NCBI GenBank assembly: GCA_004022145.1
Contig: RCNU01000009.1
Strand: one strand, 5' to 3'
Length of the DNA stretch: 64,000 bases
From: Paecilomyces variotii
Taxonomy: Eukaryota
Shown: positions 1-64,000 of the stretch, one piece after another
Layout: every line of letters starts with the position of its first letter
Numbering within the stretch: the stretch's first letter is position 1
Position numbers and translations under genes: made by a program
Notes under the pieces: generated by a model
Databases searched by the model: none
The model's input: only the letters and a program-made list of their open reading frames with translations
Told to the model about the DNA's origin: nothing

Positions 1-290
1 CGGAGCTGAAGAGGCGTGTGCGGGCGGGGGGGATGGGGATGATGCTGGAGGAAGAATCGAAGCAGAGCAGCGAACATACCCGAGAGTTGAACGGACGATC
101 CGAGGGAGCCGGTCGTAGCGCTCAATGGCCTGACAAAGGATCAGGAGGACACGCTGCTCGTCTTCCAGGTCGATAGAGCTGGCTGTCGACCGGATCGGAC
201 GCAGAACCTGAGCAGGACAGACGACAATGACAGAGGAAGAAGATGGGAGAGCAGTGGAAAGGGGGAAAAGAAGAGGCGAGAGTTCGATCT
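1..290 (-). other. Probable non-coding first exon and start of a 5'-UTR intron of a gene lying left of the window
   Basis: On the minus strand a pyrimidine-rich leader runs into a canonical donor GTATGT at 79-74, with no ATG-initiated ORF. Inference only. Confidence 0.35.
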
Positions 291-298
291 CAGTAATG

Positions 299-326
299 AT
301 TATTATTATTATTATTATTATTATTA
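299..326. repeat. (ATT)n microsatellite
   Basis: About 9 tandem ATT units read directly. Confidence 0.9.
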
Positions 327-1698
327 CTGACTGACGGCGAGCAGGCTGGGGATGTTACGATACGGTCCCGATACACCGTCAACACCGCCAGAGGGTCTTT
401 TGTGGCCGGCGCGAATCTTACGCCGCCGTCAGGCCACTGAAATCCCCCCTGGGAGATGAAGAAAGGGGCAAAGCGTTGGCCAGAGAGGGAAAAGGAAGAA
501 AAAAATTAAAAAGAGCGCCCGGTCGGATCAGCAACCGCCTGCTCCACTGCGCCGTCTCAAGTTCTTTGGTTTTTGTGTCGGTGAATCGATCGTGGATCGG
601 TCGTCTGCAGATCGTTACACTGCTGCTTGTTTCTCCTCGATAGACAGGAGGATGTATTGGTATTATTAACTTATGATATTATTCTGGCGGCTGCTCGAGG
701 TGTGATGGTGACTTCATCGATCGTGTACCTGAGAGAAAGAGAGGCACGCCGCAATGAGCATAGCTGACTATGAAGATCCCGTTTCCATCCATCCATGAGA
801 ACTGCTGTCCGATGCCCAAAGCCGTTAGATAGATGGTAGCTATATCGAGAAAAGCACGAGCGGGTCTAGGTATCCCAAAAGGACACGGTTCCCAGTGTCC
901 GGGTCATAGCGAGCGGATACTCATGGTGGAGAGTTCTCGATACATGGTACGGAGTAAATTGCTCATTATTATCCTGCCGCCAACACGGTGCCATGGATGC
1001 AAAGGCAAGTTCCATTCGAACCTCTCTGATATTTGGTAATGCTCTTTACGGTCTTCCAGATGACGAAAGTACCCTGTTGAAGTGGAGTGCAATTTCTTTC
1101 CGATAATTATGGACAGACTGGGCATCTGCTGGAAGAAGTTAGTTATATATGCCTGGGGCCTTCAAAATGGTACTTGTGCCATCTCCTTGGGATGCGACGT
1201 GTCATCTTGATTCACACCATTATTGATTTGACATAGTTAGTATTATACGTCGTACAGGACACAATCGACTGCTGTCTGCAAACAATCCCATAGTTAGAAT
1301 ATGCTCTACGCGTCCTTAAACCCGGATGGTCAGTCCATGTGTTCTCACGTACGACACCACGAAAAAGAAAAGAAAAAAGAACAAAATAAGGAGACATCAG
1401 TATTATTATTATCCTAAAGCGATAATTAATATTAATACATATCGTTGGCATGGACTATCCGATTCTACCCGCTTTGTGGAACAGTTTGTTGGGAACAACG
1501 GCTCTTTTGCCTCGGGATTATTGTGTCGCAAATCGATTATCGATAACGAGATAACTTCAGTGTCCCACTTCGCTCCAAGACTCCAAAATCCGGGGTTATT
1601 GTCCAGTCCGGGAGGAACTCAATTGAGTCGTTGCACGGAATAATTATTCAATCTACATCAGGGAAAACCGCACTGATTGGATTCAATTGCTCTCCAGA

Positions 1699-3913
1699 AT
1701 GGCTTCTACAAATGGGGAAGATAGCTCGCCCGCAAAGGAGCTGTGGCGCCCCTCGTCTCCAGAGAAAACGAAGATATACGAATTCAAGGAACTCGTCAGT
1801 AAGAAGCACAACATCCCCCTCAGGGACTACAATGATCTCTGGCAGTGGAGTGTGACGGAACCTGCCAAATTCTGGGAAGAGATCTGGCATTACACTGCGA
1901 TCAAGGCTCATCAACCGTATACCAAAGTAAGCAGCTCAGCCGCTCAGCACTTGTTATTCTTGCTATTGATGATTGGGGTTATCTTTTGCTCCCACATTTT
2001 CTACCTGATTCTCATATTCGCGGTCACCAATGACGGAGATAGAATACATCTGACTCTGACAGGTCCTAGAATCCGATGTGCCTCTCTTCCCCCGACCGCG
2101 TTTCTTCGAGGGTAGCCGTCTCAACTTTGCGGAGAACTTGCTCTACCCCGCGACCAACCCCCGCGAAGAGGATATTGCCATTATTGGCGCCACGGAGACC
2201 ATCCGTGAATACGTCTCATGGAAGGAATTGCGCGAACGAGTGCGACAATGTGCAAATGGCCTGAGGGAAGCAGGTGTGCAGATCGGAGACCGGGTGGCAG
2301 GCATTCTGGGCAACAATATCAACACGGTCGTTGCGATGCTGGCCACCACCGCTATCGGTGCATACTGGACGGCGGTATCTCCAGACACGGGCGTCCACGC
2401 CGTGCTGGAACGTCTGAGGCAGATCGAGCCGAAGATCCTGTTCGCGGATAATGCGTCCACGTATAACGAGAAAGTGCACGACACTCACGGCAAGGTCAAA
2501 GAGGTGGTCGAGCAGTTGCCCTCCCTCGAGCTGGTGATCATCTTTGAAGCTGTCAAGGGACACACCTTTGACTTGACCTCGATAAAGCCGCAGGCGGGCC
2601 GCGTGAGCGCTTATAATGATCTCTTGTCCACGATACGGGAGCCGACAGCTCCTCTCCGCTTCGAGTCTCTGGATCCCGAGCATCCTGTTTACATACTGTA
2701 CTCGTCCGGTACAACAGGCGCCCCCAAGCCGATTGTGCATGGCGCGCTGGGGACACTCCTGCAACATAAAAAGGAACATGTCCTACACAGCGATATCCGT
2801 CCAGGGGACCGCCTGTTCTACTACACCACCACAACGTGGATGATGTGGCACTGGCTTGTCTCGGCCCTGGCAAGTGGTGCTACAATCATCGTCTATGACG
2901 GCTCCCCCTTCCGGCCCTTGGACCCCGAAGGTGGTAAGGGCGAAATGGCCATGCCCCGAATCATCGATGAACTTGAGATCACGCATTTCGGCACGTCTGC
3001 CAAGTACCTATCCATGCTGGAACAGGCATCGTTGAACCCAAGACAGCATCCCCATCGTCCAGCATCTCTGAGAACACTACGGGCGATTTTCAGCACTGCC
3101 TCTCCATTGGCACCTTCAACCTTTGAGTACGTCTATTCCTCTTTCCACCCCGACATCATGCTGGGTTCCATCACCGGCGGCACGGATATTCTTTCATTAT
3201 TCGGAGCCAGCTGTCCCATCCTGCCCGTCCACAAGGGCGAGATCCAATGTCGAGGCCTAGGAATGGCCGTCTCCATAGTCGACTATGCCGGCAATGACAT
3301 CAGCTCCACCAACGAACCTGGCGATCTGGTTTGCACGAAACCATTCCCCGTCCAGCCTGTCATGTTCTGGCCGCCTGGCCCCATTGGCAGCGACAAATAC
3401 CGAAAAAGCTACTTTGACGCCTTCGGTCCATCCATATGGCACCACGGTGACTTTGCCCGATTAAACCCCCACACCGGCGGATTGGTGATGCTCGGCCGAA
3501 GCGACGGCGTTCTCAAACCAGCCGGAGTCCGATTCGGAAGCGCAGAAATCTACAACGTCATTCTAAAGCATTTCGCAGACGAAGTCGAAGACTCCCTCTG
3601 CATCGGACGCAGAAGAGAAGGCATCGATACAGACGAGACAGTCGTCCTCTTCGTGAAGTTGACTTCACCATCCACTCCAATCTCTCAAGACCTAGTAGCG
3701 CGCATCCAAGGAGCCATCCGCAAGGAACTCAGTCCACGCCACGTCCCCGGCATCGTGGATGCCTGTCCAGAGATCCCCGTTACGTCGAATGGAAAGAAAG
3801 TTGAAAATGCAGTAAAGCAGATTCTTTGTGGGTTGAATATCAAGACTGGTGCAAGTGTCGCTAATGCTTCTTGTCTTGACTGGTACCGAGACTGGGCTGC
3901 AAAACATCCTTAG
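1699..3913 (+). CDS. Acetoacetyl-CoA synthetase (AMP-binding/ANL family), 2 exons: 1699-1926, 2063-3913
   Basis: Exon 1 MASTNGEDSSPAKELWRP...LWQWSV...FWEEIW; intron GTAAGC..CTGACAG; exon 2 has FFEGSRLNFAENLL, the AMP-binding signature ILYSSGTTGAPK, TTTTWMMWHWLV, GRSDGVLKPAGVRFGSAEIY and NGKKVE, typical of acetoacetate-CoA ligases. Confidence 0.93.
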
Positions 3914-4802
3914 ATAGAGTATCGGTCGGTCCTTTGGTATCGTTCTAGCTCTTTCGTTTTAAAAACAGAACTCTAGATAAATAGAGAGTACATATAGATG
4001 GAGGGAACTCGCTTCTTTCCTTTTAAACAAAAACAAAGAAACAAAGAAAAAAAAAGACAGGCAAATCAACTATTATATATATCCAACTCTACCATACAAA
4101 AAGCAAAGTCCCCTCAGATAGACCCCAACTTTCGATCCACTATACTCTAGAAGTATCAGCAATCTATAGTTATATATACAATACCCACTCCACTACGTAG
4201 TGAGTCGTACGTAACATTCCAATCTCCAAAAAAATACAGCTTAAAATTACCTCATATCCATTAAACAAACCAAAACCTTATCGAACTACTCTGGACTCAC
4301 TTGAAAGCCTCAACCCAACAAGAAAAAAAAAAAAAAAAAGCCCCCAATAACATCGGAACCTTCCATACCATTCCTCATTTACTCATATTCATTCTGATAC
4401 TCAGAAGACAACCGGTATGGCATGAAATCTATGGAATTGACGTCCGGTTGATATGATATGATATAATATGCGCGGAAAGACATTGGTGGATTTGAGATAC
4501 CGAATAGCCACTACAACCAACAAGTGGCTGAGGGGCGATTTTTTTTTTTGATAATGAAGATATGATGAGATGGGGATCCTGAGTATATTCCTTAATATTT
4601 CTTTTTTTCCTTTTTTTGTTATCTTCCAGCTTTGAACTAACTGACGAGGTAATAGGATTCTATATCTCCGCTTGCCACCAGGATAATAGTTATAGGAGCT
4701 AGATTTATGGTTTATGGTCTTTTTCTGGCAATACTAGCTGCTAGAATTTCTCTTTATTCGCCCTCTTACAAACAAAATTGAAGAGCTACAATCAATAGAA
4801 CC

Positions 4803-6387
4803 ATGTCCAACAAGTACATGCGCGCTACCGTCTGGGAAGGGAAACCCTACCATATGACAGTGAAAGATTGGCCGATGCCGATAATTCGAGATGCTCGAGA
4901 CGTCATCGTTCGACTTACCACTGCTGCGATCTGCGGGTCGGATTTGCATGATTATCACGGTATGTATATTACTCTATATAATCTAGTCAAGTCTGATCTG
5001 GATTGGAAGACGCTGGTCGGAGCACGGTAGGCAGGGCGCGGAGCTGATGCGAGATTTAATTAATTAGGTCGTCTTGGTAGTAAGAATCCCCCGTGGGTGA
5101 TGGGTCATGAGGGAGTGGGGATCGTCACGGAACTTGGTGATGCGGTCTCTTCGCTGAAGAAGGGGGATCGTGTTATCGTCTCGTATGTATCATGGAGTCG
5201 TGAGTTGAAAGGGGTTGATGAGTTGAAATTGTGGTATAGTGCTGATGTATGTTACAAGGGCGGCTCCGGCTTGCGGCTTCTGTAACAATTGCGTGATGAA
5301 CAACTTTTCTTACTGTCTGAATGTCAATCCTCCGTCTGAGGGAGGTCTGTTTGGGGAGGGCGCTGATTTCGGTAACGTCCATGGCCATTTTGGAGGCACT
5401 CAAGGTCCGTGGAACATATCTCATCAGATCAGGAGAGCGACAATCGCTAACAGTGTCTCGCCAGCGGAATATATACGAGTACCATTTGCAGATGAAAGCT
5501 GCATCCTCCTTCCGCATGGGAAGGATAAGGAGGCTGACTTTGTGATGGTCAGTGACATCTTCTGTACAGCGTGAGTAAGCTAGTCTCCTTCCTCTGGAAA
5601 CTCAAACTGAGTATCTCTCAGCTGGTGGGGTCTCGGCTCCTCTGGTTTCCGGGCTGGTGAATCGGTTGCCATCTTTGGTGCTGGTCCAGTTGGTTTGCTG
5701 GCGGCACACAGCGCTGTTCTACAGGGTGCTCGCGTGGTTTATAGTATCGACCATGTGGATGCTCGTCTTGCGAAAGCTGGATCCATCGGCGCTGTTCCCA
5801 TCAACTTCACCAAGACCGACCCAATCGCGGAGATCATGAAACGTGAGCCCCGAGGCACGGACCGTAGCTTAGACTGCGTTGGATTCGAATGCTTGAACGC
5901 TGAACTCAAGGCTGCCCCCGGCTATGTCATCTCACAGTGTATCTCCGCGACTGCTCCCGGCGGTGGCATCGGCATCGTAGGTATCTATTGGCCCTCAACC
6001 GGTCCAACTGCTGGGGCACCGTACTCGGATCCAGCCCTGAACACATTCACTGTTCCTGTTGGAGAACTCTGGATGAAAGGTCTCACCGTTGGCACTGGAA
6101 TTGCCGAGATTAGAAGATTCCAAACTCTTCTCAGAGACCTGATTGCAAGCGGCACTGCAAATCCGGCGTTCATTGTCACCAAGGAGATAGACATTGAAGG
6201 AGTCCCTGATGCATACCGGGAGTTTTCTGCACACAGGCAGACAAAGATCCTGATTCGATTCCGTTGGAATGATTCTGAGAAGGAGGCGCCAAAAAGTACG
6301 ACTGAAGAGCGTGCTCACCGACCAAATATTCCCGATGGAGACGTCCCCGAAGATTCTTCGGAGACGTATCGGGGTAACATCCATTGA
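4803..6387 (+). CDS. Zn-dependent medium-chain alcohol dehydrogenase, glutathione-independent formaldehyde dehydrogenase-like, 5 exons
   Basis: Spliced product has AICGSDLH (catalytic Zn), MGHEGVG, CGFCNNC...C (structural Zn), GGTQAEYIRVPFAD, SDIFCTA and FGAGPVG (NAD binding). Four GT..AG introns (first 4960-5067) join the ORF pieces in frame. Confidence 0.88.
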
Positions 6388-6784
6388 GAAGTATGGGGGA
6401 ACGTTTTCTCTCCATAGGCTGCATCGTGCATTGTATCCCAGGCATGAGCTGCTGACGTTATCCAGTGTCAATAGTTATCTTGTTTTGAGAAAATCAGGGC
6501 TTGCAGTCCGGTCTAGGCCCCTTTGCAAGTCGAGCAAGCGCAATTGCGTAGTATACTAGACAATCCGAATATCTTCTATTTCCAATCGTCCTCGTTTTTG
6601 TAATGTAGATCGTCTGGACCTTGACTGGCGATCTGATTAGATAAGCCGCGTATGTCGGGCCCAAAATTCGCCGCTCCGGCCAGCAAGAAAGCCTTCCTGG
6701 TTTTTACAAACATCACGGAGATCACGATAAGAGGAGAAACGGAGAGGTCTGCGGAACTCCGTTTCTATATTCACAATCACTACA

Positions 6785-8591
6785 ATGCGTCGCTCAGCGC
6801 TGCGAGCCGTCGAGTCGGCCAAGCCCCTCGCTCGAACTGCTCCTCGTACAGCTTCAAGGACCTTCGCTACTACTGTCGGAGAGCCGAAGGTCAAGGTACG
6901 TAATGATCTGGATCGCCCGTCTCCTACATCTTCTAACTTGATTTACTGTGTAGGACCCTGCAGAGCTTGACCAGATTACAACACTGCCAAATGGAGTCCG
7001 TGTGGCCACCGAATCTCTACCGGGCCCCTTCTCCGGCGTCGGTGTATATGTCGATGCTGGATCTCGGTATGAGGATGACAGTCTTCGGGGCGTGAGCCAT
7101 ATCATGGACCGCCTGGCCTTCAAATCGACCAAGTCACGGTCAGGGGATGAGATGCTTGAGGCATTGGAGGCACTTGGAGGAAACATCCAATGTGCATCGT
7201 CCCGCGAGTCCTTGATGTACCAGTCCGCGAGTTTCAATTCCGCCGTCCCAACAACACTTGGTCTCCTAGCGGAAACGATCCGTGAACCACTGATCACGGA
7301 TGAAGAAGTCGATCAGCAGCTTGCGACTGCGGAGTATGAGATCGGAGAGATCTGGTCGAAGCCGGAGCTCATCCTCCCTGAGCTTGTTCACATGGCTGCG
7401 TACAAGAATAACACTCTCGGAAACCCACTGCTATGTCCGGAGGAGAGGTTAGGAGAGATCAACAAGGCTGTTGTTGAGAAGTATCGCAAGACTTTCTTCA
7501 ACCCAGATAGGATGGTTGTTGCCTTTGCCGGTGTTCCCCACGAGGAGGCCGTAAAGCTCACCGAGAAGTTCTTCGGAGATATGAAGAAGAGTGAAGGCCC
7601 TGTTCTCTCTGGGGTCGGAATTGAGACCTCCCTTTCAGATTCCGAATCAGTCAAGCAGGAGCGTCAGGTGCCTACTGTCCCTCAGTTCAGTCCGACCTCG
7701 ACAACCTCCAACACCGCGCATCTTTCGTCGCAGTCGAATATCCTTTCGAAGATTCCTTTCCTCAAAAAGTTCTCTACACCTCACAATGAAACAACGGTCT
7801 CGCCGATTGACTCCAGTCTCATTCAGTCATCGACGTTGGACCTCAACCGCCCTGCCCATTATACCGGCGGCTTCCTCTCGCTCCCTCCTATTCCGCCTCC
7901 CGCAAATCCTATGCTGCCCCGTCTGAGTCACATCCACCTCGCCTTTGAGGCCCTTCCCATCTCCTCTCCTGACATTTATGCACTCGCGACCCTGCAGACC
8001 CTTCTGGGAGGTGGCGGATCTTTCTCTGCCGGCGGTCCCGGAAAGGGCATGTACTCCCGTCTCTACACCAACGTGCTGAACCAGCACGGATGGGTTGAAA
8101 GCTGCATTGCCTTCAACCACAGCTACACTGACAGCGGTCTCTTTGGTATCTCTGCGTCGTGCAGTCCCACGCGAACTGCTCAGATGCTCGAGGTTATGTG
8201 CCGGGAGCTGCAGGCCCTGACCTCTGACACCGGCTACTCCGCTCTGCAGCCGCAGGAGGTCAACCGTGCTAAGAACCAGCTCCGTTCTTCTCTCCTGATG
8301 AATCTGGAGTCGCGCATGGTTGAGCTCGAGGACCTCGGCCGACAGGTCCAGGTCCACGGCCGCAAAGTTCCGGTCAAGGAGATGTGCGAGAAGATCGAGT
8401 CACTGACCGTCGAGGACCTGCGACGGGTGGCCAAGCAGGTCTTTGGCGGCCACGTCAACAACCGGGGACAGGGCACAGGCAAGCCAACGGTCGTGCTTCA
8501 GGAAGGAGAGTTGGAAGGCTACAAGCTGCGACCGTTCCCTTGGGAAGAGATCCAGGAGCGGATTTCCCGATGGAAGCTGGGGAGGCTGTAG
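6785..8591 (+). CDS. MAS2: Mitochondrial processing peptidase alpha subunit (M16 family), exons 6785-6895 and 6954-8591
   Basis: Arg/Ala-rich presequence; QITTLPNGVRVATE; GSRYE; HIMDRLAFKST (inactive HxxEH variant); glycine-rich loop LGGGGSFSAGGPGKGMYSRLY. Confidence 0.96.
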
Positions 8592-9322
8592 ATAGTTATA
8601 GTTCCCCGGCGGCCATGTAGCACTATTACATCACTGTTGATTAATGTACAATATAGATCTTTTCTTTTTTATGTGCATTTTCCCTTCAGCGGTCCACGGT
8701 GATCTGGATAAGACACGGCATGTGAAGTGATGATACTCATGGTGACGATTACCACCAGTACTAGAGTATATAGATAATAATGAATTCTCACCTCATTTGA
8801 GACTGAATGTTATGCGTTCTCGTCTTATTTTCGCGCCAGTCCATAGAGAACGACGGGTGTGATCGATCTGCTTTCTAGGGAGGCTACGGATATACGGATT
8901 TCACGGTCGCGTATGAAAGTGGCCATTGTAAGTATGTAGATTGTCCTCACGGAAAGACCATGCCACGAGATTCGAAACCACACTTGGGATTGCAGGAAGA
9001 CAACAAGTAATAATATGTAAAACATAAGTTGCAGTCAATGATCACCCATAAGAAGTGCTGTAAAGAGAACGTCGTCATCGGGCCGGTGTCCAAGCTCCTT
9101 GCCGCTTCTGGGACGGAAAAAGTTGGACTGAACCTTCGACCGCCCAAAAGTTAAGTCGTCCATCGCTCATCCGGCAATCCAACACTCGACAACTTCAACA
9201 CCTCCCCCAGAACATTCACAGTTCACGGTGTAGATTGTTGACGGTTTCTTTTCTTATAAACGCTTTATTTCTTCTTTCTGGAATACCCTTTTTATTCAAT
9301 TTTTTAATACACCACCGCCACA

Positions 9323-10214
9323 ATGGTCAAGCTCACCGAGGTCGAGGACGAACACTTCAAGGAGAAGCCCGCCCCTTCCAAGAACGACGTGCTCCTTGCG
9401 TCTGACGATGAGGAGGATGACTTTACCGACACTGGTGAGTATTGAATGAATCCTTCCATCATCGCGACGGTTTGAGGTTCGGGGTTCTTTTCGCGGAAGC
9501 GCCAGCTGCCACGGGCGCTCGCACGCGGTCAGATTCTGCATCAGTTGAATGCCCTACTTTCAATCATGCCAACGGCCTTCTCAATTGTGTCCAAGTGCCA
9601 TGAGCCGGTCGCAGGGGCATTCCGGATCAGATCGCTCTGCAAATTGGCCCGATAACAAAAGTTGACACTTTCTTCTTTCCCAACCACCAGAGTCCGAAAT
9701 CTCGACCGACTCCGCCCTTGAAATCGAGAACGAGACCCTATACGAGCGTATCTACGCTCTGAAGGACATCATTCCTCCGGCTCATCGCCGCCGTTTCTTC
9801 AACACTGTCGACTCGGTCACATCCTTCACAAAGTCCAGTCTGTTGTTCAGCGGTCGGGCATTGTGGATCATAAGCACCAGTGCCTTCCTGCTTGGTGTTC
9901 CGTGGGCGCTGGCCTACGCCGAGGAGGAGCAGTATGTCCAGATGGAGCGCGAGCAGGGTATGATCCGGGGTGCTAATGAGGTTCGTTGACACTTTCATCC
10001 CGTTTATCGTTATTTGTCATCCCAGTAATTATGGCCTTCACGTCCGCATCAAGAGATAAGGTCCCTACCTGCAGAGACCGAGTAAAGACAAAGGAGATGC
10101 CACTTTTACAAAAAAAAAAATGGAAATAGGGAAGCTAACATCATTACTCTTACGCAGATGCTCGCCCCCGGCGTCCCCGGTACTGAGGAGCAGAAGAGCC
10201 AGCCCACTCTGTAA
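9323..10214 (+). CDS. TOM22: Mitochondrial import receptor Tom22, exons 9323-9434, 9691-9980, 10158-10214
   Basis: Not in the ORF track; reconstructed by splicing: MVKLTEVEDEHF...DDEEDDFTDT/ESEIS...ETLYERIYALKDIIPP...LWIISTSAFLLGVPWALA...EEQYVQME...GANE/MLAPG...PTL*. Acidic N-terminus and one TM segment with the conserved Pro. Confidence 0.93.
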
Positions 10215-11058
10215 ATCAACCCATTTAACGCAAGGAAGCACAGGACTGTGGAGGGATCTGAATAAATCTATTTTTGCTGATAGATTGGACGACTGCGTCT
10301 CTGACACCGGTCATGATGTAAATCTGTCTGACGACCTTCAAGAAGACCCGAGGCAAGGGAGGTGTACAAATCGTGCTTCTAGCGATGCCTGCGGAAATTG
10401 TTTTCATGAGGTCAAAGACGGTGCATTGCTTGATTCGACGAGGTCATGGATGTCAAGTCTCCCGAGGTGGAGAATACAGAATCACCATGGATGAGACTGA
10501 TTCCGGCTAGTGATTCTTCTCACAATCTCTGACTCCCTCTGCGTCTGTTCTTCCGTCATTTTTATCCTCTCTCTCCCACTCACTCATCCTGCGGATCTCA
10601 CGCACACGTGTGATCCGTCATGTACTTGTACTACGATTCTTTATAAACTCTGTGATTTATACACGTCATGGGATGTCCAAATGGATTTGGTTTAAGAACT
10701 TTCAATGCTCCTTCATTATGTCATGAACGTTCAACTTAGGAAAATAGACAACCGATATATCATATCCAGTACCATCTGTAAGAACTACCAGGCGTGTCAA
10801 TATGATGATGACCCTCTCGTGATCACATTTGATGTATGTGCTAGTTAGAAAAAGGGGGATACAAGAAATGTTAATTAGGGGTATCTCTGAAGGAAAGCTT
10901 CTCCAATGAAACAACAGATGGAGAACAAGTCACCAGCGGGCCAGAGGAAATAAAAATATGTCAACGCTTTTGGAAGCAATATGTCCACTGAAAAGAAAAA
11001 GAATATTCAAAGGTCATACATGATCATGTATGGAATCTTTCTTCAGGACGAGGTTCGA

Positions 11059-13458
11059 TTACCACCGACTCTCCTAGTGATATATCTTGTCAGTGATACA
11101 CATCAAAAGAAAGAAAGAAAGAAAGAAGAAGAAGAAGAAAAAAAAAAGAGCTAGGTCCATACCGTAGTCTCCCTGGCAGCTGTCAAGTTGATATGGAAGT
11201 CACGCCAGAGTCTCTTAACTTCGCCAGTCTCGACCATGTTGTCGACGACCTCGTTGGCGTACTTGGTCTGTCGTTTCACGCTCCAGTGGCTGCGTTCGAT
11301 GATCTTTTCGTCGCTGAAAACGCCCTGGTGCTCAAGATAGCCGATGACCCATTCGCTGAGGTGGAAGCGCCAGTGGACGAGGGTGTGTGCCATTGTGGCG
11401 CGGGATTTGCAGTGTCTGGGAAGATGTCAGCTTGGATAAATCTGGGGATCTCTTTTTTTCTCTTCAAGAGCAGAGACATGGGTTTACGGGGGGCATTGTC
11501 GAGATTACCAACCTTCCCAAGTAGAATCGTCTGTCTTCGTCTGGGAGAGGATTGCCATCCTTATCCTTGTCTCTGGTGTCGTGAGACTCTTCGGATTGTT
11601 CATCACTGTCTTCGTCGTCTGAGAGCGGTTCGAGAGTCTCGAGAGAATAAGGCTTCCCGTACAGTTTGACATCAAAGGACGCAGGGTGACCAGATCTATT
11701 GCAAGCATCGCAAGGATGACCTTCCGTTATAGGGAAGAGAGTCACCTCTATTTGCGGCCGTGCCATTAAGGCTCTACGGAAGTCGGAGTTCCATACCGTA
11801 GAGACGAGTTGAGATCCAGCGCGACCTTTGACCTCATCCTCCAACTTCATGAAAGCAACCTGGTAGACGGGATCATTGCGAGGGAAGGCGGGATTGAGCT
11901 TATTGTGCACCATCCATTCCACGACGTCTCTGAAGAACTCCTTGGGCTTTTTGTAGCTGTGTCGTGTGAATTCAAACGGCATATCGGCAAGATCGGTGGG
12001 AGCGCCCAGTTCACCCTCGTCGTCCTGGAGCACAAAATCGTCCTCATACCGGTCCAGATCTTCGTTTTCAGATACTGGTGGTTCAACATCGGTGTCCTGG
12101 CTATCTTCTGACCCGGACTCGTCCTCAAGCTCCTCGACCGATTCGCTCTGTTCACCTTCACCATCAGACTCGTTGTCTGAATGCTGAGATTCCGAAACGC
12201 TTATTGCTTTCTCGCCGGCACGCCTTCGACGGAGCAGCTCTAGCTGCTTCTGTCTTGTAAGGCGCGCAGAATCAGCTGGCCGACCACGAGTGCGCGTCTT
12301 CTTGACAGCTGCATCAGAATGTCAGCATCATATGCCACTTTAGAGACCGGGGAAATAGTATTACCTGAGTCCTTCAGATCCTCGAGATCCTCTTCCAGAT
12401 CGAGCCGATCCTGGTCCGAAGTTTGGCGAGGTGTCCGAAGAGCTTCTGGTCCATTGTCCAATCTCCTTCTCTTCGCAGGGGAAGACAATATTACATCGTC
12501 CGAATCATCCGAATCATCAACAGGAAACGCAGTACTCGGTGCTGCTCCGCGTTTCAAACGTCGAGTGGTCGAATGAGCGACCACCTCTTCCTCATCGCTT
12601 GCCCCTGAGGAGTTCTGTTCCAAAGGCTGCCGAGTCGATGGTCGTGTACGGGACAAACGCCCAGTCAGCACCGGGGACTCAGAATCATCTTCAGACTCCG
12701 TAGCGGTATATTTCCTTTTCAGCGGCGTCCTCATTTCTGCATTTGACCCCTCATTGCGTGAAGTTTTGCCCGAACGAAGCTTCCTACTGCTGCTCGAAGA
12801 AGCCTTCTCACTAGATTCTTTCCCTTCGTGAGACTTCCTCGTTGTTGGAACAGGCGTAGCAGATCCGTCAGAATCACTTTCACTATCCTCCTCAAGAACG
12901 ACCACTCCAGACTGTCCCCGTCGTCTGCGAGCAGAAGCTTGTACAATTTCATCATCTTCATCCGACGATGCTGATAACCGTGACTGTGACTGTCGAACCG
13001 AAGACTCCTTCCTCTCATCATCGCTCGATTCTTCTTCCTTCATTTGCCCTCAACCCCACAATGTTAGTTACGATCATTCAGTTCTCTTCTTCCTTTCTCT
13101 TCCAACCAACCAATCAACCGAACCCAGAATAGATGTATCTCTCACCTTCATCTCCCTTTCCCTTCACTTTATATTTAGACCCCTTCTTCTTGTTCTTCCT
13201 ATCCTTCTTCTTCTTCTTAACCGGAGTACTCATACTCGAAACCTCAACACTACCCGCTGCTCCATCATTGCGACTAAAAGCCGGATAGTCATCGATTCGT
13301 AACCGACCACGCGAAAGTGTGACCTTGGACGGATGCTCATATCGAACTTTAGCCACGCGGTCAGAGCCAGGACTGCGCTCAGCCCCCGGGGAGGCTGAGC
13401 TTGCCACGGGCGTGAAGGATAGACGCGTCTGCTTGACTTTGCCGTATGTGCGGGGCAT
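11059..13458 (-). CDS. DUF4211/CCDC82-like protein with a long acidic/basic disordered N-terminus, about 5 exons
   Basis: ORF pieces 13458-13146, 13048-12364, ~12304-11513, ~11415-11162 and 11073-11059 join through GT..AG introns (the first apparently uses a GAG acceptor). C-terminal domain: FRDVVEWMVHNKLNP...CDACNRSGHP...FYLGRHC...HTLVHWRFHL. Confidence 0.75.
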
Positions 13459-14050
13459 GGTGGTGTTCAGAGGAAGATGGGGGAATGGAGAGGTATGTGG
13501 TATTCGTTATTTCCATGCGGAGGGAAGAAGGAATCTGTGAGAATCTCCAGGATATGATTAAGAGATCTTGTACGTTGTTCGATTTTTTCCAGCGCGAGCT
13601 GGTCCCCTCATCTGAAGAGTTTCGCGGCGGGTTGCGCGTAGATTGGTACACGAAATCACGTGTATGTTACTACTGCTTTAGAGAGGAAGGATGTCTTGAA
13701 TCAACGATTGTGTTACTCAACACTTATTTTACCATAAAAACGGGAGCTTTCAGTTATATTGCATATTGTAGATTGTATATTTCATATCGTAATAATGATA
13801 ATAATATATTGAGTCCGAAAATGGTCTAATCGGCCCCAATTCTGGACCCGCGCGCCTGTCCAGGAATGGGTTCGCTGTGCCAAAGCCATATGTATCCAAA
13901 CGCCGTGAGATAATGCATTGTAAAACGCCGTTGCAGGGCAGATCTGACTGCCATAATGTTCTCCAAAATAGAAAACCCATCGGAAGAATCAATACAGCCA
14001 TGCACCTTCGTCATCGTCATCATAGACGTGTAAGTCTATTGGAAATACCA

Positions 14051-15349
14051 TCAGACAGAACCATATCGTTCGTGGCCATTACCCAGCAGAGATTGTTCCT
14101 CCTGTGCGAGTCTCCGATCCGGGCCCTCCGGGGAAATAGAAGGGATCCAGCCCCTCATCCATCCGCTGACTCTCCTCCATCGGTTGCGGCCTCGCTGCGG
14201 ATCAGCGACTCTGATCACAGGAGCCTCGCCTGCCTCGCCATACATAGCGAATTGGACACCCATGAATCCATCCATAGCAAGGACACCTGCGGCACCAAGA
14301 AAGAATGGTATGGCTCTTCCGACCCATTCCACGCGGTCGTTTCCCTCTGGCCCAACCCAACCGCCACCGCCATATGCCGGGAAGTCGTACCAGGCATTGG
14401 GGTTCGTGACGAGAGACGAAGAGTAGAAGAAGTTTCCACAGAAAGCTGCCATGAACAGTAGCGGTGAGAGCCCTGCAGTACTTTGCCGGCAGTAGTTCTT
14501 GTATAGTTGCGGCAGTCTCGAGCCAAGATAGAGGAGCGTAGACATCCATGATAGTATACGTCCTGCGATCTCGATCGCGGTCTCTGTAGGCTCTTCCTGA
14601 GGCTGCAGTCGCGGAGGAGAGCCTGTGGGAGATGCATTTGCCAGGACAGCACAAAGCATCGACGCCAGGAGAACAGTCTTCGGAGACGCGGTAGGTATCA
14701 CGAGCCCGTTTCCAGCACGGGAGAATGAGCGACTGGACGAGCCCAGTTTTTCGTTACTGTAGGACATAGACCGACTCTCTGTCGTATCAATGAAGGAACC
14801 CTTTCTCTCTGCTGCGTCTTTTGCTTTCGTTTTCGGTGACATTTCGGCCGGGTAAATATCAACGCTGGAGGCATCCTCAAATGGAGAGACGCCTTCGAAG
14901 AATTGTCGACCCTCATCTCCACCGTCAGCAGAATACGTCCCGTTCTTCCCTTTCTTCCATCCACCAAAGTGAGTGTACCAGTAATACTGAAACACGAGCA
15001 CGACATCAACAAATACGTAGTACCCGGCAATGGTCACCTGCCAACCAGCCTGCCGTGTAAATAGCGCGCCTAGGAGATTCGCTGTATCACCCAAGCACCA
15101 CTCGACGAGGAAGAACGGGGACAATCCAGCCGTCGATTTGTAAACGTAGTTCTTATAGATCTGAGGGAGTTGTGCGAACAGCCACGATACGATACTTATT
15201 GTTCCCAGGAGCGAGGAGACGAGGGCGAGAGGCGTAGGAAGGCAGACATGGAAGAATGAAGAAACGGTAGCAAGAAACGGGGTCGTAGGTTCACAATGCT
15301 GAGGAAGAGAAGAAACAAGGCTGGCGTCCTGCAGCCATGGTAAAGACAT
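14051..15349 (-). CDS. Vacuolar PQ-loop repeat membrane transporter (Ypq-like)
   Basis: Intronless 432-aa ORF with two PQ motifs (FAQLPQIYKNY...STAGLS; GSRLPQLYKNY...STAGLS), multiple TM helices and a C-terminal EEQSLL dileucine-type sorting motif. Confidence 0.9.
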   Translation of the reverse strand: MSLPWLQDASLVSSLPQHCEPTTPFLATVSSFFHVCLPTPLALVSSLLGTISIVSWLFAQLPQIYKNYVYKSTAGLSPFFLVEWCLGDTANLLGALFTRQAGWQVTIAGYYVFVDVVLVFQYYWYTHFGGWKKGKNGTYSADGGDEGRQFFEGVSPFEDASSVDIYPAEMSPKTKAKDAAERKGSFIDTTESRSMSYSNEKLGSSSRSFSRAGNGLVIPTASPKTVLLASMLCAVLANASPTGSPPRLQPQEEPTETAIEIAGRILSWMSTLLYLGSRLPQLYKNYCRQSTAGLSPLLFMAAFCGNFFYSSSLVTNPNAWYDFPAYGGGGWVGPEGNDRVEWVGRAIPFFLGAAGVLAMDGFMGVQFAMYGEAGEAPVIRVADPQRGRNRWRRVSGWMRGWIPSISPEGPDRRLAQEEQSLLGNGHERYGSV

Positions 15350-16958
15350 TATCTGGCGGCCAAGCTCAGTCTCTGATGTCCCTGGTCTCTTCTAGGACGG
15401 CGACGATGTTGTCGAGATAGTGAGTCCACACAACCGTCTCAAATATGAGAACTGCGTCCGACAATACCAGGAAGATAAGTTGCCTCGGCGGATGTAAATG
15501 ATCTGGTTATCCGACCCGATATGAAGAGTCACCTCCCGCAATTGCTAATGTGGGGAAACCGGTCGTTATCCAGATAACGGCACAGAGAGTCCGAAAGCGG
15601 ATGATAAGGCTATATCTTATTAGGAAACGACGCACGAAGGATCTCTCCTCGTGCAGACTGTGGAAGAGACAGTGGTATGAGTATGAGGAAGATGAAGAAG
15701 AGTGGAAAGGGAGGAGGACAGCGGACAGGAGGAAAGGAAACGAGACACAATCTAGGGTGAGGCGTGCGAGTCACGCAGACGACGACCGGATGGGGAAGGC
15801 TGGCATAGATAGTTACTCCAACTAACTAACTAATAATATTGATTCCTCCTGGATTATTACTTAGCGGGCTGTGTAAGAACCGTTCACTAGTCAAGTCATA
15901 TCATGCTAACTGACAATTATCAAGCGCTATCTCAGCGATAGAGCCATCTTCCCTTCCGTGGATCCTTCCCCACACGCGTCGGGACGGGCAGGAAGAGAAA
16001 GGGTCTTGCTTTGCAGTCTAGAGTATGGAGTAATGACTTCAGACGACGATCGGATGGGATACAATCCTGATAAGCGAAGTCATCGCCACTCGTCGCGTGT
16101 GCTGGTCACGCTGCATACCTTTGACCGTCTGTGCGAGGCGAAGAGGATGTTCAAGCGGAGAAGCGGTGGAGTCTGACTCCGAGGACGGCGCTGATAACAA
16201 CAGGCTCGTCGGTGGGATCGTCGATCATCCTCGAGTGAGGCTCCCATTTGACCTGCGGTTTCATCATGCATCAGCTCAACTGCTGGACCTCAGAGGACAG
16301 CTGAGAGAACAGAGTTGGTGAGGACCTGAGAGGAGAGGAGAGAGATCCGGGAGATCTCGCGCTTGACGTTCCTGCTTCCGCCCGGATCTCCATCACATCA
16401 TTCGCGTATTATCCTTGATTCCAGCGATCTACGTGGCTGGCTGAAAATGTGGAATCATGCCTCTCTCAGCTTGGGCTAATAATAAGAGTTACCAGACTAC
16501 GGGGATGCGTATATCGACCGCGTTCGGCCCAACTGTCGTCCTGTACGTTATGATAACACCGGTTGCAAGAGTCCAGCAACAAGTCATTACTACATTTATT
16601 ATTGCCACGCAGTGCTGCGACACCCACTGATCAAATTATTGAATCTATCTAGTTAAAAACGGGCCATGGCCCATGAAATCCAGGGACGCTGTCCACAAGA
16701 TCTCTCGAATCGAAGAGAAACATGTCCACCTATTTGAACTTTTTCATGGACATAGATACGAAGCGACGGCAATGCCGTACCACATGAGAACCGAAGCGGT
16801 CACCGAATAAAAGAACTGCAGGTGTAACCCCCCAGTCACGAAATGAAAGGTATGGTCCATCCATGACCAAACTGCATCTCTCAAATGTTACAAATTTCTA
16901 TACAAAGAACCGGAAGTTCCAATCTCCAGTCAAGCAGGTACCTGCCAGAGGCGAGCAA

Positions 16959-17771
16959 TTACTGCCATGCATTTCCTGCCACCCAAGCTGCAGCGAAAAC
17001 GATCCCTGCCATTTTCCGGGATCGTCTTTCAGTACGGGAACCTTCGCCTGCAAGAATATCGAATGCATTCCCGGATCCTCCGAATCCTCTGGTAGCTTCA
17101 GGGGGTATCGAATTCGTCGAAGATGAAGACGAGGACGAGGAGGAGACAGAAGATGCCGGGCTTGGAGGTTTCACGGCAGCCGTAGTGATTGCTGTCTCTG
17201 CGGCACTGGTGACACTAGAGCTGAGTGTCGAAGGTGCTGTTGATATTGCAGAGGTTGCCTCTGCCGTTGTGCTCGAGGTTGTGGTTGCCGCTGCAGTAGT
17301 CTGCGGGAGCTGCGAAGTAGATGTCCGCGTAGTGCTCGCTTGGTCGGACGTAGTAGGGGCTTCACTTTGGCTAGTTGTCGTTTCTTCCATCGAAGTAGTC
17401 TCAGCTGTCTCGGGTTCACTGGTACTTTGGCTCGAGGAATCTGAGTTGGAGTCCGGACAGAGCGTCGACACTCCGAGTCCCTGAAAGAAGAGGCCTATCA
17501 AGGTATCTTTCCCCGCCTGCGATCCTTCGCATGCCTTGTTCACCACCACGTTAATCGTCTGCAATCCTGCTATACACTGCGACGAGCATGAGTGCCCTTT
17601 CTTGAAATCTTCTGTAGAGCAGCCAGGGATCGAGGCGATCCAGACAGCCGTGCAAGTCGCCGAAAATGACGAGATAGATTGGAAGTCTGACAACGAAACA
17701 GCCCTCGCGTATGAGATGTAGGGGAATAAAAGAAATGTCAGGAATAGAGGCGTCTTCCGCGGCAGGATCAT
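16959..17771 (-). CDS. Secreted or cell-surface protein: signal peptide, 6-Cys domain, Ser/Thr-rich stalk, possible GPI signal
   Basis: ATG at 17771 (MILPRKTPLFLTFLLFPYISYARA); six Cys in about 85 aa; long S/T tract; ends GGSGNAFDILAG...MAGIVFAAAWVAGNAWQ. Confidence 0.75.
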   Translation of the reverse strand: MILPRKTPLFLTFLLFPYISYARAVSLSDFQSISSFSATCTAVWIASIPGCSTEDFKKGHSCSSQCIAGLQTINVVVNKACEGSQAGKDTLIGLFFQGLGVSTLCPDSNSDSSSQSTSEPETAETTSMEETTTSQSEAPTTSDQASTTRTSTSQLPQTTAAATTTSSTTAEATSAISTAPSTLSSSVTSAAETAITTAAVKPPSPASSVSSSSSSSSSTNSIPPEATRGFGGSGNAFDILAGEGSRTERRSRKMAGIVFAAAWVAGNAWQ

Positions 17772-19490
17772 TGCGGTAATTGCCATCCAGGAAGCTGACA
17801 CGAGTGGACGAATTGTCTACCCAGCCAAGACCAGAAAATATGGTTGGTCTCAAACGTCGTTCCACGAGAGCTGATAGATCTCGCTGCCAGGGGGGATAAA
17901 TTATATGCAACCGTTCTCAAGGTCGTCAGTGTCGTAGCACATCTGCCGTATTATCGCGGAGATATATGCTACCTGGCAGAAGTGTAGCAGAAAGGTAGAC
18001 GGAAGCACAAAGCCCAAGTAGATGAGACGAAAAAAGAGTCTGATCGAAATTCGACGAACTAGAAAAAAGGAAAGCGCACGAATGCTCTTCTATCTAACCA
18101 GAAGCCACAGAGATTATCCAGCTAGTAGCTTTCTAGGTCAGGGACAGCAGCAAGGCCGGGCAATAATGCGCTGCAAAGTACTACCCAGCAGTAAATGATC
18201 ATGCATTAGTGTCCAGCACTATTCTAGCAGTGCGTGATTGCACTGGTCGACTGCATGTCGCTGTGTATCAAGAAGAAAATAGCACTTCGAGGCTTGAACC
18301 ACGATATGCCAGTAGAATTGAGACCGAAACACGGCGGCGACACCGGAAAGGATAGAAGAAATCGTCCCAATATTATAACAGGCACAGCATAACCAAGTGT
18401 GTCAGAATCGACTTTTCTCTCCCCAGCAGACATCTCCAGCTGGAAGATCGTTTTAGAGTTTCCCATCATAGCCGATCAATGACGGTCTCTATATCAAATA
18501 ATCAACGGCTATTACCCCTTGCAGTTTGTAGGAGTGGGTAGAGATGGACGGGCGATTTACACCCGTGACGAATGGTAAACGACATCCGAGCTTCCCAGAT
18601 CGTAGGTGAGACATACCTTTGGAGATGGTTCGTATCAGGCGCCTGCTCTGGCTGAAACTGCAGCACCATGAAAGTCCCCATTGACAGTTGCTTTACTGCT
18701 TTGGGTAGGTATCCTGAAACAGGAGAGACGGAGACCATAGAAAATCATTGGTGGTTGAGAGTGCAGCCCGGCGCTTAGCTAATGTGACCATACTCAATGT
18801 CGCTCACCATTCGGTGAAAACTCGCTACTAGCAGGATATGCTTTACATTTTGTAAATATCAAAAATCGTCATAGTTGTTTTAGAGAGCTGCGATCTCCAT
18901 CGGTGGCTGTTTGTTATACGACTAGTAGTGGGGAGCCGGACCGACACGGAGCGGCACGCAATCCCCTCTTAAGGTAACTTATCTCCAGCGTCTTCTTGAG
19001 GCCCTTTCTTCAGTTGTTTCAATGACCAGGGCGTGCTGTAGATCTGAAGATCCTATAGCGACCGAGCTCATTGTTTGGCTGAGAAGTCTTTCATATATGT
19101 TATCACTACTCCGTACTACTATCTAGAGATAGTGCGATTGGCCATGTCAAGCAAAGCAGTGAGATGTTTTTGGTTCTTAAAATTCTTCGGATGAAGTGGC
19201 TTCTTCCAAGGTTTCAAATTCCACTAGATTGTTACATTCAGATCACTCATATCTGTCTATAGATAGAACTGGATACAACATTAAGTCATAGCACTCATCA
19301 ACAAGGTCATTATTCCAGTCATAAGGAGTCCAACCGTCGAGTCTCAGCACGAGAGATGAAGAGCTTCGAGAACACCAGAAAGAAATAAAAAAACAAGCCC
19401 CTCGCAAGAAAGGTCATAATGCAGAGATATAAGAGACGTTAGGATAGAATTAGAAGACCCGTCAACTGCCAGAGTTGCCAGGATCATTGA

Positions 19491-20280
19491 TCACCACTTG
19501 CCACCCCACGAGCTCCCGCCGAAAATGCTGCCATGGCTACTTCCTGGATGTCCTGAGCCTTCATGGTGTCTATGTTCTTTGATCTTATCCCCGATGATGT
19601 TCCCGAGGATTGCACCACCAACGGCACCCAAGAATCCATGGTTCTTCTTGTGACCCAGGTAGTAGCCCGCTGCGCCACCGATCAGGGAACTGCCCAGGCC
19701 ACGCTCGCCGTCGGCGGCGTTGGGATCTGCGCCGGGAGCACCTTCGCCGTATTGAGCGTGAGGGTTGCTGGGGTCATATGGTGGCTGTTGTTGCTGCTGT
19801 TGAGGGTTAGGCGAGGGTGAGTAGCCGCGTGTATTGTCAGGTGGTCCACTGGAGGAAAATGAGTCAGCTCCTGCTTTCTCAATCTATGGTATGCGGCAAA
19901 TAATGCTCGAGCAGTATGGGATAGACGTACTAATATCCATAATGGCCCTGCGGGTTGCTATTGTCATAAGCACCGAACTGATGATCGGCCTGGCCGTGCT
20001 GGAAACCACCGGCCATCGGAGGACCAAAGCTGTCTTGTCTCCGTGGCGGTCCGAAGTTCTCAGGCGGAGCGCCTTGGTATGGCACTGGGGGCTGATATGC
20101 GTTATGCGGCTGCTGGTATGGGTAGGCGGGGTCTTGCTGTGGTGGTTGTTGGTAGCCTCCGTATGCTGGTGGATGTGGCTGGTAGGAAGGGTCTTGATAA
20201 TATTGACCTCCTGGAGGCGGGGGAGGGGCGTATCCTCCAGGCGCTGGAGGGGAATAATGCTGGTTGTACGGGTCAGACAT
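19491..20280 (-). CDS. Pro/Gln/Tyr/Gly-rich protein with a C-terminal glycine-zipper motif, exons 20280-19931 and 19848-19491
   Basis: Intron GTACGT..CTGAC..CAG joins [12 protein letters not shown]... to GPPDNTRG...[49 protein letters not shown]...GGKW*. Confidence 0.8.
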
Positions 20281-20948
20281 GGTGTTGATGTGATAGGAGA
20301 TGTGGTTGTATAGAGAAGAGGGGAGCTCTTCGAGATATTTGCTGGGTTGTTATTGAAGAAATTTTCAAGCAATAGACCAGGGAGGATGCGGAGATAATAT
20401 ATACGTTGGCAGATTCGTACACTGTACACTACATGTACTGGTAAGCGCTCCACCATTCCCCAGTGGAGGGGCCGAACAGCCGTTCAGTTGATTAGACTAG
20501 TTAACTAGAGCTCTAGGGCTGAGCAGCAGTGCCACTTGGTGCCCATGACGTTCCGGCCCGCCGTTAGCAAGGCGCAGCAGGAGATTCGAATCCTTCTGTA
20601 TTCTAGCGGGTTTCTAAGCGTCTAAGCCTCGCTTGTAACTATGGCGAAGTGAAGGCGATTGCACTCAGTTAACGGTCATTTTCTCGAAGATTTGTGCCCG
20701 TTTGTCGTATCACCTGATCACTTACCACGTGGTTAGGTGGTAGTTAAGAGAAGGTGATCATTAACTAGCAAGTCCTTCTCTTCCACTAAGTAATCAATCG
20801 ACTTATCCATCACCTACCCCTAGACCTGCATCCTCTGGATTCTCTGGATCCTACCCTTCATTAGAGGACATATGTAGCATCCACGTTTCTACTGACATTG
20901 CGTTAGGTTACCTACTTTGCACCTTGAAGAAGCAGAACTGGCATAACG

Positions 20949-22302
20949 TTGGAGGACCAGTCATCTCCGTCTAATGATGATGGGCGAAATGTCCATTTTT
21001 TCAATAGTTCGATGAATGACATGTTGGGCGGGCTATTACCGAATCTTCACTCCTATTATTTTTGGACTCCACGGGTTCTACCAACAAGCTGCTCTCTTTA
21101 CAACAAACCAAGAGTTCCAGCAATATCTACAGAAAATAATCCCAAGCCAAACGCAGTCCCAATGGAACCAAAATACCTTATTTAAAGTGCCATTGGCACA
21201 GCAGGAGCAGGTCTCGAGAGGGAAAGCTACCTATTGGGCCGAGAATAATTTCGATCTATGGACCAAAACCATTCTGCACCTATCAGTTCTATTCAGAATG
21301 GCTTTCTTCTTCAGTCATCTATACATCAATTATTTAACGATTATTCAATTTCAGTGAACCCAGATGTGAGTGGTTTTACCTATTGTATAGGGATATAACG
21401 GATATTCCGCTAATTCATCTGAAGGATAATTATAAGATTACTTGTTTTATCCCTGATAACTTTGGATTAGATGGAAGAATCCTTGACCCTGTATGTCTGT
21501 TGATGAATCCTGCTGATTCGGATGAAATTGGGAGATTCATCAACAAATGGTAGCATGTCCCATCAATCCAGGCATCTCCAACCATAAACCATCGTTTTCC
21601 TGTGTTCCAGGGCTCTCGCAGGGTTTTCCTGCTGTCTTGTCAAAAGCTAGGTTGATCGTCGTGATCGACACCGCTAGCACCCCTCCCCGCTGACTGCACT
21701 GTATCTACCCCATCAAGATCTCATCGAACGCCATCGATATTATCATCAGTTGAGCTCTAGAAACCTTGTGTAACCAGTCTACTGTTGTGTCTATTGTTTT
21801 GTCTGAGTTCTGTTGTCCTATTGACTGAGGCCCTCGCTGGCTACTCCGTGGTCAAGTCGTACCTCAACGCCGTGGTGGCATCATTTTTTCATCATTTTTT
21901 TCATCTCCTGCATCATCTTCATCTCCCAATTTCATCCGAATCAGCAGGATTCATCAACAATGTCGAAATCCTGCCGACCCAAATCGTGTCTCAGATAATG
22001 TCTTGCGCTGGCACTTTCGACAGAGCATTCTTAGAAACATGAGGGGAGCTGGGGAGCCTTCATGGGAACATGACTTCCCACCAGGATCTGATATGTTAAG
22101 AGAGATTCTAGAGGGACCGTTTCCAATTGAACGGTTCGAAATGGAACTTTCAGCTAGACTACAGGGGTGGCCAACGAGACCAGGACTTGACTCAGTGATA
22201 CGGAGGGACAAAAGACCAAAAGAAGGGATATGGATGGCACAGGTAATACGAGACATCAGTTATGTATTGTTCTTTAGGAAGCTGCCCGCATACATTATCT
22301 AG
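20949..22302 (+). pseudogene. Fungal HNH-endonuclease (HNH_2-type) pseudogene: frameshifted, apparently internally deleted, interrupted by a MITE
   Basis: Fragments in several frames: GRNVHFFNS...LGGL; TYWAENNFDLW; ISSIQNGFLLQSSIHQLFNDYSISVNPD, intron 21366-21424, DNYKITCFIPDNFGLDGRILDPVC, insertion, RNPADPNRVSDNVLRWHFRQSILRNMRGAGEPSWEHDFPPGSDMLREILEGP...ERFEMELSARL. These match the conserved C-terminal block of fungal HNH proteins as I recall it. Frame change near 21260; the expected central C-x-ITG/AAHI segment is not visible. Confidence 0.8.
21498..21959. mobile_element. 462-bp non-autonomous TIR DNA transposon (MITE-like), 39-bp perfect TIRs, 5-bp TSD ATGTC
   Basis: Left TIR 21498-21536 TGTTGATGAATCCTGCTGATTCGGATGAAATTGGGAGAT is the exact reverse complement of 21921-21959. 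ATGTC is duplicated at 21493-21497 and 21960-21964. No transposase ORF inside. Confidence 0.95.
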
Positions 22303-22847
22303 ACAGAAGTAGTCCTATTATGGAGCATACTTAGGGAAGGCAAACAGAACAGATGGTTCAATTGATCTGCATGATATCCTCTAGTTCAGCTTGTGTCTGA
22401 ATCCAATGAAATATTTGAAAGAAGCATGACAATAATTGTGACGGCGATGTTATGTTAACTGTTTAGATACTGCCCCAAAGCACAGCAGGGCCGGAACTAG
22501 CTTACGTAATGCAATCATGTGCAACGAGAGTATGCGAGAAACCCAGGTCAAGGAAATAAAGCGCCACAATTAGTTGTGGCGGATATAAGAATCGTTGATA
22601 TGTATCGAGACAAGCATAGGGGTATTTAGAGGAATGAACAAAGAAGCCGGACGTCCAAACCGTCAGAGAACTGAAATGAAAAGGGGTAAAAGTAGGAACG
22701 AAGCATGCCCAGGTGAAATAGTAGGTTAAGAAAGAAAGGAGGAAAAGAAAGTTGGGCGGTTCGCATCGGATAAAATCATCATGAACAGCTCCAAATAGCT
22801 GTCGTTTCGTTGCAAGAAGAGCTTTCTCAAGCACCTTCCTGAATACT

Positions 22848-25442
22848 TTATTTGACCGCGACCTTCTCAGTCTTGCGGGATATCCATTTCCCTAGCAGGT
22901 CATCAAGTTGACCAGACATCTCTTTGAGCCGCCTGCTTTCTTCCTTGAAGAGACTACCGGTGATAGGATGATCGGGTCCGGCCGGTGGTACATTGGACTT
23001 GTCATGAACAATGATGAGCAAGTCCCGGATGTCATTCTCATTTTCCAAGTAGGATAGCAGGCTAGCATCGCTCCACGTAGGAGTCGGGGCAGATGAAGAG
23101 GGGGCGGTGTCGGGAGCTCCATCTTCGTGCTTAGACTCGGGCGCCTCGACAAGTTCAGGAGAAGGCGATGACAGAGGGGATACAGGCTGCTCTTCCGGCG
23201 ACGAAGTATCGGCCATTAGGCCAGGAGGTTGTGTGGATGACTGGGTGTCTATAGGCGATACATCCACCGGTGACACCCGCGCGGCACTCTGTCCCTTTTG
23301 GGGATGTTGCGGCGGAGACACCCGGAGTCCGGCCTGTTTCGGCGCCATCTGGGCCATAGGGCCCTGTCGCGGTTCAGTGTCTCTTGGTTTCGACCGATCC
23401 ACGGCCGGTTGCACAGAAGCACTGAAATTAGACTTGTTCGGAGAGTATATATCCACATCGACCTTCGTTTGTTCCTTCGAAGCAGCCTCAGAAGTGCGCA
23501 AACGAAGGGGTTGCGGTTCTGGAACATCTTCCATTTGCGAAGACGTAACCTGGCGGATTGATGGGCCAAAGTTCTCTTTCGTCGGAGAGATCTTGTCGCT
23601 AGAAGCTTCCTGACCGGCAGATACTTGCTGCACTTCATTCGTAGACGATGCCTCGACAGGTGGCTGTTTCTGTAACTTGCTGGTCTGTCGTTGTGGACCT
23701 TGAGCTTTCGGAGAGCGGGATTCGAGAGACTCGGACGATGTCTTCGGCGGTGGTGACGAACGAGAGAGCTCCTCAGAGGATTTCCCGTGCTCTTCGCCCT
23801 CATCTTCGGCCGTTTTGCTCTTCTTATCCTTCCTCTTGAAAAGGCCACTGAGCATACCGGACTTCTTGTCCTTGCGCTTCTTATCGTCTTTGTCCTTCTC
23901 TTTGTCCTTGTCTCCCGCAGCCAGCTCCTTTTCAATTCTCTCCATGCTTTCACGACTCTTTAAAGCATATCAGCGGAAGTGATCCAGAAGTAGTACTATT
24001 GCTGAGCTTACCTCTTTTGCCTCAGTGGAAAGACCGTTTGCAGCCGAGTCATCCCGCAGAAGGTTTGGTGTAAGAGATATCTTCTTCGTTTCTACACTGT
24101 CGTCTTTGAAGAAAGAATCCGTGTTTCGCACGGTTCCATTTCTGGATCTGCTCACCGTAGGCTCTTTAAACGAAGTAGGTTAGCTAGGAACGGCATATTT
24201 TGCGACACTGCTCTTACCCTGTGCATCAAGCATCTCCTCGCTTGTCCGGGGATTCTCCGAAGTTGTAGGATCTGACTCCTGAGCATCTTGCGAGGCATCA
24301 ATCTCCTCAGCTGTCTTTTCCTTGGATTGCTTTGGCCTCAAAGGTTGGACGACAATGTCGGGATCCTGCTCTTCATGCACATCTTGGGCATCTCGGCTGG
24401 ATACTTCCACGTTGTCGTCGAAATAATCATGTTCATCCTGTTCCTCGTCTGTTGAGTATTCGACATCAGATGCCTCAACATACGTGGGAGCTGTAAAGGT
24501 GACTGTCTTGGCATTCCTCCGGCGCATTGCCTTCTTGAGAGGGTTTTTGGACTTTTCATGGTTGTCCCCAAGCATTGTTGCCGAGAGCTGAATCTATTAG
24601 AAAGTGATTGAAACCATGGAGTCATAGACTTACGTCAATGTTCCGGTGTTTGTTCAACCGGGCAAGTCTTTCAGTTGGTGTTTCGATATGTTCGGCCGGA
24701 AGATAACCTACTATTGTTAGCTGTGTTGGTGCTACGGGGAAACACAACACAACACATACCAATGCTTCCGTCTTTAACAACACGTACGAGCCACCAATAA
24801 CTGTTGCTGTCGTCAAGCAGGACCATGGTATCTCCCTTTGTCGCGTTTGCTTGTCCCTCGACCGTCGCAACAAACGTGTGAAGCGCATAGACAAACTCGA
24901 AATCGATATCCTCTGTTTTCCATCAGCACTTGGCTTCCAGGATTGAATCACTAGACTGGATATGCTGAAAGCACCCACCATCGTCAATAGAAGGAGAACT
25001 CGAAATCTTATCCATCATATCGTCGTCCAGGAGGTCGTCTCCTTCTCCGTCAACAAGCTCTTCCTCCTCCGCAGATCCTCCACCTGCGCCATTGCCGTAA
25101 TTTCCATTTCCTCCGTCCTCTGAGGCCATCTCATCTGGTTCGTCATAGATATCCACTCCATTTTGATGTTCGTCGCCTGGTCCCGCGCTATGGATCTCTC
25201 CTCTCGTATCACGTTCTGCATGGCGCATTGACTGTTCTTGGTGGGGCGCTGGTCGGCCGGGCCCAGCTGGACGCGTCTGTTGCCGTGTATGGTCCTGAGC
25301 TGAGGCTTCTTGCTGTTGACTTTGAAGGTCAATGGTATCTATATCCACATCTTAGCTCGGTCGATCGGTCTCTCAGTGGACCACAGCCATAATGAAGCCA
25401 ACTGGTTGACATACCAGCACGAATGATCTGTGGTCTCGTCAT
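22848..25442 (-). CDS. teaC: SH3-domain cell-end marker protein (TeaC/Tea4/Bud14 family), about 7 exons
   Basis: Starts MTRPQIIRA/DTIDLQ (short first exon 25442-25415); SH3 IDFEFVYALHTFVATVEGQANATKGDTMVLLDDSNSYWWLVRVVKDGSIGYLPAEHIETPTERLARLNKHRN; PP1-binding RVxF-like KTVTF; last exon ends at 22848. Confidence 0.85.
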
Positions 25443-26490
25443 GGCTGCAACGTCTCAGGCAGATATATAATTAGCGGTAGGGAACAACGCAAGATCAATC
25501 CGTAACGGCGATTTGGGCGATCAGAAGCATGAGACACAATCTCAGCGCAGAAGCGATTGGTATATCCTGCATCTACCAGGACAGCACGGATAAAGAATGA
25601 AAGTCGATTGCGAGGAAACGAATGAAAGATAGTGCAATTGTGTAAGATACCGTCGATGAACGAAGGTGAGCAATTGCGGAGTGCAGCGTATAGGGTACGG
25701 ACTAGCCAACCATCCCTCTTATGGGAGCAGAAGATAAGGACTCTTAGGAGACACAAGACGGACAGAGAACAGGCAAATGAAAGCTAAAAGATTGGCGTAC
25801 GGACGAGAGTCCGACGTGAGCGACAAGATACCGCGTCCTGCCTTGAGTCGGTCTGGAGCCGTGCGACGGTTCCCCGTAGACCGTCTCAAAAGGAGGTCTC
25901 CAGAGACCCTCAAACAAGCGCCCCTTGCGCGCGGCTGTCGGAGACTTGCTGGCCCCCACGCCAAGGAACGCCAAGTCGATGCCAAGCACTTGCCAAGATC
26001 AAGGGCTCAGGGCAAGGGCAGATCTTAGGGCAGATCGGCGTCAGCTGACTGTGGAGATGGGGCGTGCCGTCATCGGCAACCTCCGATTCGGACGGATCAG
26101 TTTCCTCCGCGCTTCTCCTCCGCCTGCTTTTTTTCGTCTCCCCCGATCCGGCTATTCCCCGGGCTTCGATTTCTCATCATACAACTGACAACATCATCAC
26201 CTGTGTGTCCCCCATCAGGACTGCCAACGCTGTGCTGTTCGTCTGGGCGTTCGTGTCTCACGATCTGCGATCTATAAAGCGGGGTTGACGTATACGACAT
26301 TATTACTTCTCCGATTTCCCCTCCCGGCGCCGTCAAACTTTCGGCGCTGGGGGCAGGCAGCACTTCTTTTACACTACACCACCACGTTCTCTCTCCTCGC
26401 CACCTGCTCCGGTAGCTGTCACCATCTACATGCTACCGATCGTTTCTCAAACATCTACATCCAGAAGCTGTTCGTGCTCTCTGCGAGGGC

Positions 26491-28458
26491 ATGGCTCGTG
26501 CTGAGAGGGAAGCGCTTGCAAGATTGAGGATTGATACGGCATTCCCTCGCCGTCAAAAATCAGGGTATGCTCACAAGTCTGGGACAACAGTGAATGAGGA
26601 TGGAGTCGAAGACTTTAGCGAAATCGGCTTGGACCGTTCGGGGCGCAACGGTCATGGTGCTGATGATGAGAGTGAAGTACTGAATGAGCTGCATACCGAG
26701 ACGTCTCCAATCTCTGTCCCGCGGGCCGGTGATCATCCTTCAAGCGTCCATGGAGACATAAGTTACTCCCATAAGCCGGGGGATGTCCGTCCCTCGCCAA
26801 TCGAAACCTTCCTGCAAACCCGACGACCTTCCATCAGCTTTGATCCGCATGTGAGACTCGAATCGGGTGATCATCATGTGTTGCAGGAACCAATGGTTAA
26901 GCGCAATGAGGAAGGCAGGTCAACATCCAAGGCCCAGATGCGACCGTCTGGCCTGCGGACAGCGCAATATCAGCAAGATACACCTTCCATGAACGACAAG
27001 GAAGCGAGTCCGCATTTCAGCCCCAGAAGGCGGGAAAGACAGCGTCTTTTCCCTACCGGCAGTTCTCGTGTGAGTTCTCTGCAAAGTCCTGTCGAAGACA
27101 ACTTGGTCGGCTGCGAGCTGGATCGCCCTACGTCCCTCACTTCGATTTCCACCGCTTCCCCGCTCACGGAGGAGCTGCGGACTCCACCAGAAGGGCCTCG
27201 TGATATGCTTCTGTCGCCCTTTGCTGTCGCATCACCTGTGCAGCGGTCCACTTCGCTAGATGATCCTAGCCTATGGGCAGATAGCCTTCCGACGCCATTT
27301 AGCAACAAGCCAAGAAGTTACACATACGACCGCAATGGCAGCCTACGACAGTCGATGCGTCACTCTCGTCGCTCCACTGCCTCCAGCGGCAAGTCTCCGG
27401 CCAGCACATTTCTTTCGATGTGGAGCAGTCGTGAAGAACCAGCTCCTCAGCCAGATGATGAAGGCCAAATGGTCGGCACCGAGTACGTGCTTGGCAAGCA
27501 GATAGGATTCGGAGGTTTCAGTGTTGTTAAGGAGGCTTACAAGGTAGAGGAAAGTGGCGAGACTAGGCGGCTCGCTGTCAAAATTGTCCGAAAACAAGTG
27601 ACTGGCAAGAGTGAGCGTGAGAATGACCAGGTCCAAGCAGAATTTGACCATGAGGTCCGCATCTGGCGTTACCTCAACCATCCCAATGTCTTGACACTTG
27701 ATGCCGTGTACGAGACCGACTATGCCACCTTTTGTTTCACCAAGTTAGCTATCGGCGGGACTCTATTTGATGCGGTTCGTTCGAATCGCCAAGGTCTTGA
27801 CATGAAGCTCGCACAGAAGTATTGCTATCAACTGGCGTCTGCTATTCGATATCTGCACGAGGATGCCCGCATTGTGCACAGAGATATAAAGCTGGAAAAC
27901 TGTCTTTTAGATCCAGTTGTGTTGCCAGATGGAACTAAAACTTCCAATCTGGTGCTGTGCGATTTCGGGATGGCGGAGTGGATGAGCACTGATAACGGTG
28001 GCAGCTCCCCCGACCCATATGACAACGCTGCTGACCGTCCGCCCCCCAAGACCATTGGTCCGTCTGACACGAGTACGAGCATAGCAGGAAGCCTGGAATA
28101 TGCTTCTCCTGAACTTCTTTCGTCGACTGGAGGTCTCATCGACCCTGCCGTCGACGTATGGGCGTTTGGTGTTGTTGCCTACTCTGTTGTTGTGGGATCC
28201 AGGCCGTTCCAAGACCCTTTCTCGCCACGGGTCACCTCGAACATCCTCAACGGGAACTGGAACCGAGATGCTGTGCTGGCACGCGAAGCTCGCGGGCAGG
28301 GTTCTCGGGATTGTCGAGATGCCCTGGAGGTAATCAACGGATGCCTTGAAATGGACCTTCGGAAGCGATGGAACATCAGAGATGTTCTCGATTCTATGTG
28401 GTTGCGAGGTTGTTCCGACAGCGCCGGTAGCGTGGACGAAACGGTATGGAAGCTTTAA
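26491..28458 (+). CDS. Ser/Thr protein kinase with a long disordered N-terminus (CAMK-group, Nnk1-like)
   Basis: Intronless 655-aa ORF with IGFGGFSVV, AVKIV, HRDIKLEN, DFG, GSLEYASPE and DVWAFG. Confidence 0.92.
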   Translation: MARAEREALARLRIDTAFPRRQKSGYAHKSGTTVNEDGVEDFSEIGLDRSGRNGHGADDESEVLNELHTETSPISVPRAGDHPSSVHGDISYSHKPGDVRPSPIETFLQTRRPSISFDPHVRLESGDHHVLQEPMVKRNEEGRSTSKAQMRPSGLRTAQYQQDTPSMNDKEASPHFSPRRRERQRLFPTGSSRVSSLQSPVEDNLVGCELDRPTSLTSISTASPLTEELRTPPEGPRDMLLSPFAVASPVQRSTSLDDPSLWADSLPTPFSNKPRSYTYDRNGSLRQSMRHSRRSTASSGKSPASTFLSMWSSREEPAPQPDDEGQMVGTEYVLGKQIGFGGFSVVKEAYKVEESGETRRLAVKIVRKQVTGKSERENDQVQAEFDHEVRIWRYLNHPNVLTLDAVYETDYATFCFTKLAIGGTLFDAVRSNRQGLDMKLAQKYCYQLASAIRYLHEDARIVHRDIKLENCLLDPVVLPDGTKTSNLVLCDFGMAEWMSTDNGGSSPDPYDNAADRPPPKTIGPSDTSTSIAGSLEYASPELLSSTGGLIDPAVDVWAFGVVAYSVVVGSRPFQDPFSPRVTSNILNGNWNRDAVLAREARGQGSRDCRDALEVINGCLEMDLRKRWNIRDVLDSMWLRGCSDSAGSVDETVWKL

Positions 28459-29439
28459 GAGTAAACTGCCACCAGGAGTGATAGCTATGTCAAACTCTTT
28501 CTTGCTGTGTGGTATGTACTGGTATAAATGACGTTTCTCCTGAATTTTTTGTTATGAACGAATCGGACGGTGCACATTTTGGACTCAATATGATGATGAC
28601 TCTGGGTTTGGCAACGATCGTTTGGGGGCGCTCTGATAGCAAGGGAGCGCTACTTATTTGGCGTTTACGATCGATGATACCCATGTCTGTTGTCTCAAGA
28701 TTATGTTTTCTTTTACTCTGCTGAAGGGTTATATGCGATGACATCACGTGGATGAAGTGAGTTTTTTTTGTCTTTTTTTAAGCACTGGCGTTGGTCTGGT
28801 CCTGGATCACGATTCTCATTTCCGTCATTTGTGGTGGCATCATGTATTTATATCTATCTTTGCTTTTTCTTTTTCACTATCTCCCGCAACTATCTTCAGT
28901 ATTTATTCCGACTTCTCTCAATTTGTCAGCGATATGTGGATTATGATTATACTCATCTCTGACTTGATGAATCTCGAATCTTTCAACTCATTTTTATTCG
29001 ATTCAAAATATGGTGCCGATCCAAAGCTTCAATGAGGTTCTTATAGAAGCTACCTTGGGGAATAACCATCTTCTCATTCATAAAATCCTAGATAGTACGT
29101 TGTTTATTTGTTTTGTATGTTCATAAAGAAGATCTTTCAAGAAATGTTCATATTGCATGTTGTACACAGAGGTCTAATCCATTTGAATGTTTTCGCTCGA
29201 CATATTTCTTCTATACATACATACATACATATAACAGCATCCTCTCGGGTGAAGATAAAAAAGGTAGCCCGACGGGATGAAGATGAGGTGAAGTTAGAGG
29301 AGGGAAGGAGGGAGAGGTATGATATGGGCATTATCAAGCGAGGACCAATACAGGATTCGAATATATCAAACTCCAGCGACGTTGAGATGAAAAAAAAAAT
29401 CTGAAAAGAGAGAGAGAAAGAAATGGAGAATCAGAAAAA

Positions 29440-30434
29440 CTACCAGAGTCTGTTCTCGGGTAATTTCTTCTCTTTCTTAACACCCGCAGCAGATCTCCGA
29501 TCGGCAGGAGAGCGGAAGAACAACGACGGACCTTCCATCGGCTTGAGCAGATGGCTGAGGTATCCCCTATGGGCGGGATCACGATAATATTCGATATCCT
29601 TTCTGTTAGTCGGGTCTGGAAGACGGTACTTGAAGCCCATCTCCTTCATGATTTTCGACTCGCTGATCTCCTCGACGGTCTGGTTGAGCGCCTCGCTGCC
29701 GCTCTGGGCCGTCCACGCCAGAGAGACGAACGGGTGCGTCTCGCCTTTGATGATGCGCTGGATAGCGGCGCGGGTGTAGAAGCGAGTGGTGAGGGTGCCT
29801 CCTGCGGCCTCGACGGCGGCGATGGCGGACGCGGACGCGCGAGACACGACGATGTTGATGGGTTGTTTGAGCGAGCTGGCGCCGCTGGCGAGGAGCTTCA
29901 CGCCGTCTTTGGTCTGGTGGATGCAGCGCGATTGGGCCAGTTCGCGCACAGTGATGGGACGAGTCGGGTCGATACGGCCTTGGTCAATCCATTCTTGAAT
30001 ACGTTCGAGGTTCACGGGGGCGAGTTCGATAGAGAATCTGTTAATTAGAATCCATCCCCATCAGTACATGATCATTCATCATTATCATAACGCCCTCAAA
30101 GAAACACAACAAGAAACACATACATATTCTGAAACCCCCGTTCTCCATGGACGATAATCTCCGGCGTCTGACCACCATTGAATCCCGCAGGAACTTTTCC
30201 ATGCTGACCCTGACCTTTGTGACCGCGTCCGGACGTCTTTCCCTTACCCGAAGCAGGACCTCGACCTCGTCGAATCCGCTTATTATATGCCCCGGGGTTG
30301 TCGGAGAGCGATGCGAGAATGTGAGCGTTCCGACTCTGCTGCTGGAGCAGGAACGACAATGGCGATGCAGTTGTCGAAATCTGGATGCTGGAACTCTGCA
30401 GAGGCAGAGCCAGCGCGGGGAGTCGTGGAGGCAT
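29440..30434 (-). CDS. MRPL10: Mitochondrial large-subunit ribosomal protein uL15m, exons 30434-30124 and 30037-29440
   Basis: L15 signature RRGRGPASGKGKTSGRGHKGQGQ; intron 30123-30038; NLERIQEWIDQGRID...GVKLL...SASAIAAVEAAGG; YYRDPAHRGYL. Confidence 0.93.
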
Positions 30435-31320
30435 GATGGGGGTTTGGGGGGCCGGTTATGATGATCGCGGTCATGTCCTGTATTTCGGGATGAGGATCTT
30501 TTGATGTTCGGAACGGAACAACTGGTTCGGAGTGCACTCCGCAGTCCCGGGTCTTGGCGGCACAATTCGTCTATGTTTTCGATAGTTAATAAGCAACATT
30601 ATTGTGAGAATAGTTAACTACAATCTTTAGACGAATCTGTGATGCACATTAGTAACTTGTTCTAAAGTCCCCAGCTGGAAATTTCATTCCTCGGATTTCT
30701 CAGAATAATGGATCCTTTCGAAGCAGATGGACTACAACCTACTGGCAAACTACGGCGAAGATAGGAGTTGAGATCGAATCACTTGTTAATGCTGCATCTG
30801 TCTCACATGAGATCCACTAGATTTCCCGCATCACGGCTCACAATCAGAAAAGATGCAATGTATCATCATCCAGAGATGACGAATCTGAATACACACATAA
30901 TCCAGGGAGTAAGTGAACTCCTGGAAGTGGCATGATAGTAGAAAATAATAAACATGTTGCCATAACCACGGCCGTAGACTTCCTTAGGTCAGCTGACCAC
31001 TAACGCCCGAAAATGCAGACATCAACAGATGCAAGTGCCGCCGGGGAGCCCGAAGCTCTACCCGGATGAACATAGAAGCTCTGTGATCAAGAAATACAGG
31101 ACGCCGTAACAATGCAAAAGTTAAAAGGCATATGGTGGTGAAGAGGGAAGAAATCCGATAAGTATCGGAATAAGAAACCGTAATATCCGTCTATCTGGCA
31201 TAACTCCAGGGTGCAATGCTCATGATCTAGAATTCTGTACAGGGTGAAGTTAAAAAATCGAGGGTCGTAGAAGCTTCGTAATTAAATAAGAGGGATCAAG
31301 AACCACCTTGGGGTCTTGAT

Positions 31321-33393
31321 TCACGAATGGTAGTTGTGGCCAGCCAGGAAATTTGGCTGTGCGATCGGGCCCTGAGGCCATGCTTCGTGCTGAAGGTATG
31401 GCAGCACTCCCGTCTTCCGTTCAGATGGAGTCTTCCCAATCGGTTGATAACGCATCTGATCAAAAGACAGCGTGCGGGGGTGGTGCAGAGAGGCAGACGG
31501 CGGTGGAATAAGAAGAGTGTTGACAGCCCTCACCGGGCGGTACGGTGAGTTCCGGTTGGTCAGGAAGAAGGAGGGGGAAAGATGTGCCTGCGGAGTATGG
31601 ACGGAGTAGGCGGACAGAGCAGGGGAGACGGTCCCTGATGGCAACGTAAACGGACTCTGGCGCCTTCCAGGGTCGGGGAGAGAAATGGGTCCATTGTAGA
31701 TACTGCTTGGAGGTGCAACACTTGTTGGCGCAGGCAGCTGCTGGGCCCACGTTGTAGGGGGGTTGTAGACCGACGACATAGGGCGTCCACCTGGAAGGGG
31801 AAGCTGCGGGACCTGGGAAATCGGTAACTGAGCATTCGCGCCCATCGAAGCAGAAGTGAGAGGGATATCAGGCCGTGGCAGACGTGGGACAGAAGCTGAC
31901 ATAGACGGCACGGTCGTAGGCGGCATAGACGTCGGCATCAAGACGGGAGGAAGGGTCGTGGCTCCAGTGGGCATGGAGACTGGTGCCATGGAGACCGGTG
32001 CCAAGTTCGACATATGCGTCGGATAATTGTTCGACACAGCAATCTTCTTTGCTGGATGGCCTTCGAGTTGATCGTCCCAGTTTCGCTTCCGGCTTGCTGG
32101 CCGCGATTCTGTCTCGGGCACCTGCCTTGGAGGGGAGCGGCTGGGGTAGGGCAAACCGTTGAAGGATGGATTCCAGCTGGGCTGCACAGGGAAATGGCCT
32201 GTCACTGGAGGTGACGGCAATTTCGACGCGGGAGATGACGGAACGTTGCGTCCATTGGAGGTTGGCACGAGACTGGGAGAGAGTTGTAGTACAGGTGTCG
32301 TGGCAGTGAGTTCGTTCTCTGCGGGCATACGAGATGCCTTGTTGAAGTAGTCTGAGAACAGATCGAGTTTCACGTGCCACTGCGTCCATTCCTCTTTCGA
32401 CACGAAAAGGTTGTAACGAACGTTACTCAGAAACTCCACCTCCATAATATGGATTTCATCCACGGAGATTCCCGACACTTCTGCCCATGTTTTATTCGTG
32501 TATGTGTTGTCATCGAGAACTGCTAATAGTCAGGATATGATGTCCTTTGCCCCAAAAGTTCAAGGTTCACCCACATTTATTTCCCATCATTAAAGCAATG
32601 GTCATCAGTCTGAATTCACTGCCTTTCTTCCCTCTCACTCCCGGATTGAATTTCTTCAGTCGATATATGAACAACAAAGCCAGAAGGATGACATTCTGGC
32701 TGACTTGCGTGGTCGAGAGAATCGTCGTGACCCATTTCTGGAATCCGATCGTGGGAATAGCTTCCGGTACGAGAGAGTAGCTCACGGCCATACGGTCTTC
32801 GATAGCCTTTAGCTTCGTAGTTTTCTCGAACCAGAATAGACAGGTGATCTATAATAGTACAGTCAGGACATTGCAACCGCATCACCCATCATCCACTGTT
32901 TCATCCCTACCTGAGCGGCAAACTCCGCAAGGCTTCCCTTGCTATCATTGATCGACGAGGGGATTTGGAGATAAGAGGCTATCGACCCGTTCGAACCCTT
33001 CTTCTGCTCGGTGGTTTCTGACGCAGAGCCATTCTGGGAAGACGGAGCTTGGCTACGGACTTTGCTGGCAGGCACTCGGGTGGCGCCAGAGCGTGAATCC
33101 AAGTTCGACTGTGACATGGAGGATAGACTGGGGTATTTCGAGATCGGGAGTCCACACGATTTCCCTACATGATCCGACGAAGTGGCCGTTGTGTTATAGG
33201 CGACACCGGTCATATCGCCTGGAGGCGTAGGCAAACCGTCCCGCAAGGGAACAGGCCAGCTCATAGACCCTCCCGATGTGGTATCCAGCGGTTTGTTCGG
33301 CCACAGCGGTAGCCCTTGACGGTGGATGTTGTGTGTCAGTGGAGGAGTCGGATCGCGGATCGAGAAGTGAGGTTGCGGGAGAGTGGAAGGCAT
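31321..33393 (-). CDS. CLG1: Pho85-type (Pcl/Clg1-like) cyclin with a Pro-rich C-terminus, exons 33393-32911, 32848-32575, 32519-31321
   Basis: SLAEFAAQ/ITCLFWFE...FQKWVTTILSTTQVSQNVILLALLFIYRLK...SEFRLMTIALMMGNK/FLDDNTYTNKTWAEVSGISVDEIHIMEVEFL is a Pho80-family cyclin box. Confidence 0.85.
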
Positions 33394-33764
33394 AGGGACG
33401 GTGATAAAGTAGAATCAGTCCCTGGATAGAATCGATGTGAAGGAGGAGGTATTTCCAGAAGCCGGGTCATGGAAATTCTCATCAGCAGTCTCCGCAATCA
33501 ATTGATGGATTAAAAGGCCAGGCCTTGCTGCTTTCACAGGCGTCCCAAAAGGCGGGGAATCCGATGAGATGTAAGTCACAATGAGAATCTACAGATTCTG
33601 GACGTCCGGCGGTCCACTTTTTTGGAAAAGAACTCTGTGAATTGAGGAATAGTCTAGCCGCTTGAAAGGGAATCGGTAGCAACGCGCAGATCCGGTGAAT
33701 GCTTTTAAACCAGGCCTGGTTCCCATGGAATGAAGGCAATGAAGGGGGGAGGGTTTCTCGCGGG

Positions 33765-33862
33765 GAGAGAGAGACAGAGAGAGAGAGATGTGAGCTCAGG
33801 CCAAGGACAAGCTCACATATTAGGGAAGAGCAACACAAGTGAGAAAGAGAGAGAGAGAGAGA
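33765..33862. repeat. GA/CT-rich microsatellite tracts in the cyclin leader or promoter
   Basis: Two (GA)n runs, pyrimidine-rich on the coding strand, as is common near fungal transcription starts. Confidence 0.7.
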
Positions 33863-36800
33863 AAGGATACACTTCCAATCAGGAGTATATGATGATGATG
33901 ACGATGTTGATAAAGGGAATCAAAAAGAGAAAAGAAAGGAAAAAGACAGCGAGAAAGGGCAATAATGAAGGATGAGGTCAAGACATCATGCCTCATCCAG
34001 AAGATGCTCTGTATGGACAGGGTCGGTTAGTACTCGTCCGGAGTGGTGGTGCCTAGGCGCTGCCAAAGTTTGACCCGGAAGCAGGTCCATCGGTTGATCC
34101 TCCTTTCTGGACTTTGCTTTTTGGCCTGGTCCGTTTTGGACGTTTCCATTTCGATTGTCTCTGCTTTGTCTTGAAAAGAGTCAAAGACCGGTTGATGTCA
34201 GAGCCACCGGTGGATGCAGGCTATTACAAGGGCAGGTCAGCAGCCCTAGGGCGCGTCTGGGGGGGCGTCCGCCCTCCTGAGAGGCTAGCGGAGGACCCGT
34301 ATTGAAAAACCAATAATAACACTCATAAGACGGGTTTAGCGTCGCGTTGCAACCATCGCCGCTCGAATCTACTACTAGATACTACTACTAAGTTAACTGT
34401 TTGGTTTTTTTTTTTTTTTTTCCTTTTTGTCCCATGCTAAAAGGGCGCCGGGAAGGCGGGGAGGCGAAGGGAGGGGGTTTGTGCGTGTGGTGGATGATCA
34501 CCAGGGCGGAAGGGAAAGGAATGGAATTATGGGTACGGAGCAAGCATGGAATGATCGGGGATTGAGGATTATGGATTATGGATTATGGATCTTTGGGTGT
34601 CGTATCGTATTATTAGTTTAGTTATGGGGGAGGAGGGATGGATGGATGGATGGGTATGGGTATGAGATGGGTATGGGATGGGTAAACTAGACTTGTTTCT
34701 GTTACTTCTGTACTGTTCTTGCTTCCTCTGCCAGGGGACGGAACGCACCCGGATAGGTCAAGCGGCCAGCAGGAGACGGGATGAGCATCTCTGGGATACG
34801 AGACGGAGTCGACGACTTGCGTATGTAAGGACGAACCTTCAACACGCCGCACCCGGGAAAAGGAGGAGACGAGAGAAGCAAGCAAAAGCCAGCAAGCCAG
34901 CAAGAGCCAGAGCAAAGCAACAAGGGCCTGGAAGCAGCAGGAATCCACCCATCTCGACCAGAAGAAGAAGACCTAAAGCCTGTCCAACTTCCTTTTGCCG
35001 CGCAACTGCCACCCGAGGCACACCGAGCACACCGAAAGGAAGAGCCTGAGTGGAGTTTGATTGGCTGTTGGCAGTTCCTGTGGGGACGCAACGAGGACAT
35101 CATTGGTGCTGATGGGCGCAACCGCCTGCTTCGTCCACTCACATGCCGGTGACCGCGCTCGCCCCCCAGTCCAAGTCCCAAGAGCCCGAGAGCGCCCCGT
35201 CGCCAGTCCTGCTTCAACAGAGTACGGAGTACGGAGGAGAGTAGTAATTTAGTATGTAGTAGCAGCCATACCATGCCATCCTGTCCCATCATATTCCATG
35301 TCAATCGCCATGGCTGAGCTCTGCCAGACCAGGATGCGCGCGGCGATACCTCAGATCCATGGCATGGCGGGCATCCATGGTCCCCTCGCTACGCTGATGG
35401 GGCAGGGCGCTGGGCAGCTGATTTGTCGTGCGACCAAGAAACGAACAAAAATAAGAATAAAAAAAGAATAAAAATACCACAAGTAATGAAATAATAGTCT
35501 AGATACTACGACACTATTGCGAGAATGGGCCATCTCGCAGGATAGAGGACCGACTGGGTGCAGTAGTAGTCGGCGCTGGATCCTGGGATCCCACGCGAAA
35601 AGGGTTATATTGAATTTTGCCAAAGCGTGATGGACAAGAGACTCTTACACCATCGAGCAGCGGCGCTTCCCACTTACTGACTTACTTACTCATTCGTCCA
35701 TCCATCCATTCATTCATTGATTCATCCATGCCAGGGTCGTTCGACCGTGTTTTGACTTTGTGCCAGTCGGTCTTACGGTAGGCGGTCGGACGGGGGCAAC
35801 TGACTGGCTTTAGCAGGTCGTAGTCCTCTGGATCGTCCACCTCCAGCGCGTCTTGTTGCTGGCTAGCTGAGTGTCGGCCGTCCTTTGCTTCTCAGCCCCC
35901 ATCTCTCTTCGCCTCGCTTTGCATCATGATCCTTCCCCCTCGATCCTCTCTTGTGTCGGAATCGAATCAGGGGGTGCCAGCGCCCTTGTCTGGTTTGTCC
36001 GTCAGAGTCGAGCCTTTTTGCCGCTGCCTCCGCCGCCCTTCGTAATCATTTCTGTTTTTTCCGCCCAGTTCCCCAGTAATGTTGGCAAGACCTATCATCG
36101 CGCGACGAATGCTACAGCCTAGAAACCGCGCGGATAGTAGCAGCATGGTACTTGGATAAACTCCGGTTGAGTGGACAACCACCACTGGACCTGACTCGCA
36201 CATCGCATCACAAAACACTCTCACCGGCACGGAATACGGCGGGTCTCCCTGGAGTCTGGACAAGCAGAAAAATGCAGAAAAGAAAAAAAAAATTAGATGC
36301 TTGTGTCTGTGATCTCCCGATCACCCCGTTCGGTCATCTCCCCCGGGGGAGACGGGGGACGGGGCTTGTCGGACTCCGCGGAAGAAGACTGGCAAGTTGC
36401 CCAAAAAGTACACTCCAGCGGCCCAGATGGAAGATGCAGCATGTCGGGGATACTCGAGAACTCTATCTAGAGAGGAAAGGCAACAACGTGAAGCGGTTGA
36501 GCCAACCAGCGCGTGCGGGTCCCGGCAGGATGTGAGGGTGCAACAGGCCGTTTCTACTACTATCATCGATCCGGCCTGTTTAGCAGGTATCTAGTTGATG
36601 GTATGAACATCTTCAACGCATCATCCGTCTGCATCGAAACCGCTGTATTATTATGTATTATTCTGATAGTCCAGGAAGCGCATTCCTACTGCGCAGATCC
36701 GAACGGGAGCCGACAGGATTACCATAGGACAGGATAGGACAGTCTATGGTCACACTGGCCTTCTGATTGGGGGCCAGGGTTCCAGAATCCAGTCAGTCCC

Positions 36801-39800
36801 TAGACCATAGATGCCTCACGAGGTTTGCCAGCATCCAGCATCACACATCCAACAGCCAGCATGCCGTAATTAATTATGGCACTCTAGTAAACTTCGCCAG
36901 ACGCCGATAGCGCTGGGCTTCGCCTGGAGCATGGCCGTTGTTACGCGGCGATCCAGGGGAAATTCTCCCGATAGAGAGATCCATCTCTTTCTGCTCTGGC
37001 TGGGCTGGCCAATGGTCAGCCACACTGGGCATGTCGCTGCTGGCGGCTGCTGGCCTCGCCACCAATCAGCCCCCAGCGTCGCTGGATCCGGTTGCGGCGC
37101 TGGGCCTCCAGCCAATCACCGTCGGTCTACCCTCACCGCGTCTCCCGTCACAAGCGTTGCTTCTCGCTGGTATTCTCGGTATTATTCTTGGTATTCTTGG
37201 TACGGCTCTTGCCCTCGCTGGATGCGTTCGTCGGGCGGCCACACTGCCACAGAGACCGGAATCACGCCTAAGAGAGCCCAGATGCCCAGAAAGGGCCGCC
37301 CGCCCCAGTACCGTACTGTAACCGCCTGACGCCCGCTTTTCTCCCCCCAAACTCCATCCATCCATCCATCCCCTCGATGGTCTTGCGGTCTTCTAGCGTC
37401 CAAGCCACCAACTACTGGATGGACGCTGCTGCCAAGGTCTAGTAGACTCTACGGAACATCCTTCAAATAATAACTTTTTGCCTTCGTCGCTGATGGAGAC
37501 CGAGAATCCTCCCTCTCCAACCGTGGTCTGAGTGGCCGATCGGCTCTGGCGTGACGCGTTGGTGCTGAGAAAAAAAAGACACGAACGAGCAAAGCTTGCG
37601 ATGAGGACGATCAAACTCAAGCCCAATGGATCACCAGCCATAGTCAGTTGCACCTCTCTTGGTCTTGGTCATGCATTTCCCGGGCAGCCACCACGGCTGA
37701 GACGAGAGGATACCTAATCAATGATTCCTACTCCCTACAGAGAACATGAATAATAGATCGCCCATCTGCAGGACTCGACTATCCCACTGTTCCGGGCGGC
37801 GATTCATCTCCGGATCTCTGGTGTCCGTTCCGTCGCCTTGTCTGGCTTGTCCAGAATGTCATCACACACTAATGATCCGGCTGACCAGCTCCAGTGCATA
37901 CCGGTCATGGATCGACTTGGGCTGGCGCGCCTGGTCTTGCTGAACAGGGCTCCTTGCTTACCACCGAAAATTCATCAACAATAATAATAATATCAATCCT
38001 GCAGTGCAATAATACCAGTAAGACGTTGAGACACTGGCCATGATGCATCACACCACTACCTACTACTAACGGGGACTGGTGGCACAGAAGGCCCCCGTAT
38101 CAACCGGGAACAGGTCCCTCACGGGCCTACTAAGTGCAGTATAGATCACTATCGAGTAATATTAAATCTCTGCACTGATAGGCATGAAAGTTATCTGCGG
38201 GCGAACAAAAAGCCATCCGGAACCGCAGCCGGATCACTTCATTTTTCCTTTCCAAGTCAGCATACTGTCATCCTTGCTCACCGAGCCTGAAATTGCACGC
38301 GGGACGCAGATTCTCGAAACCGTCGTCGGTACTCAGACAGGATCATCACGGAAACTACCACGTACGCATCTACTCCGTACACATTATTGTCAAACAAGGG
38401 TCCGAGGCGAACCATGCGTCACAGATGGGGGCACACGGACTTCAAGGATGACTTTGCGATAATAATCCCTGGATGACCGTGGGAATGTGAATTGCATGGT
38501 CTGGAGTATGATCAAGGACCACAGGCGCTATAATTAATTATTCTTTGACACCTAAGCCAGCAACGCCTAGCTTCTAAGATCGCTAGCTTCTTTTTCTGCT
38601 AACGGACTTGCATTAAGGATTGAAAGCGCCTAACTTGAATTCGAAACTACCTGCAGACGAGCTCCGTCCAAGCACGCGGCGTCATTAAGATCGGTTGGCC
38701 GGTACGATGGCTATGTAACTACCACCAGAGCCGGCACGCACTCTAGTTGAACAAGAGGCCCCCAGTAATAATAATCCCGCGAGCAGGTCGGGTGTCAAGT
38801 TAACGGCACAGATCAGGGATAATAATACACTGTGATATGCGTCTTCGTCGACAGTTGCAGTGCCACTTCACAGGAATCCAGCTGCGACGCTTTGATAAGC
38901 CCTCCAAAAATTCCATGGCGGATGGTCTCGCCCACTCTCGCGATATGGTATGGAGAATAATAATGCAGTTCCCTTTTTAGCGGCACCAGGTTAGGTTCTC
39001 TAGTGTGGTCGACTCCAGCTGGGCAAGCTTCTGGAACCCACGGCAAAGGAAGTCTCCAGGAGTTTTGGTCTTCGTTGAACTTCCAAGCGACGGGGAAATA
39101 ACGAATCCGGCAAAGGACGGACCCTTCACGGAGTCTCTTAAAAACTTCGCTGGGTCTGAAACGCCCCGCTTGGCGTTGCACCAATTCTCCAGCCCTCCTT
39201 CATCATCTCTGGCGTGTCTGCTAAAGTTGAATACATACATACTAAATAATAATATTAATGATATTTTTCTTACTACCTAGGCATCAACTGCCGATATCAG
39301 AAGCCATTTCGAGCGAGTGCCATGGTTGTCATCATCTTGTCGAGATCTTCATCTCCCCTGCTTTGCTTTACTTTGCCAGTCGCCGCGGACAGGACTCGGA
39401 GTCTATCTAGATATGGTAATGAGACAACGAATCATCTGGCAATGAACTACTAGTTACTCATTACGGAACTCCGCAATCAGAGTACGTAGTAGTACAGATC
39501 TCTCATCCATCGTTGATTGATTCCTGATACCTTTTATCCGTTGTCCTCCGTGGAGAAACCCACGCGTCAGCTGCGGTCATGAAACTATGCACACCATGAA
39601 TTAGTTAATTAGCCCGTACAATTCCCGCTAGCTGTCGCGGTCATATTATTGCCTCGAGCGAATAGATAATAATCATGATGACCCGTTACTTTGGTTCCAT
39701 CAAAGTCCTCTCTGTATCGAATCTAACGAACGGCTAAGTTAGTTGTTATGTAAGCCGCACAGTTCCCCAGCATCTGTGCACCAAATGCGTCGATTGTTCT

Positions 39801-40040
39801 CGTTCCTTATCAGCCGAAGATTATCCTAAACAACTTTTAGTTTTGTGGAGAACTAGCCCGTTAAGTTAACTGCAGTGGGATGAATCATGAACACAGCCTT
39901 TTTTCCTTTTCCTTTTCTTTTCTACATCGCCACGTCCCATCTTACCTATCCGTCTGGATCCTCCCGACGATCCGAGTGACGAGGCATGAGACATGTATGG
40001 TAGTTTAGGTAGTTTAGTTAGAGAGTATGGCGTCAATGTT

Positions 40041-40064
40041 GGTATGGTATGGTATGGTATGGTA
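40041..40064. repeat. (GGTAT)n pentanucleotide microsatellite
   Basis: About 5 tandem GGTAT units. Confidence 0.85.
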
Positions 40065-41559
40065 GATTCACGAGAAAACCCAGCACAAGTTCACCCGCTC
40101 CAGAAGTCCCTTGGGTCTATCTAGTTAGTTAGGTGGTGAGGTGATCTGACTAAATGGCGGACGCGTTGATGCCAGGCGACCAATACAGTCAGTGTTACAC
40201 TCGATCGTGACCGTTTCGAATACTGCAAGGTATAGCGGCCAAAATAATAATAATTATCGGAGACCATTGAATATCGGGTGTTAATATTATTATTAGCCTA
40301 CGATATCCGTGATATAACTACGACATAAGCCAATATCCGAGATATTTTATTCTTATTACAACCTAAGCCCAAATACTAGTTAGTAGCAATACCTAGTCTC
40401 GGCCAAAGACTTCAACTCGACTTCACTACTGGTCTCCACTGAAGAAAGAGGGAGGAATCAGTGGCTTGCCAAAGACCGGGCCCGTTATTATTACTTTCCC
40501 ATCACACTAAATATCAACGCATTGCGTCGCCTGTCTCAAAACCTCCCGCCAGATCTTTCGATATCATTCCGCCGATTCAACTAACTAACTAATGAACATC
40601 GACGAGCGTGAACGCCAGCTAACTACGGTAACTACGTGGCGTCGAATCGGCTGAGGGATGTCCCCGGGACTAGGTAGGTAGGTCATTTGGAAACGAATCT
40701 GAGTAGACTAGGTCGCGTTACCCGATAATCTCACAAGTAGGTATGGAGCGCTCTTACGAGCTCAACCCGAACAGCAAGAGACGGTCAAAAATGCCAACAT
40801 CAGCCGCGGCAGTAAAGTGGAACTAATTTATCAAGGGATGGATGGTCGCAAACAAAACACTGCCAGCCAGCTTCCTTTTTTACCGGTCTCAGCTTCTCCT
40901 TTCCTTGCAACTAGTCTGCCATGGCCCATGGGGCAATCGTAAAGCTCAACCTTCCAGTCCACTTAACCACCCTTGTTCCAGCCGTGTATGGGAATTCCCC
41001 CACTAGATGATAGATACGATACTCCGGTACAGTAGATGATTGATAAACGAGAGCAGGCGGTCAAACTGTAATAATAGTAGAGTACCTATGTATTAATATT
41101 ACTGTAACTATCTACTTGCTTCTCTTTCCGTCCGCGGTCGATTGTTTGACTTTGGGCCATTTTTGCAACCTTGTACGGAGTATTCGAACGCACGCGGTCA
41201 ACTCTGATCTCAAACCCCATGTATCGAACTTTTTTTTTTTTAGCTCAGAATACAACTTACCTACTGGAAGAGCAAGTCGATATGCACTGGTAAGGTAATT
41301 TCCATTTTTCAATATATCCATTTTTGGCTTAGCGCCAGATTCACCATAGTTAACACGATAATTGATATGAATATCATTTTTGCCCTTCACGTTGGGGAGA
41401 ATATCTCGTCCTTTTTTTTCCTCCTAATTACTTTTCCTCAGCGGCAAAGCCAAAGCGTTTGACCAGACTAGACCAGACAAAGTCTCAATCTCATACTTCA
41501 TACTCTACGTAAACCCCGCTAACTTAGTCGAGCCTCTATTGCGAGAAAGGAAAGCGAAT

Positions 41560-43900
41560 GCGTGGCCTAAGTTCTACGATGTTGTATCCAGAGCGTTACT
41601 TTAGGATTTGCATATATTTCTTCTTGTATTCGGTCACTATCTTTTATTTTTGAGGGTAGTACTCGTTATGCTGCAGAAATAAGACATTGCGAGGGAGAGA
41701 GACGGAGAGGGAACTAATATATCAAGTTCAGAGGACAAGACAGAATACTATAGACAGATCTTGTTACCGTTGAATATTCAGTCTTGTTTTATCCTTTACT
41801 TGCTTATCGTTTTTGTTTCTATTTACGTTAAGATGATTTTCGTTTATTTATGATGCTAGTTAACAGACGGGGGTTAGATTATGTATCCTTTCTTATTACT
41901 CGGATATATATCTATCTTCAAGACCGTTGAGATATAATAAATCCCTAATCTGAAAGCACGGTAGTAGCTAGTTAGCCCTCTTAGATCTAGAGAGAGAGAG
42001 AGAGAGAGGGAGGGAGAGAGATATACATACCCTGCTGCAGTGTTGCGGTTTTTTAACCCCGCGATATACTATATCCTCGAGCAATGTATACCGTATACAT
42101 ACATACATCGAATATAACATAGTCCTGTTTACACCGGATAGATAGTTCTGACTAAGGAACTAACTACTTCTCGCAGTTCACCGCTCACTCTATAGATAGA
42201 CCTGTTTAGCATAGCGTACGAATACGATTATCGTTCTAGGGAGCAAAGCACTTACTTACTGCCTGTGGCAATTGTTATAGTCTAGTCTCTTTTATTTTTA
42301 TTCGTCTCTCTGTGAGATACTGAGATTATTCAATGATTACTATTAAGACAATAACTCACTTTACTCCGTATATAGTATCGTGTATCTCAACTAAGTTATA
42401 TGGAATACTAAATAGCATAAAACTATAGTCTAGTTTTAACTACTCGAAATATAGTTCTAGAGGAGATCTTTAATCCCCATTTATCTCCTGTAGTTATACG
42501 CAGAAATTTAATCTCGCGGAAGCGTACTACCGGACTAAGAGCTTGATTGCTTAACGAACTCAAGGATACCGAAATCTATCAACTATCTATATAAGCCGAC
42601 GGACTCTATCTCGAATTACTACCGCCCAGAGCACTGCCTCTAGTACTATTCCTTCGCATTTCTTAATTCCAGCGTATCTAGTTTAATCCTAGTATAGCTT
42701 CTGTCGGTGCACAAAGCAAACGCCAGGTAATCTGTTAATTATCCGTTTGTAGCAGGCCCTAAATATAGGGATAGAACCTACTATATTAACTAGGATCTAG
42801 ATTCTTTCATATGCTATATATAAATATAGGATTAAATCCCCCTCTTAAATCTAGAAGCAAGCAAATAATTCAAGTTATTCAGGTTAAAACCTTTCTTTAG
42901 TGCTATACAATGTTTGACAGGCTTTATGTTATTTATTCTATAGTTACTACTCTTAATATATATAGGGTAGTAATAGCATTTTGCAGCTCGCATCTATCAA
43001 AGCCGTAAGCGCTAACGCAATAAAGAATCTAGATTTTAGTAGTCTAATAGGTTCTATTCTAGATTTAGAACCTGCTGCAAAGGATGTATTTTGTGCTAAG
43101 AGAATCTCACATTAATCCACTACTGCAACAGCTTAACATAAGCCCCTGCTAATTAATACACATAAGAAAGAAGTATTAGCGCTCACGGCTTCTATAAAGG
43201 CGAGCTAACTATAAACTGGGCAATGGCTACAACAGGAAGCCACATAGCTATATCAATTAATATAACATCAAAGTAAACACGCTGGGACGATGGAATGTGT
43301 AAAACTATATTCTAGCTTAGCTTCAGACGGCAGGAATGTCAGGATAAAGTAAGTCCGTAGGTATAAATAGCTAATGGGTTTTGGTATTTTCTATTTCTCT
43401 AGGTAAGTATGATTTTATTGCTGTGTTGAATGCTTATCTAGGGTCTTTATTTCTGTGGTTTTAGATTTCCACGGGAAGATATATATATAGTTAGAGATAG
43501 TCTACAAAGAATACCAGACAGAAAGAAATCGCTTTAGACAACCCATTCATCAGTATTCGAATACTTTCGCGTTTCGAGTCTCGAACCAACTCGTCCGTCT
43601 CTATTAAAAACATGTTCATATTTATCTCGAGCGCAAAGAGTTATATCACATTAACAATATCATCCATTTGCAGCAGGTTCTTAACATCTTAATCCCAGGA
43701 TAAGATAAAACCTACTACGTAAATCCCTCAGATGTGAATTCTTCATTTTAGTTATATGCTATAGAGATAAATATCGGATTTACCTCCCCTAGTTAACTAC
43801 TAGATCTGAGTTAAGCAAGCACGTAGCTAGTACCTTCAGGATCTGACACTGCTATCTATATATCTATGTAGATGCTGCGATCCCAGGAGTCCCAAGTCCA
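41560..43900. repeat. AT-rich, RIP-like degenerate repeat or gene relic (boundaries approximate)
   Basis: Visible drop in GC, abundant TpA/TAG/CTA, and no ORF of 60 aa or more in any frame between 41390 and 44657; includes (GA)n at about 41989-42021. RIP indices not computed. Confidence 0.6.
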
Positions 43901-44567
43901 AATTGGACTATAAGGTCCGTACTACTACTGCATCTGTCAAAGTTCTGACTGACGTCTTGATAGTTCTCGCCATGACCAGGACAAGGTCCGTATTACATTC
44001 TGGTTCGACCCATACTCAGGCATTATACTATACTTGTCATTTAGTCAGATTAGCTCTCATACACGAGAATAAATCTACATAAAGAGACAGAAGAACGTGG
44101 AATCGTCAGCTTACAGAACTCGAAACAAAGAAAAATTATAATCGGTACAGAATGCTCAGCGGTAGGTACACCCCAAAATAACAGAGACCATGCAGAAAGG
44201 GAAAAAAAAGGAGAAATGCAGGATGAAAGGCAAAGGATAGTGGTAGAACAGCATCCCGAGTCTATCTATTTCGTACAGTGTAGATCAATTCTTTGTTCGT
44301 TTTCTTTTCTTTCTTTCTTTTTGATTGATTCCGGCATCTGCAGAAGATGGGTAGTCTGAGTGCCAGGGTCTACTTTTTTCTCTTCTGTATATCCAAGCAA
44401 ACAGCCCATCTTCCCAAAGATTCATGCCAAGGATTCGGTTATGAAGACAAGGCCACTATGAGTAGCCGCAGCGGGAATGTAAAGATGGAGAGACATGGCG
44501 TGACGGAGATGTAGGTAATAGGAGGTTTCGGGAGAGAGGTTCAGGGGAGGACATGAAAATCAACAAA

Positions 44568-46533
44568 TCACTCTCTGGAGACATCACGGCCGAAGAGCTT
44601 GGCCTTGGTCCAGTCGAGAGCGACGAGCACACGGTTCCGAGCTGGAGAGAAACAAATTAGCTTCGTTCTTTTTCTTCAAGAGTACTAAAATTGAACTTAC
44701 TGCTAAAGCACATGCTCAGATAAGCACTGCGCCAGAAGAGGTAGGTCATGGTTCCGCCACTAGCGATGTTGCCGCTCAGCCAGCTGATATCCGCAACGGC
44801 ACGCTCCTTTCCAATGTACGCCAGGGATCCCTGGTGGGAGTACTGGAACGGACCGATCTGTTTGGTCCTCCGCAGCTGTCTCTGGCGCTCCTTGATCAAG
44901 TCGAAGATACGGTTGCGGTCCTCCTCGGTCTTGGCTTGGGCCTGCTCCGCGGAGAGGACCTTGAGCTCGTTCTCAACGGCCTCCGTCTTGGCCATGGTGT
45001 TGAACAGACGGGCCAGGAAAGCACCCTCCTGACTGGCCACCTGGGCGGTGGGGGCGTAGTTGGTCACGGCGCAGTCACCAACCGCCCAGATGTTCTCGGT
45101 TCCGTTGACGACCAGGTACTCGTTGACAGCCAGACCGCGACGGGAGTTCTTCTGGGCGGGGATCTGGTTCATCAGGTCGCGCACGACACTGCGGACGGCG
45201 TTACCGGTGGCCCAGACGAGCAGACCGTAAGGGATCTTCTCGAGCACCTTGCTGCCATCGGGGTTGGTGACCTCAGCCTCAATGAACTTGTCCGTGACGT
45301 TCTTGACCATGGTCTTGGTGCGGATGGTGATCGATTCTTCCTTGAAGGTCGACTCAGTGTAGTCGATCAGCTGCTTGGAGAACATGGGAAGAACCTGTAA
45401 CAACCCGTCAGCAGCCGATTGAAGGGATGTGCGAATCCAATTGGATAACCTACGTTCGGGAGAGCCTCGACCAGGGTGACGTGGAAGTTGTCCTTGATCT
45501 CGGGAACCCACTTCTTCAGGTCCTCCTCGAAGAAGTCCTGGATCTCACCGGCGAACTCGACACCGGTGGGACCACCGCCAACCACGACCATGTGCAGCAG
45601 ACGCTTGACCTCTTCATCGGTCTGGTCCTTGAAGATAGCCGTCTCGACGCAGTCCATAACGCGCTTGCGGATCTTCTGGGCGTCACCGACCTCCTTCAGG
45701 AAGCACGAGTGCTCCTTCACACCGGGGATGCCTGGAAGATGCGGTTAACCAACAACAGCTTCTCTCACTTGAACAGCGCAGTACGTACCGAAAGTAGCAT
45801 TCTCCGCACCGACTCCGACGACGAGCATGTCAAAGGGCACTTCGGTGTGGGACACATCGCCCTTGACTTCTGAGTCGTCGCTGATGTAGACGACGCGCTT
45901 CTCAGCGTCAATCTTGGTAGCCTCTGCTTCATAGTACTTGACTCGGCCGTTCTTCTGACGGAGGATGTTCCGGATAGGCTCCATGATCGAGCGGTGCTCG
46001 ATCAGACCCGTCGTACAAGAGGGCAGCAGGGGAGTGAACAGGAAGAAGTTACGGGGCGAGATGACGATGACATTGTAGTTTTCCGTGTCGAGTTTCTTCA
46101 ACAGCGAGACGGCACCCCATCCCGTTCCTGCGCGACCGTGGTGTTAGCTCTCTGTGCGCGCGCCTCCGCGAGAAGAAGCAGAAAGGGATACGAGTAGCAT
46201 ACCGAGAATAACCAGAGTCTTCTTGCTGGGATCGGGTTCGATCTGCTCAGCCGGGTGACGGAGCTCGTAGATGCTGTAAGCGACCGTGCCCGTCAGACCC
46301 AGACCCGTAAGCAGGGTCAACCGCCAGGCCCATCGCAGGAATCTGAAGCGTCTGCGAGGCTTGGGGGCTTCTGGGATGGCAGCATCCGCGTAAGTCCTGC
46401 GGAAGGACGACTGGAGAGGAGATCGCGAGAGCACGCTGGTCCTCAATGGCTGGGTGGTTCTGGTCAGCAGCTGCGACCGCATTGTGAGCGACCTGCGCGA
46501 CAATGACGCCAGCTGCATTGACGGAGACACCAT
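44568..46533 (-). CDS. NDE1: External alternative NADH:ubiquinone oxidoreductase (type II), 5 exons
   Basis: Presequence plus TM; KKTLVILG/TGWG; SPRNFFLFTPLLPS; VVVGGGPTGVEFAGE; AVGDC; APTAQVASQEG; YSHQGSLAYIG; FWRSAYL; ends FGRDVSRE*. Confidence 0.93.
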
Positions 46534-48474
46534 CTTGAGACGAGCACCGAACAAGACAGCTTCTCTGACCACTGGTCGCACGAAGGCGAAGGGAAGAGGG
46601 GAGAGTTTGGCAAACAACGGGGGTGTTGGTTGGATTGGGGGGGAATGAAACGATAATAATGAAGCTGTACAGAAAAGCGTTAAAAAAGAAGACGTCCAGC
46701 CCTCTGGGATCCAACTGCTTTGGGCAAGCCGGTGTGCTCCATTTTCGGGGTCGAACTTTTCTCGGTCGGAAGCGAAGCCGATGCGGAATTGATTATTTGA
46801 TTGTTTGATTATCTCGACTAACTACTTAGACTGAACTAACTAACTAATTCTTTTCATGCCGTCCGTTGCCCGGGAGCTCCCGTGAGGGGGAAGTCTTGAT
46901 TCATTAATTAACTAAATTATTTGTACCGCGTGAGGGGAACCTTCTTGTGTCGTGAGGAGTTAACTAACTCTTTATCATCTATCATCTATCTAATCCATCT
47001 ATAATAATATTCTCAGGTTCTCCCTTTCCTCCTCCTTCTTCCACTCCAACTAAATACCATATAATTATTCCTTCCTTACTACTTATTATTCCTCATACCG
47101 TATCTCCCCGAGGACAACTCACGACACAACTAACCAACTAACACCCCGAACACTTTTCGTCCCGATCTGTATCCTCCCGGTCCCTCCCGCCCGATGAAGC
47201 CGTGGCTATAGTACAGATGAGGAGAACCCAGGAGAAGGAGAGAAAGAAAAAAGGGGGGGCCCTCATCGCTGAGGAGAAAAGCTAGCTTGCCTTTTTCCAG
47301 CTGAACGGTGGAAATCTGGGGTATTATCCAGACAGGCCCACTTGATGTTCCCAATTCTTTTTTTTTTCTTTTCTTTCCTCGAGACAGCTTGGTTTTAAGG
47401 TTGGATCTCGGCTTTTTTTGTTTTGATGTGTTAGTAAGTATCAGAGATGGGAAGCCGTTGTCTTCCGGTTGATATATTATATAGATATCTATATTCAAGA
47501 CAAGATGATACTTAAGTACAGATCAACAAGAGAAAACAAAAAAAGCCCAATGATTCCACAAGGCCCTGTCAATGGGACGTAGTTCCAAACATCCATCCGT
47601 GGCGGTTTAATAAATTAATTAATAAAACAAACCCCCATTTCGTCAATGATTAACAAGCGACCTGATTCAAACTGCGTATATCATAATAATTACTCCAAGT
47701 ACTCCATACGGATACACATCTCTACCAATTCGCCACGTTTTGTATCTATCTAGTATCTACTCCTGGAATCTCCACCCCTTCGCCGCGGGACCTCCCGGAG
47801 ATCAGTCCTGTAGCTTTTGGAGATCTACCATAGCTACTACTAACTGGTTGCTCGATGTGTCGGAGTGTCCTGTTGTCTGGTCCTGGAATCGGTAAATCTC
47901 CAAGAACCCTCTCCACTGTTTTCGGCCCGGTTTGTCTTCGGCCACGCTGTCCATGGTTATAAATAACTAGCAGTTAACTACATGACGCATTATTCCTCGC
48001 CTCTGAGGATTTATTTCTATTTTGGGACGTAGTCGATCGGCTCCATTCGGATCATGTTGTTTATTATCACATAATCATAGTCTTGGATGGATGTGGTTCA
48101 CTTGGGTCTTACTTTTATTTCCTATGACCAATGTACATACTTAAATCGACGCTCTTAACTAAAAAAAGGTCGCCTCGCTTCTATATGGTTTTCTCATGTT
48201 GGAGTTAATACTCTCTAGGAAGGAGGTGCTAATTGCACAGTATGGGAATGTCTTGTCCCTGAGTCGATTGAATGATTACACCCTGGCCATTGCGCGCTCG
48301 TACATATTTGCTTAAGAAATAATACATCGAGGAGAAAAGGAAAGCAGTCTCATTCCGGACGCCTCCCGGACACAATTATGTGAACGACTTTCTACAAACG
48401 GTCAAGACTGTGATGGTATATCGTGGAATGCAGAAAGAAGCAAAGATAAAGTCAAAGTCAGGTCGTGGAGAGGA

Positions 48475-51350
48475 TTAAAAGAGGCTCCAGCCGCGCGTCG
48501 TCTCCTTCGAAGGCACCGGACGCTGCGAGGACTTGGTGAAGTTGCGACCTTCCAGCTGGCGCAGGCTCTCAATCTTCTGCAGAGCCAGTTCCAACAGCTC
48601 CTTCTTCCTGATCACATCCAGATGTCGGCGGATGCGAGGATCCTCACGCGCAAACCGTTCGACCTCAGCGTCGGACAGATGTCGACCCAGTCGCATGTCC
48701 AACTCACGCGGGAAATTGTAGTAAAACTCGGAGAGCAACTCAACATTCAGGAAAAGTACAGCGGTCGACGTGAGCTTGTCGGCAACGACGTCGAGGAATA
48801 CCTCAGGGCAGTAATATTTGTTCTTCTTGTTGTTGCACTGTTTCGAGCGGACCGCAAGGAGTCTCATTTTGAGAAGATCGGCCCGATCGCGAAGGAAGAT
48901 GCCCTCACGAGCTAATAGATGGTTAGCATCAGCATCAGACCGTAAAAGAGGAGACGGACTACAAACCTTTCTGCAGGAGGGATGAACTGAACCCGCCCGC
49001 ACCGCCTGCGCCATCGCCTTCCAGAACAACGTCTCCCTTTCTCACTTTGTCGACAAAGGCCATCACATCCTTCAGCTTTCTTCTTCCGACGTCCTGCTCG
49101 ACCTGCTTTAGAGCGGATTCACAGGATCGCAGCTCATCCTTCAGTACCCGGCTAACGTTTTCTCGTCCCTTGGTCCATTCCATATCCTCCACTTCGATCT
49201 CGAACTTGTAAGGCTTGATGCAATTCTCTACCTGGTCACTTGTGCTGAAGAAGCGGTCGTTGAGGATGGTCGTGCAAGCCTCCTTGATCTGTTTCTGCGC
49301 GTACGGATGCGACGCAAACGTAGAGTTGGCCACAAGATGGTCGACATGGCTCTGGAGAGCGTTTGCAACCACCGTGGTCGCGAGTCGGCCAATACCAGAC
49401 TTAGTCAAGGAAGACGTTGAAGCATCGAGCTTTCTGTGCCAATACAGGGACTCCGGATCCGCTTTTGGCAGGTCCGTAAGAGGGTCCAGCTCAGGCATCG
49501 GGGGCGACAAGTCATCGAACGGCTTGTTCCAATATCTTTGCGCAAGAATGTCCATCACGCGCTGATCCAATTCATTCTTGAGCATCTCCCGGACTTGCGG
49601 CCGGCCAAAGTGCTCCGTGAACTCCTTGAAGGAGTGCTTGAAGCTGTCAAGGCTCTCTGCAAGATAAGACTCCGCGCTGAGCGGACGGTCGTTGTATTGA
49701 ACCTTGAATTCATAAGTCGCTTCTTCTAGCTCTTGACTGATCGCATCCCTAGTTCCTGCTAGGCTCGACGCCATTGTTTGTTCGAGAACATGCATCAGTT
49801 TCTTACGGAGAGTCGAAACCCCGACCTCAACGCCGGAATCCGGACCAAAGTCCGCAGGGTGCGTAGAGAAGTAAGCATTCTCATTTTTCAAAATGGCGCT
49901 GGAGATATTACCACTCGCCCGAGAGAAGAGCGCTGTGGTTTGAGGAACCCGACAGACCACGCCCACATAGCCTAGCCGTAGAGGATATTTCTTGTCCTGC
50001 AAGATGCTTGCACCTCTTTCTGGATCCACCAGATCCATCTTCGTGACCACACCAATTGTTCTCTCTCCTCGGGGATCAACTCTGCGGCTGGCCTTTAGGG
50101 CGGTCGAGTTGGCCAGATCAACATCCGCGGCCGATATGGCGAGAATGATGTTGGGAGGCTGAATATACTTGTCACACAGATCGGATATCTTCTGCTTAAG
50201 CTCCGGGGGCTGATCCCGGCCCGAAACTTGTATATATCCAGGAAGATCAATGAGAGAGAGATCAGGAACGTGAGGTGAAAAGATCGTCAGGCGAATGGGA
50301 TCGTCGCTGACGCAGTCTCTCTCGGGTACAGCCAAGTTCAAGTCGGTAAGAGTCCGTTGAATCTGGGTGAAATCGGTGATCTTCCCGAGACCAAGAGTTG
50401 GGAACTCGCCGTACTCTGTTTGGCTATCGGGCGTGTTGACCAAGGTAAGCTCGATCGGCCGGCGCGTCACCATGTTGAGACCCTTTGGGAGGAACTCATG
50501 TCCAACGATAGCTTCCAGGACAGAGCTTTTACCCGAAGACTGAGATCCAATGACCACTATTGATGGAAGCGTCAATGTGCTCGACTGCCCCACCGTCTGC
50601 AGGATATTTCTGATCTCGATCATCTTCCGCGTGAGAACCATCATCTGATCGTCTATCGCAATCTGCGTCGCACCTCGGACATCTCGTTCATCAGATTTGT
50701 CATAACCGAAAGCAGAAGCCGTTGCAGCTCCAGCAGCCGCAGCATTACGATTATCTCTGGGGGATCCTCCCTGGCCGCCAGAACCGCCGCCTTCAGACTC
50801 AGACTCCTCCCCTAGACGGAAGATCTTCTGCATCCATTCCGGAAGTTCCATCTCTTCCTTTTTCTTTTCCCAGCCACGACTCGTCTGCTCAGCCATACCC
50901 TGAAGCCCGTTGAATAGTCCAGTTGCCGTATCAGTAGCAGTCTCACCTGCCCGCTTGAGGATGTCGATGGCGTAGTTTCCCGCCTCTGTACTCAAAGAAT
51001 GTCGGTCAGCAAATGTACCTCCCCTCAGAAAAGCTCTCTGGAAACGTACGATTCGCTTGATATTGTATATAAGCCAATCCGGCAATCATCGCTCCCCCGA
51101 ACATAGCTGGAAGCCTGACTAGCTTGAGCGCAATCCGGGGTAGCATCCTCGCAAAGGATATCGTCCGCACCGCCGGAACATTGTTGTGTATAGCGTTGGC
51201 ACCGACCGGCCACGCTCGACCCCGTAACACTGCATTTCCATCTGCACGGAGGAGACCACCAGTTCTCGAACTCACGCTGTGCATATGGCGGGCCAGCAGG
51301 CCCCTCCTCAACAGCGGAGTCAAACGGTGGGAGAGAATCCTCCCGCTCAT
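48475..51350 (-). CDS. MGM1: Mitochondrial inner-membrane fusion dynamin GTPase (Mgm1/Msp1/OPA1), 3 exons
   Basis: Presequence and TM (FGGAMIAGLAYIQYQA); LPSIVVIGSQSSGKSS, VTRRP, DLPG, TKMD; C-terminal CPEVFLDVV...FAREDP. Confidence 0.95.
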
Positions 51351-51573
51351 GGTTATCGAATTTTCATGCGTGTCTCGGAATTGGCGAAATCAGCATGACC
51401 ATTTTCCAGCCGCAGGCCAGATGGTCGAATGTCCGGTTAGATGGAATTCCTGCGCAAGACCGACGTCTGCGCAGTGGCGATATCTAGCAGAGCAAAACAA
51501 CAGTCGATTACGGAGTCGGTCTCGCGATGCCCGTGACCTGCGCTAGTGGCCGCTTCGGCAGCCGGAGAAGCGG

Positions 51574-51584
51574 TGAGTCACGTG
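51574..51584. promoter_or_regulatory. Overlapping TGAGTCA (AP-1/Gcn4-type) and TCACGTG (bHLH/Cbf1-type) sites in the MGM1-DUG3 divergent promoter
   Basis: TGAGTCACGTG read directly; function inferred. Confidence 0.3.
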
Positions 51585-51944
51585 CGCCGTGTCATGGCTG
51601 CGGTGTGAGATGGATGGCGTGACGACGAAGGTATGGAAGGTAATCGGATTAACAAACAGACGGTGTGGGAATTCCTGGTTTCTTTTTCTTTTCCAGATAC
51701 CCTTGATTTATTATTCTTTCCCTTTCCCCGTACAGGTTGCGTTTCTTTTCTGTCCGCTTATCACTCTCTTGGCATTTGACAATCGGTGTATTCCTATGAC
51801 TCTTACGTCCGGCAGAACTTGAGGAGTCGCTTTCTTCCCTTCTTCCCACGGCGATTTCCCCTGGGTTGCCCGGAGTTTTCTTTTTGAATTGGTTTATTCT
51901 ACCTGAAAGTGTGTTAATCTCAACTGTGCAATTTGTGACCCAAC

Positions 51945-53306
51945 ATGTGCCGTCTCCTGGTAAGTTACGCCGTTCATTTCGTCCTGGTACTTTACTGTAG
52001 TAAGTACGCGCCACTCGCAGCTGAACTGACCGCTCCAAACCCAGGTCTACAAAGGAAGAAACGATATCCTGCTCAGCAAACTGATCACAGAACCAAGCCA
52101 CTCGATTCTTACCCAGTCCTATGATTCGAGATTGAGACTTGTATGTTAAACTACATTTCTGACACCTATAACTGGCAACGAAGCAATCAATCTAACCGGA
52201 ATCCCGCCATCGAACAGGACCGACGCCGCCCCGTCAACGGCGATGGTTTCGGAGTAGGATTCTACACGGACCCTAAGCTCGGCCCTGAACCATGCATCTT
52301 CACATCGACACTACCGGCGTGGAACTGTGAAAACCTCGAGCGTCTGGCAGCGAAGACATGCTCGAACCTGATCTTCGCACACGTGCGGGCAACGACCGAG
52401 GGCACCCTCGCGGAGAACAACTGCCATCCTTTCCAGCACAATACCCTGATGTGGATGCACAATGGCAATGTTGGCGGATGGAAGTACATCAAGCGCGCGC
52501 TGGCTGACTCCCTCGCGGACAAGTGGTATCTGGGCGTGAAGGGAGGGACGGATAGCGAATGGGCCTTTGCTCTGTTCCTCGATTTGATGGAGAAAGAGGG
52601 GGCTGATCCTAGCTCTGATCCTGGCCCAGAGGGTTTTGGACAGGCGTTCCTGCGCCGCGTTATGATGAAGACGATTGCTAAGATTAACGAGTTCGTGCGA
52701 GAGATTCCGGAGAAGCATAATGTGACAGGAGTGGAGACGCGCAGCCTGCTCAACTTTGCCGTCACAGATGGACATACGGTCATCTGCACTCGGTATATAA
52801 GCAGCAAAACTGACGAACCGGCGAGTTTGTACTTTTCTTCCGGCACCAAGTGGAAGGAGGGCAAGACAAAGGGCCATTTCAAGATGGAGCGTCACGACAA
52901 AGGTGCTGATATTGTCTTGGTGGCTAGTGAGCCTATCACTTTCGAGAGACGTGAGTGGATTCGTTTTTCTATATCATATAATACACTCCATTGCTAACTT
53001 TCGTTTCTGCTAGATAACTGGGTGTCTGTTCCTACAAACTCGATTCTCACCATACACAAGCAGACTGTGTTATTGCATCCTATCCTGGATGAATTCTATG
53101 ATGATGACCCCAACATGGACCGCTCCTCCTGCTATGCGGTATCTCAAGGTCAGAGTGCTGCACAGGGCACCGCAGTCCCATCCCAGAGTGCAGCCGCTGC
53201 CTGCACGCCTCCCGAGCCCGACTCGGCGGACACCAATGAGCATATCAATGGCCCGAGACTGCACGAACTGAGCCACAAGATGACACAGATCCAGCTACAA
53301 ACTTGA
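51945..53306 (+). CDS. DUG3: Class II (Ntn) glutamine amidotransferase Dug3, glutathione degradation, 4 exons
   Basis: Starts MCRLL/VYKG (Ntn Cys2); ITEPSHSILTQSYDSRLRL/DRRRPVNGDGFGVG; PAWN; FAHVRA; NCHPF; MHNG; TDSE; SLLNFAVTDG; VASEP. Confidence 0.93.
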
Positions 53307-53731
53307 ACGGGACCAAGCTTGTGCTATTGATTCTTTCCAATCTAGGGACAACTGGAAGGATGTTGTATGAATTTGATTCACGAATGCTGGAGTTAGGAGA
53401 CGCAGATGTCGGGAAAGGTTGAATTGGCGTTCGGAATGGACTTCGGAGTTTCCAGATGCTTTCACGTCGTTATTCTAATACATTTTTGTAGTTAACTATT
53501 CGAACCTTCAACATTTCAAGTTAGCGAGAATTTCTGTATATCATCGCAGAGAATACATACCATTTGTAATGTCAGTCGCTTTCACAAGGAATAGCATATC
53601 TGATTCTCCAGCTTCACTCCCCACAAGGATGTCGAGCCAGTATAGGAAGGCCAGAAGAGAAAAACTTCTTCCCTTCTCTTTCAATAGTATACGTTGCAAG
53701 TCATGTCGACATGCTCACTGGCCCTAAAATC

Positions 53732-54880
53732 CTAGATATCTTCTCCAGAGATATTCGCATGTTTGAAATATTTCATCCCCACCCACGCGACCACCACCCA
53801 AACCCACGCCATGACAGCCGTGCAGACCATCAGGGCAGGATAGTACCCAACGATCGGTAAGGTAGGATCATCCTCCAGTTCCGGAGGTGCATATGGCGTT
53901 TCACCAACATCCCATGCCCAGCTCCAGACTCCGAAGCAGCTGCCCATACCGATCACAAACACAATCCACGTCACTATGAGAATGATCCAGCCCCACCATT
54001 CTGTCTCTGAGTAATCCCATATATCCTGGACGCTCTTCAGGTCAGAGGAGTGAGTTGCAAGGGGCGATTTCGGACGATGTCCCGCTCTGTGCTGCCGGCT
54101 CATAGACTCGGATCGGAGAGGGAAGTAGGAATCTGAACTGGATGATGGGGTCGGGATGTGGACTCCAGCAGCAGCGGCGCCGGTGCCGCTGGTGGTGGAT
54201 GCACCTCGAATGGTGGAATTGGCAAGACGGGGGAAGGGGATGATGTCTTCGTCGTCGGTCGTTGTCTCATCGCCGAGTATCGAACTGGACACGTTGGGCT
54301 GTAGACGCGAAGGAGTGGTGGACGCACTCAGTAGGTTACTGTTGCGTCGTGTGTTCACGCGCGACCATCCGGAGGCAGACATACCATCGTCGCCATCGAA
54401 ACTGCCTCGTGGAGTGGCTTCGTCGTCGAGAGAGGTTGGACTGACTGGTGAGCGTCGCGAGGTGTTGTCGGTACTGTATCCGTTGGAGTCGCCGCGCGAA
54501 ACGTCTAAACTCCTGGGCGAGCCATTATTCAGTCTCTTCTCCCTGGATTCGAATCGTGTGCCTAGCAGGGCCGTCTTGCGCAAGGAACCCTTCCTCCTGC
54601 GGGTCCGCCTCTGTTGCTGGATCGCTGTCGCCAATGCCCTGCCCTTCGGCCGCGGTGTTGGGAGAGAGCCATCTCCATCGTCCCCCTCGACATCAGCATC
54701 CTTCCCAGAACTTGTATCTGTTGTCTGGCTCATCCGGAGGAACGACAGCTTCGCCAAGAGACTGCCAGACAAGCTGCGGCGATGACCAGTGCTGTTGGCG
54801 CTCCCCGATCGTGGTCTCCCAAGAAGCTCTCCACTGTCGACGGACCGTCCCACAGGCGTCTGCTCGGATCCATCTTCCAT
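53732..54880 (-). CDS. Membrane protein with a disordered N-terminus and C-terminal PIG-Y/Eri1-like two-TM domain
   Basis: First ATG of the 403-aa ORF is at 54880. C-terminus WWGWIILIVTWIVFVIGMGS...YYPALMVCTAVMAWVWVVVAWVGMKYFKHA resembles the GPI-GlcNAc transferase subunit Y family (from memory). Confidence 0.7.
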   Translation of the reverse strand: MEDGSEQTPVGRSVDSGELLGRPRSGSANSTGHRRSLSGSLLAKLSFLRMSQTTDTSSGKDADVEGDDGDGSLPTPRPKGRALATAIQQQRRTRRRKGSLRKTALLGTRFESREKRLNNGSPRSLDVSRGDSNGYSTDNTSRRSPVSPTSLDDEATPRGSFDGDDGMSASGWSRVNTRRNSNLLSASTTPSRLQPNVSSSILGDETTTDDEDIIPFPRLANSTIRGASTTSGTGAAAAGVHIPTPSSSSDSYFPLRSESMSRQHRAGHRPKSPLATHSSDLKSVQDIWDYSETEWWGWIILIVTWIVFVIGMGSCFGVWSWAWDVGETPYAPPELEDDPTLPIVGYYPALMVCTAVMAWVWVVVAWVGMKYFKHANISGEDI

Positions 54881-56213
54881 TGGCGCGTCGGGGGCCAGCC
54901 CTTCCTCCAATCGTCCGGGATAATTGACAGTCTGGCAGGACAACTTGAGTCCGGCGAATTCGACCAGAGAGTTCTGACGATTCTAAGGAGCTGGTTTCAC
55001 AGTACAAGAATGGAAGTGGAGCCGGGGTAATGGCATGCGCAGGTAGCTTAAAGCTTGGCTCTAGCGCTAGTTAAACTAGCAAGGCGTGCGGAGATTTCTC
55101 CTGGTTTACTTTACTCTTATCATGCTACATCGACTATGCGATCTCGTGAAAAAAATACTTGGACAACGTGGACACGGCTCCAGATGATCATGGAAGCTTG
55201 GGCTTCTCCATGCATCCATAGATACTCCAATTTCCGCGTGGCATACGAGCTCTGCTCTCTAAAGTGGTAGGAAATGCAGAGCCGCTTACTTAACATATGC
55301 ATCTGCTGGGCGCCCTAATGCATAATCCAAGACAATTGTAGAAGGCTCTTCCAAGTAGAGGGGAAATTGGGAGACCGACAGGGCCAGAGATGTACACGAA
55401 ACGTACGGGAAAGAACGAGACAAAAATAGGGGGAATGTCAACATGGATGACGTATCGGGATGAGCCATTTCAAGATTTTCCACGAACAGAAAGTATGAAC
55501 TCAGCGTTGGCATCAAGAAAGGTTCAGAGACCACAGAAAGGAAGCTATAGAAAATATTCGCATCGAGGGGGTGCAGAAAAGTAACTAGATTCGTTCACGT
55601 GAAGTTCGTCGTAGCATTGGCGAGAAGGAAATATTCGAAAGGCAAATTATGGGATAAGAAAAAAAGAAATAAATTTGTGCGCACATGAAGACATCAGATT
55701 CGCTCAGTAAGCCGCGCACATACGAAAAAGATACGAAGATACAAACTTAGAAAGGTAGGCTTATTGAGCAACAGCCAAGTGGCAGAGGGGAGAGAAGCGA
55801 CAGGAAAGTACTTTTAGTTTACTCAAGGGGGAGCGCCGGAATAGGGGATCCAAGAAGCTATCAACCAAACACACGAACGTTCACGCAAAGACCGGGGAAA
55901 GGAATGATCCAATAGACGAGTGGATTCGATTCAGGGGTATTGACGGACAGACGCACAAATTTCATTTGAGGGGGGCCACTGAAGGAAATACTCGTAGAAA
56001 CGAAAACATTCGCTTGGAAAACCTATTTGGGAATGACAATCTCAGAAGGTAGGTGCTGGAATCGAATAGAAATGGGCGACGAATATAGAACGAAGATGGA
56101 AAAAAGTGAGATGCTCTCCTCGCTGCACGAGACAGCTACACTCACGTTCAGAAAGGCATCAAAAACCAATTCAGGAAGGACTATCATCCAACGGAAGCGG
56201 CCATGATGATGGA

Positions 56214-58043
56214 CTACGCCTGGTAGCCTCCAAAGCCATTTCCAAAGCCGGCGTTACCAGGCTGAGCCCATGCTGCTCCAGGAGGCGTCTGACCACGGCC
56301 ATAGCCTGCAGCATTGCCTGGAAGCTGGCCGTAGCCTTGGACTGGGATTCCAGGACCACCGAAATTGGTAGCCTGCTGGTCCCAACCGCGACCAGCCGGA
56401 CTAGGACCTGAAGCCGTCACAGTCAGCAGGAGAAACGTTTGACCACGGTACATAATTCAACTTACCCGTAGGGGTCATAGGTCCAGTAGGACCTCCGTAC
56501 TGAGGAAAGTAGGGAGACGCGGCACCGCCAAAGCCAGCAGCAGCAGCACCAGCCTGCTGCGGTGAGAAACCATCGAACTGGCCGGTGGGAGGACGATCCT
56601 TGCCCCACTGTGACGCTGTTAGTAAGGGCAATGCCAGATAAGAGGAATATATGATGGAATGACATACGCTGCACTTCAATGGACGTCCGTTGACGTTGTA
56701 TCCGTTAAGCTGGCAGATCGCCATGGCAGCATTCTCGTGGGTGTCCATCTTCACAAAGGCGAATCCACGGTCGGCCTGGACGCGAGTCTCAACGACGTAG
56801 CCGAAATTCTGGAACAATGGGACGAGATCATTCTGTGTTGTGTACGGGGTGAGGTTTCCGACATAACAAGTTGTCTGCCACTGAGGAGTCTGTGCAACCA
56901 CCATGTCGTAGCTCTGAATGCCATGAGTAGGGAAGTGGTGATGACCAAATGCAGTGGTAGGAGTCATGCCCATGGCGGCCATCGCCTGCTGTTGAGAGAT
57001 GGAAGGTTGTCCCTTTTGGTTGGCCCAGTTGCAGCGAATAGCACGAGAACCAAGCCATTCCCCGTCCATGGAACTCAAAGCTTTCTCGGCATCTCCGCGC
57101 TCGCGGAAAGCGACGAAACCGTAGCCACGGGACCGACCAGTCTTCATGTCCCACATCACGCGAGCTTCAGAAACAGAGCCAAAAGCAGAGAAGGCCTGAA
57201 GGAGGACCTCGTCGTTGACCTCGTTGCTCAGATCACCGACGAAGATGTGGAAGTGGTTAGAAGTGTCTTCCTTGTTCGTGTTGTTGGACTGGTAGGCCCA
57301 GTTCACACGGATTTCCTAGAGAGAAGACCTGTCAGAGAATGGTTGACATCGAACTGTAACGGAAGAGAAGCGCCTACCGACTGATGGACACGGCGTCCGT
57401 TAAGGGTCTGCATCGCTCTCTCTGCCGCACCAGGGTCGTCGTACTCGATAAAACCGTAGTTCAGGCCCTTACTCTGGAACTTCGTCGCAGTTAGCTATCG
57501 GCTTCTTACCTCGAGACAGTGTCCGCAAGCTGTCTTGAGCAGATGTAGTCACAGGAATGTGGAGTGGAGAGTTGATTGAGGTGAGGTGCGGAGAATAGAT
57601 GGAGGTTATGCGGGTGAAGTGAATAAAGGCGGGTCTCAGGCAACAGCTGGTGAACGACTCACGTTCTTGTCCGGAATAATCTTCACACTCTGCACATGAC
57701 CTGTCGTCTCAAAGATCTGCTTGAGAATGTCCTCTGTGACTCTGGGATCCAGCCCTCCGACATACAGAGCTCGCTTGTTTGGCTCTGGCGCCGCCCGACG
57801 CACGTAGCCGCCGGCGCTAGTCGGAGACATCATGTTCCCTGATATCGGGGAGGTAATTGCCGTCGGAATCGGGTTTGTGTTCTGTGGAATGACCACAGGG
57901 GGCAGAGGTGGTGGAGGCATATGGGAAGGGTTCCCTTGACTATTCCCCTGAGATCCATCATATTGCTGACCCGGAGCGCCTGCAGCTGCCTGAGGAGGCG
58001 GTGGAAGAGTGGAAGAAGAGGATGGTGGCGCGTTGTCCGCCAT
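56214..58043 (-). CDS. PUB1: Three-RRM poly(U)-binding protein Pub1/TIA-1-like, 5 exons
   Basis: RRM1 LYVGGL...NYGFIEY; RRM2 IFVGDL...SRGYGFVAF...GSRAIRCNWANQK; RRM3 CYVGNL...RGFAFVK...GRPLKCS/WGK; Gly/Gln/Pro-rich tail. Confidence 0.93.
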
Positions 58044-59211
58044 TGTTGGGCCGAAAGTCGTTTATACGTATCGAATACAAAGAAAACCGACAATTATATA
58101 TAACTTCGATGAAGGTCGAAGCACTCGATCAATGTAAGCGTTAGCGGGATATCACGATATCGACAACGGAACGGTGCAGATCGCAATGGGAACGGCCGCA
58201 AAGCTAGACGAGACGGAAAATGGGCGACTATCAAGGCACCGGTATCAAGTGAACTTGGGGCTAGATCATACAATAGCTTGAGAAGGATGGATCGTTGCGC
58301 GCAGGAGGAGCTGATTTTCGTGGCGGATTAATGGTTGCGGGAACGGAGACTCAAACAAACGGCTGTCTAACTAATCCAAAGCCACGAGAAACTGCGAGGG
58401 AAAAGCGGCGCAGCTAGAGGCCAAAGAAACGGGATAAAAGGACCAAAAAGGATGAAGATGAGAGGAAAGAGAGAACCAAAACACTCGAGTCCGGACGCCA
58501 GGAGACCGCGAAACGGATCACGAGAGATGGAAAAGATGCGATGATCTTATGGGGGGTTTGGATGGGGAGGCGGAAAAGTGAACGAGGAGTTTGGATGGGC
58601 AACCTAAGAGCCGCTTGGGGGAGGGGACACGCTAAGTCTGATAGCGTTAGGCGGCACAGCTTGCTCTAGTTACACCATCCGGTACGGAGAGCGTGGTGGC
58701 CCATGGCGCATCTCTACATCTTTGTTCGATCAGAAGGGGAGTATCCTGTCGTGAGAGCAAGACGTCCAGAAGCCTCGTTTTAGCCTGCACGGCGTGTTTC
58801 TTTGTCGCGTGGCTGTCTGGCTGTTAACGTGCAGGTCTGGTATGCAACAACACCGATCAAACCAGGCCATCACGTCCTCTCATCCACCTTTCTCCAGCTG
58901 GAGCACGGTTCATCGTGGACCCATACGCCCTGGGAAGAAGGTTAAATAGACCCCATCGAGATTCGCTTGATATCAATCAGCCCCTCCGCTGCTGCTTTCG
59001 ATCCAATCTTTTCTTTCCTGTCATTCTTGCTCTGTGATACCCACTCCTGCGCCTCTTTTGTCCCTTTCCCGGCGCGTGGCGTTCTGCGCTTTGGCCAAAG
59101 CTCTGTTGGAATAAAGGACGATCTCCAGTCGCAAAGAGGTTGCTGATCAACTACCCTATACTTCTCATTCTGACCCAGCATTTCGAGACGGGCTCTGCGC
59201 ACCTCCACCTC

Positions 59212-60432
59212 ATGGCGAAGGACTCTTTGAAGGCTGAGCTGCCCTTTCTTCCAAGCAAGCCAGCAGTGCAGCAAGCCTCCACCATGGTTGCCGTGAACTC
59301 GACTGCCAACCCAGAGTCCCTTGCGGTTCTCACCGCGATGGTGAATCAGACAGTACGCCCTCTATCCCAGACACGATTGGCCCATGTACTCACATCTGGA
59401 AGCTCATTGAGACGGGTCGGTTCTTTCGCTCGTCAGGGTCCATGCTGTCGAGGACCCAGTTAAAGCGGGCGATCCCACCGGCGCACGAGCAATTTCAGAA
59501 TGCGTTAGATAACCTATCAGAGCAGATCGTATGTCTTCTTCCCGTCTAGTATCTGTTGACAGCAACACATGCAAAGCCTGCTCCCACTCTAAGATCGTAT
59601 TATCATTGACGCCTTTCAGTTTATCGCCAAGGCATTCCTGGAAAAGGACTATGAAGCTGTCCAGGCGAAGAAAACGACGCCGCCAGCTCCTGTACCAGCA
59701 GCGCCTACCGTTGAGCCTCAACCAGCAGAGGACGTTGTGATGAAAGAAGAGCCAGTTGACTCGGGAGAATTGGCCCAGGGATCTGCCAATCAGACAGGAG
59801 CGCTATCGTCGGAGCAGAAAAAGGCTGACGAGAAGGGTGAAGGAAAGGTGACTCAAGCAGTGACTCATCAGCAGACGGGACAAGAGAAGGATGTAAAGAC
59901 CGAAAAGCAAGAAGAAACGGGCACTCAGACAGGCCAGCAATTGGGGGCAGGTGACGAGCTCTTCGGTTCCATGCTTCCTGACACAGGCGGTGCTGGGCCC
60001 AACGAGTTCGACTTACATCTCGATTTTGGCAACGATGAGATTGGTAACCAGAACTTTCTGGCGGGAGCCAACTTCCTCGATTCTGCGGCTGGAAATAATG
60101 GCGGCCATGGCCAAGCAAAGGATCAAGCCGGCTCTATCAGCTCGTTGTTGCCGGGTCTCGAGAGCTATGCTGCGAATGCAACTGACGAAGAGTTCAATAT
60201 GGATCTGCAGAACACAGGAAACAACACTTCCCAACAGCAGGGTCAGCAGCAATCAGATGCGCAGAAGGACAATAACAGCAACAATCAAGATGAAGTGATG
60301 GCCCCAGGAGGATCCAGCTTCGATGATCTCTTCATGGAGAATGATAATTTCGGCGGGGATGGTGACGATAACCTGCTTGGTGGGGATGGGCTAATGGACA
60401 TCGGGGAACTGGATGATTCCTGGTTTAACTGA
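59212..60432 (+). CDS. Conserved-type fungal protein, candidate Mediator tail subunit Med2/Med29; exons 59212 (or 59284)-59352, 59403-59528, 59620-60432
   Basis: Two canonical introns give ...LTAMVNQT/LIETGRFFRSSGSMLSRTQLKRAIPPAHEQFQNALDNLSEQI/FIAKAFLEKDYE..., in frame with ORF 59737-60432; N/Q/acidic tail ending GELDDSWFN. The gene is well supported, its identity is inferred. Confidence 0.7.
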
Positions 60433-60669
60433 GAACATGGGAACTCCCGAACTAGGACTTCTGCGTCTGTCCTTCACAATAGATATGTACCATTAATATT
60501 ATTTCTGAAGATATTACTCGTCATTTATTAGTACAATTTGTGACGCATTGATTTTGGTCCCATCACCGACAACACTAGATCCCAGACACTCAAGGAAAGT
60601 CCCGAATCTATGTTCGTTTTAAAGCTGACCCGTAAAAGCCATGTTCTATCCTATCCCATTCTACCTCCT

Positions 60670-61770
60670 CTAAGAAGAAACCCTCCGCTGCATCTTCTCC
60701 ATTTCCTTCTCTTCCACCCCCTTAACGAACCTCTCCGCAAACGTAACCAACCTCTCCTTATCCGCATCTGTCCTATCCCGCACAATTTCCTGTACCGTCC
60801 ATATATAACGCACTCGAAAAACCCTCCATAAATCCTCACTAGAACTCGGTCGTGGATAGAACGGATCGTTACGCAGAAAAGCCGTAATGACCTGCTCGAG
60901 CCCCTTCTCCTCATCCACAGCGATATCTCGACAGCAGTCAAAATCCAGAATCCACATCATATGTGTCCCGAGAACGTTTGAAATAACCGGATACTCGTCG
61001 CGTTCTGATAACGATGACAATGCTGTATTATGAGGCGGAGGCGGAGGCGCCAGAACGAACTCGACATCATTCGCATCGATTCCCGCATTGAAATGCATCG
61101 TGGCAAGCGCATCGGCCATTCCTCTGGTATATACTTCCATATCAGAATAGGAAATCCCCAATTGTTCCATCTGGTCTATGTGAAGGGGGAAGTTCCTTAG
61201 GGAGAAAAAAGCCCTTTGTCGAGGTGGTCGTCTTGAAGATGGTCCCCCATTATCACCATTCTGGGACGACTCGGTGGGAAGTACGCGTCTTCTTCCTAGG
61301 TATGGTCTAATAAGACAGTCTCGGTTCGTATCACTGGCTTTTATCTCTGCGATGATTGATGGTGGACAGTATGTATCGATGAGAAATTCCCGCACCGGCT
61401 GAGAGATAGGTGGGATGCGCTGGGCGTGGATAACGTTGCAGGGTGTATATCCCTCTGGGAATCTTATCAGGTTCGTATCCCACCAGTCGGTGTCTGCGGG
61501 TGTGATGAATCTATAGCAGGTAGGAATGGTTATTATCGTTGGGCTCGTTTCAGGTGGAGCATTCGCAGTTACTGTCTCGTGGATGGTAGCGTTGTTCTTT
61601 TTGAGAGCATGAAGTTGTTCTAGACTCTGTATGACACGCTTGTGCATTTCGAAGTCGTTGGTGAGGGATCGTCCGGGACCGCCGTCTTCTCGTTTGAATG
61701 CTGAGCTGTCGTCTGGTTCAGCCCATACTGTGCCGCAGAAGCCAGCGCCGATTCGACGGAATTTTGACAT
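60670..61770 (-). CDS. DUF3669-family protein, with protein-kinase-like motifs
   Basis: Intronless 366-aa ORF with RIGAGFCGTVW, KREDGGPGRSL, DCLIRPYLGRRR, FSLRNFPLH, IDANDVEFVL, WILDFDCC and FLRNDPFYPRP. Confidence 0.8.
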   Translation of the reverse strand: MSKFRRIGAGFCGTVWAEPDDSSAFKREDGGPGRSLTNDFEMHKRVIQSLEQLHALKKNNATIHETVTANAPPETSPTIITIPTCYRFITPADTDWWDTNLIRFPEGYTPCNVIHAQRIPPISQPVREFLIDTYCPPSIIAEIKASDTNRDCLIRPYLGRRRVLPTESSQNGDNGGPSSRRPPRQRAFFSLRNFPLHIDQMEQLGISYSDMEVYTRGMADALATMHFNAGIDANDVEFVLAPPPPPHNTALSSLSERDEYPVISNVLGTHMMWILDFDCCRDIAVDEEKGLEQVITAFLRNDPFYPRPSSSEDLWRVFRVRYIWTVQEIVRDRTDADKERLVTFAERFVKGVEEKEMEKMQRRVSS

Positions 61771-61866
61771 TATTTTTGAGTGCTTGAGATCAGTCCTATT
61801 TTGGTATTGGTATCTTGTTAAGAATTAGGTAATGTCATTGTCTTTTAGAATAAGGAATGAATTGGC

Positions 61867-61900
61867 GGGGGGGGGGGGGGGTATAGCCTGGAGGGGGGGG
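61867..61900. repeat. Poly-G tracts (G15 and G8)
   Basis: Read directly; about 100 bp upstream of the DUF3669 start codon. Confidence 0.85.
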
Positions 61901-64000
61901 TTTTTTTTGAGTGGGATCCAGGTAGATGGCGGAGGAGGACTTCCGGACTTTCGAACCCATGGTACAAGCAAGGCAGCACGTAACTGTCTTCTTTGGGATT
62001 AGTACTTCATTGAATTAGTATATAGGAAATAAAAGCAGTTCAGAAGAACGATCAGCCTGTCAATGTTGTTTAGTCGTATGGATAATCTACTATGCTGGAA
62101 GCCGCCGGCATTAGACCTCGACGCAAATTAACATTGACTCCCGGCCAGGCTTTCTGTACCATATTAAGTGTGGACTATCTAATAGATAATCAACCCACAA
62201 GATAGAAATGAATATCCGAGATACAATAATAGAAAGTTGACCAGGGTATCTTCTGAGTATATATGTATATATTATGACTCGAGCTTTCATAGAACCGACT
62301 AAGTAATATAGCATCACTAATATCAGGTTGGTAGCCAATCAACAGCTCAGACCAGCCCATTTGAAGCAGCTGCTTATTCCCAATCAATCTGGATACTCCC
62401 AGAGGATGCTATCAGTTTTTATCTTGCTCCCCCAAGTAAATCTACTCACGTACACAGCGGACCCTTGATCTGTTTGATCTCAAGTAGAGCTTCGTGCATA
62501 GCAATGAGGTATCCATGAAAGTTAGAATAGAGCACACTGCCTCGAAAACTTAACTCGTGGGTGTTAAGCCATATTTCGAGGTATCTAAATATGGTCTCTC
62601 TGATCTTTCACTATACGGAGGCAAGTTCAATTGTTGTTAGGCAGCAACCTCATTTCGTTCGTGGCCGAGGCAAAACCTATGATAGAGAACATCTGGAGAG
62701 TGCTAGACCCTTCCGTTTCCTGGGGACGACCCGGACGGCCCGGAGATTCTGACTATGTACTTCGTTACCAGTGAAAATTCCACGAAACACCGAGTAGACT
62801 GGATAGATGCACATGCATGTGACGACTGCTTACCATAGCGCTGGGTGGTATGATTATGACTCTACCCTCACATATGGTATTATGATGGCTCTGAAAACTT
62901 ACGGTCTAACAGACTCTTTTTTTTTTCGTTTCCTGTCCCAGTCTTGGGTCGATGGATGGCTTAGGCGCGTGTATAATCGAATAAAGTCCGGGGTAGATAG
63001 AGATCATACCATATGCAGGAGAATCCGAGTTTTCGGATTTCATGACCCCGGAAGGTTCCGAAGAGGCAAGGTAACTAACATAGGTAGATGGCTATGAGTA
63101 GGTTTTGCTGTCTTTACATGAAACTAAATCATGACGGCACATCGCGGAGCATACAAGGATATTTCCTTGCTGGGATCTTACGGCCGCTCTTGTCGCTTAG
63201 AGGATGGCATTCATAGTACGGCTGATGGTGCACATACTGTGATTCATGTAGGGCACGCACGGGCACGGATAATTCTGGTAACATCTCCTCATTATTGCTC
63301 AGCGGATGTGATTTAAAGCTATTTTGACCTTGAAGGATATTAACTGCCTAAACTCTGCTGGTGGATTGGCCCGTCTGGACGGGACCAATATGCTGCGGGG
63401 TCATGGACAGGGAATCAGGAACCGGTTTCTCTGGTACCGTCACTCCGCGGGAGGTTAACGTCAGATGCTATTACCAGGACGCGTGTCTCAACTGTCAAAC
63501 AGTGGTCACAGAATGACCTTGTCTCGCAGAGAAAAGATCTATGGTAGAGAGATTCCGGCAGATGAATACTGGTAAGGGGGCCTCTGTTCTGGTTCCGAAT
63601 GGCCCGGTAGTTCGGGAAGCTTGAGTTGTTGACAGGTGCTAGATACACTCAAGCATGATGCAAAGTACCTTGCCACAGAGCTGATGTTCCGGTGCAATAA
63701 TGAGTAATAAGACTATATTATTTGATCTTGGAGAACTTTTCCGTCGTTGGTCAAGAACATCTTGCCGCCGCGTAATGTTGACAGTGGCCTCGTGGAGTAT
63801 GTGGCGGAGAAGGCAGCTCTGGGCTCATACACTCGATCGATGATGACGTGCAGAGAGGCCTGCGTCGAAAATAAGAGATCATTCGGTGTTATTTGGGGGA
63901 TTATGCTCGGATCGCGCGATACGGGTGGGAGATAAACGCTACTTGGGCACCATCAGAGGTATTATTATTATGGGATTATCAGTCAGTCAGTTAGTTCAGT

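Follow-up and report, generated by a model that had tools for sequence, protein, structure and literature searches.

A single-copy 462-bp insertion in an HNH-family gene of Paecilomyces variotii whose ends and interior look borrowed from a retrotransposon terminal repeat

A gene of the HNH_2 family in Paecilomyces variotii is split by a 462-bp insertion that, with its long inverted ends and short target duplication, resembles a miniature DNA transposon. The locus raises the question whether this insertion belongs to an active family of such elements, as had been proposed from the sequence alone (the "sequence-only reading"), or whether its ends and interior have another source. It was analysed in a stretch of 64 kb, in the following called the window, and in contigs from four isolate runs (X1, X15, X16 and X20). 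The features of the locus, all on the + strand, are as follows.

20952..22299, +: host gene from the fungal HNH_2 family (PF13391/PF25324), in decay, located by tblastn with P0001, P0002, P0003 and P0005
21493..21497, +: left copy of the target-site duplication ATGTC, identical to 21960-21964
21498-21959, +: the element, 462 bp, non-coding; its inverted ends TGTTG...CAACA are perfect over 39 nt
21498..21536, +: left terminal inverted repeat, 39 nt, beginning TGTTGAT, complementary to 21921-21959
21498..21545, +: left-end hairpin with 12-nt arms TGTTGATGAATC / GATTCATCAACA and a 24-nt loop
21534..21545, +: the final 12 nt of the right end (21948-21959) repeated in direct orientation, part of a 13-nt direct repeat
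21546..21554, +: AA spacer and TGGTAGC behind the internal ...CAACA, resembling in layout the beginning of an initiator-tRNA primer site
21546..21843, +: left interior ("leader"), common to RIP-mutated relatives elsewhere in the genome
21844..21911, +: segment rich in TTCATC and T runs, with no relative placed in X15 or X16
21912..21959, +: right end "E48", shared by several other loci with different upstream sequence and different flanks
21921-21959, +: right terminal inverted repeat, 39 nt, inside E48, ending ATCAACA
21960..21964, +: right copy of the target-site duplication ATGTC, identical to 21493-21497

The perfect 39-bp inverted repeats and the exact ATGTC duplication described in the sequence-only reading were both reproduced, the arms being 100% complementary. 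The 40th pair is mismatched (T vs G), and there is no symmetry beyond it. All 20 of the 20 perfect 20-mer inverted pairs found at a distance of up to 5 kb in the 64-kb window belong to this inverted repeat. With up to three mismatches allowed, the outermost 24 nt are found at only two places in the window (expected 0.01), an outcome reached by none of 100 shuffles. The element has no coding capacity, with stops in every frame and none of five internal open reading frames reaching the Pfam threshold (best E = 0.13); scans of it gave no Rfam match and no tRNA. It is not mutated by RIP, as indicated by a TpA/ApT index of 0.375 and a (CpA+TpG)/(ApC+GpT) index of 1.59. On both points the earlier description was accurate. 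The motif TTCATC is present in six copies, all on one strand (expected 0.21), and the copies at 21888, 21900 and 21918 toward the right end have no mirror image at the left.

The left end is composed of two parts, the inverted 39-mer and the right end's final 12 nt in direct orientation, which overlap by GAT (21534-21536); over its first 36 nt (21498-21533) the left end is exactly reverse-complementary to 21924-21959. The hairpin formed by the left end folds as DNA with −10.4 kcal/mol (z = −4.3), and none of 200 shuffles folds as well. Neither the direct 12-nt copy nor the resulting hairpin in the first 48 nt had been noticed in the sequence-only reading.

The boundaries of the insertion are fixed by the host gene, whose HNH_2 labels are taken from the Pfam labels of its homologues. 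The element separates the codons for ...ILDPVC from those for RNPADP...; tblastn of homologues further indicates an intron at ~21366-21424 and, near 21264, a change of frame. Deletion of the element together with one ATGTC yields in-frame ...GRILDPVCRNPADPNRVSDNVLRWHFRQ..., and the homologues read across the site without gap, P0002 and P0005 as LDPVCRNPADPN and P0003 as LDLVCRDPADPN, which confirms the restored frame claimed before. Five protein records of Paecilomyces variotii read the HNH-family frame uninterrupted; the insertion is unmutated and polymorphic within the species. Since other strains of P. variotii have alleles that read through the site at the protein level, the insertion is recent, in agreement with the recent move suggested by the sequence-only reading. 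An artefact of gene models behind the uninterrupted proteins was rejected because no GT...AG intron removes exactly 467 nt. An excision footprint in P0001, which has R changed to P beside the site, was likewise rejected, there being no change in length; the P0001 haplotype differs at further residues too.

The designation of the element as a MITE and as part of an active family did not survive the comparison with the isolate runs, in which relatives were sought at a threshold of 80% identity. The summed contig depth over 21644-21902 was 98.4 in X15 (flank 94.4) and 88.1 in X16 (flank 88.3), which equals the depth of the flanks and shows that the interior, and with it the 462-bp unit, is single-copy in these two runs. 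The same depths, 98.4 (X15) and 88.1 (X16), were found for the segment 21844..21911, which has partial matches in X20 and X1 from ~21886 and is possibly the R/U5 part of a source LTR. The element is short and non-coding and has inverted ends and a target duplication like a MITE; the many near-identical copies of a MITE family are found neither in the contigs of the four runs nor in the 64-kb window. The mimp elements of Fusarium are fungal MITEs that are multi-copy and homogeneous and make TA duplications. The element resembles them in being short and non-coding with inverted ends and a target duplication, and differs from them in its single copy and its 5-bp duplication. The insertion is real, recent and one-off, and not a member of an active family of miniature transposons.

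Within the window no second copy was found by blastn with 7-nt words, with the exact end or with a RIP-tolerant end pattern, and the best score of a transition-blind scan (49/60) equalled the maximum of 20 shuffled controls. An A+T-richer, RIP-like stretch at ~40-43.5 kb shows no relation to the element and matches no Pfam family. The RIP-tolerant 30-nt end pattern had no match in JGI metagenome contigs and none in viral contigs. Its two matches in prokaryote genomes were discarded as chance, both lying in an A+T-only stretch of Arsenophonus, as was one metagenome match to the hairpin pattern, a palindrome with which a bacterial contig rich in G+C ends. A literature search on miniature inverted-repeat elements of Paecilomyces found nothing relevant by title, and the matches listed for literature containing the terminal 12-mer were unrelated by title.

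Related ends do occur elsewhere in the genome, in line with the sequence-only reading, and are present in the contigs of the isolate runs. Among the matches listed, the relatives of the element are ~82% identical and RIP-mutated: of the 87 listed differences, 81 are C>T or G>A when read from the element to the relatives. RIP is experimentally reported to be active in P. variotii (PMC6300479). X1 record 3 spans 21545-21843 with 55 differences and two gaps, and parts of the left interior are matched by X15 records 11 and 12, X20 records 26 and 27, and X1 records 5 and 6. The right end E48 is represented by X15 record 13 (21912-21960, three differences, within a contig of 4700 nt) and X20 record 28 (21914-21960, one difference); loose ends lie before 21911/21912 and behind 21959/21960. 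The alignment stops at 21843 and 21912 are unreliable as breakpoints, with relatives ~82% identical and a threshold of 80%. The end-like pieces at other loci reach 21911-21914, i.e. 7-10 nt past the 39-nt repeat, and have other flanks; among the matches listed, none stops at 21921. Four upstream loose-end sequences are available, one of which (X15) is a two-read consensus with 0.67 agreement, so that there may be a second class of upstream sequence. As a rough estimate from summed contig depth in X15 and X20, there are ~5-8 extra copies of the end compared with one or two of the leader.

The order and orientation of these parts in the relatives differ from those in the element. The five left-interior relatives among the matches listed start at 21534-21546, and none runs collinearly into 21498-21533. 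Instead, the last 36-48 nt of the right end stand in direct orientation ahead of the left interior. In X20, the 30 letters before 21540 compared directly with the right end give 19 identical positions, 8 C>T or G>A and 3 other differences, a match reached by none of 20,000 shuffles; compared with the left-end orientation of the element, the same letters give 11, 8 and 11. One X15 contig connects 21947 with 21534, its shorter side being 33 letters long, in a layout like that of X20: right-end sequence in direct orientation, then the AATGGTAGC leader. The X15 and X20 contigs may represent one locus in two strains, so that the layout would rest on one or two relatives. It can also be read as that of copies with the 24-nt hairpin loop flipped, the loose end in X20 being too short upstream to tell a flipped loop from a direct end.

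The TGT...ACA ends and the 5-bp duplication do point to a retroviral-type integrase. The LTR consensus for integrase recognition is given as TGTTRNR...YNYAACA (PMC3601003), which TGTTGAT...ATCAACA fits at 6 of 7 positions. In this source the inverted repeats of LTRs are conserved over ~7 bp and integrase specificity is placed in the terminal 8-15 bp. The sequence-only reading had correctly described the ends as retroviral-integrase-like, fitting both LTR and Ginger signatures, and had called them unusual for a fungal DNA transposon. The signature is not unusual for this fungal group, as LTRs of copia elements of Pezizomycotina are described with 5'-TGT...CA-3' ends and 5-bp duplications (PMC5445492). 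TGTNR ends are reported as common to Ginger and Gypsy (PMC2836005), and for DNA transposons of this type duplications of 4 bp (Ginger2) and 5 bp (TDD-4/5) with inverted repeats of ~50-180 bp are quoted (PMC2836005; PMC10045372). The termini TGTTG...CAACA and the two ATGTC copies conform to the Ginger2/TDD pattern of TGTNR...YNACA with a 4-5-bp duplication; the inverted repeat of 39 nt lies below the quoted length, which is a soft criterion. The hexamer GTATGT (21491-21496) agrees with RTATAY at 5 of 6 positions, at a single site and off-centre relative to the ATGTC duplication (21493-21497) that it overlaps.

TGGTAGC starts two nucleotides after the internal ...CAACA, giving ...CAACA-AA-TGGTAGC at 21541-21554, and in the relatives, too, the direct end is followed by AATGG.... 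In metazoan GalEa copia elements the primer site TGGTAGCAGAGC is described directly after the 5' LTR (PMC5445492); the tRNA-Met primer site given for GalEa copia begins with this TGGTAGC, a match of 7 nt only. TGGTAGC occurs nine times on the + strand of the 64-kb window, and from nine per 64,000 positions the chance of finding it within 0-4 nt of that point is ~7 in 10,000. By its position and sequence, TGGTAGC would be a tRNA primer site, and the putative stretch for pairing with the 3' end of tRNA-iMet is TGGTAGCATGTCC. No tRNA gene was found in the window.

The ends and the inner sequence of the insertion look borrowed from the terminal repeat of a retrotransposon. The explanation that we tentatively favour, with a probability of about 0.4, is an aberrant, snapped-back reverse transcript of a RIP-killed LTR retrotransposon, with a U5 end on both sides and inserted by integrase. 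A retroviral-type integrase would have put a short linear DNA into the host gene, both termini of which would be one and the same LTR end, the U5-side ...GATTCATCAACA of a small, now RIP-mutated family of LTR retrotransposons of P. variotii, to which the relatives would belong. We infer the following path, step by step. Minus-strand DNA would have been primed at the AA-TGGTAGC... primer-binding site and the end of U5 copied. A premature or misplaced move onto leader RNA would then have allowed ~300-366 nt of leader to be copied back through the primer site, and a further 14 nt past it (AA and the last 12 nt of U5). At this point the nascent strand would have snapped back, switching by a 3-nt GAT/ATC microhomology onto the minus-strand U5 DNA and copying 36 nt to its end, so that the perfect 39-nt inverted repeat would arise automatically. 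Both strands of the product would end in ...CAACA-3', making it a substrate for integrase, and the 5-bp duplication would have been made on integration.

Several observations favour this reverse-transcript reading, among them the LTR-type ends and duplication, the primer-site layout behind the internal end, the direct orientation of the end in the relatives and the points at which the left-interior relatives start. The GAT overlap in the left end is as expected of a copy-back junction, and the end-like pieces with other flanks are as expected for copies of one type of LTR end. The excess of end over leader copies fits LTRs and solo LTRs, and the TTCATC copies without mirror image at the left are unlike the subterminal transposase sites of cut-and-paste elements. 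It counts against the model that two or three template switches are required. No LTR retrotransposon as such was observed, with neither a reverse transcriptase or integrase nor a polypurine tract or paired direct LTRs, and none of the 80 window open reading frames of at least 130 aa matches a transposable-element family (transposase, integrase or reverse transcriptase) in Pfam. To our knowledge, no genomic insertion with two U5 ends has been described. The sequence-only reading had stated that a match to an LTR would remove the novelty of the element; the layout in the relatives is indeed LTR- and primer-site-like, whereas the match to an LTR itself is one that we infer. Whichever reading holds, the case is a single locus in a single species.

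The main alternative, which was the idea of the sequence-only reading and which we regard as somewhat less probable than the reverse transcript, is a non-autonomous deletion derivative of a cut-and-paste transposon with an integrase-like transposase, Ginger2/TDD-like or of an unclassified superfamily. Its single copy would follow from moving without replication, its longer partners having been killed by RIP, which a hopping single copy would itself escape. Such an element is supported by the TGTNR termini, the 5-bp duplication and inverted ends that match perfectly over 39 nt, and terminal 48 nt shared with other loci that have a different interior are often seen in miniature elements and their partners. 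On this explanation AA-TGGTAGC behind the internal end copy would be chance, at the low probability calculated above, and the end in the relatives should not stand direct, rather than inverted, ahead of the shared interior. The lack of a mirrored subterminal motif in the element, a repeat shorter than the quoted Ginger range and the absence of a transposase among the open reading frames of the 64-kb window also argue against it. A survey counts "Ginger" as ubiquitous in fungi (PMC5751038), but it is based on the rve domain alone, which LTR elements carry too; the original Ginger paper gives as its sole fungal Ginger a Malassezia vestige without inverted repeats (PMC2836005).

A solo LTR, or an LTR element shrunk by later deletions, from a family whose LTRs have long (39-nt) inverted repeats, would account for LTR-type consensus ends with a 5-bp duplication, within the 4-6 bp of LTR elements, for related ends at other loci, and for the size, 462 bp being inside the LTR range (138-545 bp for GalEa, PMC5445492). 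We consider it improbable. Thirty-nine perfect nucleotides would be exceptional against the ~7 bp conserved in LTRs (PMC3601003), and the unit does not recur: only the terminal 48 nt do, with other upstream sequence, and X15 and X16 have a single copy of the interior (21644-21902). In a solo LTR one would expect neither a stretch resembling a primer site nor 300 nt in common with what follows the end in the relatives, and none of the listed end-like pieces stops at the 39-nt boundary as LTR 5' ends should. For a full element reduced by deletion, two separate deletions would be needed in an otherwise unmutated, recent insertion. The sole direct terminal repeat of 13 nt, with no purine run before the right end, also separates the element from a TRIM (terminal-repeat retrotransposon in miniature), in which two direct terminal repeats enclose a short domain with primer site and polypurine tract. 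Short inverted-end elements in fungi usually come from Tc1/mariner-pogo, hAT, Mutator or PIF/Harbinger. Membership in one of these superfamilies with misread boundaries is nevertheless highly improbable and already contradicted by the boundaries, which the reading frame and the homologues across the site fix to the base, by the TGT...ACA ends and by a duplication of 5 bp rather than TA, 8, 9 or 3 bp; no rotation of the 467 inserted bases yields another duplication.

With regard to known systems, the aberrant reverse transcript that we favour would come closest to Ty1/copia-type LTR elements of Pezizomycotina (GalEa and FunCo1 clades; Donnart et al. 2017, PMC5445492), with which the element shares TGT...CA ends, the 5-bp duplication, insertion of the integrase type and a TGGTAGC primer-site-type start after the LTR end. 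It differs from copia in having no direct LTRs, gag-pol or polypurine tract, and in that both termini are the same LTR end, inverted, with a repeat of 39 nt vs ~7-15. Fungal GalEa elements are described as having a palindromic hairpin site (CTGATCAGT type) in place of the primer-binding site, which is not the case here (PMC5445492). With Ginger2/TDD (Bao, Kapitonov and Jurka 2010, PMC2836005) the element has in common TGTNR inverted ends, a 4-5-bp duplication and possibly the state of a non-coding element dependent on an integrase-like enzyme. It is unlike them in that no transposase partner was seen, the repeat measures 39 nt vs 50-180 nt, RTATAY is not at the centre of the target and the end of the relatives stands direct before a primer-site-like stretch. 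A precedent for the proposed fold-back is the self-primed minus-strand strong-stop DNA of retroviruses, in which a fold-back or switch leads to an inverted U5/R duplication (PMC6088434). These snap-back products are described as dead ends in vitro, whereas the product proposed here would have been completed, made double-stranded and integrated.

The meaning of the locus depends on the reading. If it were a cut-and-paste element, it would be, as far as the literature search reaches, the first described Ginger-type inverted-end element in Eurotiales. We also consider, as a remote speculation, that the element naturally links LTR retrotransposons with DNA transposons of the integrase type: an accident of reverse transcription would have supplied a retrotransposon fragment with two identical, inverted ends for integrase recognition, and an integrase-like enzyme could then move it, or has moved it, again as DNA; it would then be a living example of Ginger-type inverted-end elements arising from LTR elements in Pezizomycotina. 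The order of origin of Ginger and LTR ends, which share TGTNR, is described as open (PMC2836005, PMC3601003), and on the reverse-transcript reading the locus would bear on this question. It would also illustrate how a derivative of less than 500 bp can stay intact under active RIP while longer relatives are destroyed. If the aberrant reverse transcript is the true explanation, the insertion would be a clean and datable by-product of an LTR retrotransposon that imitates a DNA transposon in its perfect inverted ends and target duplication, although produced by reverse transcription and integrase, and "MITEs" that end in TG...CA and have 5-bp duplications may stem from retroelements.

The insertion is bounded by two perfectly complementary arms, beyond which the next pair is a mismatch, and ATGTC is present on either flank. 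At the left, the end is composite:

21498-21536 and 21921-21959: arms of the element, 39 nt each, perfectly complementary
21498-21533: reverse complement of the element's last 36 nt
21534-21545: direct copy of the element's last 12 nt

The 24-nt terminus, with at most 3 mismatches allowed, occurs at just these two sites of the window (expected 0.01; two matches in 0 of 100 shuffles), and each of the 20 perfect inverted 20-mer pairs spaced no more than 5 kb apart in the 64 kb is part of this repeat. Deletion of the element with one ATGTC gives an in-frame ...GRILDPVCRNPADPNRVSDNVLRWHFRQ..., and homologues of the interrupted gene from Penicillium (P0002 and P0005, ...LDPVCRNPADPN...) and Penicilliopsis (P0003, LDLVCRDPADPN) are ungapped over the site. 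Because the frame is restored and the homologues are ungapped, the boundaries are fixed to the base. The 39-bp perfect repeats, the ATGTC duplication and the in-frame restoration were thus all reproduced as the sequence-only reading had described them. That the boundaries were misread and the element belongs to a common superfamily is very improbable, since the frame test contradicts it. Within the left repeat, the inner stretch 21505-21517 (GAATCCTGCTGAT) agrees at 10 of 13 positions with the host sequence close by on the right side of the insertion, 21966-21978 (AAATCCTGCCGAC); each translates to ...NPAD..., and in tblastn the repeat was aligned with the host protein. This resemblance is probably due to chance; alternatively, the target may have been chosen by similarity.

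The element has stops in every frame, none of its five internal ORFs reaches the Pfam threshold, an Rfam scan gave no match and a tRNA scan found none. In its RIP indices (TpA/ApT 0.375; (CpA+TpG)/(ApC+GpT) 1.59) the element is like unmutated DNA. These results bear out the earlier view that it is non-coding and shows no obvious RIP. The surrounding DNA is ordinary and gene-rich, and none of the 80 window ORFs of at least 130 aa matches a transposase, integrase or reverse transcriptase. An A+T-richer stretch at ~40000-43500 (G+C 0.36-0.43) has RIP-like indices (TpA/ApT up to 1.37, (CpA+TpG)/(ApC+GpT) down to 0.63), no ORF of at least 130 aa, no Pfam match among 32 short ORFs and no relation to the element in a transition-blind scan; an old mutated repeat is one possible origin for it.

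The insertion interrupts a gene of the fungal HNH_2 family (the gene's homologues carry PF13391/PF25324), and the protein that matches this gene best is P0001 of P. variotii (98% identical). Against P0001 and P0121 of P. variotii, the gene (20952-22299) has a frame change near 21264, and its N-terminal half no longer resembles the Penicillium homologues, so that it looks pseudogene-like and decayed independently of the insertion. Two short stretches of it (22009-22060 and 22195-22254) have ~85-93% matches on further contigs from the same isolates; the genome therefore holds diverged HNH-family paralogues despite active RIP.

Of the words sampled from 21300-22200, a fraction of 0.99 is present in 20 of the 24 public runs listed, namely 14 food-fermentation or grain metagenomes, which are marked as runs from which the window itself may derive, and 6 isolate runs (one organism, three studies). 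Contigs from all four runs aligned cover 21200-21527 and 21930-22300 with zero differences, reaching exactly 30 letters into the element from each flank, one letter less than is required to count as bridging; contigs built from 31-mers are interrupted by the 39-nt repeat, and an empty-site joint was not reported in the contigs of these four runs. P0121 (281 aa; four P. variotii accession numbers, five contigs) reads uninterrupted through the site as ILDPVCRNPADPNRV, and P0001, from one further P. variotii strain, reads ILDPVCPNPADPNRV. Removal of the insertion as an intron was rejected as an explanation of these proteins, since no GT...AG intron can excise exactly 467 nt here. P0121 and P0001 therefore represent empty sites at the protein level, by which the insertion is polymorphic within P. 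variotii and young, in line with the recent movement proposed earlier. One further P. variotii gene model, P0122, ends ...GRILDPTEHS and is uninformative on whether its strain carries the insertion; its splice donor appears to be the GTATGT where the element is inserted in the window.

Alignment to the window, at a likeness of at least 80%, covered contigs from three isolate runs and from one metagenome. Summed contig depth, which is a rough copy measure only, is the same over 21644-21902 as in the flanks (98.4 vs 94.4 in run X15; 88.1 vs 88.3 in run X16). By this measure the element lacks the copy number of a MITE and does not form a multi-copy family. Among the pieces listed, those of the left interior extend from 21534 or 21546 to at most 21843 with ~17-18% differences (55 in 299 nt in record 3 of run X1), while those of the right terminus extend from 21911-21914 to 21959/21960 with 1-3 differences, other upstream sequence and other flanks; one of the latter (X15 record 13) lies within a 4700-nt contig at single-copy depth. 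As the relatives are near the 80% threshold, their alignment ends are not reliable as breakpoints. From the window copy to the others, 81 of the 87 listed differences are C>T or G>A, and RIP has been demonstrated experimentally in P. variotii (PMC6300479). The window copy is unmutated, the relatives are RIP-mutated and, among the pieces listed, the 462-bp unit itself is unique. A 43-nt left-interior piece (21543-21585; 5 differences, 2 gaps) lies in a long single-copy contig of X15 and X16 (X16 record 19), bordered on both sides by unrelated sequence, with loose ends at 21543 and 21585. Pattern scans of metagenome, prokaryote and viral collections returned chance matches only.

The two parts of the left end share the overlap GAT, by which the inverted repeat is extended to 39 nt. 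Due to this composite structure the first 48 nt fold as a hairpin (-10.4 kcal/mol, equalled by 0 of 200 shuffles). Immediately 3' of its internal ...CAACA stand AA and then TGGTAGC, a motif counted 9 times per 64,000 plus-strand positions of the window; by our arithmetic, its chance of lying within 0-4 nt of this point is roughly 7 in 10,000 for a motif noticed post hoc. TTCATC occurs six times in the element on one strand only (expected 0.21), three copies being just inside the right repeat without a mirror image at the left.

In the relatives the end sequence is arranged differently. Read in direct orientation, the right end fits the 30 letters before 21540 in run X20 (19 identical, 8 RIP-type, 3 other; equalled by 0 of 20,000 shuffles), whereas they do not match the left-end orientation of the element (11 identical, 8 RIP-type, 11 other). 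A contig of X15 joins 21947 to 21534 in the same layout, with 33 letters on its short side, and none of the five aligned left-interior relatives continues collinearly into 21498-21533. Terminal sequence thus stands direct in the relatives, ahead of AA-TGGTAGC and the shared interior, in contigs of short upstream reach that may be one locus in two strains. Judged by sequence, the layout is that of an LTR end, a 2-nt spacer, a candidate primer-binding site and a leader.

The element works like an integrase-mediated insertion, whose enzyme may have been that of a retrotransposon or of a Ginger-type transposon; its ends and duplication agree with both Ginger2/TDD and LTR elements. The ends fit 6 of 7 positions of the general LTR consensus TGTTRNR...YNYAACA, conserved over ~7 bp (PMC3601003). 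In fungal copia elements the LTRs run 5'-TGT...CA-3' and the duplications are 5 bp (PMC5445492), so that the end signature, held to be unusual for fungi, is not so for LTR elements. Literature searches for an earlier description of such an element gave nothing relevant.

We tentatively propose, with a probability of about 0.4, that the relatives are remnants of a small LTR-retrotransposon family with the 48-nt terminus (21912-21959) as its U5 end, and that the insertion is its aberrant reverse transcript. A Ginger2/TDD-like cut-and-paste transposon shortened by deletion is somewhat less likely. In its favour are the TGTNR ends (PMC2836005), a duplication of 5 bp like that of TDD-4/5, and inverted repeats whose length comes near the quoted range (PMC2836005; PMC10045372). 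This reading would, however, leave the primer-site layout to chance and require the hairpin loop to be flipped in the relatives, which the informative contigs are too short upstream to exclude. A solo or deleted LTR, from LTRs with 39-nt inverted repeats, is considerably more doubtful: the unit does not recur, none of the listed end-like pieces ends where the 39-nt repeat does, and the reading calls for two deletions.

For an aberrant reverse transcript, the minus strand would start at the primer site and transfer early, or to the wrong place, onto the leader RNA. Copying back would cross the primer site, continue for a further 14 nt, then switch at GAT/ATC onto minus-strand U5 DNA and run 36 nt to the end of that DNA. 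Such a path would by itself give a perfect repeat of 39 nt with a sharp edge. The product would carry ...CAACA-3' on both strands and be a substrate for integrase, which would make the 5-bp duplication. We infer that such a product was completed and integrated; to our knowledge, no such case has been described. RIP has length thresholds, by which an insertion of less than 500 bp, with only ~300-400 nt in common with its source, would be spared and the long copies would be destroyed.
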